64,000 nucleotides of DNA from Aliiroseovarius sp. (lineage in GTDB: Bacteria > Pseudomonadota > Alphaproteobacteria > Rhodobacterales > Rhodobacteraceae), in the NCBI RefSeq assembly GCF_965228805.1, contig NZ_CBDDIE010000003.1:511445-575444 (forward strand), given 5' to 3'. Shown here piece after piece: positions 1 through 64,000 of the stretch (positions are counted from its first letter, which is position 1; the number at the start of each line of letters is the position of its first letter). Position numbers and translations under genes: made by a program. Below the pieces are notes generated by a model. That model did no database searches. It was not told the DNA's origin and saw only the letters and a program-made list of their open reading frames with translations.

Positions 1-34
1 TTGGTGTCATTCATGGCGAGGTCTCGGAGGTCTC

Positions 35-604
35 ATGTCTATCATTCGGTCTGCCCTGCTTTATACGGCGCTGGTGCTGGGTGCAAATGTTGCGATGGCG
101 GATATGGCCAGTATCGAAGCCCTGCGCGAAGGGTCGATGAAGAAGCTGATCTTTCTGTCGGAGCCGAAACCGGCCAGCGACGTGGTGTTCACGGACGCGG
201 ACGGGGGGGAGCATACGCTGGCCGAATACCAGGGCCAGGTGGTGGTGCTGAACTTCTGGGCGACTTGGTGTGCGCCCTGCCGCAAGGAAATGCCCGCGCT
301 GGACGCGTTGCAGCAGGAGCTTGGCGGAGAGGATTTCCAGGTCGTCACCATCGCCACCGGGCGCAACAAGCTGCCGGCGATCCGAAACTTCTTTGACGAG
401 GCCGGGGTCACCGCCCTGCCGATCCTTCTGGATCCACGCCAGGCGTTGGCGCGCGAGATGCGCGTGCTCGGCCTGCCCGCCACCGTCGTTCTGGATCGCG
501 ACGGGCAAGAGATCGCTCGGATGATCGGCGACGCCGAATGGGATTCGGACAGCGCCAAGGCGATCCTGCGCGCACTGATCGCAGTGGCGCCCGCCGAAAG
601 CTAA
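35..604 (+). CDS. TlpA/ResA-family periplasmic thiol:disulfide oxidoreductase (thioredoxin fold)
   Basis: Thioredoxin active site WCAPC inside 'FWATWCAPCRKEMPAL'. N-terminal signal peptide (MSIIRSALLYTALVLGANVAMA). Length is typical for CcmG/TlpA-like proteins. ORF 1..396 in another frame is spurious. Confidence 0.8.
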   Translation: MSIIRSALLYTALVLGANVAMADMASIEALREGSMKKLIFLSEPKPASDVVFTDADGGEHTLAEYQGQVVVLNFWATWCAPCRKEMPALDALQQELGGEDFQVVTIATGRNKLPAIRNFFDEAGVTALPILLDPRQALAREMRVLGLPATVVLDRDGQEIARMIGDAEWDSDSAKAILRALIAVAPAES

Positions 605-666
605 CCTACCGGAAAGCGGGGTGCTCCCGCCCCCTGCCAGCGCCTGCGGCTTGTCAGGCGTTGGGC

Positions 667-960
667 GTAGCGCGTTTTGCATTGCAAAACGCGCGGAGGG
701 CGACAGCGGGCTCTGCCCGCGAGAGCCGCGTAGCTTGCGGAGGGCGACAGCGGGCTCTGCCCGCGAGAGCCGCGTAGCTTGCGGAGGGCGACAGCGGGCT
801 CTGCCCGCGAGAGCCGCGTAGCTTGCGGAGGGCGACAGTGGGCTCTGCCCGCGAGAGCCGCGTAGCTTGCGGAGGGCGACAGTGGGCTCTGCCCGCGATA
901 GCCGCGTAGCTTGCGGAGGGCGGCAGCGGTGCTTGCACCGCGAGAGCTGCGTAACCAGTT
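667..960. repeat. Intergenic tandem repeat, 44-bp unit x ~5-6 copies (gcgtagcttgcggagggcgacagcgggctctgcccgcgagagcc) with degenerate flanking copies out to ~1080
   Basis: Direct reading: identical 44-nt units begin at 728, 772, 816 and 860 (one A/G and one C/T variant). Modified copies sit at 667, 904 and 1014. Each unit contains the short hairpin gcgggctctgcccgc. Confidence 0.85.
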
Positions 961-1286
961 TCGCTTTGCGAAACTGGCGGCCCCTAATAGCGGTGCTGAC
1001 CATCGCGAGAAGGCGTAGCGCTTTTCACCGGGGCGAAAAGCGTGGGGGGCTCTGCCCCCGCCTTCGGCTCCCCCGAGTTTTTTCGGAAAGATGAAGAGCG
1101 AGACACACTATTTATGTGGCGCCCCGCCCCCGGCGCGGCGGGGCGGGGTGGCACCCGGCCGCGTCCTTCGTGACGGCGCAAAGGGTGGGAGCCGCGGCGG
1201 GGGCGGCGGGGGCACCTGACCTCACGGCACCGTTGACGAGGCGGCCGCCAAGCCGCTCATATCTCCCCTCAAAGGGGAGGAGAGCG

Positions 1287-1679
1287 ATGCCGTTGGAGGT
1301 TCTGGCATCCATTGTCGTGGTCGGTCTGGCCGCGATCTGGATCATGATGCGTTTCATGGGGTTCGACCGGGAGCTGCGCTTTGCGGACGAGGCCGTGGCG
1401 CGCGCGGAATGGGCAGCTGACAACCCGACCGCGCCGCCGCTGGACATCATCGTGGCCGAGAGCGGCAAGGCCGCGCTGGTGCGCAACAAGCGCGGCTTGG
1501 GTCTGATCTGGACCATGGGGCTGGACACCGCGAGCCATGACCTGGCTGGCGCCGTCCCGCGCCCGCATCCCAAGGGGCTGCGCGTGGTTCTACACGATTT
1601 CGCCGCGCCCTCGGTCCTGGTCGAACTGACCCCCGACGAGATCCCGACCTGGCATCAAATGATCGAGGAGGCCGCATGA
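1287..1679 (+). CDS. Hypothetical membrane-anchored protein (N-terminal TM helix)
   Basis: ATG at 1287 is preceded by GGGGAGGAG. One predicted TM segment (VLASIVVVGLAAIWIMMRF). Its stop overlaps the start of the next gene (ATGA). The longer upstream extension of ORF 1116..1679 is GC-rich and lacks an RBS. Confidence 0.5.
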   Translation: MPLEVLASIVVVGLAAIWIMMRFMGFDRELRFADEAVARAEWAADNPTAPPLDIIVAESGKAALVRNKRGLGLIWTMGLDTASHDLAGAVPRPHPKGLRVVLHDFAAPSVLVELTPDEIPTWHQMIEEAA

Positions 1680-2605
1680 GCTACCCTGACGTGGTGAACT
1701 ACGCAGTGCCCGGTTTTGTGGCGCTGATCGTGATCGAGATGGTCTGGATCTTCGTCAAGAAACGCGGCGGGCGGTACGAGTCGAAGGACGCGATGACCTC
1801 GCTGGCAATGGGCGTCGGCAATGTGGTGGCCGGGATCATCCTGGGCTTCATCACCTACGGGTTCTTCATGTTCCTTTGGCGCCTCACGCCGCTGGACCTG
1901 GGCCATGCCTGGTGGGTCATTGCGCTCTGTTTCGTGCTGGACGACCTGCGCTATTACTGGGTGCATCGTTTCGGCCACCGTATCCGCTGGGTCTGGGCCA
2001 GCCATGTGAACCACCATTCAAGCCAGCATTACAACCTGACCACGGCGCTCAGGCAGACCTGGACCGGCACCTTTACCCTGATGATGGTGGTGCGCGCGCC
2101 GCTGGTGCTGATGGGGTTCCACCCGGCGATGATCTTCTTTGTCGGCGGGCTGAACCTGATCTATCAGTTCTGGATCCACACCGAAGCCATCGACAAATGC
2201 CCGCGCTGGTTCGAGGCCGTGATGAACACGCCGAGCCACCACCGGGTGCACCACGGGCGCAATGCACGCTACCTGGACGCCAATTACGCGGGCGTCTTCA
2301 TCATCTGGGACAGGATGTTCGGCACTTTCGTGCCCGAACAGGAGAGCGAGCCGGTGGACTATGGTCTGGTGCACAATATCGGCACGTTTAACCCGATCCG
2401 CGTGGCTTTTCACGAGTGGGTCGCGATCGCGCGCGATTGGAGGCAGCCCGGGGTCACCTGGAAGGATCGCTGGAATTACGCCGTGCGCCCGCCGGGGTGG
2501 CGCCATGACGGGCGGGGCGGCTCGACCGAAATGCTGAAACGACTGGATGTGAAGCGGAACCCGGAGAAGGCGGGCACGCCGGGGTTCGAGCCTGAACGGA
2601 TGTAG
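1676..2605 (+). CDS. Fatty acid hydroxylase / sterol desaturase superfamily membrane protein
   Basis: Histidine boxes HRFGHRIRWVWASHVNHHSSQHYN and HHRVHHGR. Multiple TM helices. Translationally coupled to the upstream ORF. Confidence 0.8.
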   Translation: MSYPDVVNYAVPGFVALIVIEMVWIFVKKRGGRYESKDAMTSLAMGVGNVVAGIILGFITYGFFMFLWRLTPLDLGHAWWVIALCFVLDDLRYYWVHRFGHRIRWVWASHVNHHSSQHYNLTTALRQTWTGTFTLMMVVRAPLVLMGFHPAMIFFVGGLNLIYQFWIHTEAIDKCPRWFEAVMNTPSHHRVHHGRNARYLDANYAGVFIIWDRMFGTFVPEQESEPVDYGLVHNIGTFNPIRVAFHEWVAIARDWRQPGVTWKDRWNYAVRPPGWRHDGRGGSTEMLKRLDVKRNPEKAGTPGFEPERM

Positions 2606-2706
2606 GCACACCTCCCGCAATGCGAAAGGCCGCCCCGGTGACGGAGCGGCCCTTTGATTTCACCACGCGCCTGGGAGGGAGGCGCGTGGTGGGGTCTGAT
2701 CGGCGA

Positions 2707-2934
2707 TCACTTCAGCAGAGCGCGCACGATCTGGCGTTTCTCACCTTCGCTGTCGCCCGAGTGGATGGCGTTCAGAACCTTGCGCACCTGGGTGTCCGAG
2801 AGGCTCTCGACGGCAACGCTGTTCGGCACGTAGTTGCTGATCGCGTGCAGGTCGGCGGAGGTGACCGAAGCGGCCTGGGCGGCGCCAGCCAGAGTAACCA
2901 GGGCAAGGGCGGAGGTGGCGATGATGCGTTTCAT
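2707..2934 (-). CDS. Small secreted hypothetical protein (75 aa, signal peptide)
   Basis: Starts MKRIIATSALALVTLAGAAQAAS (Sec signal). The rest of ORF 2707..3210 upstream of this Met has no coding character. Followed by ~470 nt of non-coding sequence. Confidence 0.45.
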   Translation of the reverse strand: MKRIIATSALALVTLAGAAQAASVTSADLHAISNYVPNSVAVESLSDTQVRKVLNAIHSGDSEGEKRQIVRALLK

Positions 2935-3408
2935 TTCAGTGTTCCTTTCGAGTGGGGGCACAGGGCCCGTGGGAGTGTGTTTCTTGCTGGGCTGTCTGCC
3001 CGACACCAGACAAACTGGGGTTGGAAAATCCGGTTTCAAACTCACGGAGCGCTCGCAATTGCTCACGCGGTTGTGCCCTTGAAAACAAGGCCTGTCAGAC
3101 AGGGCATTGTGCCTTTCTGCACAGGCTATGTGCGGCTCAAGCAGGGCTGAAAACATGGGGTTTTGCGGGGTGTAGGAAAGCTCACACGCAGGAGCGGAAA
3201 TCAGGTGCAAAAAAATCGATCACAAAAAGTTTTTGGCGGCAGAAAAACGAAATGTTGCGACGCCCTCCGCCTTGCGTGAGCGGGCGTGACCGCAACGGGG
3301 GGGGACCGGCCTGCAGAAGCTTGCTCAAACCATGGCAGGCCCCTGTTCCCGTCGACCCATCGCGCCTATGCTGGCCTCAAATCCATGGTTCAGTGACGAG
3401 GGTGCAGC

Positions 3409-4605
3409 ATGCGAGTTGACAGGCGACAGGTCGTTTTGGGGGCTTTGGCGGGCGCCGGTTTCGGCGTTGCCTCGCCCCTTTGGGCGCAGGCGGGGTTCGA
3501 CGCCTGGCTGGGCGGGTTTCGTGCCCGCGCCCGGGCGGCGGGCATCCGGAGGGCGACCCTGGACAAGGGGCTGGCCGGTGCACGTTACCTGCCCAAGGTA
3601 ATCGAGCTGGACCAGCGCCAGGCGGAGGTGGCGAAGCCGATGCAGGACTACCTGGCCTCGGCGGCCTCGTCGGCGCGGATCACCGGCGGGCAGCGGGCGT
3701 TGCACAAATGGGGCGACACGCTCGGCCGGATCGAGAAACGTACCGGCGTGCCTGCCGAGGTCGTGGTGGCGATCTGGGGCATGGAAAGCAGTTTCGGTGG
3801 GTTTCGCGGATCGCAGCCGGTGATCTCGGTGCTCGCCACGCTGGCCTTCGAGGGGCGCCGGGCCGGGCGGTTCGAAGACGAGCTGATTGCCGCGCTGAAG
3901 ATCCTGCAGAAGGGCCACGCGAGCCCCGGCCAGATGGTCGGCAGCCACGCAGGCGCGATGGGGCATACGCAGTTCATGCCCTCGACCTACCTGGCCCATG
4001 CGGTGGATGGCACGGGCGATGGAACGCGCGACATCTGGGGGAATGATCCGCGCGATGCGCTGGCCTCGACGGCGGCCTATCTGAAGGCTTTGGGATGGCG
4101 CAAGGGCCAGCCCTGGGGTGTTGAGGTCGCCCTGCCTGCTGGGTTCGATCCGGGGCTGACCGGGCGGGTTCTGAAACGCAGCCGCAAGGACTGGACCGGG
4201 TTGGGCGTGCGCCTGGCGGATGGCGGGACGTTGCCGGATCATGGCAAGGGCGGGATCATCCTGCCCGCGGGCCCGCGTGGTCCTGCCTTCATGATCTGGG
4301 AGAACTTCCAGGTGCTGAAGGGCTACAATTATGCCGACAGCTATGTGATCGGGGTCGGCCACCTGTCGGATCGCATTGCGGGCGGCGGGCCGATCCGGTC
4401 GGGCTTTCCCGACCGGCCCTGGGGCATGACCACGGACCAGCGCATGGCGCTGCAACGGCGGCTGAACGCGGCGGGGTTCAATGCGGGCAATCCGGACGGG
4501 GTGATTGGCGAGAAAGGCCGCGCGGCGATCCGGGCCTATGAGGCGAGCCGGGGGCTGCGCGAAACCGGGGTGCCGTCTGTGGCGCTGCTAGAGGCGCTGA
4601 ACTAA
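3409..4605 (+). CDS. Lytic murein transglycosylase (MltB/SLT family 2) with C-terminal peptidoglycan-binding domain
   Basis: N-terminal signal. Transglycosylase motifs (EVVVAIWGMESSFG, GAMGHTQFMPSTY). C-terminal PG_binding_1-like repeat (QRRLNAAGFNAGNPDGVIGEKGRAAIRAYE). Confidence 0.8.
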   Translation: MRVDRRQVVLGALAGAGFGVASPLWAQAGFDAWLGGFRARARAAGIRRATLDKGLAGARYLPKVIELDQRQAEVAKPMQDYLASAASSARITGGQRALHKWGDTLGRIEKRTGVPAEVVVAIWGMESSFGGFRGSQPVISVLATLAFEGRRAGRFEDELIAALKILQKGHASPGQMVGSHAGAMGHTQFMPSTYLAHAVDGTGDGTRDIWGNDPRDALASTAAYLKALGWRKGQPWGVEVALPAGFDPGLTGRVLKRSRKDWTGLGVRLADGGTLPDHGKGGIILPAGPRGPAFMIWENFQVLKGYNYADSYVIGVGHLSDRIAGGGPIRSGFPDRPWGMTTDQRMALQRRLNAAGFNAGNPDGVIGEKGRAAIRAYEASRGLRETGVPSVALLEALN

Positions 4606-5792
4606 CGCAGGCGCAGCATCAGGCTGCCCAGCGCCAGAACCCCGGCCCCACCCGCCAGACCAAGCGTGGCGGGAAAGCCGATCAGCTCGACCATCACGCC
4701 CAGGGCCCCTGCCCCGGCCGCCGCGGCACCGATGCCGACCATGGCCCAGAGGCTCATCACCCGGCCACGCAGGTCGTCATCCAGCCCCATCTGCACCGTG
4801 GTCTGCATGGAAATCCCGGAGACAGAGCTGGCAAAGCCCAGCCCGGTGACAATGGCCAGCGTCAGCGCCCAGCTGCCGGACTGGCCCATCACCATGACCG
4901 CGCCCATGCCGATCAGCGTCAGGGCCAGGGCCCAGCGTGGCAGTTTTCCTTCAGCCTGCGCAGGCGTCAGCGCCTTGATGAACCCGGCCACCAGCGCACC
5001 GGCACCGGCGCAGGCGGTCAGCACACCCAGACCGGCGGGGCCTTTCGAAAAGATACCGTCGGCGACGACCGGCAGGATTTCGAGCGCGCCGCGAATGACA
5101 AAGGCGAAGATGCCGGTGGCGAGGATCGCGTGGCGGATATGCGGCACACGGGCTGCGTGACGGATGCCATCCCCCAACGCCTCAAGGAACGGTGGCTTCG
5201 CCCCGCGCCGGGTCTTTTCGCGGGGCTTGAGCGCGCTCAAGGCCAGAAGGAACGGCAGATAGCAGATCACCTGCAACACCATCACCGCACCGATGCCCCA
5301 ACCGGCGATGATCCAGCCCGCCAGCGCCGGGCCGATCAGCCGCGCCATGTTGAAGTTGATCGCCACCAGCGCCACCACCGAGGGCACCGCGGGCGGCGGC
5401 ACCAGGCGCGGCGCCAGCGACATGCGCACCGGATTGTGGGCCGAGGCCACGATGCCATGGGCAAAGGAGATCAGTGCCAGGATCAGCGGAGAGATCACCC
5501 CGGTGACCCAGTACAGCAGCAGCAGGCTGGCCAGCACCAGCATCGATCCCTGTGTCGCCATGGCCGCCAGCTTGACCCGCACCCGATCCACCAACACGCC
5601 AAAGAACGGCCCGGTAATCATCGAGGGCGCAAAGCTGAGGAAGGCAACCAGCCCCACGAAACTGGGCGCGCCGGTCATTTCCCAGGCCAGCCACCCTACC
5701 GTCAGGCGCTGCATCCACAGCCCGTTCAGGGCAAAGGCATTGCCCAGGAAATAGAGCCGGAAGTCGCGGTGCTTGAGCGCGGTAATGTTCAT
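4602..5792 (-). CDS. MFS transporter
   Basis: Twelve predicted TM helices. MFS N-terminal motif region (MNITALKHRDFRLYFLGNAFALNG). Start chosen at the Met after the GC-rich non-coding extension. Confidence 0.75.
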   Translation of the reverse strand: MNITALKHRDFRLYFLGNAFALNGLWMQRLTVGWLAWEMTGAPSFVGLVAFLSFAPSMITGPFFGVLVDRVRVKLAAMATQGSMLVLASLLLLYWVTGVISPLILALISFAHGIVASAHNPVRMSLAPRLVPPPAVPSVVALVAINFNMARLIGPALAGWIIAGWGIGAVMVLQVICYLPFLLALSALKPREKTRRGAKPPFLEALGDGIRHAARVPHIRHAILATGIFAFVIRGALEILPVVADGIFSKGPAGLGVLTACAGAGALVAGFIKALTPAQAEGKLPRWALALTLIGMGAVMVMGQSGSWALTLAIVTGLGFASSVSGISMQTTVQMGLDDDLRGRVMSLWAMVGIGAAAAGAGALGVMVELIGFPATLGLAGGAGVLALGSLMLRLR

Positions 5793-5805
5793 GGGTCCAC
5801 CTGAA

Positions 5806-5838
5806 AAGAAAAGGGCCGGTCGCCCGGCCCTGTCCGTG
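5806..5838 (-). terminator. Rho-independent terminator downstream of trpB
   Basis: Minus-strand transcript forms hairpin gggccgggcgaccggccc followed by a U-run (plus strand: aaaagaaaagggccggtcgcccggccc). Confidence 0.5.
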
Positions 5839-5845
5839 TCTGCGC

Positions 5846-7078
5846 TTAGTCGCCGCGCACCATGTCGACGCCCAGGTGTTTGGCGACGGTAAAGATGTCC
5901 TTGTCGCCGCGTCCACACATGTTCATGCAGATGATGTGATCGGCGGGCAGCTCTGGTGCGATCTTCATCACATGGGCCAGCGCGTGGGAGGGCTCCAGCG
6001 CCGGGATAATCCCTTCGGTCGTGCAGCAAAGCTGGAACGCCTCCAGCGCCTCGGTGTCGGTGATGGCGACATATTCGGCGCGGCCGATCTCGTGCAGCCA
6101 GGAATGTTCCGGCCCGATGCCCGGGTAGTCCAGACCGGCCGAGATCGAGTGGCCCTCCAGGATCTGCCCGTCCTCGTCCTGCAACAGGTAAGTGCGGTTG
6201 CCATGCAGCACGCCGGGACGGCCACCGGTGAGCGAGGCGCAGTGTTCCATCTTCATGTCGACGCCCTTGCCGCCCGCTTCGACACCGATGATGCGCACGC
6301 TTTCGTCGTCGAGGAACGGGAAGAACAGGCCCATGGCGTTGGAGCCGCCGCCGATCGCGGCGATCACCGTGTCGGGCAGCCGATCCTCGGCCGCCAGCAT
6401 CTGCGCCTTGGCTTCCTTGCCGATGATCGCCTGAAAATCGCGCACCATGGCCGGGTACGGGTGCGGCCCCGCCACCGTGCCGATGCAGTAGAACGTGTCG
6501 CGCACGTTCGTCACCCAGTCGCGCAACGCGTCGTTCATCGCGTCCTTCAGCGTGCCGCGCCCGGAGGTCACCGGAATGACCTCGGCGCCCAGCAGCTTCA
6601 TGCGGAACACGTTGGGCGCCTGACGCTCGACATCATGGGCGCCCATGTAGACGATGCATTTCAGACCGAACTTGGCGCAGACCGTGGCGGTGGCCACACC
6701 GTGCTGACCCGCGCCGGTCTCGGCAATGATGCGGGTCTTGCCCATGCGGCGGGCCAGAAGGATCTGCCCCAGCACATTGTTGATCTTGTGCGCGCCGGTG
6801 TGGTTCAGCTCGTCGCGTTTCAGGTAGATCTTGGCCCCGCCCAGGTGCTTGGTCAGCCCCTCGGCATAATAAAGCGGCGAGGGGCGGCCCACGTAATGGG
6901 TCCAGAGGTCATCCATCTCGGCCCAGAACGTGTCGTCGGTCTTGGCCTTCTCGTATTCCGCCTCGAGATCCAGGATCAGCGGCATCAGGGTTTCGGACAC
7001 GAACCGACCACCGAAATCGCCGAAACGGCCTTTCTCATCCGGGCCGTTCATGAAGGAATTGAAAAGATCGTTCGCCAT
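5846..7078 (-). CDS. trpB: Tryptophan synthase beta chain
   Basis: Full-length match to the TrpB family (…[11 protein letters not shown]… PLP-lysine region, GGGSNAMG). Confidence 0.97.
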
Positions 7079-7132
7079 TGGGGCCTCCTGCTGGTCAGAA
7101 CGGGGATAATGGGCCGGGGGCCGGGGGGCAAG

Positions 7133-7474
7133 TCAGTCTTGCAGAAAAGCGGGACAGGCCACGCGGGTCAGGGCGCCGATGCAGGTGACGGTGTCGCGGC
7201 CGGGCCACCGGGCTTCGATGCGGGTGTAGAAGAGCTCATCCTCGACATCGAGGCTGACGAACTGGCGCAACAGGTCCACGCAGGCCGCGCGGTTCGACTT
7301 GCACAGGCCCAGAAGGAGCTGCCCGCCGCTGTTTGTCGGATCAATCCCGGCGCCGTCCTCGATCTGGGCCGCAAGACGCTCGCGCAGCAGCCGGTCCACA
7401 TCTGCGTCGGAAGGCTTGGTGACAAAGGCTGCGACAAGAAGAGCAACCAGGCAGATGAGAGCAAGTCTCAGCAT
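7133..7474 (-). CDS. Hypothetical secreted protein (113 aa, 4 Cys)
   Basis: N-terminal signal/TM (MLRLALICLVALLVAAFV). No recognisable domain. Confidence 0.45.
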   Translation of the reverse strand: MLRLALICLVALLVAAFVTKPSDADVDRLLRERLAAQIEDGAGIDPTNSGGQLLLGLCKSNRAACVDLLRQFVSLDVEDELFYTRIEARWPGRDTVTCIGALTRVACPAFLQD

Positions 7475-7514
7475 GATGTTCCGGCTCCAACGTTAGGAAT
7501 GAGTATAGGTGCAG

Positions 7515-8516
7515 TCATGCAAGCCCTTCGAGAAGGCGCTTCATCTGCTTGCGGCCATGCGAAAACCGGGGCAACCGCCTGGCCCAGTTCGTGAAATCCG
7601 CCCGGACGCTCGTGGAGAAGTCCAGGATGTCCTGAACGGTTTCAAAGACCACGGCCCCTTGCGGCGGGATTTCCGGCGCGAACTTCCGCCCCATGCGCGC
7701 TTCGACCCAGGCAATGTCGGAGGCATTCTCGACGAGCGCCGGGCTGACGACCTCCTCGCCCAGATCAAACCGTGTCGACCCGAACTTCGCAATCGCATGC
7801 GGAAAGGCGCGCCTTCGGCCATGCTCGCGCGGTTCGCCGCGTTCTTCCTGGCGACACCGCCATTCAAAGAGCGTTGCGAAGGCTTCCGCAGAAATGGAGG
7901 GGTTCAGCTCCTTTCCCGCGGGCAGGTCGGCAGGGTCGAAGCCGACGCGACGCGCGAAATCCGTCAACACGTCCTGCCCCTCCAACCTGTCCCGTTCGAA
8001 GGGAATCAGGGTCATATGGTCTGCCCCGAGGGCCTTTTCCCATTTTTCAAACCGCTTGCCGTAGCCGGGCCAAAGGGCGGCGCCCGAAAATTGCGTGAAG
8101 CCGACCTTGACCCGTTGCTGCGCCTGCGACCGCATATAGCTGCGGGGAGGCCGGATATAGGCGAGCGCCTGGACCTGGTCGAAATGCGGCGACATCGCGC
8201 AGAGCAGGTCGGTCACTTTCTCAGGGGGCAGCATCTGCGGGAACCCTTCGCCCGAGATCACCACATCGCGCCGGTCGCGACCAAGTTCGTGGTCCAGGTC
8301 CTTGCGCGTGATTTGCGGGCGCACGGGCTTTCCCCCGGCAAAGTAGTTTTCCCGCTGCTGTTCCTCGCCGAACAGCTGGATCATCGCAGGCGTGTGGTTC
8401 GGCATGCCAAGCGAAAAATAGCGCACGCGGTCGTTCTGTACGCCGGACAGGCCGTTCTGGATCGTGGTTGACCCGGTCTTGTTCATGCCCAGGTGCAGAA
8501 AGAGCGTGCGCGTCAT
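7515..8516 (-). CDS. Hypothetical protein, possible sulfotransferase-like P-loop fold
   Basis: N-terminal '[13 protein letters not shown]' resembles the PAPS 5'-phosphosulfate-binding loop of sulfotransferases. The rest is not recognised. Start overlaps the trpF stop (operonic). Confidence 0.45.
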
Positions 8517-9160
8517 TTTGCGCCCGTGGCCGCCGTCACGAACCGTGCGACCAGGCCCGCATCCTTTTCGCCCGGGGCGCTTTCCACGCCGGAACTCACG
8601 TCAACCTGGCGCGCGCCGGTGCGTTTGATCGCCTCGGCCACGTTGTCAGGATTGAGCCCTCCGGCCAGCAGCCATGGGCAGGGCCAGTATTTGCGCGCCA
8701 CGAGCGTCCAGTCAAAGGCCAGGCCGTTGCCACCCGGCAGCACGGCGCCCTTGGGCGCCTTGGCGTCGATCAAGAGCTGATCGGCCACCGGGGCGTAGAG
8801 GTCGATCTGCACCACGTCTGCGGCTTCCGCAATGCCGATCGCCTTGATCACGGGCAGGCCGAAGCGGTCCTTGACCTCGGCCACCCGTTCGGGGCTTTCG
8901 GCGCCATGCAGCTGGATCATGTCGGTGGTGGTGGCATCCAGAATGCGTGCGATCTGATCATCCGGGGCGTTCACCACCAGGGCGACCTTGGCCACGCCCA
9001 CGGGTACATCGAGCATCAGCGCGCCCGCCTCGGCGGGCGTCACGTAACGCGGGCTTTTCGGAAAGAAGTTGAAGCCGATATAGCGCGCGCCAGCCTCGGC
9101 CGCCGCCGCCACTTGCTCGGGCCGCTTGAGCCCGCAGATCTTGACCGAAATCTCCGCCAT
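8513..9160 (-). CDS. trpF: Phosphoribosylanthranilate isomerase
   Basis: ICGLK…[12 protein letters not shown]… is a typical TrpF (PRAI) sequence, ~215 aa. Confidence 0.9.
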
Positions 9161-9169
9161 GGGCGGTGT

Positions 9170-9520
9170 TTACCGCGCTTCCTCAAGCAAGGCCAGAACA
9201 TCGTCGCCGGTCTTGCTTTCGGGCGTCTTGATCGTCTTGACCTCACGCTCCAGCTTGGCGACCGAGCGCTTGGCCCGCGCCCCTTCGGCCCGGTGCTTGT
9301 GTTCGCGCAGCCACTCCCAGACGAAACCGATCAGCACGCCCGAGATGATCGCACCGAAAATGATGATGAAGAGCGGCAGCGTCACCGACCATGAGAAACC
9401 CAGGAAGCCGGTCAGCCCCTCGGGCAGCAGGTGCAGCGTCACCGCGCCGCGATTGGCCATGGCGACCGTGACCAGACAGACCGCCAAGGCGGCCAGGAAC
9501 GCATAGCGAATGTAACGCAT
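9170..9520 (-). CDS. LapA/DUF1049-like inner-membrane protein
   Basis: Two TM helices then a charged coiled tail. Conserved position immediately downstream of ihfB in alphaproteobacteria. Confidence 0.6.
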   Translation of the reverse strand: MRYIRYAFLAALAVCLVTVAMANRGAVTLHLLPEGLTGFLGFSWSVTLPLFIIIFGAIISGVLIGFVWEWLREHKHRAEGARAKRSVAKLEREVKTIKTPESKTGDDVLALLEEAR

Positions 9521-9529
9521 GAGAGCCTC

Positions 9530-9814
9530 TTACGACTTGCCGTTCAGACGATCCCGCAGAAGCTTGCCGGTCTTGAAGAAAGGCACGTGCTTTTCCTCGA
9601 CCTGGACCGACTCGCCGGTACGCGGGTTGCGCCCGATACGAGCATCCCGCTTCTTGACTGAAAAGGCGCCAAATCCGCGCAGCTCGACCCGATCCCCGCG
9701 GGCCATCGCTTCGATGATTTCTTCGAAAATCGTGTTCACGATGCGCTCGACGTCACGCTGATAGAGATGCGGATTCTCGTCCGCGATCTTCTGGATCAGT
9801 TCCGACCGGATCAT
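9530..9814 (-). CDS. ihfB: Integration host factor subunit beta
   Basis: [11 protein letters not shown]… [10 protein letters not shown]…RNPRTGE is the HU/IHF fold, 94 aa. Confidence 0.93.
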
Positions 9815-10043
9815 CCCATTCCCCCCATTCGACCTGTTTCGGCGCCTTTTGGGCAGTGCGCCGTTCCCATCAACTATAGGGACATATTTTCCACCGTGAA
9901 ACTGTGGCGTATGGGAAAGTTCGGATTTTTTGCGCCCAATATGCTGTTTTTTCTGCGCAAATGGGCGAGTTATCGCCGGAGACGGCGGTGATGCCGTCCC
10001 CGTGCCCGCGCCGCGCCGATTAGGCGCAGCCTTTGATTCGGCA

Positions 10044-10080
10044 TAAAAAAACGGCCCCGCGCGCAGTGCACGGGGCCGTT
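10044..10080 (-). terminator. Rho-independent terminator downstream of rpsA
   Basis: Plus strand aaaaaaacggccccgcgcgcagtgcacggggccgtt gives, on the minus transcript, a GC-rich hairpin followed by a U7 run. Confidence 0.6.
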
Positions 10081-10180
10081 GATCTTGTCACCTGAGCGGT
10101 GAAGGAGACTTAAAACACTACGCCCGTCAGCACGTGTCGTGGCGCTTCGGGAAACCTGCAAGCAGGCTCCCCGAACCGTT

Positions 10181-11860
10181 TTAGTTGTCGCCCTTCAGAG
10201 CCGCGCCCAGGATATCGCCGAGCGAGGCGCCCGAGTCCGAGGAACCGTACTGTTCAACGGCCTCTTTCTCTTCGGCGATCTCGCGGGCCTTGATCGACAG
10301 GCCCAGACGACGGGTCTTGTTGTCGACATTGGTGACGCGCACGTCGACCTTGTCGCCCACGCCGAAGCGCTCCGGGCGCTGCTCGGCACGGTCGCGCGAC
10401 AGGTCCGAACGGCGGATGAAGGATTTCATGCCTTCGTATTCCACCTCAACGCCACCGTCTTCGATCGCGGTCACTTCGACGGTGATGATCGAACCACGCT
10501 TCACGCCGCCCACGGCTTCGGCGAACTTGTCACCGCCCAGGGCTTTGATCGACAGCGAGATACGCTCCTTGTCGGTGTCCACTTCGGAGACCACGGCCTG
10601 AACCACGTCGCCCTTCTTGTATTCCTGGATGGCTTCTTCGCCACGCTGGTCCCAGGAGATGTCGGACAGGTGAACCATGCCGTCGATCTCGCCGTCGAGG
10701 CCGATGAACAGACCGAATTCGGTGATGTTCTTGACCTCGCCCTCGACCTCGGTGCCTTCCGGGTGGGTCTCGGCGAAGACTTCCCACGGGTTGCGCATGG
10801 TCTGCTTGAGACCCAGCGACACGCGGCGCTTGGCGCTGTCGATTTCCAGCACCATGACTTCGACTTCCTGCGAGGTCGACACGATCTTGCCGGGGTGCAC
10901 GTTCTTCTTGGTCCAGGACATTTCGGACACGTGGACCAGACCTTCGACGCCGGCTTCCAGCTCGACGAACGCACCGTAGTCGGTGATGTTCGTGACGCGA
11001 CCGGTGTGCACCGATTCCAGCGGGTACTTGGCGGCAACCAGATCCCACGGATCGTCCTGCAGCTGCTTCATGCCCAGCGAGATGCGGTGGGTTTCCTTGT
11101 TGATCTTGATGACCTGAACCTTGATGGTCTCGCCGATCGACAGGATTTCCGACGGGTGGTTCACACGGCGCCAGGCCATGTCGGTGACGTGCAGCAGGCC
11201 GTCGACACCGCCCAGGTCCACGAAGGCACCATATTCGGTGATGTTCTTGACGACACCGTCCACGGCCATGCCTTCGGCCAGCTTGCCGATGACCTCGGCG
11301 CGCTGTTCGGCGCGGCTTTCTTCCAGGATGGCGCGGCGCGAGACAACGATGTTGCCACGGCGACGGTCCATTTTCAGGATCTGGAACGGCTGCTTCAGAC
11401 CCATCAGCGGGCCCGCGTCACGCACGGGGCGCACGTCAACCTGCGAGCCGGGCAGGAAGGCCACGGCACCGCCCAGGTCGACAGTGAAGCCGCCCTTGAC
11501 GCGACCGAAGATCGCGCCTTCGACGCGCTGCTCGTCGGCATAGGCTTTTTCCAGGCGGTCCCAGGCTTCTTCGCGGCGGGCCATCTCACGCGAGATGACG
11601 GCTTCGCCACGGGCGTTCTCGGCGGCGCGCAGGTAGACTTCGACCTCGTCGCCAACGGCGATCTCGGGCGCTTCACCGGGATTTGCGAATTCCTTGACAT
11701 CCACGCGGCCTTCCATCTTGTAGCCGACGTCGATGATGGCTTGACCGGCCTCGATGGCGATGATCTTGCCTTTGACAACCGACCCTTCGGTCGGGGTGTC
11801 CATTTCGAAGCTTTCGTTAAGGAGGGCTTCGAATTCCTCCATGGTTGCTTTAGCGCACAT
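10181..11860 (-). CDS. rpsA: 30S ribosomal protein S1
   Basis: Six S1 RNA-binding repeats, 559 aa. Conserved cmk-rpsA-ihfB neighbourhood. Confidence 0.97.
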   Translation of the reverse strand: MCAKATMEEFEALLNESFEMDTPTEGSVVKGKIIAIEAGQAIIDVGYKMEGRVDVKEFANPGEAPEIAVGDEVEVYLRAAENARGEAVISREMARREEAWDRLEKAYADEQRVEGAIFGRVKGGFTVDLGGAVAFLPGSQVDVRPVRDAGPLMGLKQPFQILKMDRRRGNIVVSRRAILEESRAEQRAEVIGKLAEGMAVDGVVKNITEYGAFVDLGGVDGLLHVTDMAWRRVNHPSEILSIGETIKVQVIKINKETHRISLGMKQLQDDPWDLVAAKYPLESVHTGRVTNITDYGAFVELEAGVEGLVHVSEMSWTKKNVHPGKIVSTSQEVEVMVLEIDSAKRRVSLGLKQTMRNPWEVFAETHPEGTEVEGEVKNITEFGLFIGLDGEIDGMVHLSDISWDQRGEEAIQEYKKGDVVQAVVSEVDTDKERISLSIKALGGDKFAEAVGGVKRGSIITVEVTAIEDGGVEVEYEGMKSFIRRSDLSRDRAEQRPERFGVGDKVDVRVTNVDNKTRRLGLSIKAREIAEEKEAVEQYGSSDSGASLGDILGAALKGDN

Positions 11861-12152
11861 ACAGTTCAGTTTCCTTCATAGTCGCTATTCGGGCCATGCG
11901 GTTGTCTCCGCAGGTCTTTCAGGTTTCATTTGGCCGACAAGCCAGACGCAAAACAAAGAGGGCCGGTGAACCCGACCCTGCTCGATTTTCCCTGTATCGC
12001 GGCGTTTTCGCCTTGTCGACAGGGCGCGTGTAGACGGTTTTGCCCAACAAGACAAGGGGATTCGGGTCGTGGGGCACAGGGTGGCAAGGCACCGCTTTCC
12101 CGAATCCCGTCCGCCTGCCTATAGTGAGCCCAGTTCAACCACGGAGCGTTCG

Positions 12153-12824
12153 ATGGACTACCAGTTCTCCGCCCCCGACCTGGTCGGGCACCTGTCCTTC
12201 CTGATGCTGGTCCTGGCGATGACCATGCGCTCGATGTGGAAGCTCAGGGTGATGGTGGCCGCCTCGGCCATTCTGGCGATCACCTATGACTTCTTCTGGC
12301 TGGCCGATCCCGCGAACCTTTTGTGGCAGGGGGTACTGCTGATCACCGTGCTGGTGATGCTCGCCCTGCGCTGGCGCGCCGGGCGGGACGTGGGCTTTAC
12401 CGAAGAGGAGCGGGCGCTGCTCGACACCGCCCTGCACGGGTTGAAACCCCAGGATGCGCGGCGGCTGCTGTCCGAGGGGATCTGGGCCAGCGGCAAACCG
12501 GGCGCCGCACTGACCGAGCAGGGCAAACCGGTGCTGTTCCTGACCTGGCTGGCCGAGGGCGAAGCCGACGTGATCTGCGACGCCCAGGAGCTGGGCCACG
12601 TGCACGCGGGCAGCTTCGTGGGCGAGATGTCCCTGCTGGAAGGCACCGCCGCCAGCGCCACCGTGACCCTGACCACCCCCGCGCGGTATTGGATGATCCC
12701 GGCCATCAAGCTGCGCGACCTGAAACGCGACGAGCCCGAAATCTGGGCCAGCGTCGAAGCGGCGCTGAGCCGCGACCTGGGCCGCAAACTGCGCGAGATG
12801 AACGCGGGGGCAGTGGCGGGTTAA
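12153..12824 (+). CDS. Membrane protein with C-terminal cyclic-nucleotide-binding (cNMP/Popeye-like) domain
   Basis: Three N-terminal TM helices, then a CAP-family cNMP-binding signature (…GSFVGEMSLLEG…). Start at ATG 12153 (MDYQFS). Confidence 0.55.
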   Translation: MDYQFSAPDLVGHLSFLMLVLAMTMRSMWKLRVMVAASAILAITYDFFWLADPANLLWQGVLLITVLVMLALRWRAGRDVGFTEEERALLDTALHGLKPQDARRLLSEGIWASGKPGAALTEQGKPVLFLTWLAEGEADVICDAQELGHVHAGSFVGEMSLLEGTAASATVTLTTPARYWMIPAIKLRDLKRDEPEIWASVEAALSRDLGRKLREMNAGAVAG

Positions 12825-13552
12825 GCGCGCCGTCTTCGAAGGCCAAGTGCGCCTGCCGCTCCGAACCCAAACACCCCACCGAACACCAGGCTGCTGAGAG
12901 TGAGCGCGACAGGCGCCCCCGCAAAGGCAAGGATCGCAAAGAGAAAAAGGCAAAGCACACCTGCGGAACCCACCGCGCAAATACCCAACAACAGGCGGAT
13001 CCAAACTGGCCAAGTTGCGCCGACACCGAAGCTCAGGAAACCTGCAACAAACAGGATAAACGCAGCCAGGCCTGCAAGAATCAAAGCCACGGCAGGTTGG
13101 TAGCGCAGCTGCACCCAAATCAGCGACAAAGTACTTCTTCGCCCTTCGTCCCTGCGCATCATGCCCCAGGCGTGGTGCGATGGGGGTTCAAAGGCCCACC
13201 GCGCTTCGCGAACCTCCGGAGCATCCCCAACGATCCGCGCACCCTTGGCAAATGACGGCGGATGCGGGGTGACAACCTCGCCCGTCTCCACGTCCAGAAC
13301 CGAACAACCGTCTGCCTCAAACGGGACCGTTTGATAGGAGACGTTTTCATAGGCCCATAGAAGCCCCTGGGCATCGAGCACGATCAAGGCGCGTGGGTCA
13401 GGGCCGATGATCCCGTCTCCGTAAAGAAACGTCACGCGAAACCCGCCGTCCAACCCGCAGGACCATCGCTGGTCAATATAGGGCGAGTGCGCCGTCGCAA
13501 CTTGCGGCAGAAAGAGCGCAAACACCCAAAGGATGTTGCGCAACAAGTTCAC
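12821..13552 (-). CDS. Hypothetical membrane protein
   Basis: Signal peptide plus C-terminal multi-TM region. Start overlaps the cmk stop (operonic). Confidence 0.45.
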
Positions 13553-14151
13553 CGTCGCGCCTCCACGGCCGCCACAGCCGCCGCGACAGCCTCGTCAATC
13601 GACATACCAGAAGTGTCGATCGTCACCGCATCCTCGGCAGGTTTCAGCGGCGCCTCTTCGCGTTCACTGTCGCGCTTGTCGCGGGCGACCACGTCTTGAA
13701 GCACCTGGGCCAGCGTGGTGTTGTGGCCCTTGCCGGTCAGCTCCAGGAACCGCCGTTCGGCGCGCACCTCGGCCGAGGCGGTGACGAAGAGTTTCACCGG
13801 CGCATCCGGGCAGATCACCGTGCCAATGTCGCGCCCGTCCAGCACCGCGCCGCCGTCGCGGGCGGCGAAATTGCGTTGAAACTCCACCAGGGCCGCGCGC
13901 ACGTCGGGGATGACGGCCACGCGGCTGGCGGCCTGAGCGACCTCGGGCGTGCGCAGCTTGCCGCCCAGATCAGCGGGGGTCAGACCACGCGCCGCCGCGA
14001 CCGGGTCGGCCCCGCTCAGCACCTTGGCCCCGACCGCGCGATACAGAAGCCCCGTGTCCAGATGGGCAAAGCCGAAATGCGCCGCCACGGCCTTGGAGAT
14101 CGTACCCTTGCCCGCCGCCGCCGGCCCGTCGATGGCTACTGTGAATGTCAT
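13549..14151 (-). CDS. cmk: Cytidylate kinase
   Basis: P-loop [12 protein letters not shown]. Start placed at [10 protein letters not shown] (ATGA overlap with the upstream ORF). Confidence 0.9.
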
Positions 14152-14654
14152 GCTGCCCTCCGCTTCAATCGCCTGCGCCACAGCCCGGCTGCCAGGATGG
14201 CCAAGGTCAGCCCCATTGCGACGAATTTTAACCTGGTCCAGCCCCAGGCCGCTGCCGTCATGGCTTCGGTGACGTGATGCGGCTCCCCCCGCAGCATCAC
14301 CGAAACCGCTGCGTTTTCAAGCCAATCGAATGTCGCAGTCACCAGGGGAAGCGGTGTAAGTAGCCAGGCCAATCCGCGCGGAAACAGCAGGTGATAGGCC
14401 AGGATGAGTGTCACCGCCAACAGCCCCAGGAACACCCGGTCCAGCGCATGCTGTACTTCGGCGTAGAACCTGCGCCCCTCCGCCCCCAGCGCTTTCAGGT
14501 AAGGCTCCGCCCCCACCACGTCATAGGGTTTGAAGCGGATGTCGAACGGAAGGGTGCAATCGACGATCAGCTTGGGAATAGTCCCGACAGCCATTGCAAG
14601 GTAGGTCGCCGCCATCAGGGCGAAGACCACCCAGAAGGCACGGCGCAAGGTCAT
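14148..14654 (-). CDS. Hypothetical integral membrane protein
   Basis: Four or more TM helices. Translationally coupled between aroA and cmk. Confidence 0.5.
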
Positions 14655-16003
14655 GCGTTGGACCGCACCAGCTGCGCGCCGAGCCCGGCCATCAGCGGCT
14701 CGAAGATCGGGAAGGACGTCGCGATCGGCCCGCCGTCATCGACGCTGACCGGCTTCTGCGACGCCATGCCCAGACACATGAAGCTCATCGCGATGCGGTG
14801 GTCCAGGTGGCTGGCCGCCGTGCCGCCGCCGGGCACGTTTCCCGCGCCCAGGCCGGTGACGATCCACCAGTCATCGCCATCCTCGACGGTGACACCGTTG
14901 GCGCGCAGACCGGAGGCCATCGCCTCGATCCGGTCGCTTTCCTTGACGCGCAGCTCCTTCACGCCGCGCATGACGGTCTGGCCCTGGGCGTTCGCCGCCA
15001 CCACGGACAGCACCGGGTATTCGTCGATCATCGAGGCCGCACGCTCCGGCGGCACCTCGATGCCCTGCATGTTCGGGCTGTATTTCGCGCGCAGGTCGGC
15101 GACCGGTTCGCCGCCCTCTTCGCGCATGTTCTCATAGGTCAGGTCCGCGCCCATGTCGCGCAGCGTGTCGAACAGGCCCGCGCGGGTCGGGTTGAGGCCG
15201 ATATTCGGCACCAGCACGTCCGAGCCGGGCACGATCAGCGCGGCGCAGACCGGGAAGGCGGCGGAGGACGGGTCGCGCGGCACGACGATGTCCTGCGGTT
15301 TCAGCTCGGGCTGGCCGGTCAGCGTAATGACGCGGCCCTCATCGGTGTCTTCGACCGTGATCTCGGCGCCGAAACCCGCCAGCATGCGTTCGGTATGGTC
15401 GCGGGTCGCTTCCTTCTCGATCACCACGGTCTGGCCGGGGGCGTTCAGACCGGCGAGCAGCACGGCGGATTTCACCTGCGCCGATGGCATCGGCACCACG
15501 TAGCGCACCGGCACCGGGTCGGCGGCGCCCACCACGGTCATCGGCAGGCGGCCACCCTCGCGGCCCACGGATTGCGCGCCGAAGAGTTCCATCGGATCGG
15601 TCACCCGGCCCATCGGGCGCGAGCGTAGCGAGGCGTCGCCGGTAAAGGTCGCGGTAATGCCGGTGGTGGCCATGGTCCCCATGATCAGGCGCACGCCGGT
15701 GCCCGCATTGCCGCAGTCGATCACGTCCTCGGGCTCGGCAAAGCCGCCGACGCCTACGCCATTAACGCGCCATTCGCCCGGGCCCAGATGCTCGACCTCG
15801 GCACCGAAAGCACGCATCGCTTCGGCGGTGGCCAGAACGTCTTCACCTTCCAGCAGGCCTTCGATCCGGGTTTCGCCGACGGACAGCGCGCCCAGGATCA
15901 GGCTGCGGTGCGAGATCGACTTGTCGCCGGGCACATGGGCCTCGCCCTTCAGGGGGCCGCAGGGGCGCGAGGTCATGGGAATGGCGGGGCCGTGTCCGGA
16001 CAT
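14651..16003 (-). CDS. aroA: 3-phosphoshikimate 1-carboxyvinyltransferase (EPSP synthase)
   Basis: [13 protein letters not shown]… Full-length AroA, 450 aa. Confidence 0.95.
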
Positions 16004-16188
16004 GGGGTTCCTCCTGTAGTTACAGGGCTGATAAAACGTTTCACGATGAATCGAAAGTGCTGGTTTTCGTGAAACGTTTCCACCCTATCAAGGTTGCGTG
16101 CGCTTCGACATCACCTCCGTGCCGGAGTTGATCCCGAAACGCTTTGCGCACACATGGACGCCAAACCAGCCCCGCGACGCCAATTTTC

Positions 16189-16911
16189 TCAGATGCGACG
16201 GAAGGTGAGGTAATGGGGTGTGCGCCCTTCGCGCAGCGCCTTCTGCTCATAACGCGTGGAGATCCAGTCACCCCAGGGCTTGCGCCAATCCTCCGGCCCC
16301 TCGGCCAGCCATTCGAACCCGGCCCTGGGCACCTCTTCCAAGGTCTGGCGCACATAGTCGGGAATGTCGGTGGCGACGCGGAACTCGGCACCCGGCTTCA
16401 GCACGCGGTGCAGCGGCTCCAGGTGTTCGGGCGTGACGAAGCGACGGCGGTGGTGGCGCTTCTTGGGCCAGGGATCGGGGTAGAGCAGGAAGGCTTTCGA
16501 GATGCTTTCATCCGGCAGCACGTCGAACATGTCGCGCGCATCGCCCGGGTGCACGGCCACATTGTCGACCTCGGCCTTGCGCAGCTTGCCCAGGAGCATG
16601 GCGACGCCGTTGATGAAGGGCTCGCAGCCGATGATGCCGACATCCCGGTTCTGGGCGGCCTGGTGCACCATGTGCTCGCCGCCGCCAAAGCCGACCTCCA
16701 GCCACACCGGCTTGTCGCCGAACAGACCGGGCAGGTCGATCGGGATGCGGTCGGGGTTTTCCTCCCAGCCCACCGCGCCGGGCGACAGCGCCGCCAGGTC
16801 CTCGTCCAGATAGGCCTGCTGGCTGTCACGCAGCCCCTTGGCCTTGAAGCGACCATAGAAATTGCGCCAGGGCGCGCCGGAGGGATGGTTTTTCGGGCGT
16901 TCGTCAGTCAT
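16189..16911 (-). CDS. trmB: tRNA (guanine46-N7)-methyltransferase
   Basis: TrmB motifs (LEVGFGGGEH, DPWPKKRHHRRR). Start assigned to MTDERPK; the ORF is open to 16947. Confidence 0.88.
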   Translation of the reverse strand: MTDERPKNHPSGAPWRNFYGRFKAKGLRDSQQAYLDEDLAALSPGAVGWEENPDRIPIDLPGLFGDKPVWLEVGFGGGEHMVHQAAQNRDVGIIGCEPFINGVAMLLGKLRKAEVDNVAVHPGDARDMFDVLPDESISKAFLLYPDPWPKKRHHRRRFVTPEHLEPLHRVLKPGAEFRVATDIPDYVRQTLEEVPRAGFEWLAEGPEDWRKPWGDWISTRYEQKALREGRTPHYLTFRRI

Positions 16912-17107
16912 GGCAGGGCCTATGCAATGCTGGGACGCGCGGGTCAATAGGCGGCGGCAGGCGGCGCGGGTTGATCAGGCGTTCTGTGCATTTCTGCGGA
17001 ATGTCTGTCAAATCCTGATGAGTTCCCATTTTTACACACAAAAATATCTTGCCCTCAACGCCGTCGAACGAGGGCGCCCGAACAAACAGATCTCAGGACA
17101 AAGACAC

Positions 17108-17539
17108 ATGACCAACCTGCAAAACCTCGCCGCCCCGACCGGGCGCCTTCTGCTGGCCTTCATCTTCATCATGGCTGGCGCACAGAAGATCACCGGATAT
17201 GTCGGCACCCAGGGCTACATGGAAATGATGGGCGTGCCCGGCGCGCTTCTGCCGCTTGTCATCCTTACCGAGCTGGGCGGTGGCATCGCCCTGGCGCTGG
17301 GATGGCAGAACTGCCTGACCGCCTTTGCGCTGGCGGGGTTCAGCCTGATCTCGGGCGTGCTGTTCCATGTCATCCCCTCCTTCGGCCTGGACGGCATGCA
17401 GGCACAGGGCGAGATGATCAATTTCATGAAGAACGTCAGCATCGCCGGCGGCATGTTGATGCTGGTCTCGCTGGGGGGCGGTGCCTACGCGCTGGACAAC
17501 CTCAAGGCCCGGCGGCGGGGCGTCACGGCGGCAGCCTGA
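17108..17539 (+). CDS. DoxX family membrane protein
   Basis: Four TM helices typical of DoxX (…LLLAFIFIMAGAQKI…). Start at MTNLQ. Confidence 0.8.
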   Translation: MTNLQNLAAPTGRLLLAFIFIMAGAQKITGYVGTQGYMEMMGVPGALLPLVILTELGGGIALALGWQNCLTAFALAGFSLISGVLFHVIPSFGLDGMQAQGEMINFMKNVSIAGGMLMLVSLGGGAYALDNLKARRRGVTAAA

Positions 17540-17576
17540 GCCGAGGCCCCGCGCAGGCGGGGGCGAGAGATAAAGC

Positions 17577-17602
17577 GAGGGGCGGCCAAATGGCCGCCCC
17601 TC
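17577..17602. terminator. Bidirectional hairpin terminator between DoxX gene and metK
   Basis: Perfect palindrome gaggggcggccaaatggccgcccctc between convergent genes. Confidence 0.55.
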
Positions 17603-17627
17603 TCAATTTGACAGTGCCCGAAACCGG

Positions 17628-18794
17628 TCAGACTGCTTTCTTCAGCGCCTCGACCAGGTCGGTGCGCTCCCAGGAGAAGCCGCCATCGGCCTCCGGCGCG
17701 CGACCGAAGTGGCCGTAGGCCGCGGTGCGCTGGAAGATCGGCTTGTTCATGCCCAGATGCTCACGAATGCCGCGCGGGGTCAGGTCCATGACGCTGTCGA
17801 CGGCTTTCTCGATCTCGGCCTCATGCACCTGGCCGGTGCCGTGGGTGTCGACATAGATCGACAGCGGGCGCGAAACGCCAATGGCGTAGCTGAGCTGCAG
17901 CGTGCAACGCTCGGCCATGCCGGCGGCCACGACGTTCTTGGCCAGGTAGCGCGCGGCATAGGCTGCGGAACGGTCCACCTTGGTCGGATCCTTGCCCGAA
18001 AACGCCCCGCCGCCATGCGGTGCCGCGCCGCCATAGGTGTCGACGATGATCTTGCGCCCGGTCAGGCCCGCGTCGCCGTCCGGCCCGCCGATCACGAACT
18101 TGCCGGTCGGGTTCACGTGCCATTCAGTGCCGCCGTTGATCCAGCTGTCGGGCAGAATCTCGCGAATGTAAGGCTCGACGATGGCGCGCACGTCATCGCT
18201 GGACAGGCTCTCGTCCAGGTGTTGGGTCGACAGCACGATCGAGGTCGCTTCAACCGGTTTGCCGTTCTCGTAACGCAGGCTCAGCTGGCTCTTGGCATCC
18301 GGGCCCAGGGCGGATTCGATACCGTTCTTGCGGACCTCGGCCAGACGTTGCAGGATCGCGTGGCTGTACAGAATGGGCGCGGGCATCAGCGCCTCGGTCT
18401 CGGTGGTGGCGTAGCCGAACATGATACCCTGGTCGCCAGCGCCTTCGTCCTTGTTCTCGCCCCCGTCCACGCCCTGGGCGATATCGGCCGATTGCGCGTG
18501 CAGGAAGTTGTCCACGGTCATGTTGGCCCAGTGAAAGCCCTTCTGCTCGTACCCGATGTCCTTGACGCAGGCGCGCGCGATTTCCTCGACGCGCTGAATG
18601 ACGCTGGCGGGTCCGCGGACCTCGCCGCCGATCACGACCCGATCGGTCGTGGCAAAGGTTTCACAGGCCACGCGCGCCTGGGGATCCTCAGCCAGGAAGG
18701 CGTCCAGCACCGCATCGGAAATGCGGTCGCAAACCTTGTCCGGGTGTCCCTCGGATACGCTCTCCGAAGTGAATACATAGTTCTGTCGTGTCAT
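17628..18794 (-). CDS. metK: S-adenosylmethionine synthetase
   Basis: [30 protein letters not shown]. Start at MTRQNY. Confidence 0.96.
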
Positions 18795-18862
18795 GTGAAG
18801 TGCTCCATTAACCATGCCCCGCCACGCCAGGAAGCCGTTGTGACGGGTGTGATCCGTTCGCG

Positions 18863-20353
18863 TTACATCCGCCCTGCGCCAGCGTCAATCACATTTCGTT
18901 GCCGCCGGAGGATGAACCCCAGACCGCCGCATAGCAGCAGCAGGATTAACGGCAGGTTACCCCAGCGCGAATAGATCGTTTCAGGCAGGGCCGCAGGCAG
19001 GGCTGCGTCAATATGACCAGCCCGTCCCAACCCCAAAGAGGCCAACACGCGCCCATCCGGCGCGATCACCGCGCTGATCCCGGTATTGGCGGCGCGCACG
19101 AAGGGCAGCCCCATCTCCACCGCGCGCATACGCGCCTGGGCCAGGTGCTGCTGCGGCCCCGAAAACGTGCCGAACCAGGCGTCATTGGTGATCTGCAGGA
19201 TCCAGCCCGCCCGTTCGGAGACCGCGCGCAGGTCGCGGGCAAAGATCGCCTCATAACAGATCAGCGGCAGGGCCGTGCCTGCGTCGCCAAGGTCAAGAAG
19301 CCGCGCACCCGGGCCGGGCGAATAGCCATAGCCGCGCTGCGAGGCAAAGGCGGTGATGCCCACCGTCGCCAAGACATTGCCGCCGGGGATGTACTCGCCA
19401 AAGGGCACCAGATGCGCCTTGTCATAAACATCCTGCAGCGCACCATCCGCACCGATGACAGCCATGGAGTTGTAATAGCGACCCGCCTCGGCGCGCTGGA
19501 TGCCCAGCACCACCGGGGCCTGCGCCGCCTCTGCAGCGCGGCGCAACACCGGATCAGCATGGCGCAGCAGATAGGGCAGCGCGGTTTCGGGCCAGATCAC
19601 CAGATCGGGGCGCCGCTCCGCCGGGGCGGCGGAATACGCGATCTGCCGTTCGACAAATTCCAACGCGTGATCGGGATCCCACTTGAGGTGCTGGGCAGCA
19701 TTGGGCTGCACCAGGCGCAGGACGATGTCGGTATTGCTCACCGGCACCTCACGCAGGCTGCCACCCAGCCAGGCCAAACCCAGCGCGGCGATGGCCAAAC
19801 CAGCCGCCAGTCGTCGGGTTGCCAGCGCCATCGCAAGGCCGAAAGTCAGGAAGGTCAGCCCCGCCGCTCCGATAAAGGCCGCGCTCTGCGCAACCGGCGT
19901 GTCGATCCACACCAGGCCCGGCTCGCCCCAGGGAAAGCCGGTGAACAGCCAGCCGCGCAGCAGTTCCGCGGCGCTCATGAGGAAAGGCCAGGACCAGCGG
20001 CCGAACCGCGCGGACAGACCCGAAGCCACGCCCCAGAACAGCGCAAGCCCCCCCGCCATCAACACAATGGCAAAGGGCGCCATCCAGCCGTGGCGCCAGG
20101 GGTCTACAAAAAAGGGCTGCACGATCCAGATCAGCGTAAGCGCGAAATAGCCCGCCCCCAGCGCCCAGCCACGACCGGCAGCCATGCGCCAGCCTTCGGC
20201 GCGGCTGATCAGCCAAACGCCGACTGCCAGCCCCAGAACCGTCGCGGGCCACAGCCCGAACGGTGCCTGGCCCAGCGCCGCCGCGGCCCCGGCCAGCCCC
20301 GCCCAGAGCACGCCGCGCTCAGGCCTCAGGTTACCCTTCGGTCGCCACGCCAC
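18863..20353 (-). CDS. lnt: Apolipoprotein N-acyltransferase
   Basis: N-terminal multi-TM region plus C-terminal CN-hydrolase domain. Last gene of the ybeZ-ybeY-corC-lnt operon. Confidence 0.9.
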
Positions 20354-21248
20354 CGTGCAACCTTACGCGCAATCGCTTGATCCGACGCGGATCGGCATCG
20401 ACCACCTCGAACTCCACACCTTCGGGATGGGGGATCATCTCGCCCCGCGCGGGCACGTGCCCGGACAGCAGGAAGACCAACCCGCCCAGGGTGTCGACCT
20501 CCTCGTCATCCTCATCCATCCCATGCAGGCGCATACCGATTTCGGCCTCGAACTCCTCCAGCGGCGCCTTGGCCTCGGCCAGGTAGCAGCCGGGTTTCTC
20601 GGCCACCCAGAGCGCACCTTCCTCAAGGTCGTGCTCATCCTCGATCTCACCAATGACCTGTTCGATCAGGTCCTCGATGGTCACCAGCCCGTCCACGCCG
20701 CCATATTCGTCGATCACCAAGGCCATGTGGATACGTTCTGCCTGCATCTTCTGCAGCAGAACCCCGATCGGCATGGAGGGCGGCACGTATTGCAACGGAC
20801 GCAGCAACCCGCGCAGGTCATATTCGGCGCCGGAACCGTTGAACCCGTGGCCCAGCGCGAAATCCTTCAGGTGGACGAAGCCGCAGGGACTGTCCAAAGT
20901 GCCCTCGAACACCGGCAGACGGGTCAGGCCGCTGTCGCGAAACAGCTCCACCAACTCGTCCTTTTCGATCTCCACGGGGGCCGAAACAATCTCGGCCTTG
21001 GGCACCGCGACATCCTCGACCCGCATGCGTCGCAGGTTCATCATGCCCGGTGCGGGCGTCACATGGGCGGGCTCCGGCGCCTCCGGCACCTCCTCGCCCG
21101 CGTCCGAGGGGCTGAGCGCCCCGATGATCCGGCTGAAAAAGCCGTGCTGACTGTCGTCATCCTGAACCGGCGCGCCCCGCGCCGCCGCAGACGATCCCTC
21201 GATACTGTCGCCCATCTTTCCTTTCCACCGGCGCGGAATTGCGCCCAC
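20331..21248 (-). CDS. corC: HlyC/CorC family transporter-associated protein (CBS pair + CorC_HlyC domain)
   Basis: CBS-domain pair and a C-terminal transporter-associated domain. Conserved operon position. Confidence 0.85.
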   Translation of the reverse strand: MGAIPRRWKGKMGDSIEGSSAAARGAPVQDDDSQHGFFSRIIGALSPSDAGEEVPEAPEPAHVTPAPGMMNLRRMRVEDVAVPKAEIVSAPVEIEKDELVELFRDSGLTRLPVFEGTLDSPCGFVHLKDFALGHGFNGSGAEYDLRGLLRPLQYVPPSMPIGVLLQKMQAERIHMALVIDEYGGVDGLVTIEDLIEQVIGEIEDEHDLEEGALWVAEKPGCYLAEAKAPLEEFEAEIGMRLHGMDEDDEEVDTLGGLVFLLSGHVPARGEMIPHPEGVEFEVVDADPRRIKRLRVRLHGGVATEG

Positions 21249-21742
21249 TAACCTTCATATGGGTTCGAAATCCCCAGATTGCCAAGGATTTCCACCTCCA
21301 AACCTTCCATCAACCCTGCATCTTTGTCGTTAATGTGGTCATAACCCAACAGATGCAGGGTGCCATGGACCAGCAAATGGGTCACATGGATGTCGAATGC
21401 CTTACCCTGTTCGGCGGCCTCCCGCGCACAGGTCTCGTAGGCAATTGCGATGTCCCCCAGCTCCAGCGGTTCCCCCGGAAAGTCGGGTTCGGCCCGTTCT
21501 GGCGCCTCCCCCGGCGCCTCTGCCCCGCGTTCCTCCGACGGCCAGGAGAGCACGTTGGTCGCCTTGCCCTTGTCACGAAATTCCCCATTCAACTCGGCAA
21601 TGCGCGCATCGTCACAGGCCAGCAAGGACACGTCCCACTCCTCGCCATAGCCCAGGTGCGCCATCACGGCACCACAGGCCCGCGCGGCCAGAGCCTCCAG
21701 CCCGTCCCAGCGCGCATCTTCCAGAACCAGATCGACAGTCAT
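21248..21742 (-). CDS. ybeY: rRNA maturation RNase YbeY
   Basis: HxxxHxxxxxH zinc motif (HLLVHGTLHLLGYDH). Start at MTVDLVLE. Confidence 0.9.
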   Translation of the reverse strand: MTVDLVLEDARWDGLEALAARACGAVMAHLGYGEEWDVSLLACDDARIAELNGEFRDKGKATNVLSWPSEERGAEAPGEAPERAEPDFPGEPLELGDIAIAYETCAREAAEQGKAFDIHVTHLLVHGTLHLLGYDHINDKDAGLMEGLEVEILGNLGISNPYEG

Positions 21743-21830
21743 GCTTTCATCTTTCCGGAAATATCCTGGGGGGTTTGGGGGGCTAGCCCCCCATTCCACC
21801 AATCAAGCGTGGCGCAGCCACACCGTCGGG

Positions 21831-22892
21831 TCACGCCTGTTTGGCGATATCCGCCGCGTCATAGGCCTCGATGATCCTGGCTACAAGCGGATGACGCACC
21901 ACGTCCTTGGCGGTAAAGTAGTTGAAGGCAATCTGGTCGATACCCTTCAAGAGCCCCTCGGCATCGCGCAGACCGGATTGCACGCCGCGCGGCAGGTCGA
22001 CCTGGCTGCGGTCGCCAGTAATGACCATGCGGCTCCCCTCGCCCAGACGGGTCAAGAACATCTTCATCTGCATCGTGGTCGCGTTCTGCGCCTCATCGAG
22101 CACCACAAAGGCGTTGGACAGGGTGCGCCCGCGCATGAAGGCGAGCGGCGCGATCTCGATGCGTTTTTCTTCAATGAGCTTCGCCACCTGCTTGCCCGGC
22201 AGGAAATCATTCAGCGCATCATACAGCGGCTGCATATAAGGATCGACCTTGTCCTTCATGTCACCGGGCAGATAGCCCAGCTTCTCACCGGCCTCCACGG
22301 CGGGGCGGCTGAGGATGATCCGGTCCACGTGGCCGCCGATGAACATGTTCACCCCCACGGCCACCGCCAGGTAGGTCTTGCCGGTGCCCGCCGGGCCGAT
22401 GCCAAAGGCCAGCTCGTTCTTGAAAAGGCTCTGCACATAGGCCTTTTGCGCCTCGGTGCGCGGTTCGATCAGTTTCTTGCGCGTCTTGATCTCGACCCGA
22501 CCGCCCTTGAACAGCTCCATCTGGTCGCCATCCCGCGCGCCGGTGTTCGCCTCGGATCCGCCCATGCGGATTTCGCCATCAATGTCGCCTGCCTCGATCA
22601 CCTTGCCGGTTTCCAGCCGCTGGTAAAGTGCCTGCAGCACTGCCGCCGCCTGGCCGCGCGCCTCGCCTTCGCCGATCACGGCCAGCTGGTTGCCGCGGCG
22701 GATGATCTGGACCGAGAGCTGATGTTCGATCTGGGCAAGGTTGCGGTCGAACTCACCGCAAAGGTCGATCAGAAGCCGGTTGTCGGGAAACTCCATCAGG
22801 GTTTCATGCACATGTTCAGGTGGCGTATCCGATGTCGGCGGGGTCAGAGCGTCAATGCCCAAATCTTTCTCCGTTCCAGAGGGTGGTTTCAT
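21831..22892 (-). CDS. phoH: PhoH-like ATPase (YbeZ)
   Basis: Walker A GPAGTGKT and PhoH family motifs. Start assigned to MKPPSG (the longer ORF upstream is non-coding GC-rich extension). Confidence 0.92.
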   Translation of the reverse strand: MKPPSGTEKDLGIDALTPPTSDTPPEHVHETLMEFPDNRLLIDLCGEFDRNLAQIEHQLSVQIIRRGNQLAVIGEGEARGQAAAVLQALYQRLETGKVIEAGDIDGEIRMGGSEANTGARDGDQMELFKGGRVEIKTRKKLIEPRTEAQKAYVQSLFKNELAFGIGPAGTGKTYLAVAVGVNMFIGGHVDRIILSRPAVEAGEKLGYLPGDMKDKVDPYMQPLYDALNDFLPGKQVAKLIEEKRIEIAPLAFMRGRTLSNAFVVLDEAQNATTMQMKMFLTRLGEGSRMVITGDRSQVDLPRGVQSGLRDAEGLLKGIDQIAFNYFTAKDVVRHPLVARIIEAYDAADIAKQA

Positions 22893-23019
22893 CCTGATGG
22901 TGCCAAGCCCACACGGGGTGCGCAAGCCCGCAAAACAAAACTTCACGGGATTGATACAAGAACGGCCGCCGGAAACCCCGGCGGCCGCTGTTCCTGGCGA
23001 TATGTGAGCGGGTGGCCAC

Positions 23020-23379
23020 TCAGCTGCCATTGTCCGGGACGTAATCGCGAATGCCGGGGTTGTCCGACTGGTAATCGCCCACCACCGTGCCCGGTGCGTG
23101 ATTGTCATCGCAAACCGGCAGGCCCGATTTCGGATCGAACCGACGCCCAGCATAGCCTTCGACACCATCGTCGATCATCCAGCCCTGGCAGCCATCGGGA
23201 TCATAGACGATCGCGGCCTGGCCGTCGGCGATATTGGCCGCGTCCCGGCCACGGTCCTGATTGGTGGCAATGACCGAGTTCGGGTTGCCATTATAGGCCT
23301 GCAGGCCCTGACCTTCGACACAGGCCGACAGGGTCAGGGAGGCACCGATCAGGGCAAAGGGAAGAATACGCTTCATCAT
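23020..23379 (-). CDS. Hypothetical lipoprotein with a Cys-containing 'DGC-W-DG-EGY-DP-G-PVC' domain
   Basis: Lipobox LTLSAC. The domain is paralogous to the N-terminal half of the adjacent OmpA-family protein. Confidence 0.5.
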   Translation of the reverse strand: MMKRILPFALIGASLTLSACVEGQGLQAYNGNPNSVIATNQDRGRDAANIADGQAAIVYDPDGCQGWMIDDGVEGYAGRRFDPKSGLPVCDDNHAPGTVVGDYQSDNPGIRDYVPDNGS

Positions 23380-23954
23380 TTGTCATCCCACGTGTAGCAC
23401 ACCACCTCGACGCGGCGGTTCTTCTGCATGTTGGCGGCGCTGTCATTGGGCGCGACCGGGCGGCGTTCGCCATAGCCGATCTCGCGCTCGACCACGGCGC
23501 CGACGGAACGGGCCACCTTGGCGACCGACCGCGCACGGCGCTGCGACAGGCGCATGTTGTATTCATCCGAGGCACGGCTGTCGGTATGGCCGTAGATGGC
23601 GTAGCCGAAGGCGCCGGCATTGCGGAAGAAATTCTCCAACCGCGCTTTGCCCGAAGCGGTCAGCCGGTGGCTGTCGGTCGCGAACAACGTATCGGTGTTT
23701 TCGGTCAGACAGACATTCTTTTCCAGGCAGACCGGGCGGCCGGTTTCCGGGTCAACGCGGTCCAGCATGTAGCCTTCCAGCCCGCCGTCAGCCCACCAAT
23801 GCATGCAGCCATCATAGTCCACCCAGAGGCCCCAGTTCACAGTGCCCGCGGTCGGCGGAGGCGAACTCTGCGCCTGGGCCGGAGCCGCCAATCCCAGCGA
23901 CAGGGCTGCAACAGCCATCGCGCCGGACATTACTTTGCCAATTCTCTTCACCAC
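23376..23954 (-). CDS. OmpA-family peptidoglycan-associated protein with a novel N-terminal Cys domain
   Basis: Signal peptide. C-terminal OmpA_C-like motif (GHTDSRASDEYNMRLSQRRARSVA). N-terminal domain shared with the downstream lipoprotein. Confidence 0.75.
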   Translation of the reverse strand: MVKRIGKVMSGAMAVAALSLGLAAPAQAQSSPPPTAGTVNWGLWVDYDGCMHWWADGGLEGYMLDRVDPETGRPVCLEKNVCLTENTDTLFATDSHRLTASGKARLENFFRNAGAFGYAIYGHTDSRASDEYNMRLSQRRARSVAKVARSVGAVVEREIGYGERRPVAPNDSAANMQKNRRVEVVCYTWDDK

Positions 23955-24217
23955 TATCCCCCATCTGATCTAATTCCCGGGGGCCATATGCCTCGGGTCA
24001 GCTTTGTCACGATGTGTGGACAACTTTAGCAAGTTTCGTGCGTATTGGAAGAAAGTTTTACCAGATATTGTGGCTAATTGGTTAACGATACCAAGGCGAA
24101 GCTGGTATTGTTTCCCCAAGCCGGAACAGTTTCCCCGAAATCTCATGAGGTTGAGGCGGCAGGGCGATTTCGCTCTCCGCAAGAGCCTACCGGGGCGGAA
24201 TCGGCCCGACCGGACAG

Positions 24218-25540
24218 TCAGTCGACCAGCTCGCCGCCCAGCGAATTCGGCCCGCTTTCGGTGATGCGCACCCGGCGCAGGTCGCCCTTCTGCACGTTCG
24301 GGGCCTGCACGTAGACCGCATGCAGATGATCGGACTTGCCGACCATCTGACCGTCCAGTCGGCCCGGCTTTTCAAACAGCACACCGACCTCCTGGCCGAC
24401 CATCGCATCCTGCACTGCACGCTGCTGCTCGGTGATCAGCGCCTGCAACTCGTAAAGCCGTTGACTGGCCACCGCGTCATCCACCTGCGCGCGTTCGGCG
24501 GCAGGCGTGCCGGGGCGGGTCGAGTATTTGAAGGAAAACGCCTGACCGTATTGCACCTCACGGATCAGGTCCATCGTGGCCTGGAAATCCGCATCGCTTT
24601 CTTCCGGGAAGCCAACGATGAAATCACCCGAGATCAGGATGTCGGGCCGGGCGGCCCGAATGCGTTCGATCAGGCGCAGATAGCTGTCAGCCGTATGTGA
24701 GCGGTTCATGCGTTTCAGGATGAAATCCGAGCCCGACTGCACCGGCAGATGCAGGTAGGGCATCAGTTTCTTGCAGTCGCCATGCGCCTCGATCAGCGCG
24801 TCGTCCATGTCGTTGGGGTGCGAGGTGGTGAAGCGGATACGCTCCAGCCCGTCGACATCATTCAGCGCCCAAATCAGTTTCGCCAGAGACCAATCCCCAT
24901 CCGGGCCCTGGCCGTGGTAGCCATTCACGTTCTGGCCCAAGAGAGTAATCTCGCGCACGCCACGTTCGACCAGCTCGTTCGCTTCGCGCAGGATGCGTTC
25001 GACCGGGCGGCTGACCTCGGCACCGCGGGTATAGGGCACGACACAGAAGGCGCAGAACTTGTCGCAGCCCTCCTGCACGGTCAAAAACGCGGTCGGGTTG
25101 CGCTGCGGCAGCGGGCGTTTGGGCAGGTGCTCGAACTTGTCCTCTTCGGGAAAATCCGTATCCAGCGCCTTTTCGCCCTTCTTCACCTGCTCCATCATCG
25201 AGGGCAGGCGGTGATAGGTCTGCGGGCCGACCACCAGGTCGACCATGGGCTGACGGCGCATGATCTCTTCGCCCTCGGCCTGGGCCACGCAACCGGCAAC
25301 GCCGATCTTCAGGTCCGGTTTCTCGGCTTTCAGCCCCTTGTAGCGGCCCAGTTCCGAATAGACCTTTTCGGCCGCCTTTTCGCGAATGTGGCAGGTGTTC
25401 AAGAGGATCATGTCCGCGTCATCGGGGCTGTCCGTCTGCTCATACCCGTCCGCGCCCAGCGCTTCGGCCATGCGTTCGCTGTCATAGACGTTCATCTGGC
25501 AGCCATAGGTACGGATGAAGAGTTTCTTCGGATCGGACAT
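24218..25540 (-). CDS. miaB: tRNA-2-methylthio-N6-dimethylallyladenosine synthase
   Basis: UPF0004 N-terminal domain, radical-SAM CxxxCxxC (CDKFCAFC) and TRAM domain. 440 aa. Confidence 0.95.
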
Positions 25541-25627
25541 GTGACGGATTCCCGGCTTGGATCAGGCGGCGGTTCTACAGCAAGCCCCGCCTGTCTGCAA
25601 TGTCTGCCGAACCGGTGTTACAGCCGC

Positions 25628-27163
25628 CTATTCGGCGGCCAGTACGCTGGCGGGGGTGGTGTCGAAGATCGCCACGCCCTGACGCAGCTCACCCGCCACC
25701 TGTTCGAGACGCCCGGCGGTTTCCTCGACGCGGGCGGAAATGCCGCTGACCTCACGCGCGGTGGCGGCCACGCCGGACAGCAGCTGCTCCAACGCGCCGA
25801 CCGACCGGTGCTGACCGCCCGCCTCCTCGGCAATCGTGCCCAACGCCCGGGACAGCTCGCTGACGATCTCCACCAGCGCTTCGACCGAACCGTGCGCCGA
25901 GCGCGCCTGTTCGGCGCTCTCCGTCACCCGCGCGGCATTGGCGCCGGTCAGCTGGCGCACCTGGCTGGCGGCCTCGGTCACATGTTCGGCAAGCTTGCGC
26001 ACTTCGCTGGCGACCACGGCGAAACCCGATCCGGCCTCGCCCGCGCGCGCGGCCTCGACCGAGGCGTTGAGCGATAGAAGCGAGGTCTGCATCGCGATGT
26101 CGTCGATCACCTGCATAAGCTTGGATATCTCGTCGAACCCATCGGCGACACCGGCGATGCTGTCCTGCATGGCCGACATGTCGCGCCGGGCGGCCGCTTC
26201 GACCTGCCCCGCCTCCTCGATCCGCGCGGACAGGCCGGAGGCACGGGTCATCGTCGCCTCCAATGTCTCGGACAGGGCGCGCATGTCGCCGTCGACCTTG
26301 CCCAGCCGCGCCGCCTGGGGTCCCGCGCCCGCCTGCATGTCGCGCGCGCGCTGTCCCAGTTCGACAGCAGAGGTCTGGAACTCCCCCGCCGCCGCCGCGA
26401 TGTCGGATACCATATGGGCAAAGCGCCCCATGGACAGGTTCAGGCTCTCGCGCATTTCGGCGAATGCGCCGCCGCCCTCACCATCCACCCGCGCGGACAG
26501 ATCGCCCGCGGCCAGGGCCCGCACCGCCTGCGAGCTTTCATCCACCACCTGTTCGACCACGGTGATGAAGGCATCCAGATGCTGCGCCACGGCGTCCAGC
26601 CGTGGATCCTCGAACCGGGTTTCGACCCTCGCGGACAGATCGCCATCCCCCGCCGCGCTGACCACTTGGCCGATCGACTGCGCAAGCCCGTCGATCAGAG
26701 CCTCGCGCGCCTCCTCCTGACGGGCGTTTTCAAGCGCAAGGTAAGCTTCGACCATCACTGCATTCTCGCAATTGAGTGCCAACAGAAAGGCCTGGGATTG
26801 CTCCGGCTGTAGCCCCAGATACCAAGAGCTGCGTCGCACAAGGCTTTCCATGATCGCCCCGTGATAGTCGCGGTAGAGCAGCGTCGCCTCGACCTGTGTC
26901 ACCCCCTTGGCCGCCAACCCCGATACCTGGGCCTGACGATGAGCGACATAGGCCGCGTCCATCTCGCCGGTCAGCACCTTCTGCATCGCGGTCAATTCCC
27001 GCTCAAGCGCAGCATTGCGGATGTGATGGGGTTCTTCGCTCTCCACCCGGGCCAGGTGGTCACGGGCAATCTGTTTCAGATCACCCGCAACGATGGTGTA
27101 CACGTCTTGCCCCGCGTCGCGCATGGGCTCATCCCAGGCCGCCAGGAAGTGTTGCAGTTCCAT
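25628..27163 (-). CDS. Methyl-accepting chemotaxis protein (soluble, N-terminal sensor of unclear type)
   Basis: Highly conserved MCP signalling domain (…[31 protein letters not shown]…). No clear TM helices. Confidence 0.85.
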
Positions 27164-27240
27164 TGGTCCATACCTCGCAGGTCAGCTCCGTTGGCCTCAC
27201 CATGCCAGAGCCTCCCTAAGCGGAAGTAAACGGTTCCCCG

Positions 27241-28029
27241 TCAGCTTGTGTAATGCGGGGCCTCGACATCCAGCCGCCGCCGGATCGCGTGCCATTCCAA
27301 CGCGCCCTCGTAGCCGTACCAGTCGCTTGCCTCCATGTCGGCCAGGTGGCGGGCTTGCTCTGCCTCGGGAATGGTACGAATGGTCGCCCCGCCCGCCGCC
27401 GATTTCTGCACCTCCAGCTGCACCGCACAGGCCTGGTCGAGGTAGAAGGAGCGGAAGAAACACTCTCCCGCGGTGGAGCCGAAGACGAAAGCACCGTGCC
27501 AGGCTTCGACCACCGCCTTCTTGCCCCGGCCCGCCGCCAGCAGCCCCGCCAGAAAGTCGTCGGTGCATTCGAACTCGTAATCGGTGTAGCCCAGCACATC
27601 GCCGCCGCCGATCATCAGATAGGCCTGGCTGTACGGCCCAACCCCCTCGGCCTGGGCGCTGACGCCCATGATCGCCTTGGTGTGGATGTGCATGATCACG
27701 TGTTTGTCTGGCTCGGCCTCGAAGAAGAGCTTGCCGATTTCGGTCGCCGAGGGGTTCGGTTCGCCGTTCTCCGGGTTGTGGTTCACGCGGTCGAAGCCGA
27801 CCTTGATCAGGTTGGAGGCCGTGACCTCCTCATGCATCCAGCCATAGTGGTGGGTGATCAGCGCCTCCTCGCCCGGCACGCGGATCGCATGCCACTGGTT
27901 GGTCAGGTCGGTCAGCCGGTATTTCACCAGCGCATTGTAGATCGCCGCCAGCTCGCAGCGGGCCTCCCATTCGGCGTCCGAGCAGTTCTCAGGCCGCCCG
28001 CCCTGGGGCGTCGGGGTCATGACAGTCAT
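27241..28029 (-). CDS. Class II aldolase/adducin family protein
   Basis: Aldolase_II fold motifs (HIHTKAIMGVS, metal-binding His). 262 aa. Confidence 0.8.
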   Translation of the reverse strand: MTVMTPTPQGGRPENCSDAEWEARCELAAIYNALVKYRLTDLTNQWHAIRVPGEEALITHHYGWMHEEVTASNLIKVGFDRVNHNPENGEPNPSATEIGKLFFEAEPDKHVIMHIHTKAIMGVSAQAEGVGPYSQAYLMIGGGDVLGYTDYEFECTDDFLAGLLAAGRGKKAVVEAWHGAFVFGSTAGECFFRSFYLDQACAVQLEVQKSAAGGATIRTIPEAEQARHLADMEASDWYGYEGALEWHAIRRRLDVEAPHYTS

Positions 28030-28119
28030 CGCGCGTCCTCCGTGTTGACCGGTTCAGGCTAGCGGGGGCACTTGGGCTGCTCTATCCTCGAACTGCCCGA
28101 ATCCATCCCGTAACTTCCC

Positions 28120-29058
28120 ATGCACGTGACTTTCCTGCTCATGCCCCGGTTTCAGATGCTGGCCTGGGTGCTGGCGACCGAGACCCTGCGCATCGCCAAC
28201 AAATGCGCGGGGCGGGAGCTGTTTTCCTGGCAGACGCTCAGCGCCACACGTGGGCCGGTTGCAGCCTCGAACGGGGCCTTGGTCACGCCAGACGGGGATT
28301 GGGACGCGCCCGCCGACCTGACGCTGATCTGTGCGGGCTATGAACCGCTGGCCGCACTCACCCCGTCCCTGTCGGCCTGGCTGACCCGGCGGGCCCGCAG
28401 CGGCATGTTGGGCGGGCTGGACACCGGCACGATGGTACTGGCGCGGCTTGGCTTGCTGGCCGGGCACCGCGCGGTACTGCATGCGGAGGCCGAGGGGGCT
28501 TTTCGCGAGGCCTATCCGGAGATCGAGGTCAGCCCGGAGCTCTACTGCCTGGATGCAAAACGCCTGACCGCTGCGGGCGGCACGGCGACGGCGGATGCCA
28601 TGCTGGCCTGGATCGAGGCCGTGACCTCCCCCGCCCTGGCCCGGGCCACCGCCGAGGCGATGGGCCATGGGCGCATCCGTCCCGGGGGCGAGCCACAGCG
28701 CGCCCGGACGCCCGCCGATCCTGTACTGGCGCGCATGCATGCGGTGATGGGGCAGAGCCTGGCCGAACCGCTGTCGCTGACCGAAATCGCCACGCGCTGC
28801 GGGGTCAGCCCGAAAGTCCTGCGCGCCCGCTGCCTGCGCCACCTGGGCTGCCTACCGCGCGACCATTACATGGCCCTGCGCCTGCGTCATGCGGACGAGC
28901 TGCTGACCAACACCACCCTGCCTGTGGGCCAGATCGCGCTCGCCTGCGGCTTTGCCACCCCGGCCAGCTTCGCCCGCGCCTACCTGGCCCGTCGGGGCCA
29001 CAGCCCCTCGGCCGCGCGCCTGCCTTCCCCTTCCGCAAGCCACTTGCAAACCCCTTGA
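28120..29058 (+). CDS. AraC-family transcriptional regulator, GlxA-like (DJ-1/PfpI domain + HTH_AraC)
   Basis: N-terminal glutamine amidotransferase-like domain and C-terminal AraC HTH. Divergent from the aldolase gene. Confidence 0.8.
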   Translation: MHVTFLLMPRFQMLAWVLATETLRIANKCAGRELFSWQTLSATRGPVAASNGALVTPDGDWDAPADLTLICAGYEPLAALTPSLSAWLTRRARSGMLGGLDTGTMVLARLGLLAGHRAVLHAEAEGAFREAYPEIEVSPELYCLDAKRLTAAGGTATADAMLAWIEAVTSPALARATAEAMGHGRIRPGGEPQRARTPADPVLARMHAVMGQSLAEPLSLTEIATRCGVSPKVLRARCLRHLGCLPRDHYMALRLRHADELLTNTTLPVGQIALACGFATPASFARAYLARRGHSPSAARLPSPSASHLQTP

Positions 29059-29123
29059 GTTTCATGGAATTTTAACCACGGGTCTGCCACAAAAAGCACG
29101 TTGGCAGAGGTGGGAGTGCACGC

Positions 29124-29987
29124 ATGTATCATACCGGTCTGAAAGAGTTCCTGCGCGACGGCAAATCCGCCCTGGCCAAGGGTCCGGTTGCGATGATCTT
29201 TGCCGAGGACCTGGTCGAAGTCGACACGACCATTCGCCACCACCAGTTGGCGGGCTTTGCTCAGGTGCTGCTGTTTGCCCCCGATGAATTGAGCCTGCCC
29301 GTGGATCTGACCGACACGATCCACCGCATCCGTTACGACATGTCGCGCGAAAATGCTCTGCCCGACGCGGTCAACGCGATGATCGAGGCGGCCGAGGGGC
29401 TGTGGCTCTATTACTGCTACAACGCCGAATACCTGTTCCACCCGTTCTGCGAGACGCGGAATGTCAGCGAGATGCTGACCTTCCACACCGAAGAACGGCG
29501 CGACGCGGTGCTGACTTACGTGGTGGACCTCTATGCCGACGACCTGGACCGCTACCCGGACGCGGTGTCGCTGGAGAACGCCTGGCTGGACAAGTCCGGC
29601 TATTACGCGCTGGGGCGGCCGGATGAGAAAGGCCACCCGAAGGAACGCCAGCTCGATTTCTTCGGCGGGCTGCGCTGGCGGTTCGAGGAACACATCCCCA
29701 AACACCGCCGCAAGATCGACCGCATCTCGCTGTTTCGCGCCCGCAAAGGGCTGCGCCTTCGCCCGGACCACACGTTCAATGACGAAGAATACAACACCTA
29801 TTCCTGCCCCTGGCACCACAATGTCACCACTGCCATCGTCAGCTTCCGTACCGCCAAGGCGCTGAAATCGAACGCTGGGTCGACCTTCGACATCCACACG
29901 TTCAAATGGCACAACTCGACCGAGTTCGACTGGTCCTCGCAGCAGCTCCTGGACCTGGGACTGATGGAACCGGGGCAGTGGTTCTGA
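29124..29987 (+). CDS. Conserved hypothetical protein (287 aa), unknown function
   Basis: Clear coding character and an RBS. No domain I can recognise. Sits immediately downstream of the GlxA-type regulator. Confidence 0.5.
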   Translation: MYHTGLKEFLRDGKSALAKGPVAMIFAEDLVEVDTTIRHHQLAGFAQVLLFAPDELSLPVDLTDTIHRIRYDMSRENALPDAVNAMIEAAEGLWLYYCYNAEYLFHPFCETRNVSEMLTFHTEERRDAVLTYVVDLYADDLDRYPDAVSLENAWLDKSGYYALGRPDEKGHPKERQLDFFGGLRWRFEEHIPKHRRKIDRISLFRARKGLRLRPDHTFNDEEYNTYSCPWHHNVTTAIVSFRTAKALKSNAGSTFDIHTFKWHNSTEFDWSSQQLLDLGLMEPGQWF

Positions 29988-30123
29988 CCGGTTAGTCACT
30001 CGGCAAGCGCCGCCCCAACTAACCGGTTTACATCCCCGCCCTGGCCCCTATCCTGCTTGAGTCCATACGAGCACCCGGCAGGACCGGCCTCGTTCATTCA
30101 TTCCAAGACAGACGAGGTATCCC

Positions 30124-30552
30124 ATGACCGAAGTAAAATCGGGCGACAAGGTGCGCATCCATTATACCGGCAGCCTGGAAGACGGATCGGTCTTCGACAG
30201 TTCCGAAGGCCGCGATCCGCTGGAATTCACCGTGGGCTCGGGCATGGTCATCGTGGGCCTGGACCGCGAGCTGCCCGGCATGGCCGTGGGCGAGAAGAAG
30301 AAGGTCTCGATCCCTGCTGCTGACGCCTATGGCGAACATGACCCCGAAGGCCTGCTGGAAATCCCGCGCGGTGAAATCCCCGCCGAGATCCCGCTGGAAA
30401 TCGGCACCCAGCTGCAGATGCGCAGCCCCGATGGCCGTGCCATGCCGGTGACCGTCGCCAAGGTCACCGACGAGACCGTGACCATGGACGCCAACCATTT
30501 CCTGGCCGGCAAGACCCTGATCTTCGACTTCGAGGTCGTCTCGGTCGGCTGA
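30124..30552 (+). CDS. FKBP-type peptidyl-prolyl cis-trans isomerase (SlyD/FkpB-like)
   Basis: KVRIHYTGSLEDGSVFDSS… and the LIFDFEVVSV FKBP signature. Confidence 0.85.
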   Translation: MTEVKSGDKVRIHYTGSLEDGSVFDSSEGRDPLEFTVGSGMVIVGLDRELPGMAVGEKKKVSIPAADAYGEHDPEGLLEIPRGEIPAEIPLEIGTQLQMRSPDGRAMPVTVAKVTDETVTMDANHFLAGKTLIFDFEVVSVG

Positions 30553-30936
30553 TCCCGTCCGGGGTGCCGCGGGGTGGGAGACCACGCCGTTCGCCCCGAA
30601 TGCTACGCGAATTAGGGTGGGAGCGGCGCGCCGGACGGGCCGCTCCCACCCGAAAAATCGGTGAATTTCTGCAAAGATCACACCGGCTACGGTACGCCAT
30701 CTGCCAAACCCCACCCCATCTTCGCGAAATTTTCTTTCAAAGTGGCGCAATATTGTTGCGCCAAGATCACAAGGGTTTTGATCGGACTCACCCGGTGATT
30801 GAGCGACCCATATTGGTATCGCTATCACTGACCTCCCGATCCAAGCGGAACGGACCCTAGCGGGATGAGGTCGCCCCTCACCCGGTGCGGGCGGCGCTGC
30901 CTCCCCGTATGCCAGGGCCGGAAAGCAGGCCGGGAC

Positions 30937-31009
30937 CACGATGTAGCTCAACGGGTAGAGCATCAGACTGTTAATCTGACTGTCGCGGGTTCGACTCCCG
31001 CCATCACAT
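30937..31009 (+). tRNA. tRNA-Asn(GTT)-like element with a defective acceptor stem (possible pseudo-tRNA or 3' fragment)
   Basis: Manual fold: D-arm gctc/aacgggta/gagc; anticodon stem tcaga/tctga with loop ctGTTaa; T-arm gcggg/ttcgact/cccgc. The acceptor strands cacgatg / catcaca pair at only 4 of 7 positions (5' positions 1-3 mismatched). Confidence 0.55.
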
Positions 31010-31426
31010 GGAAAGTGGGAAACCACCGGGGTTCGACTCCCCATGGCGTAACGCCACCGGCTTTAGGTGCCGGACCGCCTTCCAAGCGGTTCCTTTTTCG
31101 GGTTCCGGGGTTCGTCCAGCAGGGCGGGCCCGCGTCAAACACCCCTCGGGGTGCGCGACACCGGCCCCGCGCTGCTCTGGCCCTGAGCCGGAGGGGCGGA
31201 TGACGGTCCCGCCACCGGGCGGCCAGGTCAGGGGCGCACGCCTCGAACCCCGCCACCCGGTCGCGCCCCTCTCGCCGCGCCTCCCGCTCACGACCATGGC
31301 GCGGACGGGCCCCGGTTCCCTTCCTGCTCCAAACGGGGCCAACACCTGCCGCCCATCCCGGGCGCAACCCTCTGAAATCAAAAGGAGTTCGCAGATTGCG
31401 ACGACGATAGAGCAATACGAGATGGA

Positions 31427-32569
31427 GTGAAGATGATGCGTATGTTCGAAGAAATCCTGGGCCTTACCCGGCTCACTGTCACCGAAACCGAACGTGTCCT
31501 GGCCCTGCGCCACGGCCAGTTCGAGGCCATCCTGGGTCCGGGCGAGCACCGGATGCGGAAGCGTGGCCTGAGCACCGAACGGCATGATCTGAACGCGCTG
31601 CGTTTCACCTCCAATCTGGAGCACGCTCTGTTCCGCACCCGTGCGGACCTGGCCCGCGCCCATCTGACCGAGGTGGAGACCACCCCGGAAGAGGTCGCGG
31701 TGATCCTGCGTGACGGCCGCCCGATCCGCGTTTTGCTGCCCGACACCCGCGAGGTGTTCTGGACCGATGCGGGCCCCTGGGAGGTCGAACGCCACCCGGT
31801 CGGTGACACCCTGTCGGTCGGCACGACCCTGATGCGTCGCCTCGTGCGCGCGGGTCTGACCGGCGAGTTCAGCCTTGCGGATGTGGCCGAGGGCCATGTC
31901 GGCATGCTCAGCGTCGATGGGATCGCCAAGGGGCAGCTTGCCGCCGGGCGTCACGCCTTCTGGCGGGTTGGCCGCCGGGTCGAGGTTCGTCAGGTCGACC
32001 TGCGCCACCGCAGCCACGAGGTTGTCGGCCAGGAGGTCCTGACCCGCGACCGCGTGACCCTGCGCCTGAACCTGACCGCGGGCTTCCGCGTGACGGATGC
32101 CGAGGTCGCGACCACGGCGGTAAAGGACTTCGAGGAAGCCCTGCACCGCGCCCTGCAGCTTGCCCTGCGCAAGACCGTGGGGGCGCTGACGCTGGACCGG
32201 CTGTTGGCCGAGAAAGCGGTGGTCGAGCCCGACCAGCTGACCCGTCTGCGCGCCGAGATGGCCGCAATCGGGATCGAGCTGGGAGAGGTCGCGTTGAAGG
32301 ACGTGATCCTGCCCGGCGAGATGCGCGACATCCTGAACGCGGTGGTCGAGGCCGAGAAACAGGCCGAGGCCAGCGTCATCCGCCGCCGCGAGGAAACCAA
32401 CGCCACGCGGGCGCTTTTGAACACCGCGAAACTGATGGCGGACAACCCCGTCATGCTGCGGCTGAAAGAGCTTGAGGCGCTGGAAGGCATCGCGGGCAAC
32501 GTGGATCGCCTGACGATCCACAACGGCGCCCAGGGGCTCATGTCGGACCTGGTCCGGCTGAGCGACTAA
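31427..32569 (+). CDS. SPFH/band-7 (slipin/stomatin-like) domain protein
   Basis: Band-7 core and C-terminal coiled region (…VIRRREETNATRALLNTAKLMADNPVMLRLKELEAL…). Confidence 0.8.
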   Translation: MKMMRMFEEILGLTRLTVTETERVLALRHGQFEAILGPGEHRMRKRGLSTERHDLNALRFTSNLEHALFRTRADLARAHLTEVETTPEEVAVILRDGRPIRVLLPDTREVFWTDAGPWEVERHPVGDTLSVGTTLMRRLVRAGLTGEFSLADVAEGHVGMLSVDGIAKGQLAAGRHAFWRVGRRVEVRQVDLRHRSHEVVGQEVLTRDRVTLRLNLTAGFRVTDAEVATTAVKDFEEALHRALQLALRKTVGALTLDRLLAEKAVVEPDQLTRLRAEMAAIGIELGEVALKDVILPGEMRDILNAVVEAEKQAEASVIRRREETNATRALLNTAKLMADNPVMLRLKELEALEGIAGNVDRLTIHNGAQGLMSDLVRLSD

Positions 32570-32853
32570 GGCACGGCCCGTCCGGGAAACCGGGCGGGCC
32601 ATTTGCGTTCACCTACGTGGGCTCGGTCAAATTCTCGAAGCTGTTTCGGCGTTTTTCGGCACAGGAAGAATTTGCACCTCAATTGAGGTAAAGAATTGAA
32701 TACAAACAAATTTCCGCCCTAAACTTCCGTTTATCCGGATAAACGCCCGTGCCGTGTTGCCGTCATAAACCCGCGCCAGATGGCCAATATCTGGAAATCG
32801 TGATGCTGTCCCCCCACCGGCCGCTCCCGGCCCTGTATTGAAAGGACAGTTCC

Positions 32854-33246
32854 ATGAGATTGAAACCCTTCCTGGTGATGACCGCCACCGCCGCCCTGCT
32901 CTCGTCCACCGCGCTTGCGCAACAGGACCCGGTCGTTCAGGACATCGTCGACGGTCTGGTCGAGCGCGGCTACACCCATATCGAGGTCAAGCGCGGGATC
33001 GGACGCATCAAGGTCGAAGCCACCGGCACCACGGGCGAGATCGAGCAGGTCTATGACACCGACGGAAATCTGCGCAAGGAAGAGGAGGTGGTCGATGGCG
33101 TCGAGACCGAGCGCACCTATGACAAGGACGGAAACGTGGTCAAGGAAGAGGTCGAGGCCGTCGACGAGGAAGAGGACGACGATGAAGATGAGGAGGAGGA
33201 GGACGACGACGACGAGGACGAAGACGACAGCGATGACGACTTCTGA
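32854..33246 (+). CDS. Secreted protein with extreme poly-acidic (D/E) C-terminal tail
   Basis: Signal peptide (MRLKPFLVMTATAALLSSTALA). Final ~40 residues are almost entirely D/E (EEDDDEDEEEEDDDDEDEDDSDDDF). Confidence 0.55.
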   Translation: MRLKPFLVMTATAALLSSTALAQQDPVVQDIVDGLVERGYTHIEVKRGIGRIKVEATGTTGEIEQVYDTDGNLRKEEEVVDGVETERTYDKDGNVVKEEVEAVDEEEDDDEDEEEEDDDDEDEDDSDDDF

Positions 33247-33369
33247 TCGTTCCCCGGCACGCCCTTCCCTGCGGAGGGCCGCTTGACTCCGCACACGCCC
33301 CACAAAGGAAAGGCCCGCCCGGGACGCCGGACAGACCATCTCGCGGGGAACGGCAAAGCCGCTTCACCC

Positions 33370-33696
33370 TCAGCTTTCGTGCAGGATCACTTCAAAGCCT
33401 TCGAACTGCGGGTGGCCCATGATCGGGCTTTCGCCGCTGCTCTTGCGCTTGCCTTCGCTGGAATGCGAGGCGCGGAACTGTTCCGACGTGGTCCAGGCCT
33501 CGAAATCCTCACGGCTGTCCCAGACCACATGGCTGGAATAGAGCCGATAACCGTCGCCCTCTGGCCCTTTCAACATGCGAAACTCGCGAAAGCCCTTCAG
33601 CTCACGGAGCTTGCTTTCGCGGTTCTGCCAGATGGCGACGAATTCGTCCTGCAGGTCCAGGCGCACCTTGAACCGGTTCATGGCAATGAAGCTCAT
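33370..33696 (-). CDS. Antibiotic biosynthesis monooxygenase (ABM) domain protein
   Basis: ~100-aa ferredoxin-like ABM fold pattern (IAMNRFKV…FEAW). Confidence 0.7.
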   Translation of the reverse strand: MSFIAMNRFKVRLDLQDEFVAIWQNRESKLRELKGFREFRMLKGPEGDGYRLYSSHVVWDSREDFEAWTTSEQFRASHSSEGKRKSSGESPIMGHPQFEGFEVILHES

Positions 33697-33805
33697 GATT
33701 ATCTCCTGTCGGATTATCGGGGGGTGGCTGGCGGTGCATCCGCGTGGCTTGGCCCGGGTCTAGCGTAGCGTGGCAGCCCGGGTCAATCGCCGGTCCATCG
33801 GCCGC

Positions 33806-34180
33806 TCAGGCGGCGTAGAGCCTCAGCACCTCCAGCGAGACCACTTCCAGAGCGCGGCCATGGGTGGCTTGCAGCACGACGCGTGGCGCGCAGCCCTCGT
33901 CATGGGCCTGCAGGAACCGCGCTGCGCAGAGGCACCAGTGATCGCCTGCCATCAGCCCCTCGAAGCCAAACTCGGGGCGCGGGGTGGTCAGGTCGTTGCC
34001 GACATATTTCGAAAACGCCAGGAACTCGTCCGTCATGATCGCGCAGACCGTGTGATTGCCCATGTCCGCGTCACAGGTGTTGCAGAAGCCGTCGCGGAAA
34101 TAGCCGGTCACCGGGTCACGGCCGCATTCGATCAGCTCACCACCCAGCACGTTGATCGGCTTGTCCGGTTCCGGTCTCAT
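33806..34180 (-). CDS. DUF2237 family protein
   Basis: Cys-rich conserved pattern (GYFRDGFCNTC…HTVCA…HWCLCAARF). Confidence 0.7.
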   Translation of the reverse strand: MRPEPDKPINVLGGELIECGRDPVTGYFRDGFCNTCDADMGNHTVCAIMTDEFLAFSKYVGNDLTTPRPEFGFEGLMAGDHWCLCAARFLQAHDEGCAPRVVLQATHGRALEVVSLEVLRLYAA

Positions 34181-35355
34181 CCCTCTGCCCCCTCCAGCGC
34201 CTCCGCGATGCGGCGGAACATGGCGATATTGCCGTCCGTCACACCGCTTTCCTTGAACAGCCTATCCGAAGAGTTCATCGCAATCACCACCCCGCGTGGC
34301 CGGTCGACATAGACATATTGGCCGTAGACACCGATGCCGAAGAACTCGCCCTCGCGCGCATCCTTGGGCACCCACCATTGGTAGCCATATTGCAGCTTGC
34401 CCGGCGCGGTCGGCGCGCTGGGAGTGGTCGAGGCGGTGACCCAATCCTCGGGCACGATCTGCTGGCCGTTCCAGCGCCCGCCATCCAGGAACATCTGCCC
34501 GAACCGCGCATAGTCGCGCGTGCGCAGGTTCAGCCCGCCCAGAACGAAGGCCACGCCGTAGCCGTCGGTGACATAGTAGGGCGCGGCCTCCAACCCCATC
34601 GGTCGGATGATCTTTTCTTCCATCAGCTCGGGCACGGAGCGGCCGGTCGCGCCCCGGATCACCATGCCGATCACGTGGGTGTCAATGGAGACATATTGCC
34701 ACTGTTTGCCGGGCGCCACGAAGGTTTCATCAAGCCCCGCCGCGAAGCCATCCATCGACCCACCCAGCGCCAGGACGCGGCCCATCTTGTTGATGTCGCT
34801 CCAGAAATCCAGGTAATCCTCGTCAAATGTCACGCCGGAGGCCATGTTCAACACGTTGCGCACCGTGGCGCCGTCATAGGCGGTGCCCGCCAGTTCCGGC
34901 ACGTATTTGGTGACCGGGTCATCGAGGCTGTCGATCGCGCCCTCATCCACGACGATGCCGAAGAGCGCCGAGAGCCAGCTTTTCGCCACCGACCAGCTGA
35001 TGCGCAGGTCTTCGGGGGTTGTGCCGTTATAGTAGTCCTCGAAGCGGATTTCGCCGTCCTTCAGCACCACCAGCGCATTAACTGAACGGTCGTCGATCCA
35101 GGTCTCTGCCCCATCGGGCAAGGTCATTTCAGCGCCAACCGGCAGCAGGCTGACCTCGCCGTCGCCGCGCGTCATGGGGCGGGTCAGGAACATCGTGTTC
35201 ATGTTCGAGAAGTTGCCGGTGATCTTTTCCTCGGCAAAAAGCGAGTTCACCGCCATCAGCCGTGTCAGCTGTTCACGCTTCCAGACCCCGACCGTGACAG
35301 CGGCCAATACGAAAAGCAGAAGAAGTCGGCCCAGAGCCTTGCCGAATGTACGCAT
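34177..35355 (-). CDS. Serine hydrolase, beta-lactamase/transpeptidase-like family
   Basis: Beta-lactamase-related fold with N-terminal signal/TM. Overlaps the DUF2237 gene by 4 nt. Confidence 0.8.
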   Translation of the reverse strand: MRTFGKALGRLLLLFVLAAVTVGVWKREQLTRLMAVNSLFAEEKITGNFSNMNTMFLTRPMTRGDGEVSLLPVGAEMTLPDGAETWIDDRSVNALVVLKDGEIRFEDYYNGTTPEDLRISWSVAKSWLSALFGIVVDEGAIDSLDDPVTKYVPELAGTAYDGATVRNVLNMASGVTFDEDYLDFWSDINKMGRVLALGGSMDGFAAGLDETFVAPGKQWQYVSIDTHVIGMVIRGATGRSVPELMEEKIIRPMGLEAAPYYVTDGYGVAFVLGGLNLRTRDYARFGQMFLDGGRWNGQQIVPEDWVTASTTPSAPTAPGKLQYGYQWWVPKDAREGEFFGIGVYGQYVYVDRPRGVVIAMNSSDRLFKESGVTDGNIAMFRRIAEALEGAEG

Positions 35356-35376
35356 GAAACCTCCCGAATTTACGGC

Positions 35377-36396
35377 TCAGCTTGCCCGCCAATCCACCCA
35401 GCGTCCATGAAAATCCACCCGACCCAAGGGGATGACCTTGCGTCCGGGCCAGAGCGTCACGGTGATCGCCGCCCCCTGTCCGCGCTGGTCGTCGGCCTCC
35501 ATGGACAGGCGGGCGACAGGGCCACGGTCTCCGGCGGCCTCCATCGCGGCAAGACAACGGGCCTGGGTCTCGGCGGGGAAGTACTGCCAGGCAACGGTGT
35601 GGTAGATCAGCTGCAGCTGATCGGAGGTATTCCCGGTCAGGCGATCTTCCAGCCAGGCCGCCGCGTCGCCCTGATCCACCCAATCGCCAATCAGCGGCAG
35701 GGCGGCGCGGGTGCGCTCCAGCCGGTCGACCTGGTCGGCCCAGAGGTAGGACATGAGGCGCAGGGCGTCTTCGTTCCGGCGCACATCCATCGGTTTCAAG
35801 TCCACGCCCCGCCGGTCGGTAATGTTCAGCCGCCCGGTGGGGGGCGGGTTTCCGCGCCACTCCGGGGTCAGGCGCACCGGGGCGTCTGCGGGCCCGATCC
35901 GCCCGGCGGGCGTGTCCAGCGCGTATTGATCCCAGGCCAGGTTCAACCCGCCGGATGCGCCCAGCTCGCTCATCACCACAGGCAGGTCGAAGCGTTCTGC
36001 CAGCCAGGCCCCGCCGGTGATCAGGGCGGCGGCGCGACGGATTTCGTTGGTCTGCGGCGGGTTGTCGAGCCAGTGGTTCAGAGTGTCCTGATGATGGGCC
36101 AACGCATGATCCAGCGCGGCCGCGAGCGTAACATCGTCCACCTCATGCGGCGGATAGGCGGCCACCAGCCCGGGGGTCTCCCCCGTCAGGACCAGCGCGT
36201 GCAACCCACCCAACAGGCGCAGAGGCAGGCTGTCACCATAGGGGCCGATGTCGCCCTGCCAGGCGAACATGCGATCGGTCAGGGGCGTGCCGGGCTGGAT
36301 GCGGTCCGCCAGCAGGCGCAGCACACGGGCGGTGAAAGGCGAGCCCAGCGCCTCGTTGTTCATCGCCTGCTCGGCCAGCGCCGCCCGCAAGCTCAA
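35377..36396 (-). CDS. DUF2332 family protein
   Basis: Length and N-terminal motif pattern consistent with DUF2332. ATGA overlap with the pth stop. Confidence 0.55.
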   Translation of the reverse strand: MSLRAALAEQAMNNEALGSPFTARVLRLLADRIQPGTPLTDRMFAWQGDIGPYGDSLPLRLLGGLHALVLTGETPGLVAAYPPHEVDDVTLAAALDHALAHHQDTLNHWLDNPPQTNEIRRAAALITGGAWLAERFDLPVVMSELGASGGLNLAWDQYALDTPAGRIGPADAPVRLTPEWRGNPPPTGRLNITDRRGVDLKPMDVRRNEDALRLMSYLWADQVDRLERTRAALPLIGDWVDQGDAAAWLEDRLTGNTSDQLQLIYHTVAWQYFPAETQARCLAAMEAAGDRGPVARLSMEADDQRGQGAAITVTLWPGRKVIPLGRVDFHGRWVDWRAS

Positions 36397-37067
36397 GAGA
36401 ACTTGTCCATCAGCTTTTGCAGCGGGGACCGGGTGTCCTCGGCGCTTTTCTCAGGTTCCGGTTTCGGCTGCGCCTTCTTCTCGGCAGCCTTCTCGCGCGG
36501 CGGGGTCATGCGCAGGCCGATGGCGTTGGAGAACTTGCCCCCATCCCCATCCGCCAGATGCGGCGCCCCGTCCGAGATCCCGCGCATCAGGTCGTCGAGC
36601 CACTCCTGCTCCGCCTTGGCGAAATCGCGCAGAACGTAACCGGACACGGCGTCCTTGTGCCCCGGATGACCAATGCCCAGCCGCACCCGCGCATAGTCCG
36701 CGCCGATATGCTGGTGGATCGAACGCAGCCCATTGTGCCCGGCATGCCCCCCACCCTGTTTCAGCCGCACCTTGCCCGGCGCGAGGTCCAGCTCGTCATG
36801 AAACACGGTCACGTCGTCCGGGGTCAGCTTGTAGAAGCGCATCGCCTCACCCACCGATTGGCCGGAGAGGTTCATGAAGGTCTCGGGCTTCAGCAGCAGC
36901 ACCTTCTCACGCCCCAGCCGTCCCTCGGTCATCGATCCCTGGAACTTGCCGCGCCAGGGGGCAAAGCCGTGATCCTCGGCAATGCGATCCAGCGCCATGA
37001 AGCCGATATTGTGACGGTTTCCCGCATATTTGGGACCGGGATTGCCGAGGCCGACAAAGAGTTTCAT
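36393..37067 (-). CDS. pth: Peptidyl-tRNA hydrolase
   Basis: MKLFVGLGNPGPKYAGNRHNIGF… is the canonical Pth, followed by a charged C-terminal extension. Confidence 0.93.
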   Translation of the reverse strand: MKLFVGLGNPGPKYAGNRHNIGFMALDRIAEDHGFAPWRGKFQGSMTEGRLGREKVLLLKPETFMNLSGQSVGEAMRFYKLTPDDVTVFHDELDLAPGKVRLKQGGGHAGHNGLRSIHQHIGADYARVRLGIGHPGHKDAVSGYVLRDFAKAEQEWLDDLMRGISDGAPHLADGDGGKFSNAIGLRMTPPREKAAEKKAQPKPEPEKSAEDTRSPLQKLMDKFS

Positions 37068-37078
37068 ACGCGCGCTCC

Positions 37079-37828
37079 ATGGACTTTTCGCGCACGCAGC
37101 GTAATGGTTCGGGGGCAGGAGAGGCAAGAGCAGAGGAAAGCAACGTGGCGAGTTTCAATATCGACGGGATCAAGCTGCGCGTGCCCGGCCATTGCCTGAC
37201 CCCGCCCCTGATCCGCGGCCTGGAAAGCGGGCATTACGAATGGAACGAGAAATCCGCGCTGAAACGCCACCTGGAGCGCGGCGACCGGGTGCTGGAGCTG
37301 GGCGCGGGGGCGGGTTATCTGTCGATCCTGTCCGCCCAGCGCATCGGCGGCGAGAACGTGGTCAGCGTCGAGGCGAGCCCCGCCATGCTGGACGTGCTGC
37401 GCAAGAACCTCGACAGCAATGGTGCGCGCGACGTGGACCTGCGCCACGGCGCGGTTGTCGCCGATCGCTACGCCGGTGAAACCGTGCGGTTCCGGGTCAG
37501 CGAGGCGTTCTGGGCCTCGTCCCTGGCGGGCGAGGCGACCGGTGACAATGTGGTCGAGGTGCCAGCCCTGCGCCTGACCGACCTGCTGGAGGAGGTGCAG
37601 CCGACGGTGGTGGTGATGGACGTGGAAGGCGCCGAACTCGAACTCTGCGAGCGCGACTGGCCCGCCTGCGTGCGTCTGTTGATCATGGAAATCCACACCC
37701 GCCAATACGGCCCCACCAAGGTCAAGGCGATGTTCGATGCACTGAGCCGGGCGGGCTTCACCTACATGCCATGGGGCACACGCGGCGAGGTGGTGACATT
37801 GCAACGTGTTCTTCCGGCCCCGGAGTGA
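37079..37828 (+). CDS. FkbM-family SAM-dependent methyltransferase
   Basis: SAM motif VLELGAGAGY. FkbM-like C-terminal region. Confidence 0.7.
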   Translation: MDFSRTQRNGSGAGEARAEESNVASFNIDGIKLRVPGHCLTPPLIRGLESGHYEWNEKSALKRHLERGDRVLELGAGAGYLSILSAQRIGGENVVSVEASPAMLDVLRKNLDSNGARDVDLRHGAVVADRYAGETVRFRVSEAFWASSLAGEATGDNVVEVPALRLTDLLEEVQPTVVVMDVEGAELELCERDWPACVRLLIMEIHTRQYGPTKVKAMFDALSRAGFTYMPWGTRGEVVTLQRVLPAPE

Positions 37829-38014
37829 CGCCCGCGCCAGGGAATTCTTTTGCAAAAGAATTGATGCAGGGGGGCCGCGCACTACGCGCGCGGCAGGTGC
37901 CCGGTTGCACGGTTGCACCCGGCTGGCTGCGCTGCCCGGTCCGGGCGGGGTGGGTGGCCACAGGTCCCTCCCCATGCGCCCGGTCTGCCAGGGTGGGAGC
38001 CCGGGCCGGGTGGC

Positions 38015-38042
38015 GGGTTGCAACAAAAAACGGGACCCGAGG
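38015..38042 (-). terminator. Rho-independent terminator downstream of rplY
   Basis: Minus transcript: hairpin cggggccctcgggtcccg followed by U6. Confidence 0.5.
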
Positions 38043-38076
38043 GCCCCGCTTTCCATCACTCCACTGTCCGTGAAGA

Positions 38077-38718
38077 TTATTCTTCGGCGGCGGCCTCTTC
38101 GACGGCCTCTTCGCCGTTTTCGCCTTCTTCATCATCCGACGAACGCAGCGAGCTGGGCGCCGAGATGTTGGCCACGACGAAGTCGCGGTCGATGGTCGGC
38201 TTGGCGCCTTCCGGCAGCGGGATGTCCGAGATGTGGATCACGTCGCCCACTTCGCGGCCGGTCAGGTCGCAGACGATCTTTTCCGGGATGTCGCCGGCGG
38301 TCACGCGCAGTTCGACTTCCGAACGCACCACGGTCAGAACGCCGCCCTTCTTGATGCCGGGGGCTTCTTCTTCGTTGATGAACTCGACGTGGATGAACAG
38401 GTTCACCTTGCTGGTACGCTTCAGGCGCATCAGGTCCACGTGGGTCGGCAGGTCCTTGACCACGTCACGCTGCACGCCGCGGCAGATCACGCGCACATCT
38501 TCCTGACCTTCGACCTTCAGGTTCCACAGGGTCGACAGGAAACGACCAGCTTTCAGCTTCTTGAACAGGTCGTTGTATTTCAGGTTGATGGCCTGGGGTT
38601 CGCCCTCGCCACCATAAACGATGCCGGGAACGAGGCCGTCACGACGCGCCTGGCGAGCGGCGCCCTTGCCCGTCCCCGCACGCACCGTAGCTTCAAGATT
38701 CGGAATCTCACGAGCCAT
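38077..38718 (-). CDS. rplY: 50S ribosomal protein L25 / general stress protein Ctc
   Basis: L25 N- and C-domains with acidic tail. Conserved pth-rplY neighbourhood. Confidence 0.93.
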
Positions 38719-38781
38719 TGGTATATATCCTTCAGTTTGGGCGGGGCTCCTCCAAGGCTGTAACCCCGCGTGAAGCGCTGC

Positions 38782-40083
38782 CTATAGCCGGGAATCGGGT
38801 GGATGGGAAGAGGTTTGTTGGCCGACAACACCCCAAGCGTCTTCCAGTGCTTTCTGCACCTTTGGCAAGTGCCTTTCCCAGTATCTGGCGAATTCCATCG
38901 CAATCTTCTCGGCGATTTCCGAGGGGGCCTTCCCATCCTGATTGTGGTTTGAAAAGCTTGTCTTGGAAAGAAGCTGTTTCGAGGCGAATATCTTCCACTT
39001 CGCCGAGAGGAAATTTTTTCTGCCCCCGACCTTGATGCCCGATCCCGCGGCCGACAGCACATCGAACAGGGCTTGCCGGGCCGCTGTGTCACCGGGACCA
39101 AGGACCAACTTGGTAAGAGCCGTCTGGTTCTGTACCTGCAACTCGATCATCAACAGGCGTTTTGACTTTGCCCAAGTTCCATCCCCTGCGCGCATGTGCG
39201 GCTTGTCATCCCATGTATCGACACAAAAGCGCAGGAAACGCCCCGCGCTATCGTCTTTACTGAAAGCCAAGGTGCCTTTTCTGTCGGGCAGAGAGACCGT
39301 GAGCTTGTCAGAATCCGCCTCCAGCGCTTCAATGACCTCACGCTCCAGGTCCGGCCGATACTCCATCAACAACTCAAGGGCTGCACCGTGGTCACGCCAC
39401 AGCTGGCGAATGGTGCGTTCAAGCTCGGTGTCGGGCATGATATGCCTCCTCAACATGGCCACGTATTGGGCAAAAAGCTCGGCTCCAGAAACATCGCAAA
39501 GTTCCCCGCGCACGACCGGCGCCAGCTTGTCCACCACCGTTTTCAGGGATAAGAGCCCCCAGTATTCCACCTCATCTCCCTGCGGCATCGTCTCGTCCTT
39601 GGGAAGGAAGATCAGGCGAATATCTGCGCCCGGGAAGCTTTCGTTCAACAGAGTGCGATAGCGCTCCAACTGCCCTTTTCCCTCGACCGCATGAATTTTC
39701 TGCTCCACCGCGATGATCAGCTCATTTGCTTTTCCGTGCAGGGTGGGGATGCGGATCAGCAGATCAATACGCCGCCATTCACGCAGGATCTCGGCGCGGT
39801 CAAACTGCAAACGTGACAGATCCAACGCATTGGGAGATTCATCAGGCGCGACCGCGACCACCAATCGGAGAAACTCCCGCAACAACCGGTCACCGAACCC
39901 ATGCGGATTCTTGGGATCCAGGCAATAGGCCAGGAAAGTGGAGTGCCGGATCTCCTGATGTACCATGCCGATGGCCTCGAACGGGCAGAACACACCGACA
40001 CGTTTCTCAACTGCCTTAAAGCCCTGCGCATCCGTAGCCGCCAACACCAGTTCGATCTTGGCGCTGTCTGTCACCTGTTTCAT
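38782..40083 (-). CDS. PD-(D/E)XK nuclease superfamily protein (orphan, low-GC; putative defence/restriction-like)
   Basis: Catalytic core pattern E(…FEAIG…)…D (RIDLLIRIP) … E-x-K (LIIAVEQK) in the N-terminal third. Start ATG at 40081-40083 has GGAGG 5 nt upstream (the ORF's GTG at 40095 is less likely). GC is markedly lower than the flanks. Confidence 0.7.
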   Translation of the reverse strand: MKQVTDSAKIELVLAATDAQGFKAVEKRVGVFCPFEAIGMVHQEIRHSTFLAYCLDPKNPHGFGDRLLREFLRLVVAVAPDESPNALDLSRLQFDRAEILREWRRIDLLIRIPTLHGKANELIIAVEQKIHAVEGKGQLERYRTLLNESFPGADIRLIFLPKDETMPQGDEVEYWGLLSLKTVVDKLAPVVRGELCDVSGAELFAQYVAMLRRHIMPDTELERTIRQLWRDHGAALELLMEYRPDLEREVIEALEADSDKLTVSLPDRKGTLAFSKDDSAGRFLRFCVDTWDDKPHMRAGDGTWAKSKRLLMIELQVQNQTALTKLVLGPGDTAARQALFDVLSAAGSGIKVGGRKNFLSAKWKIFASKQLLSKTSFSNHNQDGKAPSEIAEKIAMEFARYWERHLPKVQKALEDAWGVVGQQTSSHPPDSRL

Positions 40084-40177
40084 GGGAACCTCCACCTATA
40101 CGCGAAACTAGCGGGCTTAACAGTGCTGTCAACTTTGAAACTTGCTTTGGAGAAAACCCCGTGCCAGCGCTTGGCAT

Positions 40178-41320
40178 ATGAGCATAGCAACCGCCCTTCG
40201 TTTGTCCCGTCGCACCCTGCCCGCCTTTGCCGCCGAGGGCATTTTCTGGGGTGCCTTCGCCGCCTTTGCCCCGGTGCTGAAGGCAGGAATCGGCGCCTCG
40301 GATGCGCAGTTCGGCTGGGTCTTGTTGGCCTCGGCCACCGGGGCGGTGACGGCGATGTGGTTGGCACCCGTCTTTGACGCGCGGTTCGGACGGGTGGCCA
40401 TGGCCGTGGCAGCGGTGCTGTTGGGGCTGAGCTTCCAGGCACCGATGCATGTCAGCTCGATCCTCTGGTTCGGCGGTCTGATGATTTTTGCCGGTGCGGC
40501 CTCGGGCCTGTTGGACGTGGTGATGAATGCACGGCTGTCCCTGATCGAGGCGCGCTCGGGCCAGTCGCTGATGAACCTCAACCACGCGATGTTTTCCTTT
40601 GCCTATGCGGGTTCGGCGCTGGTGACCGGCTTTGCGCGGGAGGCTGGCGCAACACCTGCGCAAGTGTTCGGCGGGCTATTCCTGGTGGTGCTGGCCCTGG
40701 CCTGGGGCGCCCTGCAGTCACGCATCGAAGAGTCGGCCCACGAGGTCACCCCTGCCCCCGGCCGCCTGCCCCCCGCCGTGTTCTGGGGCGGGGCAATCAT
40801 CTTTGCCGGTTTCATGTCGGAAAACGCGGTCGAGGGTTGGTCGGCGCTGCATATCGAACGCACCCTGCATGGTGGCGCGGCCGAGGGCGCGCTTGGCCCC
40901 GCTGTGCTGGGCCTGACCATGGGCTTTGGCCGATTTGGCGGGCAACTGGTGGCCGCACGCTGGCGCCCGGCCACGGTGGTGGTGCTGGCCTCGCTGCTGT
41001 CGGCGGCGGGCTCGGTTCTGGCCGCGCTTGCGCCAGCACCTTGGGTGGCCTACCTGGGCTTCGGCGTGCTGGGGTTGGGTGTCTCGGTCATTGCACCGAT
41101 GGCCTTTGCCATGGTCGGTGCGCGCGTGGCGGACGAGATGCGCGCCCGCGCCATCTCCCGCGCCGCGGTGGTGGGCTATTTCGGCTTCTTCGTGGGCCCG
41201 CCGATCGTCGGCTTCATCGCCGAGGCGACCAGCCTGCGCATTTCATTCCTGTTCATCGCGGCCGTGCTGACCGCGGTACCCCTGCTGAGCCTGATGCTCA
41301 GGCGGTCGGAGCGGGTATAG
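40178..41320 (+). CDS. MFS transporter
   Basis: Twelve TM helices. Divergent from the nuclease gene. Confidence 0.7.
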   Translation: MSIATALRLSRRTLPAFAAEGIFWGAFAAFAPVLKAGIGASDAQFGWVLLASATGAVTAMWLAPVFDARFGRVAMAVAAVLLGLSFQAPMHVSSILWFGGLMIFAGAASGLLDVVMNARLSLIEARSGQSLMNLNHAMFSFAYAGSALVTGFAREAGATPAQVFGGLFLVVLALAWGALQSRIEESAHEVTPAPGRLPPAVFWGGAIIFAGFMSENAVEGWSALHIERTLHGGAAEGALGPAVLGLTMGFGRFGGQLVAARWRPATVVVLASLLSAAGSVLAALAPAPWVAYLGFGVLGLGVSVIAPMAFAMVGARVADEMRARAISRAAVVGYFGFFVGPPIVGFIAEATSLRISFLFIAAVLTAVPLLSLMLRRSERV

Positions 41321-41535
41321 AGCGCGGTGAGCAGCGGCGACGCGCCCGACCCTGGGTGGGCGCCTTCGCTGCCTGAGTTTGATCCAAGCCGCCCGCACCA
41401 AAGTCAACTTCGGTTAGGTTTGATACGTCGCAATGCGCCCTCCCGTGGGGAGGGTCGGGCGCGTCATGCCTGTGGCATGCTTTCAGCATGACGCTGCGCG
41501 GCTCCAGGTGAATCACTCTCGAAGCGCCGCGCCCC

Positions 41536-42702
41536 TCAATCTTGCCAGTCGCCCACGAACCCTTTCGGAATGCGCAGGATCGAGCGGTCCACGGTGTTGA
41601 TATCCGTGTGACCGCAGAAGGCCATGGAGATCTCCAGCTCCTTCTGGATCACCTCCAACGTCTTGGTCACGCCGGCCTCACCCATCGCACCCAGACCGTA
41701 GACGAAGGCACGGCCGATATAGGTGCCCTTGGCCCCCATCGCGACGGCCTTCAGCACGTCCTGGCCCGAGCGAATGCCGCTGTCCAGATGCACTTCGATC
41801 TTGTCGCCGACGGCATCCATGATCTCAGGCAGGGCGCGGATGGAACTCAGCGCGCCATCAAGCTGCCGCCCGCCATGGTTCGACACGATGATCGCGTCGG
41901 CGCCGACGTTCAGCGCCTCGCGCGCATCCACCGCCTCCATGATGCCCTTGATGATCAGCTTACCGTCCCACATCTTGCGGAACTGGCGAATGCGGTCCCA
42001 GTCGAGCGAGGGATCGAAGGCCTCGGCGGTCCAGGTGGCGAGCGACGACGGATCCTCGACCCCGTCCGCATGGCCGACGATATTGCCGAAGAAGCGCCGC
42101 TTGGTGCCCAGCATGCCCAGGCCCCAGCGCCACTTGGTCGCCAGGTTCAGCATGGTGGGAATGGTCAGTTTCGGCGGGGCGGACAGGCCGTTCTTCAGGT
42201 CCTTGTGCCGCTGACCCAGCATCTGCAGGTCGACCGTGATCACCACCGTATCGCAGCCCGCCGCCTTGGCCCGGTCGAACAGCCGCTGCATGAAATCGTC
42301 ATCCTTCAGCGTATAGACCTGGAACCAGAAGGGCTTGGTCGTGTGCTCGGCCACATCCTCGATCGAACAGATCGACATGGTCGAGAGGGTAAAGGGCACG
42401 CCGAACTTCTCGGCCGCACGGGCGGCCTTGATCTCGCCATCCGCATCCTGCATGCCGGTGAGCCCGACCGGGGCCAGCGCCACCGGCATCGACACGTCCT
42501 GCCCGATCATCTGCGTCGCGGTCGAACGGCCGTCCATGTCCACCGCCACCCGCTGGCGGAAGTAGAGCTGGTCGAAATCCGAGCTGTTCTCGCGAAAGGT
42601 CTGCTCGGTCCAGCTGCCGCTTTCGGCATAGTCATAGAACATCTTCGGCACCCGGCGCTTGTAGATGCGCTTGAGGTCTTCGATCTCGGTGATCACGGGC
42701 AT
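41536..42702 (-). CDS. lldD: FMN-dependent alpha-hydroxy acid dehydrogenase (L-lactate dehydrogenase, LldD-like)
   Basis: FMN-binding TIM barrel family (…SNHGGRQLDG…). Start at MPVITEI. Confidence 0.85.
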   Translation of the reverse strand: MPVITEIEDLKRIYKRRVPKMFYDYAESGSWTEQTFRENSSDFDQLYFRQRVAVDMDGRSTATQMIGQDVSMPVALAPVGLTGMQDADGEIKAARAAEKFGVPFTLSTMSICSIEDVAEHTTKPFWFQVYTLKDDDFMQRLFDRAKAAGCDTVVITVDLQMLGQRHKDLKNGLSAPPKLTIPTMLNLATKWRWGLGMLGTKRRFFGNIVGHADGVEDPSSLATWTAEAFDPSLDWDRIRQFRKMWDGKLIIKGIMEAVDAREALNVGADAIIVSNHGGRQLDGALSSIRALPEIMDAVGDKIEVHLDSGIRSGQDVLKAVAMGAKGTYIGRAFVYGLGAMGEAGVTKTLEVIQKELEISMAFCGHTDINTVDRSILRIPKGFVGDWQD

Positions 42703-42863
42703 GGGCGACTCCCTCTCGGAAAATTGGTCAAGTTTTCTTACCAGAGACTTTCGGCGTAGGCAATGAATTGGTTTGCCCCGTGGCAAAGCGCCCCAATCGC
42801 CGCCGGTCGGGCAACACGATTTCGGCGACAGGCGGGAAGGTAAATGCGAAGATCAGGAAGGGG

Positions 42864-43424
42864 TTAGAGCCCCTTCACGGCCTGATGCCGGGGACAGTTC
42901 ACCAAGTGGTCGTTCACCAGACCGCAGGCCTGCATCCAGGCATAAACGATGGTTGGACCGCAGAAACGGAACCCTGCCCTCTTCAAATCCCTGGACACCT
43001 GCTGCGACAAAGCCGTCTGGGCAGGCACCTCTGCCAGGGTGGCAAAAGCGTTCTGGATCGGCTGCCCATCCACATAGGCCCAGATCATGTCGCGAAAGGC
43101 ATCGGCCCCGCCCAGATCCAGGTAGGCTTGCGCGTTGCCGATGGTCGCCTCGATCTTGCCGCGATGGCGCACGATACCGGGATCGGCCAGCAGTCGGGCG
43201 ACCTCAGCCTCGCCCCAGGTTGCGATGATTTCGGGCTCGAACCCCTGGAACGCGGCGCGAAAGGCCTCCCGCTTGCGCAGGATGGTGATCCAGCTGAGCC
43301 CGGCCTGGAACCCGTCGAGAATCAGCTTCTCCCACAGGGCCCTTCCGTCCCGTTCCGGCACGCCCCATTCAGTGTCATGATATTCGCAATACAGCGCATC
43401 TTCGCCGCACCAACCGCACCGTTC
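42864..43424 (-). CDS. tag: DNA-3-methyladenine glycosylase I
   Basis: Tag family motifs (CGWCG…YHDTEWGVP…). ~186 aa. Confidence 0.88.
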   Translation of the reverse strand, partial: ERCGWCGEDALYCEYHDTEWGVPERDGRALWEKLILDGFQAGLSWITILRKREAFRAAFQGFEPEIIATWGEAEVARLLADPGIVRHRGKIEATIGNAQAYLDLGGADAFRDMIWAYVDGQPIQNAFATLAEVPAQTALSQQVSRDLKRAGFRFCGPTIVYAWMQACGLVNDHLVNCPRHQAVKGL

Positions 43425-43525
43425 CATCTTTTTCCCTGTTTTCAAGCCCTTAACCGAACGCGCCCAAAACCGTTAAAAATAAGGGCAAATCCCGTCTTTT
43501 ACAGGTTTTTAGCAGATGAGGCGCC

Positions 43526-44398
43526 ATGATGTCCCAACCTGAATTGGAGAGATGTCGGATGAGCGAGCACATGAAGATGGGGGCAGGCGATCCCGAAGCG
43601 GTCTGGAGCAGCCCGCTCGATCACGCGATCAACCAACGTGACAAGGACACGCTGGAGATGGTGCGCAAGGCCGTCGGCGCCAAACAGATCGAACTGGCCT
43701 ACCAGCCCGTGGTCCAGGCGGCCCGCCCCGAACAGGTGGCTTTCTACGAAGGGCTGATCCGCGTGCTGGACGACAGCGGCCGGGTGATCCCCGCGAAGGA
43801 TTTCATCGACGTGGTCGAAAACCAGGAAATCGGTCGAGTTCTGGATACGCTGGCGCTGGAAAAGGGGCTGATGTCCCTGGCGGATGAGCCCAGCTTGCGC
43901 CTGTCGATCAACATGTCGGCCCGTTCCATCGGCTATCCGCGCTGGAACGAGACGATGAAACACTGGCTGGCGCATGACCCGCTGATCGGCGAGCGGTTGA
44001 TCCTCGAGATCACCGAACGCACCGCGATTGTCATGCCGGACCTGGTCCAGGTCTTCATGGCCGATCTGCAGTCGCGCGGCATCTCCTTCGCCCTGGATGA
44101 TTTCGGCTCGGGCTATACCGCCTTCCGCTATCTCAAGGATTTCTATTTCGACATCCTCAAGATCGACGGCGAGTTCATCAAGGACATCCACTCGAGCCCG
44201 GACAACCAGGTGCTGACCCAGGCGCTTCTGTCGGTGGCACGCCATTTCGACATGTTCACCGTGGCCGAAAGCGTCGAGACGCTGGAGGATGCAGAATTCC
44301 TGGCCTCGATCGGGGTGGATTGCATGCAGGGCTATTTCTTCGGCGCACCGACCATACGCCCCTGGTGGAAACAGGAAGACCAGCGCGCCCACGCCTGA
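43526..44398 (+). CDS. EAL-domain protein (c-di-GMP phosphodiesterase-like)
   Basis: ELAYQPVV… EAL signature and conserved catalytic residues (DDFGSGYT…). Confidence 0.8.
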   Translation: MMSQPELERCRMSEHMKMGAGDPEAVWSSPLDHAINQRDKDTLEMVRKAVGAKQIELAYQPVVQAARPEQVAFYEGLIRVLDDSGRVIPAKDFIDVVENQEIGRVLDTLALEKGLMSLADEPSLRLSINMSARSIGYPRWNETMKHWLAHDPLIGERLILEITERTAIVMPDLVQVFMADLQSRGISFALDDFGSGYTAFRYLKDFYFDILKIDGEFIKDIHSSPDNQVLTQALLSVARHFDMFTVAESVETLEDAEFLASIGVDCMQGYFFGAPTIRPWWKQEDQRAHA

Positions 44399-44632
44399 TC
44401 CGGCGCATCAAGCGACGCGCGAACGCCCCGTCCAAACGGGGGCGCAGGGTTGAATACCGTCGCCTTTCCCTTCAAATCCGTCAGCCCGCGCAAGCGCGGG
44501 TTGATTTTTTCTGCAACGCAGCATATGCCCATCCTGACGGAATGCCGCGGAAGGAGGATTCGGGCTGTTCCTGTTCAGGGGGCACCCGTACTGTGACCGC
44601 AACGTCACTGACACGAGGTAGAGGACCACATC

Positions 44633-45811
44633 ATGACCAATGTCGTTATCGTTTCCGCCGCCCGGACTGCCGTTGGCAGCTTCTCGGGCTCGTTCGCCAA
44701 CACCCCGGCCCATGACCTGGGCGCCGCCGTGCTGGAGGCGATCGTAGAGCGCGCCGGCATCGACAAGGCAGAGGTTTCCGAAACCATCCTCGGCCAGGTG
44801 CTGCAAGCAGGCCAAGGCCAGAACCCGGCCCGCCAGGCGCACATCAACGCCGGGCTGCCGCAGGAAAGCGCCGCCTGGGCGATCAACCAGGTCTGCGGTT
44901 CGGGCCTGCGCACCGTCGCGCTGGCCGCGCAGCACATCCAGCTGGGTGATGCGGGCATCGTTGCCGCCGGCGGCCAGGAAAACATGTCGCTGAGCCCCCA
45001 CGTCGCGCACCTGCGCGCAGGCTACAAGATGGGCGACATGAAATTCATCGACACGATGATCAAGGACGGGTTGTGGGACGCTTTCAACGGCTACCACATG
45101 GGGCAGACCGCCGAGAACGTTGCCGAACAGTGGCAGATCACCCGCGACATGCAGGATGAATTCGCCGTTGCCTCGCAGAACAAGGCCGAAGCCGCTCAGA
45201 AAGCTGGCAAGTTCGCCGACGAGATCGTGCCCTTCACCGTGAAGACCCGCAAGGGCGACATCATCGTCGATCAGGACGAATACATCCGCCACGGCGCCAC
45301 CATGGAAGCGATGCAGAAACTGCGCCCCGCCTTCGTGCGTGACGGCGGCACCGTGACCGCCGCGAACGCCTCGGGCATCAACGACGGCGCCGCCGCCGTG
45401 CTGCTGATGTCGGCCGAGGAAGCCGAGAAACGTGGCCTGGAGCCTCTGGCCCGCATCGCCTCCTACGCCACCGCCGGGCTGGACCCGTCGATCATGGGCG
45501 TCGGCCCGATCCATGCAAGCCGCAAGGCGCTGGACAAGGCCGGCTGGAACGCCGCTGACCTGGACCTGGTCGAGGCCAACGAAGCCTTCGCGGCCCAGGC
45601 CTGCGCGGTGAACAAGGACATGGACTGGGATCCGGCCAAGGTAAACGTGAACGGCGGCGCGATCGCCATCGGTCACCCGATCGGCGCCTCGGGCTGCCGC
45701 ATCCTGAACACCCTGCTGTTCGAGATGAAGCGCTCGGACGCCAAGAAGGGCCTGGCCACGCTCTGCATCGGTGGCGGCATGGGCGTCGCAATGTGCCTGG
45801 AGCGCCCGTAA
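44633..45811 (+). CDS. phaA: Acetyl-CoA C-acetyltransferase (beta-ketothiolase)
   Basis: Thiolase motifs ([21 protein letters not shown]). Confidence 0.93.
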
Positions 45812-45829
45812 GGGTTGGGAAACGCCATG

Positions 45830-45857
45830 AAAAAGGGCGCTGCGGCGCCCTTTTTTG
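45830..45857 (+). terminator. Rho-independent terminator after phaA
   Basis: aaaaagggcgctgcggcgcccttttttg. Confidence 0.7.
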
Positions 45858-45976
45858 TATCAGTTAAGTAAAAAACGCTGCGTCGCGGCAAAATGTTTGC
45901 GCAATAATGTTGCGCGCATGCAATTCTCTGAGTAATCAAGTTACCGAGGAAGAGATTCGCCAAATTGGAGGGACAT

Positions 45977-46699
45977 ATGGCTAAAGTTGCACTCGTCACC
46001 GGGGGCTCGCGCGGCATCGGTGCTGCGATTTCCAAGAAACTGAAGGCTGACGGCTACGAGGTCGCCGCCACCTATGCCGGGAACGACGAGGCCGCCGCCA
46101 AGTTCACCGAAGAGACCGGCATCAAGACCTACAAGTGGAATGTCGGCGACTATGACAGCTCGGCCGAAGGCATCGCCAAGGTCGAGGCCGACCTGGGCCC
46201 GATCGACGTGGTCGTCGCCAACGCGGGCATCACCCGCGACGCGCCCTTCCACAAGATGACCAAGGACCAGTGGCAGCAGGTGATCGACACCAACCTGACC
46301 GGCGTGTTCAACACCGTGCACCCGATCTGGCCCGGCATGCGTGAACGCAAGTTCGGCCGTGTCATCGTGATCAGCTCGATCAACGGTCAGAAGGGCCAGT
46401 TCGGCCAGGTCAACTATGCCGCCACCAAGGCAGGCGACCTGGGCATCGTGAAATCTCTGGCCCAGGAAGGCGCGCGTTTCGGCATCACCGCCAATGCCAT
46501 CTGCCCGGGCTATATCGGCACCGAAATGGTCATGGCCGTGCCGGAGAAGGTGCGCGAAGCGATCATCGGTCAGATCCCGGCCGGTCGTCTGGGCGAACCC
46601 GAGGAAATCGCCCGTTGCGTGGCCTTCCTGGCCGCTGACGACAGCGAGTTCATCAACGGCTCGACCATCTCGGCCAACGGTGCGCAGTTCTTCGTGTAA
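45977..46699 (+). CDS. phaB: Acetoacetyl-CoA reductase
   Basis: SDR TGGSRGIG…, 240 aa, adjacent to phaA. Confidence 0.92.
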   Translation: MAKVALVTGGSRGIGAAISKKLKADGYEVAATYAGNDEAAAKFTEETGIKTYKWNVGDYDSSAEGIAKVEADLGPIDVVVANAGITRDAPFHKMTKDQWQQVIDTNLTGVFNTVHPIWPGMRERKFGRVIVISSINGQKGQFGQVNYAATKAGDLGIVKSLAQEGARFGITANAICPGYIGTEMVMAVPEKVREAIIGQIPAGRLGEPEEIARCVAFLAADDSEFINGSTISANGAQFFV

Positions 46700-46989
46700 G
46701 ACTGTCACCTCTGGAAAAACCGAAGGGCCGGTCACGAAGACCGGCCCTTTTTCGTCGGCGACCTGTCAGCCCTTGCGGTGGAACAGCCAGTTCCAGGCGG
46801 CCCGCACGGCCATGGCGCGTTCGTAATGGGCCCGGGCGTAGATCGCCGTCATGGCGGGGGTGGTTGCAGCTTCCAACATCAGCGCTCTCCTTTTATCAAG
46901 CATTCCTGAACTGTCCTAAACATGGGCCTCTCTCACTAAAGAAACAAACGAGACTTCACAGCCAATCAGTTAAGTGATACTTGTCTGAC

Positions 46990-47937
46990 ATGTCTGACCG
47001 CCTGCCCCCTCTCACAGCCCTGCGCGCCTTTGACGCCGCCGCCCGCCACATGTCGTTTCAGGAGGCCGCGGCCGAGTTGAACGTGACCCCCGCCGCCCTG
47101 TCCTTTCAGATCAAGTCGCTGGAACAGCATCTGGGCACGCCGGTGTTTCATCGGCTCAATCGTGCGGTGGAACTGACCGAAGCCGGGCGGGTTCTGGCCC
47201 CCGGCGTCAAGGACGGGTTCGAGACCCTGACCACCGCCTGGCGCGCCGCACTGCGCCTGCAGGACAACCGCACCCTGACGGTGACAGCGGGCCCCGCCTT
47301 TACCGCGAAATGGCTGGCCCCGCGACTTTACGATTTCGCCCGCGCCCACCCGGATATCGACCTGCGCTTCTCGGCCAGCCTGCGTATGATGGATTTCACC
47401 CGGGATGAGGTAGACGTGGCGATCCGGTTCGGCCGCGGTGATGACAGCGGGCTGTATTCCCTGCCTCTGCGCCGGGAATGGATGACGCCGGTGATGACCC
47501 CGGAAATGGCACGCCAATATCCGACCCCCGAAAGCCTGCGCGACGCCCCCATCCTGTTCGACGAGTCGATCGACTTCCTGAAACCGGCCTGCGACTGGCC
47601 GACCTGGTTTCGCGCTGTCGGCATGGATTTCGCACCTGAACACGGCCCGCGATTCTCGCAAGCCGACCACGCGGTGGATGCGGCCATTGCGGGGGCGGGC
47701 GTGGTACTGGGCCGCCGTGCGATGGTGGTGCGCGCCCTGCATGAGGGCACGCTGGTCGCGCCCTACAAGATCGCGCTGCTCAGCCAGGCCCGATTCCGGT
47801 TCCTGTGCCAGAAGGGCGCCGAGGACCGGCCCCAGATCAAGGCCTTTCGCGATTGGGTGCTGAGCGAGCTGGAAAAAACCGCCCATGTCTCGGACGCATT
47901 GAGCTTTGTTCCGGTCGCGGACGTCGCAGCCACATGA
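46990..47937 (+). CDS. LysR-family transcriptional regulator
   Basis: N-terminal HTH (LRAFDAAARHMSFQEAAAELNVTPAALSFQIKSLE) plus LysR substrate domain. Confidence 0.85.
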   Translation: MSDRLPPLTALRAFDAAARHMSFQEAAAELNVTPAALSFQIKSLEQHLGTPVFHRLNRAVELTEAGRVLAPGVKDGFETLTTAWRAALRLQDNRTLTVTAGPAFTAKWLAPRLYDFARAHPDIDLRFSASLRMMDFTRDEVDVAIRFGRGDDSGLYSLPLRREWMTPVMTPEMARQYPTPESLRDAPILFDESIDFLKPACDWPTWFRAVGMDFAPEHGPRFSQADHAVDAAIAGAGVVLGRRAMVVRALHEGTLVAPYKIALLSQARFRFLCQKGAEDRPQIKAFRDWVLSELEKTAHVSDALSFVPVADVAAT

Positions 47938-48809
47938 CGCGCAGGCAGGCCACTGGAATCGGCTTTGTCGCCGTGCTGCTCTGGGCACTTCTGGCGCTGT
48001 TCACCGTGGGGTCCGCGCCGGTGCCGCCCTTTCAGCTGAACGCTATGTGCTTTGCCATCGGCGGCATAATCGGGTTGGTCTGGACCGGCATGACGGGCGG
48101 ATTCGGGGTGCTGCGTAGCATTTCCTGGCGCGTCTATGCCTTCGGCACAGCCGGGCTGTTCGGCTATCACTTCTTATATTTCTCGGCCCTGCGCATGGCC
48201 CCCGCAGCCGAAGCCGGGCTGATCGCCTATCTCTGGCCGCTGCTGATCGTGCTGTTTTCCGGACTTTTGCCAGGAGAACACCTGCGCGGCGGCCATGTGT
48301 TGGGCGCATTAATCAGCTTTGCGGGCGCGGCGCTGATCGTGCTGGGTGGCGCGACCGGGTTCGATGGCTCCGCCCTGCCTGGCTTTGCCCTGGCCGCGCT
48401 CTGCGCGCTGACCTGGTCGGGCTATTCGGTGTTGTCACGCCGGTTGGGCGACACCCCCACCGCCTCGGTCGCGGTATTCTGTCTGGCCACCGCGGTGCTG
48501 TCAGGGGCCGCGCATCTGGCGCTGGAGGAGACGGTCGCGCCTGTCGGCGCGCTCGGCTGGGCGTCCGTGTTCGGACTGGGGCTCGGCCCGGTCGGGCTGG
48601 CTTTCTATGTCTGGGATGTGGGGGTGAAACGGGGCGACATCCAACTGTTGGGCGTGGCGTCCTATGCAGCGCCTCTGCTGTCGACCCTGGCCTTGATCCT
48701 GGCCGGTGTGGCCCAAGCCACCTGGCCCCTTCTGGTTGCGGCGGTATTGATCACCGGGGGCGCTGCGCTGGCCGCGAATGCAAGCGCACGGGCCAGCGCC
48801 AAGGTGTGA
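47934..48809 (+). CDS. DMT-superfamily (EamA-like) transporter
   Basis: Ten TM helices, two EamA halves. ATGA overlap with the LysR stop. Confidence 0.75.
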   Translation: MTRRQATGIGFVAVLLWALLALFTVGSAPVPPFQLNAMCFAIGGIIGLVWTGMTGGFGVLRSISWRVYAFGTAGLFGYHFLYFSALRMAPAAEAGLIAYLWPLLIVLFSGLLPGEHLRGGHVLGALISFAGAALIVLGGATGFDGSALPGFALAALCALTWSGYSVLSRRLGDTPTASVAVFCLATAVLSGAAHLALEETVAPVGALGWASVFGLGLGPVGLAFYVWDVGVKRGDIQLLGVASYAAPLLSTLALILAGVAQATWPLLVAAVLITGGAALAANASARASAKV

Positions 48810-48840
48810 GCGGGGCGCCGAGGGCACCCCTTTGCGCATG

Positions 48841-49014
48841 TCACGCGGTGGCGGTCGACAGGCGCTCGATCTCTTCCTTGAGCTTGAGTTTCTGCTTCTT
48901 CAGCTCGCTGATTTCCTGGTCGCTCGATCCCGGCGCGCGTTGCACCTCTTCGACCTTTTCAGAGAGGAGTTCGTGTTTCTTCCGAAGTTCTTCCAGATGC
49001 GAACTCATGCTCAT
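48841..49014 (-). CDS. DUF465 (YdcH-like) small protein
   Basis: HLEELRKKHELLSEKV…LKKQKLKLKEEIERL. Confidence 0.6.
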   Translation of the reverse strand: MSMSSHLEELRKKHELLSEKVEEVQRAPGSSDQEISELKKQKLKLKEEIERLSTATA

Positions 49015-49236
49015 GGGCGTATCTCCTCTGACTGTTTTGCCCACCGAGTGCAGCATACTTTCAAAGCTTTGTCACGCGCCTGTTGCAAAGAGATTGAGGC
49101 GATTACGTCGCACCTTCCGCCACCCACTCCCGTGTGGGTTCTGCTATGCTCTCTTGCCACGGTTGCGATCCCGCGCACGCGGCATGCGTGCCGGGAGCAG
49201 ACACCGGGCGGTGAGCAGAGCTGGACTGCTGGAGGT

Positions 49237-49998
49237 TTACCAGAGCGGGAATGCCGCCCCGTCGCGCAGGATCGCGCTGACTTCGGGGCGGTAGCTTTCC
49301 GCGTCGCCCACATGCTCAGCCCCGTCATGCAGGATCAGCGGTGTGGCCAGGCGGAACGCCCCGCGCCCGCCCTTGCGGGCCTGAACCAAAACCAGAACCG
49401 CCGCACGCCCTTCGCGCGGGCAGAGCGGTTTGACCAGCACCGACCCCAGGCGATCATCCATCGCGCCCAGGATTTCCGGCAACCGCTCGGCCTTCTGGAT
49501 CATGGTCAGGAAACCCTTGTGCTTCAGACGCTTGGTCGCGACATCAACCCAGTCACGCAGCGGCGTATCCTCGACCAAGGCAGCCTCACGGATCGGATCG
49601 GGCGCCACGGTGCCACGATCGCGCAGGTGATAGGGCGGGTTCATGATGACGTGATCAAAGCTCTCTTCCTTCACCGCATCAGGCAACTGCGTCAAGTCGC
49701 AGTGATGCACATCCATCGGAATCGAGTTTTCAAACGCGTTCTTGTCACAGAGGTCGGCATATTCCTCCATCCGTTCGACGCCGACGATGCGCAGCCCCGG
49801 AACGCGGCGCCCCAGGCACAGGGCAGCAGCGCCAACGCCGCAGCCGAGCTCCAGGATGCTTTCACCCTCATGCGCAGCGATTGAGGCGGCCAGAAACACG
49901 GGATCCACCCCCGCGCGGTACCCATTGCGGGGTTGGAACAGCATAACGTCCCCGCCCAGAAACTTGTCCGCGGTCACCGCGTCACGTGCAAAACCCAT
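49237..49998 (-). CDS. N6-adenine methyltransferase, tRNA1(Val) m6A37 (YfiC/TrmN6)-like
   Basis: SAM motif ILELGCGVGA and the NPPY catalytic tetrad. Confidence 0.75.
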   Translation of the reverse strand: MGFARDAVTADKFLGGDVMLFQPRNGYRAGVDPVFLAASIAAHEGESILELGCGVGAAALCLGRRVPGLRIVGVERMEEYADLCDKNAFENSIPMDVHHCDLTQLPDAVKEESFDHVIMNPPYHLRDRGTVAPDPIREAALVEDTPLRDWVDVATKRLKHKGFLTMIQKAERLPEILGAMDDRLGSVLVKPLCPREGRAAVLVLVQARKGGRGAFRLATPLILHDGAEHVGDAESYRPEVSAILRDGAAFPLW

Positions 49999-49999
49999 A

Positions 50000-50215
50000 C
50001 TAACCCTCCAGTTCAACGTCATTGTCCCGCAGGATCGCGCGGGCTCGAAACAGGTCCTGATCCCGGACCATAAGGCGACGAGGTAAAATTCCTATTGATC
50101 CCTCAAGCGTGCTCATATGGACGTCCATGGCAAAGCAGTCTATACCTTCGCCCGCAAGAAGGGCGGTTGCGTAGGGGATCAACGTCGGGTTGGTTGTGCG
50201 CAGAAGCTCTTTCAT
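50000..50215 (-). CDS. DUF2007-like small protein
   Basis: 71-aa ORF from MKELLRTTNPTL…; weak family resemblance. Confidence 0.5.
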   Translation of the reverse strand: MKELLRTTNPTLIPYATALLAGEGIDCFAMDVHMSTLEGSIGILPRRLMVRDQDLFRARAILRDNDVELEG

Positions 50216-50289
50216 GATCAGATACTTAAGGGCAAACCCCCGGGTTTGTCGAGACACAGGACCCCAGGGCGGGTCGGGGTGACGGGAAC

Positions 50290-51291
50290 GTGAAGATGCT
50301 GGACGAAGCCGCAACCAAGCCGCATGAGCGTCTGGGCAAACATTTGGCCGAGGACATGAATTCGGTCAATGAACTGATTCGCGCCCGTATGGCATCGAAA
50401 CATGCCCCCCGCATTCCCGAGGTCACCGCGCATCTGGTCGAGGCTGGCGGAAAGCGCCTGCGCCCGATGCTGACCCTGGCCGCTGCGCGCATGTGTGGCT
50501 ACGAGGGCCCCTATCACGTGCACCTGGCCGCCACCGTCGAGTTCATCCACACCGCCACCCTGTTGCATGACGACGTGGTCGATGAAAGTGCGCAGCGACG
50601 TGGGCGGCCGACCGCCAACCTGCTCTGGGACAACAAGTCCAGCGTGTTGGTCGGCGACTACCTGTTCTCGCGCTCGTTCCAGCTGATGACCGAAACCGGC
50701 TCGCTGGAGGTGCTGCGCATCCTGTCCAACGCCTCGGCGACAATCGCGGAAGGCGAGGTGCTGCAGTTGACCGCCGCACAGGACCTGGCCACGGATGAAG
50801 CCATCTATCTGCAGGTCGTGCGCGGCAAGACCGCCGCGCTGTTCTCGGCGGCAACCGAAGTGGGTGGGGTCATTGCCGGTGCGGGCGAGGCCCATGTGAA
50901 GGCTCTGTTCGACTACGGCGACGCGCTGGGGATTTCCTTCCAGATCGTCGATGACCTGCTGGACTACTGGGGCGGCGACGCGACCGGCAAGAACATCGGC
51001 GACGACTTCCGCGAGCGCAAGCTGACCCTGCCGGTGATCAAGGCCGTGGCCAAGGCGGATGCTGAAGAGCGCGCCTTCTGGACCCGCACGATCGAGAAGG
51101 GCCGTCAGGAAGAGGGCGACCTTGAGACCGCGCTGGCGCTTCTGAACAAGCACAATGCGCTGGAAGAGACCCGCCAGGAGGCGCTGGCCTGGGCCGAGAA
51201 GGCCAAGGCCGCCATGGCGCAACTGCCCGAGGGGGATATCCGCCAGATGCTGACGGATATTGCCGACTATGTGGTGGCGCGGGTGAACTGA
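50290..51291 (+). CDS. ispB: Polyprenyl diphosphate synthase (octa/decaprenyl-diphosphate synthase)
   Basis: Two Asp-rich motifs: LLHDDVVDES and FQIVDDLLD. Confidence 0.9.
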   Translation: MKMLDEAATKPHERLGKHLAEDMNSVNELIRARMASKHAPRIPEVTAHLVEAGGKRLRPMLTLAAARMCGYEGPYHVHLAATVEFIHTATLLHDDVVDESAQRRGRPTANLLWDNKSSVLVGDYLFSRSFQLMTETGSLEVLRILSNASATIAEGEVLQLTAAQDLATDEAIYLQVVRGKTAALFSAATEVGGVIAGAGEAHVKALFDYGDALGISFQIVDDLLDYWGGDATGKNIGDDFRERKLTLPVIKAVAKADAEERAFWTRTIEKGRQEEGDLETALALLNKHNALEETRQEALAWAEKAKAAMAQLPEGDIRQMLTDIADYVVARVN

Positions 51292-51297
51292 CCCACT

Positions 51298-52125
51298 TCA
51301 GCTGAGTTTTGTCGCCTGCACCCACCAACCCGGATGGGTTTGCGCAAGCTGCTCTGCCGCCTGAGCGGCCTTCTCGGTTGTGGGGAACAAGCCGAAACAG
51401 GTCGCACCCGAACCGGACATGCGGGAGAGCGTGGCGCCCTCGCAGCCGTCCAAAGCCTCCAGCACTTCGGCAATCACCGGCGCCTGGGCAATGGCAGGCG
51501 CCTCCAGATCATTGCGCTGGGTCGCGAGCCAATCGGTCAGCGAGGCGGCGTCCTTCCAGCGCGGTAGACGTTTGGGCATGGGCGCGTTCTTCTTCTGCTC
51601 CAGCGCCTTGAACACGGTCGGCGTGGGCACATCCACGCCCGGGTTCACCAACACCGCGTGCAGCACCGGCAGACCTGCCACCGGTTCGACCACCTCGCCG
51701 ATCCCCGACATGCGCGCGGCCTGACGCAGCAGGCAGACCCGCACATCCGCGCCCAGCACGGAGACATCCGGCAGGCGCTTTTCTTCCAGCAGATCGGCAA
51801 TTGCCAGGACCGTCGCCGCCGCATCCGAACTGCCGCCACCGATCCCCGCCGCCGCTGGCAGGTGTTTCGACAGAACCATACGCACCGGCACGCCAAACAG
51901 GTCCGCCGCTTTCATGACCAGGTTCGACCCATCCGTCGGCACCCCGTCGGCCATCGGCCCGGTGACCTCCAACGACAGGCTGTCGGCCGGCATGACAGTC
52001 ACCCGGTCGCCCACATCGGCGAAGGCCACCAGGCTGTCGAGCAGATGATAGCCATCCGCCCGCTGCCCGGTCACATGCAGGGTCAGGTTTACCTTGGCGG
52101 GGGCAAAGGCCTTGAGAATGCTCAT
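51298..52125 (-). CDS. ispE: 4-diphosphocytidyl-2-C-methyl-D-erythritol kinase
   Basis: GHMP kinase motifs (PAKVNLTLHVTG, PAAAGIGGGSSDAAA). Confidence 0.92.
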   Translation of the reverse strand: MSILKAFAPAKVNLTLHVTGQRADGYHLLDSLVAFADVGDRVTVMPADSLSLEVTGPMADGVPTDGSNLVMKAADLFGVPVRMVLSKHLPAAAGIGGGSSDAAATVLAIADLLEEKRLPDVSVLGADVRVCLLRQAARMSGIGEVVEPVAGLPVLHAVLVNPGVDVPTPTVFKALEQKKNAPMPKRLPRWKDAASLTDWLATQRNDLEAPAIAQAPVIAEVLEALDGCEGATLSRMSGSGATCFGLFPTTEKAAQAAEQLAQTHPGWWVQATKLS

Positions 52126-52131
52126 GCGCGT

Positions 52132-53850
52132 TTACTCGGACGCATGCAGGGGATCGGCCCCCTCCTCTTCCAGCACCACATCAAGCCCAACCTCGAGCTT
52201 GCGGCGGATACGATCGGGCTTGATCTCTTCCAGGTCGCTGTCCTCGGTGATGAAGGACAGGGCGCGGGACCATTGGAATTCGGCCTCGCGCTTGCGCCCA
52301 ACGGCCCAATAGGTGTCGCCCAGGTGGTCGTTGACCACCGGATCGACCGGCATCAGCTCCACCGCGCGTTCCATCTGCTCGACCGCTTCCTCGTAACGGC
52401 CCAGGCGGAAATAGACCCAACCCAGACTGTCGACGATATAGCCAGAACGCGGTTCGGCGGCGACCGCCTGTTCGATCATGTCCAGCGCCTCATCGAGATT
52501 TATGCGTTTTTCGACAAAGGAATAGCCCAGGTAGTTCAGCACCGAGGCCTGGCCCGGATTGAGCTCCAGCGCCTTGCGGAAATCGGCCTCGGCCTGCGGC
52601 CATTGTTTCAGCCGTTCGTGGCTGATCGCACGGGCAAAGAAGACGCCCCAGCGGTGGTTGGGCGGCTCCGAGCCATAAAGGGCAATTGCTGCGTCATAGG
52701 CCGCGACGGCTTCCTCGAACCGGTCCTCGAACCTGAGCGTATCGCCCAGAGCCACTTGCACCGGAGCCAGGTCAGGATAGGCCTTGGCAAGAGCGTTCAG
52801 CTCGCCGATGGCCTCTTCGACCCGCTCCAACCGGCGCAGGGCGTCGGCGCGGCCCAGCGCGGCTTCGGGATAGGCATAGAAATCGGGCGAGATGCGGCCA
52901 TAGGTGGTCACCGCCAGTTCATAGCGCTCCATGACCTCCAGCAGCTGCGCTGACAGGATCGTCGCCTCGTAGAGCTCCGGGTCCAGATACTCGGCCACAC
53001 GGGAATAGAGCAGGACGATCTGCGGATCGGCCTCGGCTGCGAGCGTATCGGCCACAGTGAAGAACACACGGGCAATGCCGTCACCCGGACGGGTCAGGGA
53101 GGTGAAGGGCACCGCCCCGCCCTGTTCCAGCTGGGCGCGTAGAGCGACCAGATCCTCATGGATGAAGCCCGGGAACATGCGGTCGATCAGCGCAATGGCC
53201 TCGTCCTGGCGATCCAACTGGCTGAGGATTTGCGCATAGCCCATGACGCCGCGCTGATTGCGCTGCAATGCGCCTTCTTCATTGGCCAGGATCTCGGCAG
53301 CGGTCTCGAAGTCACCAACCAGGGCGAGCGCCATCGCCTTGTGATACAAGGCAAAGGCGCGAGAACCGGGGTCTTCGGCCAGCTCATCCAGCAGCGTCAG
53401 GGACTGGCTCATGCGCCCTGCCCCCATATGTGCCCAGGCGAGGATCATCTGATCCATCAATCCGCCAACGCTGACCCCGCCCTCAAGCGTCTCGATCACC
53501 AGCGCCCAGTTTTCCGCCTGCATGGCCCCGGAAAGCAGCACCAGACCGGCAATCTGGTTACCCGGATCCAGCTGGATCAGACGCCGCGCAACGGGTACGC
53601 CGGTGTCGATGTCGCCCAGCCCGATCTGCGCCACCAGAAGGCCCTGCATGATCTCGACATTCGACGGGTCACGCGCGAGGGCGCGGGTGCCGAATTCGAC
53701 CACGGCGCTGAAATCGCCATGCATGTCCGCGGACCGCGTGGCCAGGTAGGCCCCGGCAGAGCCATCCGCCTGCAGGGCCGCAGGGGCCAGGGTCGACAGG
53801 ACAAGCGCAAGGGCCGTGAGCGGGCGGGAGGAGATGCGGGAAAGCGGCAA
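52132..53850 (-). CDS. Tetratricopeptide-repeat periplasmic protein
   Basis: Signal peptide plus multiple TPR units. Conserved upstream neighbour of ispE in alphaproteobacteria. Confidence 0.8.
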   Translation of the reverse strand: MPLSRISSRPLTALALVLSTLAPAALQADGSAGAYLATRSADMHGDFSAVVEFGTRALARDPSNVEIMQGLLVAQIGLGDIDTGVPVARRLIQLDPGNQIAGLVLLSGAMQAENWALVIETLEGGVSVGGLMDQMILAWAHMGAGRMSQSLTLLDELAEDPGSRAFALYHKAMALALVGDFETAAEILANEEGALQRNQRGVMGYAQILSQLDRQDEAIALIDRMFPGFIHEDLVALRAQLEQGGAVPFTSLTRPGDGIARVFFTVADTLAAEADPQIVLLYSRVAEYLDPELYEATILSAQLLEVMERYELAVTTYGRISPDFYAYPEAALGRADALRRLERVEEAIGELNALAKAYPDLAPVQVALGDTLRFEDRFEEAVAAYDAAIALYGSEPPNHRWGVFFARAISHERLKQWPQAEADFRKALELNPGQASVLNYLGYSFVEKRINLDEALDMIEQAVAAEPRSGYIVDSLGWVYFRLGRYEEAVEQMERAVELMPVDPVVNDHLGDTYWAVGRKREAEFQWSRALSFITEDSDLEEIKPDRIRRKLEVGLDVVLEEEGADPLHASE

Positions 53851-53975
53851 GGGAGCCTCGTTTTAATTGGGTTCCGGGAAAACCTATGCGCCCTCGGGGC
53901 CGGGCGCAATGCGAGAGGCCGAAAGCTCGCGGGAATTTGCGTGGGGCACCGGCACGAATTGGGAAGGCATGGCGA

Positions 53976-54398
53976 TCACCCTGACCAAAACCAATCCCAA
54001 GCAAGGTATGCTGAAACCAAGACCACAAGGAACCTGACCGGGATCCACGCTTGGGACGCGTATCGCAACTGGTGTTCGGGATAGTCCCACACCCAGCGGC
54101 CAGCTTCGGCGGCCGTCACAAGATCATCAAGGGTGATCGGCTGCCAGGGAATGACGTTCCCGTCCCCCCCGACCGGCAGCACTCGGCGCCCATAGGGCGG
54201 TTCATCGGCATTGTAATGGAATTCCCACCGCATGGGGGCAAGATCCACGCCAAAGCGCGCGGCATAGTCCTCAAGAAACTCGGACGCATCATCCCCGTCC
54301 AAACCGAAAACGCCGAGCAGGTCATCCTGCCCGGCGCATTCTTTTTTTGATCCTGTATGTGAGTGGGCAAACGCCAGAATATCCGCGCGCAAGCCCAT
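53976..54398 (-). CDS. Hypothetical protein
   Basis: Coding potential only. C-terminal TM segment. Confidence 0.4.
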   Translation of the reverse strand: MGLRADILAFAHSHTGSKKECAGQDDLLGVFGLDGDDASEFLEDYAARFGVDLAPMRWEFHYNADEPPYGRRVLPVGGDGNVIPWQPITLDDLVTAAEAGRWVWDYPEHQLRYASQAWIPVRFLVVLVSAYLAWDWFWSG

Positions 54399-54402
54399 CC
54401 TC

Positions 54403-56055
54403 TTACATGTTCGGATAGTTCGGCCCGTCGCCGCCCTGCGGGACCGTCCAGGTGATGTTCTGGCTGGGATCCTTGATGTCGCAGGTCTTGCAGTGCACGC
54501 AGTTCTGGAAGTTCACCACGAAACGCGCGCCGTCTTCATCCTCGACCACTTCATAGACCCCGGCCGGGCAGTAGCGCTGCGCGGGTTCCGCGAACTTGGG
54601 CAGGTTGACCGAGATCGGCAGGCTCTCATCCGCCAGCTTCAGATGGCAGGGCTGGCTTTCCTCGTGGTTGGTCGCCGCGAAGGAGACGTTGGTCAGCCGG
54701 TCGAAGCTGATCTTGCCGTCCGGCTTCGGATAATCAATTTCCTTGTGTTTCTCCGCCGGTTCGGTCGACTGCGCATCGTTCTTGCCGTGTTTCAGCGTGC
54801 CGAACAGCGAGAAGCCGCCGGTCAGGGTCTGGAACCACATGTCGAAACCGCCCAGCACCAGCGAAGGCAGCAGACCCCACTTGGACCACATCGGTTTGAC
54901 GTTGCGCACCTTGATCAGGTCCTTGGCGACCTTGCCGGTGCGCAGTTCCTGTTCGTATTCGACCAGGTCGTCACCGGAACGCTCGGCCTTGATTGCCTTC
55001 GCGGCGGCCTCGGCGGCCGCAATGCCCGACAGCATGGCGTTGTGGTTGCCCTTGATACGCGGCACGTTCACCAGGCCCACGGAACAGCCCAGCAACGCCC
55101 CGCCCGGGAAGCTGGCCTTGGGCATCGACTGGTAACCACCTTCGGAAATGGCCCGCGCGCCATAGGCCACGCGCTTACCGCCTTCCAACAGCTTGGCGAT
55201 CTCGGGGTGGTGCTTGAAGCGCTGGAATTCCATGTACGGGTACAGGTGCGGGTTCTTGTAGTTCAGGTGCACCACGAAGCCGATGAAGATCTGGTTGTTC
55301 TCCAGGTGATAGAGGAACGACCCGCCCCCGGCATTGCCACCGAGAGGCCAGCCCATCGTGTGGGTCACGGTGCCTTCTTCGTGCTTGGCCGGGTCGATCT
55401 CCCAGATTTCCTTCATGCCGATGCCGAACTTCTGCACGTCACGGCCAGCCTGAAGGTCGTATTTGGCGATGATCTCTTTCGCGAGCGAGCCGCGCACGCC
55501 TTCCGAGATGAAGACGTATTTGCCGTGCAGTTCCATGCCCGGCTCGGTGCCTTCGCCGATCGACCCGTCGGGCTCCAGCCCGAACACACCGGCGACCACG
55601 CCTTTGACTTCACCATTGTCGCCATAGACCAGTTCGGATGCGGCCATGCCGGGGAATATCTCGACGCCCAGTTCCTCGGCCTGTTCGGCCATCCAGCGGC
55701 AGACATTCGCCATCGAGACGATGTACTTGCCGTGGTTGTTCATCAGCGGCGGCATCGGCCAGTTCGGGATACGGACGTGGCCCGCGGCGCCGAGCATGTA
55801 GAAGTTGTCCTTCTTCACCTCGGTCTTGATCGGCGCGCCCTTTTCCTTCCAATCCGGGATCAGCTCGTCCAAGCCACAGGTGTCCAGCACGGCACCCGAC
55901 AGGATATGCGCGCCCACCTCCGAGCCCTTCTCAAGGACAACGACCTGCAGGTCTTCGTCCAGCTGCTTCAGACGGATGGCTGCCGACAGGCCCGCGGGGC
56001 CAGCGCCCACGATGACCACATCGTATTCCATGCTTTCACGTTCGATCTCGCTCAT
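54403..56055 (-). CDS. Electron-transfer flavoprotein:ubiquinone oxidoreductase
   Basis: FAD motif VVIVGAGPAGLSAA. C-terminal 4Fe-4S ferredoxin-like CVHCKTCDIKDP. Confidence 0.93.
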   Translation of the reverse strand: MSEIERESMEYDVVIVGAGPAGLSAAIRLKQLDEDLQVVVLEKGSEVGAHILSGAVLDTCGLDELIPDWKEKGAPIKTEVKKDNFYMLGAAGHVRIPNWPMPPLMNNHGKYIVSMANVCRWMAEQAEELGVEIFPGMAASELVYGDNGEVKGVVAGVFGLEPDGSIGEGTEPGMELHGKYVFISEGVRGSLAKEIIAKYDLQAGRDVQKFGIGMKEIWEIDPAKHEEGTVTHTMGWPLGGNAGGGSFLYHLENNQIFIGFVVHLNYKNPHLYPYMEFQRFKHHPEIAKLLEGGKRVAYGARAISEGGYQSMPKASFPGGALLGCSVGLVNVPRIKGNHNAMLSGIAAAEAAAKAIKAERSGDDLVEYEQELRTGKVAKDLIKVRNVKPMWSKWGLLPSLVLGGFDMWFQTLTGGFSLFGTLKHGKNDAQSTEPAEKHKEIDYPKPDGKISFDRLTNVSFAATNHEESQPCHLKLADESLPISVNLPKFAEPAQRYCPAGVYEVVEDEDGARFVVNFQNCVHCKTCDIKDPSQNITWTVPQGGDGPNYPNM

Positions 56056-56235
56056 GATCTTTCCTTTGATCCTTGGCTCTCGCAACTTCGTTATCCGCTG
56101 CCCCCGAAAGGGTCAATCACTGCACGACCTCTGGGACGTGTTCCGCGACGTCCAGCGTCGCTTTTTGCGACATGTTTGCGCTGACAGGGCGTTTCAGGTG
56201 GGAGCGTTCAGGCGTTGAAAACGGAATCGCCCCGC

Positions 56236-57198
56236 TCAGGCCGGAACGACGACCGTGCGGGCATCGCGGCGGCGCAGCCAGTGCCACAGCCCCGCCATCA
56301 CCAGGATCGATACATAGCCATCCACTGCATAGTGATAGCCGGTGTAGACCGACAGAAACTGGATCACCACCACGAAGAGCACACCGAAGGGCGCGGTCCA
56401 TCGCGAGCGTTCGATCGCATAGAGCCCGGTGACCATGGCCACGGACACATGCACGCTGGGAAAAGCAGAAATCCCCGAACCGAAGGCCTGACCCTTCTCG
56501 ACATAGACGATCCAGAGGTTCTGCTGGATGGTCGGGATATTGGTGTCGGCCAGCGGGCTGGCCTTTAGGACCGCGATCATTTCGGCAAAGCGGTCGGCCT
56601 CCAGCAGGCGGTCATAGAAAATCGGCCCGGCGGAGTTGAAAACCAAGGCCAGCACATTGCCGACCAAGGCCCAGGCCAGGACATAGAGCACCATGAACCG
56701 GCGCACCCGCCGCGCGTCCTTGTCGAAGGCGGCCAGGAACACCGGCACGCAAAGCGCCGGAAAGGCCCAGACTGACAGGTAGGCGGGCAGGATTGCCTCC
56801 ATCGGCAGAAGCGCGCCCAGGTCATGGCTCAGCCGCCAGGGGTCGATCCCGAAATGCATAAGCCGGTCCAGCTCGGCAAACATCGGGTCGGCCCAGAAGG
56901 GAATGATATAGGGCATCGAGGTCTTGATCAGGCCGAAGGCGCTGTGAAAGGCGAGCGTGCCAATCAGCGCGGCAATCACCGCAATGACGATCTGACGCGC
57001 GCCTTCCGGGCGACGCAGCACCGAATGCACCATCGACAGCCCCAGAAGCCCCGCCGCAACCTGGGTCATGCCCGGCGCCTGGGCCACGGCCGTGGTCCAG
57101 ACCGCCAGAAGCGCATCAACCGGCGCGGCCCGTGTCAGAAAGACGATCACGATGGCCAGGGCCAAATAGGCCAGGCCGAGTTTCAGGTAGCCCAACAT
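56236..57198 (-). CDS. PAP2-superfamily-like integral membrane protein
   Basis: Degenerate PAP2 motifs (FPSVH … YHYAVDG) in a multi-TM protein. Confidence 0.5.
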   Translation of the reverse strand: MLGYLKLGLAYLALAIVIVFLTRAAPVDALLAVWTTAVAQAPGMTQVAAGLLGLSMVHSVLRRPEGARQIVIAVIAALIGTLAFHSAFGLIKTSMPYIIPFWADPMFAELDRLMHFGIDPWRLSHDLGALLPMEAILPAYLSVWAFPALCVPVFLAAFDKDARRVRRFMVLYVLAWALVGNVLALVFNSAGPIFYDRLLEADRFAEMIAVLKASPLADTNIPTIQQNLWIVYVEKGQAFGSGISAFPSVHVSVAMVTGLYAIERSRWTAPFGVLFVVVIQFLSVYTGYHYAVDGYVSILVMAGLWHWLRRRDARTVVVPA

Positions 57199-57415
57199 GC
57201 GGATGCCTGTATCCCGTTTCTGTTTCTTTTCGGTTTTCGCGGGCGGTTTTTCGCGCCCGTCCTCTGCTCGCGCGCAAGGCTATTCGCGAATGGCGGCGGG
57301 GCCTATTGACTTTGCCCATGCGCCCGGCATTTAACACTAGCTGTTGCATTTTTCCCTCCGGGCGATGGATACTCGGGGGCGACACCGAAACGAGCCGAAA
57401 AGAGCCAGGGCCTTC

Positions 57416-57886
57416 ATGGACAAGATACCGATGACCCGCGCGGGAAATAACGCGCTGAATGACGAGTTGAAGCAGCTGAAATCGGTCGAACGACCGGCGG
57501 TGATCAAGGCGATCGCCGAGGCGCGCGAACATGGCGATCTTTCGGAGAATGCCGAATACCATGCCGCCCGCGAAAAGCAGAGCTTCATCGAGGGTCGCGT
57601 GAAGGAGCTCGAAGGCATCCTGTCGCTGGCCGAAGTGATCGATCCCACCTCGCTGTCGGGCACGATCAAGTTCGGCGCCACCGTCAAGCTGGTGGATGAG
57701 GATACGGACGAGGAAAAGACCTATCAGATCGTCGGCGAACCCGAGGCTGACATCGAGGCCGGCAAGCTGAACATCAAGTCGCCGCTGGCCCGTGCCCTGA
57801 TCGGCAAGGAAGAAGGCGACAGTGTCGAAGTGCGCACGCCGGGCGGCGAGAAGGCCTACGAGATCCTCGAGATCAACTGGGTCTGA
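57416..57886 (+). CDS. greA: Transcription elongation factor GreA
   Basis: Full-length GreA (…[16 protein letters not shown]…). Confidence 0.95.
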
Positions 57887-57940
57887 TCCCGCCTTCCGGG
57901 CGGGTCGGACCAACAAGACCGGTGCCATGAGAGGCCAGGA

Positions 57941-58981
57941 ATGAGCGACGGAAAACAGGACACGCCGATCGAGCTGGGCGTCTACGGCCAGCAGGGTCAG
58001 CGCCGCGTGCCGGGCACGAGCGAGATGATCGCCCTGGCCCTGTCGGCGGTCTGGCTGGTCGGCTGCGTCGTCTTCTTTCTGGTGATGGGCGGTGGAGACG
58101 GGTCGGACGCCTCGGGCCTGCAGGCCGACCCGCTGCGCCTGGTGATGACGGCATTGGCGATCTTCATGCCGGTGGCGATCATCTGGGTCGCCGCAGCCGC
58201 CACCCGCTCGGCCCGGATTATGCGCGAAGAAAGCGCACGCCTGCAGGCGGCCATCGACGCGATGCGCCACACCTATCTGCAACAGCAGCAATCTGGCGGC
58301 GTGAAGCCAAGCCAGGTGGAACGCAAGCTGGACGAGATCGCCCACGCGCAGAAACAGACAGAAAGCGCGATTGCGACCTTTACCTCGATCCGGCCCGGCG
58401 AAGCGCCGCAGGTCTCGACCGGCTCGGCAATTGCCAGCGATGTGTCGACCGAGGATGCGGGTGACCAGGTTGCCCTGCCTCTGGGCACCCCCGCCGAAGC
58501 CCTGTCGCAGCCGCTGCCGATGGGCGATTTCATCCGCGCCATGCATTTCCCCGAAAACGCCGAGGACGCGGAAGGGTTCCGCGCTCTGCGCCGCGCACTT
58601 CAAGACCGCCAGGTGGCCGGGTTGGTACAGGCCGCGCAGGACGTGCTGACCCTGATGAGCCAGGACGGGATCTACATGGACGACCTGCGCCCGGACATGG
58701 CCCGCCCGGAGGTCTGGCGCAAGTTCGCGGACGGCGAACGTGGCCGGGCCATCGCCTCGTTGGGCGGAGTGCGCGACCGCTCGTCGCTGGCGCTGACCGC
58801 AGGCCGGATGCGCAAGGATCCGATCTTCCGCGACGCCGCCCACCACTTCCTGCGCAAGTTCGACCAGGTCTTTTCCGCCTTCGAGAAAGGCGCAAGCGAC
58901 CAGGACATTGCCGCCATGGCCGAAACCCGCACCGCCCGCGCCTTCATGCTGCTGGGCCGGGTGACGGGCACATTCGACTGA
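57941..58981 (+). CDS. Hypothetical membrane protein
   Basis: Two N-terminal TM helices then a soluble domain. Separated by only 8 nt from the next gene. Confidence 0.5.
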   Translation: MSDGKQDTPIELGVYGQQGQRRVPGTSEMIALALSAVWLVGCVVFFLVMGGGDGSDASGLQADPLRLVMTALAIFMPVAIIWVAAAATRSARIMREESARLQAAIDAMRHTYLQQQQSGGVKPSQVERKLDEIAHAQKQTESAIATFTSIRPGEAPQVSTGSAIASDVSTEDAGDQVALPLGTPAEALSQPLPMGDFIRAMHFPENAEDAEGFRALRRALQDRQVAGLVQAAQDVLTLMSQDGIYMDDLRPDMARPEVWRKFADGERGRAIASLGGVRDRSSLALTAGRMRKDPIFRDAAHHFLRKFDQVFSAFEKGASDQDIAAMAETRTARAFMLLGRVTGTFD

Positions 58982-58989
58982 CGGCTCCC

Positions 58990-59907
58990 ATGCATGTGCA
59001 GCCCCTTCTCCGCCGACTGCAAAGCACCCTACTTCCACGTAAAGCCCGCTCGGGAACCCGGACGACCCTGCCCAAAGCAACCCGCAAGGCAGACAAGATC
59101 TTTTCACGAGTCGAGATCACCGGGCGCGGACCCCGATCACCCTTTTCCCACGCTCCGGCGCAAACCAATTACGTGATCTTCTTTACCCCGAGATCCGGCT
59201 CGTCCTGGTTGACGGATGTGCTGTTCCAGACCGGTCGACTGGGCAAACCAATCGAACTCTTCAATCCGAACCATCTGTTTAACCTGGCCTCGTCCGCCCA
59301 GACAGACAACCTGGCCGACTATACCGAGGCCGCGAAGCGGTTTCGGGTCACCGAGGGGGTCAACGGCTTCGAGTTGACGTTGTACCAACTGAACCGGATG
59401 TTCGCCCGTCAGGATGGGTTCGTGAGCCAATTCGGGGCCGGACCGCATTTCTGGCTGATCCGGCGCGATATCGTTGCCCAGGCCGTTTCCCTGGCCAAAA
59501 TGGTCACAACCCAGGTCAGCCATTCCACCATAGCATCTGCGCAACAGCGACAAGACGCAGAGGCAAGCTTCGACTATAGTGCCAAGCGGATCCGTCATTG
59601 GCTCAAGCATATCGCGGCCCTGGAACAGGAAACCGAAGGGATGTTCGCCAAGTTTGGCTTGAACCCGGTGCGGCTGAGTTATGAGCAGATGATGGCACTG
59701 GGCCCGAACCGGATCGCCCGGCTGATCGGGTCGAAACTTGGCGTGGAGGACCTGCCAAACCTCACAGGCACAAGTCGGCACACCAAGCTTGGCACCTCGA
59801 AGAACCAGGAATTCGCCGAAAGGTTTCGTGCAGATCAGGCCGACTTCATTGCCCAGGTCGAAGCCAACCGCAGACCCTGGATCGAGAAGCTGCAAGACGG
59901 AGCCTGA
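58990..59907 (+). CDS. Stf0-family sulfotransferase domain protein
   Basis: VIFFTPRSGSSWL matches the Stf0 PAPS-binding loop. True start is uncertain (the domain begins ~60 codons into the ORF). Confidence 0.6.
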   Translation: MHVQPLLRRLQSTLLPRKARSGTRTTLPKATRKADKIFSRVEITGRGPRSPFSHAPAQTNYVIFFTPRSGSSWLTDVLFQTGRLGKPIELFNPNHLFNLASSAQTDNLADYTEAAKRFRVTEGVNGFELTLYQLNRMFARQDGFVSQFGAGPHFWLIRRDIVAQAVSLAKMVTTQVSHSTIASAQQRQDAEASFDYSAKRIRHWLKHIAALEQETEGMFAKFGLNPVRLSYEQMMALGPNRIARLIGSKLGVEDLPNLTGTSRHTKLGTSKNQEFAERFRADQADFIAQVEANRRPWIEKLQDGA

Positions 59908-59909
59908 TC

Positions 59910-60356
59910 TTATACGGAACTAAGCAGCAGGCTGGTTTCGCTGTTCGAAATCCCGTCCACCATGCGCACCTCGCGCAGCACCCGGTCGAAAGCCTCCAGC
60001 GACGAGGTGCGCAGTTCGGCCACCAGATCCCATTTGCCATTGGTCGTATGCAGCTGATGCAATTCTGGCAGGCCGCGCAGGTGGCGGATCACCTGGCTGG
60101 TGGACTTGCCGATCACCTCGATCATCATCACCGCGCGGATCGTGTCATCCGCGTGATCCTCCCGCACCCGCACGGTAAAGCCCAGCAGCGCTCCTGAGTT
60201 CAGCAGCCGATCCATGCGGTTCTGCACCGTGGTGCGTGACACGCCCAGCGCCCCGGCCAAGGTCGACACCGCCGCCCGCCCATCCACCCGCAGAAGCGCG
60301 ATCAGCTGGCGGTCGAGATCGTCAAAGACATGTTTTGCTTCTGTCATATTGCCCAT
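59910..60356 (-). CDS. Lrp/AsnC-family transcriptional regulator
   Basis: HTH_AsnC (LDRQLIALLRVDGRAAVSTLAGALGVSRTTVQNRMDRL) plus RAM domain. Confidence 0.88.
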   Translation of the reverse strand: MGNMTEAKHVFDDLDRQLIALLRVDGRAAVSTLAGALGVSRTTVQNRMDRLLNSGALLGFTVRVREDHADDTIRAVMMIEVIGKSTSQVIRHLRGLPELHQLHTTNGKWDLVAELRTSSLEAFDRVLREVRMVDGISNSETSLLLSSV

Positions 60357-60411
60357 CCTTCCTGCGCAAATTGCACGATCTCACAATATTTCTCAATCAA
60401 CTTGGGTATTT

Positions 60412-60428
60412 CTGCGCAAATTGCGCAG
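60412..60428. promoter_or_regulatory. Near-perfect palindromic operator CTGCGCAAATTGCGCAG in the lrp/ocd divergent promoter (half-site copy at 60362-60377)
   Basis: Seen directly. Located between the divergently transcribed Lrp-family regulator and the ornithine cyclodeaminase gene. Confidence 0.4.
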
Positions 60429-60463
60429 TGCAACACTGGGGTACGCTGAACAGGAGACCCCAT

Positions 60464-61519
60464 ATGCCCGCCCCGCTACCTTCCGAACTCGCCTTTGTTC
60501 CCTTCGTCTCGGTCGAGAACATGATGCATCTGGTGAACCGCCTGGGCGTCGAGACCGTGATTGCGGGCATCTGCGACTACCTCGAACAGGATTTCCGCCG
60601 CTGGGAGGCTTTCGACAAAACCCCGCGCGTGGCCAGTCATTCGCGCGAAGGGGTGATCGAGCTGATGCCGACCTCGGATGGGGAGGTCTACGGGTTCAAA
60701 TATGTGAACGGCCACCCGAAGAACACCAAGGAGGGGTTGCAGACCGTGACCGCCTTCGGGCTCTTGGCGGATGTCTACACGGGCTATCCGGTGCTGCTGT
60801 CGGAAATGACCGTGCTGACCGCGCTGCGCACGGCGGCGACCTCGGCGCTGGCCACGAAAACCCTGGCCCCCAAGGGTGCGACCTCCATGGCGATGATCGG
60901 CAATGGCGCGCAGTCGGAATTCCAGGCGTTGGCGCTGAAGGCGATCTGCGGCATCGACACCGTGCGCATGTATGACATCGACCCGGCGGCGACCGCCAAG
61001 GCGGCGGCGAACCTTGCGGGCAAGATGAACGTCGTCTCCTGCACCACACCCGAAGAGGCCATGGAAGGCGCCCAGGTCATCACCACCTGCACCGCCGACA
61101 AGCAATATGCCACGATCCTGACCGACAACATGGTGGGCGCGGGTGTGCATATCAACGCGATCGGCGGCGACTGCCCGGGCAAGACGGAACTGCACAAGGA
61201 CATCCTGCACCGCTCGGACGTTTTCGTGGAATACACGCCCCAGACCCGGATCGAGGGCGAGATCCAGCAGGTGGCAGAAGACTTCGAAGTCACCGAAATC
61301 TGGGAGGTGCTGACCGGCGCCAAACCGGGGCGCACGGACGCGCGCCAGATTACCCTGTTCGACGGGGTCGGCTTTGCCATCGAGGACTTCTCGGCCCTGC
61401 GGTACGTGCGTGATCAGCTGGAAGGCACCGGGCTTTACCAACAGCTCGACATGCTGGCCGACCCCGATGATCCGCGTGATCTGTTCGGCATGGTGAGTCG
61501 CGCGGGGGCGGACGCATGA
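60464..61519 (+). CDS. Ornithine cyclodeaminase
   Basis: OCD/mu-crystallin family (…MIGNGAQSEFQALA…, Rossmann GxGxxA). Start at MPAPLPSE. Confidence 0.88.
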   Translation: MPAPLPSELAFVPFVSVENMMHLVNRLGVETVIAGICDYLEQDFRRWEAFDKTPRVASHSREGVIELMPTSDGEVYGFKYVNGHPKNTKEGLQTVTAFGLLADVYTGYPVLLSEMTVLTALRTAATSALATKTLAPKGATSMAMIGNGAQSEFQALALKAICGIDTVRMYDIDPAATAKAAANLAGKMNVVSCTTPEEAMEGAQVITTCTADKQYATILTDNMVGAGVHINAIGGDCPGKTELHKDILHRSDVFVEYTPQTRIEGEIQQVAEDFEVTEIWEVLTGAKPGRTDARQITLFDGVGFAIEDFSALRYVRDQLEGTGLYQQLDMLADPDDPRDLFGMVSRAGADA

Positions 61520-62442
61520 TGCTTCGCGCCCTCTCGGTGCAGGCGCCCGGGGCGGCGGTGATGATCCGCCCGCACCATTTCACCGTGAACACCCAGACAG
61601 CGGCGGACAATGCTTTCCAGGCCGACCATCCGGCAGATGCGGCCGCGGCCCATGCGGAGATCACCCGCGCCGCCGAGGTGCTGCGCGCCCACGGCGTGCG
61701 TGTGCACCTGTTCGAGGATCAAACCCGCGACACGCCTGACAGCGTGTTCCCGAACAACTGGTTCTCGACCCACGCGGGCGGGCATGTGGCGATCTATCCG
61801 ATGAAGCCGGAAAACCGCCGCGCCGAACGCCGCACGGATGTGATCGAGATGTTGAAACGCGCCTACCGGGTGCAGGACATCATCGACTATTCCGGGCTGG
61901 AAGCGGATGGGCTGTTCCTGGAGGGCACCGGCGCGATGGTGCTGGATCACATAGATCGGGTCGCTTACGCGGTCGAAAGCCACCGCACCAGCCCTATCGC
62001 GTTGGAGCGGTTCTGCACCCATTTCAACTATGAACCCATGGCCTTTGCCGCGGCGGATGCGGGCGGTGTGCCGGTCTACCACACCAATGTGCTGATGTGC
62101 ATCGGCACCGAGTTCGCGCTGATCGGGCTGGGCATGATCACCGACCCCGCCCGCCGGGCGGAAGTGCGCCAGCGGCTGGAGCTGTCGGGCCGTGACGTGA
62201 TCGACTTGACGGATGCGCAGATCGCCGCCTTTGCGGGCAATGCCATCGAATTGCAGGGGGCTGCGGGGCGCATCCTGGCCCTGTCCAGCACGGCCCTGAA
62301 CGCGCTGACTGGCGACCAGAAAGCCCGGATCGAAGCAAGCGCAACCCTGGTGCCGCTAGATATCCCCACCATCGAAATGGCGGGCGGATCGGTTCGCTGT
62401 ACGATTGCGGGCATTCACCTGTCACCCCGGCCACAAGTCTGA
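61516..62442 (+). CDS. Amidinotransferase-superfamily hydrolase (arginine deiminase/DDAH/CtlX-like)
   Basis: Fold-level resemblance only; C-terminal catalytic Cys context GGSVRCT. Translationally coupled to the OCD gene. Confidence 0.65.
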   Translation: MMLRALSVQAPGAAVMIRPHHFTVNTQTAADNAFQADHPADAAAAHAEITRAAEVLRAHGVRVHLFEDQTRDTPDSVFPNNWFSTHAGGHVAIYPMKPENRRAERRTDVIEMLKRAYRVQDIIDYSGLEADGLFLEGTGAMVLDHIDRVAYAVESHRTSPIALERFCTHFNYEPMAFAAADAGGVPVYHTNVLMCIGTEFALIGLGMITDPARRAEVRQRLELSGRDVIDLTDAQIAAFAGNAIELQGAAGRILALSSTALNALTGDQKARIEASATLVPLDIPTIEMAGGSVRCTIAGIHLSPRPQV

Positions 62443-62530
62443 GCGCGGCCCGGCACGGGCGGGGTGGGAGGCCACTGCGCCAACCACAGGTGAAACATCA
62501 GTTTGGGTGGGAGCCCGTGCCGGGCCGGGA

Positions 62531-63109
62531 TCAGGCGCGTCCGCCCTCGGCGGACAAAAGCAGCGGGTCGATGCCCAGCTTTGCCAGCGCCGCCGACCAT
62601 TTCCCGCCGATATCGGCGGAAAAGACGATCGCCTCATCCGCATCGACGGTCAGCCAAGCGTTTTGCTGCAACTCGCCCTCCAACTGCCCTGGCGCCCAAC
62701 CGGCATAGCCCAACGCGGCCAGGCTCTGCGCCGGGCCGAGGCCGCGGGCGATATCCTCCAGGATGTCGCGGGTGGCCGTCATCGAGAACGCCTCGTCCAC
62801 CTGCAGGGTCGAGGGCGAACCGTGATAGTCCCGGCTGTGCAAGACGAAACCGCGCCCGGTCTCTACCGGGCCGCCGAAGAACACACCAATGCCCCTGCTG
62901 CCTTCGCCCTTGTCAATATCGAGCTGGTCCAGCAGATCGTCCAGCGCCAGATCCGACGTCGGCTTGTTCACGATCAACCCCATCGCCCCCTCAGCGGAAT
63001 GGGCGCAGAGGAACACCACCGATTTCTCGAATCGGGGATCACCCATACCCGGCATCGCGATCAGCAGCTGGCCGGACAGGTCATTGGGGGTTTCGGTCGT
63101 GCTTTCCAT
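62531..63109 (-). CDS. YqgE/AlgH family protein (UPF0301)
   Basis: [40 protein letters not shown]…. Start at MESTTE (the longer ORF upstream is a GC-rich artefact). Confidence 0.85.
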
Positions 63110-63220
63110 ATCATCAGCATGGGGGCCGGGCCCGGGAAAGACAAGGGGAACAGGCAGATGGAGGCGGCGGATCGCGCGCGCGTGAAGCAGATTTGATTTC
63201 CCATCCCCGGCCGAAACATT

Positions 63221-64000
63221 ATGTATCAGGGCATGAGCAGTTCGAACCGCATCACACCCCGCGCCCTTTCCCTGACCGCGGCCCTTCTGGGCGCGGCCTT
63301 CGGCCTGGCTGTCCCAACCGCCCTGGCCGGGGATCACTACGACCCGGACGAGGCCGCGCGGGTCGAGATCCTGTCCGGCTGGCGCGAAGCAGATGGCACC
63401 CACATGGCCGCTCTGCATGTCGAACTGGGCGTAGGTTGGAAAACCTACTGGCGCGCACCGGGGGACGCGGGCATTCCGCCCAGCATCGACTGGTCGGGAT
63501 CGAAGAACCTGGGTGCGGTCAGCTATCAGTGGCCGGTGCCCGAGGTTTTCGAACAGAACGGCATGCGTACCATCGGCTATCAGCATGAGCTGGTGCTGCC
63601 GATCCAGATCACCCCGCGCGATCCGTCTGCGCCCGTGACCCTGAAGGCGCGCCTGACCCTGGGCGTCTGTCGCGACGTCTGCATGCCGATGCAGACCCGC
63701 CTGAAAGTCGAACTGCCCACCCCCGGCGCCCCGGACGCACGGATCTCCCGCGCGATGGAGCAACGCCCGGACACGGCGGCCGAAGCGGGCCTCGGCTCCG
63801 TGCGCTGCGAGGTCACGCCCAGCGCGGACGGGCTGGAGGTCACCGCCCACCTCACCCTGCCCCGCCAAGGCGGCGAGGAAGTCGTGGTGATGGAAACACC
63901 GAACCCGGAAATCTGGGTCTCGGAAGCCGATGTCACCCGCAGCGGCGCCATCCTGACCGCCCGCGCAGACCTGGTCCCGCCGCCGGGCACTCCCATGGTG
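63221..64000 (+). CDS. DsbD N-terminal-domain-like (thiol:disulfide interchange/cytochrome c biogenesis-associated) protein, 3'-truncated by window end
   Basis: Signal peptide and a [16 protein letters not shown] motif. No stop before position 64000. Confidence 0.6.

Follow-up and report, generated by a model that had tools for sequence, protein, structure and literature searches.

A horizontally circulating PDDEXK_4 / PDC-S26 nuclease cassette upstream of rplY in Aliiroseovarius, a candidate for single-protein defense

The window analyzed here, a stretch of 64,000 nucleotides of DNA from Aliiroseovarius sp., contains between rplY and a gene for an MFS transporter an intact nuclease gene, which belongs to a mobile family of patchy distribution that has been diversified by recombination and whose variability is concentrated in the C-terminal part of the protein. 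Variability of this kind is expected of immune effectors that possess a module for specificity or sensing. The explanation that we favor, with confidence somewhat better than even, is that of a horizontally circulating, self-contained PDDEXK_4 / PDC-S26 cassette whose most likely role is single-protein defense against phages or other mobile DNA. A standalone defense nuclease was ranked first because the family is mobile, patchy and recombination-diversified, because it varies in its C-terminal part, and because this agrees with the nomination of PDC-S26 as a phage defense candidate.

The nuclease gene, its neighbors and its product

The longest form of the open reading frame (38782..40095, minus strand) starts with GTG and encodes 437 amino acids. 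The ATG at 40083 is the likely start, because a GGAGG ribosome-binding site, read from the sequence at 40089..40093 on the minus strand, is located 5 nt 5' of it and the alternative GTG overlaps this GGAGG. The coding sequence of the PDDEXK_4 / PDC-S26 nuclease, as indicated by the ORF call, Pfam, and PADLOC, would then extend over 38782..40083 (minus strand), with its stop codon TAG at 38782-38784, and encode 433 amino acids. The preliminary description of this DNA had assigned the gene to 38719-40141; the reading frame is real and the ribosome-binding site pointed out at that time was found, but the interval corresponds to the whole intergenic span between rplY and the MFS gene. The encoded protein shows 100% identity to WP_421701637.1, annotated as 'PD-(D/E)XK nuclease family protein' from Aliiroseovarius sp., and the gene copy is intact in that its ribosome-binding site is good and no catalytic residue is missing.

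A survey of the neighborhood locates rplY (38077-38718, minus strand) on one side of the nuclease gene and, beyond rplY, pth, a DUF2332 gene, and a beta-lactamase-family gene, all on the minus strand. The MFS transporter gene (about 40142/40175-41320, plus strand) is located on the other side and beyond it follow genes for an FMN-dependent dehydrogenase (FMNdh), Tag, and an EAL-domain protein. The position between a pth-rplY block and the transporter had been described correctly, except that a gene for an FkbM-type methyltransferase (37079-37828, plus strand) splits the pth-rplY pair. This is the only methyltransferase gene nearby, and no cognate DNA methyltransferase gene of the kind found in type II restriction-modification adjoins the nuclease gene; the FkbM-type enzyme was rejected as a cognate partner, as its gene is kept at the same position in many genera without the nuclease. 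The earlier statement that there is no partner gene also stands: the scanned proteins of the 64-kb window include neither an integrase nor a bona fide defense neighbor, and a PADLOC scan of 59 window ORFs did not reveal other genuine defense genes. The other PADLOC matches in the window are to generic cNMP-binding and OmpA/MotB domains distant from the nuclease. An apparent TIR/PycTIR match is the cNMP-binding domain of the ORF at 12069-12824, to which a few Pycsar-system models also matched weakly (about 26 kb from the nuclease), and an apparent ZorB match is an OmpA/MotB-like protein (23376-23954). A weak 'mad2' match was also present among the window ORFs.

The predicted protein consists of an N-terminal PD-(D/E)XK nuclease domain (aa 35-179; 39547..39981, minus strand), a conserved helical bundle joining both domains, as seen from the alignment and the AF2 model (aa 195-265; 39289..39501, minus strand), and a fast-changing C-terminal alpha+beta domain with a long terminal helix (aa 266-426; 38806..39288, minus strand). 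In an alignment of 89 homologues, E44 (39952-39954), H47, D107 (39763-39765), E127 (39703-39705), K129 (39697-39699), Q138, L139, and Y142 are invariant and the near-invariant residues include E36, E102, Y207, M210, R212, R213, H232, P244, W291, and R336, those from Y207 to P244 being located in the helical bundle, where A235 is near-invariant as well. E44 and H47 are found within QEIRHS, D107 within RIDLLIRIP, and E127/K129 within LIIAVEQK. An E...D...ExK core had been recognized before and is borne out by the invariant D107 and E127/K129, but the invariant acid of the first helix is E44, accompanied by H47, and not E36 of the FEAIG motif, which is conserved in 93% of the homologues.

In the AF2 model of the nuclease (pLDDT 90.6, pTM 0.79) the elements follow in the order helix, three strands, helix, strand, which is canonical for PD-(D/E)XK enzymes. 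Helix 44-55 bears E44 and H47, strand 106-112 (strand 2) starts with D107, strand 122-129 (strand 3) bears E127-x-K129, and helix 138-149 bears a QxxxY motif. The protein therefore displays the features which define the PD-(D/E)XK superfamily, namely D...ExK on strands 2 and 3, an alpha-beta-beta-beta-alpha-beta core, and an acidic residue in helix 1, and also the feature which defines the RecB/Cas4-like clade, QxxxY (Q138, L139, and Y142 invariant) on the helix after the ExK strand. This motif is typical of end-processing enzymes of the RecB, Cas4, and lambda-exonuclease type. The nuclease fold assumed in the preliminary description is thus upheld by the model, with the catalytic residues at the expected strands, and so is the proposed plan of an N-terminal catalytic domain, matched by PDDEXK_4, with a C-terminal tail (roughly 240 aa) without functional assignment. 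The gene product is predicted to be a metal-dependent PD-(D/E)XK nuclease of RecB/Cas4-like type with cleavage activity.

When the nuclease model was compared with the PDB using Foldseek, no match was obtained at E<=0.001. The best structural matches of the C-terminal domain are proteins of no known function, and its likeness to YktB/PF0168-like proteins (DUF1054; PDB 2a8e, 3mqz, 1yb3) is weak. In terms of mean pairwise identity, the family is best conserved in the nuclease core (0.44), less so in the helical bundle (0.34), and least in the C-terminal part (0.17-0.23).

The protein had been regarded as not assignable to a named system. HMM searches correct this: the Pfam family PDDEXK_4 (PF14281) matched residues 39-183 of the 437-aa ORF (equivalent to 35-179 of the 433-aa form) with 82.5 bits versus a cut-off of 22.3 (E=4.6e-23), and the PADLOC PDC-S26 model PDLC04977 matched over its full length (residues 6-420 versus model positions 2-395 of 400) with E=6.1e-97. 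Eleven PDC-S26 models matched the window protein at E<=1, six of them besides PDLC04977 at E<=1e-5, and PADLOC models of any other defense system did not match it. Searches of PHROGs, NCBIfam, and PDB sequences, with the single protein and with the 89-sequence profile, yielded nothing useful, and there is no NCBIfam equivalog for the nuclease. A profile search against 1.84 billion cluster representatives detected 9,671 proteins at E<=1e-10, of which 2,516 remained at E<=1e-30; the family size of about 2,500 refers to 50%-identity clusters at the latter threshold. The best profile matches are nearly all about 390-440 aa long and aligned end to end, and the family is therefore a large one with a fixed two-part architecture.

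Foreign composition and polymorphism of the slot upstream of rplY

The nuclease gene has a GC content of 0.564 and a GC3 of 0.677; no other 1.3-kb stretch of the 64-kb window is lower in GC (0.3rd percentile, 56.4% versus 64%), and nine neighboring genes have GC3 values of 0.76-0.88. Low GC had been noticed earlier and the gene is compositionally foreign indeed, although the initial estimate of 50-55% was slightly too low. Of 80 Rhodobacterales rplY regions surveyed at species level, only that of Shimia sp. CNT1-13L.2 contains a homologue upstream of rplY (40% identical; gene order FMNdh-nuclease-rplY-pth-DUF2332), and the other 79 loci were without it. The closest relative among the 80, an Aliiroseovarius MAG (L005; rplY 96% and FMNdh 98% identical), possesses neither the nuclease nor the MFS gene; blastn and alignment of the junction revealed that it has 89 bp in place of the segment 38811..41544, which carries the MFS gene and the nuclease cassette. 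At about 17 other loci the MFS gene is located directly beside rplY and, in comparison with these 'empty' loci, the cassette is a clean insertion between an MFS-side box and the rplY -35 region. No convincing direct or inverted repeats, as marks of a transposon or att site, were found flanking the cassette. Foreign GC content and absence from L005 and from 79 of 80 rplY loci agree with the horizontal acquisition proposed earlier. The region upstream of rplY as a general defense hotspot was considered and rejected, as the genes filling it in other genera are ordinary ones of native GC (sulfotransferase-like, flagellar).

The gene is not an orphan in the strict sense in which it had been called one, since diverged homologues occupy the same slot in three other assemblies, one from Aliiroseovarius (L093, GCA_000732285.1) and two from Shimia (L001 and L095). 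All four slot alleles have a GC content 8-10 points under that of their flanks, so none has native GC, as orthologues of a housekeeping gene would. A lower GC is also common elsewhere in the family: at 8 of 10 homologue loci in other genomes, among them the Shimia slot allele L001, the gene lies 7-17 points below its surroundings.

L093 shares the gene order of the window from the EAL gene through the beta-lactamase gene, with flanking proteins that are 82-97% identical, and its nuclease is 49% identical to that of the window over residues 7-310 and 37% identical over residues 294-423. Several genes of L093, including the nuclease gene, are split by frameshifts, which looks like a matter of assembly quality. 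From the sliding DNA identity between the window and L093, it is evident that the flanks are similar (0.8-0.95) and that identity falls to 0.36-0.74 only from about 40130 to 38840. DNA identity and GC profile thus delimit a low-GC cassette (38840..40130) that comprises the gene and its ribosome-binding-site region and is bordered by the promoter region on the MFS side and by the promoter of rplY. In this pair the whole cassette has been replaced, with breakpoints at the cassette edges. Both ORFs end in ...PPDSRL* and their stop codon is located in sequence also present in L005; therefore the ORF runs from the insert into ancestral rplY-promoter DNA.

A different picture emerged for the Shimia pair L001/L095, whose flanks show 93-99% DNA identity. 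Over nuclease codons 1-265, dS is 0.29 and dN/dS is 0.11, values near those of the flanking genes, and from codon 266 to the end pS reaches 0.79, which is saturated, and amino acid identity is 54%. Positive selection in situ was rejected as the reason for the C-terminal divergence, as synonymous sites are saturated there and not in the rest of the gene or in the flanks. The simplest explanation is that the C-terminal domain alone was replaced by recombination. The diversity of the family would thus be maintained by recombination, of the whole cassette in one close pair and of the C-terminal domain alone in the other, and exchange has most plausibly proceeded by homologous recombination in the conserved core genes on either side. 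Slot polymorphism and mosaicism at the level of domains are new relative to the catalogue entry for PDC-S26.

Homologue contexts and possible roles of the nuclease

Homologues in other genomes occur in diverse surroundings. One (L088) directly follows a prophage integrase gene, another lies within a prophage of Sphingobium, flanked by an integrase fragment and a recombinase, and a further one adjoins a resolvase and a small-terminase gene; in prophages the position is the integrase-proximal cargo site and not one among replication genes. Plasmid homologues were found in variable regions that also harbor insertion sequences, recombinases, and toxin-antitoxin pairs of the HEPN/MNT and Doc types. 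One homologue (L090) adjoins BREX (BrxL, PglZ, PglX) and a C5 methylase, and several are alone among housekeeping genes. Across 13 contexts no neighbor was conserved, as is expected of a single-gene system. Guilt by association is weak here, because the window copy has no defense neighbor and several homologues stand alone among housekeeping genes. Among 50,697 phage records a single one contained a homologue, as did 32 of 72,556 plasmid records; the rarity in phage genomes says nothing either way on targets.

An anti-phage role of the window nuclease is suggested by association. The cassette lies in the spacer that separates the divergent promoters of MFS and rplY. According to the proposed mechanism, the N-terminal domain of the nuclease would cut DNA, and the C-terminal domain would bind either a foreign protein or some feature of foreign DNA and thereby set the target or the timing of cleavage. 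The pattern of conservation is consistent with the C-terminal domain being a swappable specificity or sensor module. A nuclease without a methylase must somehow spare its own genome, which counts against a function in defense.

A QxxxY motif typical of end-processing enzymes, and homologues in prophages and on plasmids, could also belong to cargo which serves the mobile elements themselves, for example by RecB/Cas4-like end-processing while the elements recombine or replicate, or when they compete with each other, and the chromosomal copy would in that case be a remnant. We consider this rather unlikely, as the window copy has retained its ribosome-binding site and all catalytic residues, no element genes surround it, prophage copies occupy the cargo position described above, and the family is rare in sequenced phage genomes.

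Another unlikely reading, which represents a sub-case of defense, is that of a modification-dependent (type IV-like) restriction enzyme, in which cleavage by the nuclease would be confined to DNA bearing a modified base recognized by the C-terminal domain. No methylase would then be needed, which would suit a solitary PD-(D/E)XK nuclease without a methyltransferase partner; a variable recognition domain is expected of such enzymes, and MspJI, AspBHI, and the N-terminal domain of McrB are among the weak structural matches. However, neither Pfam nor PADLOC matched the protein to Mrr, McrBC, MspJI, GmrSD, or readers of the SRA/EVE/YTH type, and a nuclease in first position is opposite to the domain order of Mrr and MspJI.

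A free-standing, homing-type selfish endonuclease that cuts a conserved sequence at unoccupied sites upstream of rplY, its gene being copied in during repair, would explain why the gene recurs at one slot in more than one genus although no integrase is present. Two genera, Aliiroseovarius (window, L093) and Shimia (L001, L095), have this slot filled and most relatives have it empty, the insertion between two promoters is clean and lacks mobility genes and flanking repeats, and a nuclease with a variable second domain that possibly binds DNA would fit. Yet homing would spread one allele and the slot alleles are only 40-49% identical, other family members are found at unrelated loci (prophage cargo sites, plasmids, beside BREX), no conserved target sequence was identified, and among the thousands of family clusters there is no association with introns or inteins, which makes this quite improbable.

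The possibility of an ordinary housekeeping repair nuclease of the Rhodobacterales that is AT-richer than its neighbors by chance, for which the place among core genes beside rplY and the homologue at the same place in another genus could be cited, is close to refuted, as the gene is missing from the closest relative and, at species level, from all but one of 80 loci, is 37-49% identical where flanking proteins are 82-97% identical, has a GC content under the host's in most hosts, and lacks an NCBIfam equivalog.

Relation to known systems

The nuclease family is very large and has been catalogued as a defense candidate, and the window gene offers one clean natural case of it. The comparative data add to the catalogue the replacement of a whole cassette and an exchange confined to the C-terminal part, the nuclease half being under purifying selection, and the natural chimeras make the question of C-terminal specificity directly testable by domain swap. 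To our knowledge, few defenses have been validated in marine Rhodobacterales, and if the family is protective it would represent another minimal one-protein immune system in this group.

The PDC systems are 145 phage defense candidates nominated because they were found embedded in BREX, DISARM, or type I restriction-modification loci (Payne et al., bioRxiv 10.1101/2024.01.29.577857), and the set is described by its authors as untested. A later study of eight other PADLOC candidates, HEC-01 and seven PDCs but not PDC-S26, reported protection of E. coli by four. Only passing mentions of PDC-S26 were found in the literature, in which no member is reported as characterized or structurally solved, and PDDEXK_4 is listed as being of unknown function (Steczkiewicz et al. 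2012, PMC3424549). The window gene resembles PDC-S26 in being a single gene for a protein of about 400 aa with an N-terminal PDDEXK_4 domain, of which one homologue is located beside BREX. It differs in that the window copy adjoins no restriction-modification, BREX, or DISARM genes and stands alone between rplY and the MFS gene. The context of nomination, next to type I restriction-modification, BREX, or DISARM, was thus found for one sampled homologue (L090) and not in the window; such a context characterizes the family and is not needed of every member. The Pfam family PF14281 covers residues 35-179 only, and the helical bundle and the variable C-terminal domain lie outside any Pfam family.

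Shedu defense consists of one protein (SduA, DUF4263) with a PD-(D/E)XK nuclease and a variable second domain, which is regulatory, and it has no methylase. The window protein has the same plan, and the DUF4263/SduA models of Pfam and PADLOC did not match it at E<=1. The top Foldseek match was Cap4, an effector of CBASS with an N-terminal endonuclease and a C-terminal SAVED sensor, that is, with the same order of nuclease and then sensor. However, the match (E=0.024, TM about 0.14) includes no real fold agreement past the nuclease core, the C-terminal domain of the window protein is not SAVED, and CBASS/CD-NTase models of PADLOC matched none of the 59 scanned window ORFs. Cas4 proper was rejected, as invariant and near-invariant columns contain no cysteine and hence no four-cysteine Fe-S signature. 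With the type IV enzymes Mrr, McrBC, MspJI, and GmrSD, to which Pfam and PADLOC gave no match, the structural likeness is weak and does not extend beyond the common fold.

Taking the favored role in defense further, we would tentatively propose, as a possible but doubtful extension, that PDC-S26 proteins are single-protein immune nucleases whose YktB-like C-terminal module is interchangeable, and that roseobacter alleles are shuffled at the rplY slot via the conserved flanks, possibly with the help of gene transfer agents, so that a population would maintain a library of specificities. Such a library at the rplY slot would be comparable to the shuffling of hsdS, though in a system of one gene.

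The nuclease terminus and genes flanking rplY

At its 3' end (window 38782-38810) the nuclease ORF shares sequence with L005, the Aliiroseovarius metagenome-assembled genome that is the closest relative and lacks the nuclease: roughly nine terminal codons plus the stop codon are present there too. The ORF therefore continues beyond the inserted segment into rplY-promoter DNA of ancestral origin. The diverged nuclease allele of the close relative L093 (GCA_000732285.1) ends in the identical terminus ...PPDSRL*. A consensus scan of the stretch from the nuclease to the rplY promoter revealed no terminator, and it is therefore possible that transcription continues from the nuclease into rplY by read-through. 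In the L093 locus, many genes, including those for the MFS transporter, the nuclease, Pth, the DUF2332 protein and a thiolase, are broken into two or three ORFs, a pattern that suggests assembly errors (frameshifts) and not real pseudogenes.

The MFS transporter gene displays a presence/absence polymorphism in its own right (window 38811-41544 versus 9820-9908 in L005). It adjoins rplY in about 17 of the 80 species-level Rhodobacterales loci and is absent from the closest relative, L005; in other loci its position is occupied by a gene for a sulfotransferase-like protein of about 200 amino acids or by unrelated genes. Between pth and rplY, on the strand opposite to both, a gene of native GC content encodes an FkbM-family methyltransferase (37079-37828, + strand), and methyltransferases of this family with 37-83% identity are found at the same position in many, not all, Rhodobacterales genera.

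Other ORFs in the window

A gene at 12069-12824 (+ strand) encodes a membrane protein of 251 amino acids with a cyclic-nucleotide-binding domain. This domain aligns with the N-terminal region of the Pycsar 'TIR effector' models of PADLOC, a set of defence-system HMMs, with E values of about 1e-10 to 1e-12. The alignment includes no TIR domain, and the gene therefore probably encodes a generic cNMP-binding protein and has no defence role. Six long ORFs with lowish GC3 (0.67-0.69), located at 8468-9394, 10139-11881, 44408-45676, 46966-47988, 48778-49884 and 50218-51222, gave no match to Pfam or PADLOC at E<=1e-4. Because the genome is high in GC, some of them may be artefacts of reading the wrong strand; others could be additional foreign genes.

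A hairpin in the rplY leader

On the - strand, a conserved hairpin, GCGGGGTTACAGCCTTGGAGGAGCCCCGC, occupies 38741-38769 in the leader of rplY (L25/Ctc); it lies 23-51 nt upstream of the start codon, the ATG at 38718. The loop ACA[G/C]CCTTGGAGG does not vary among the 39 Rhodobacterales loci compared, and compensatory changes occur in all six outer stem pairs. In the same loci, 98% of cells are paired, compared with 46-63% in slid controls, and 73 double changes were counted versus 23.7 in shuffles. A comparison of the hairpin with Rfam 15 gave no match at E<=1. The previously known L25 leader is enterobacterial, and the hairpin described here is a candidate for a new autoregulatory leader of L25.
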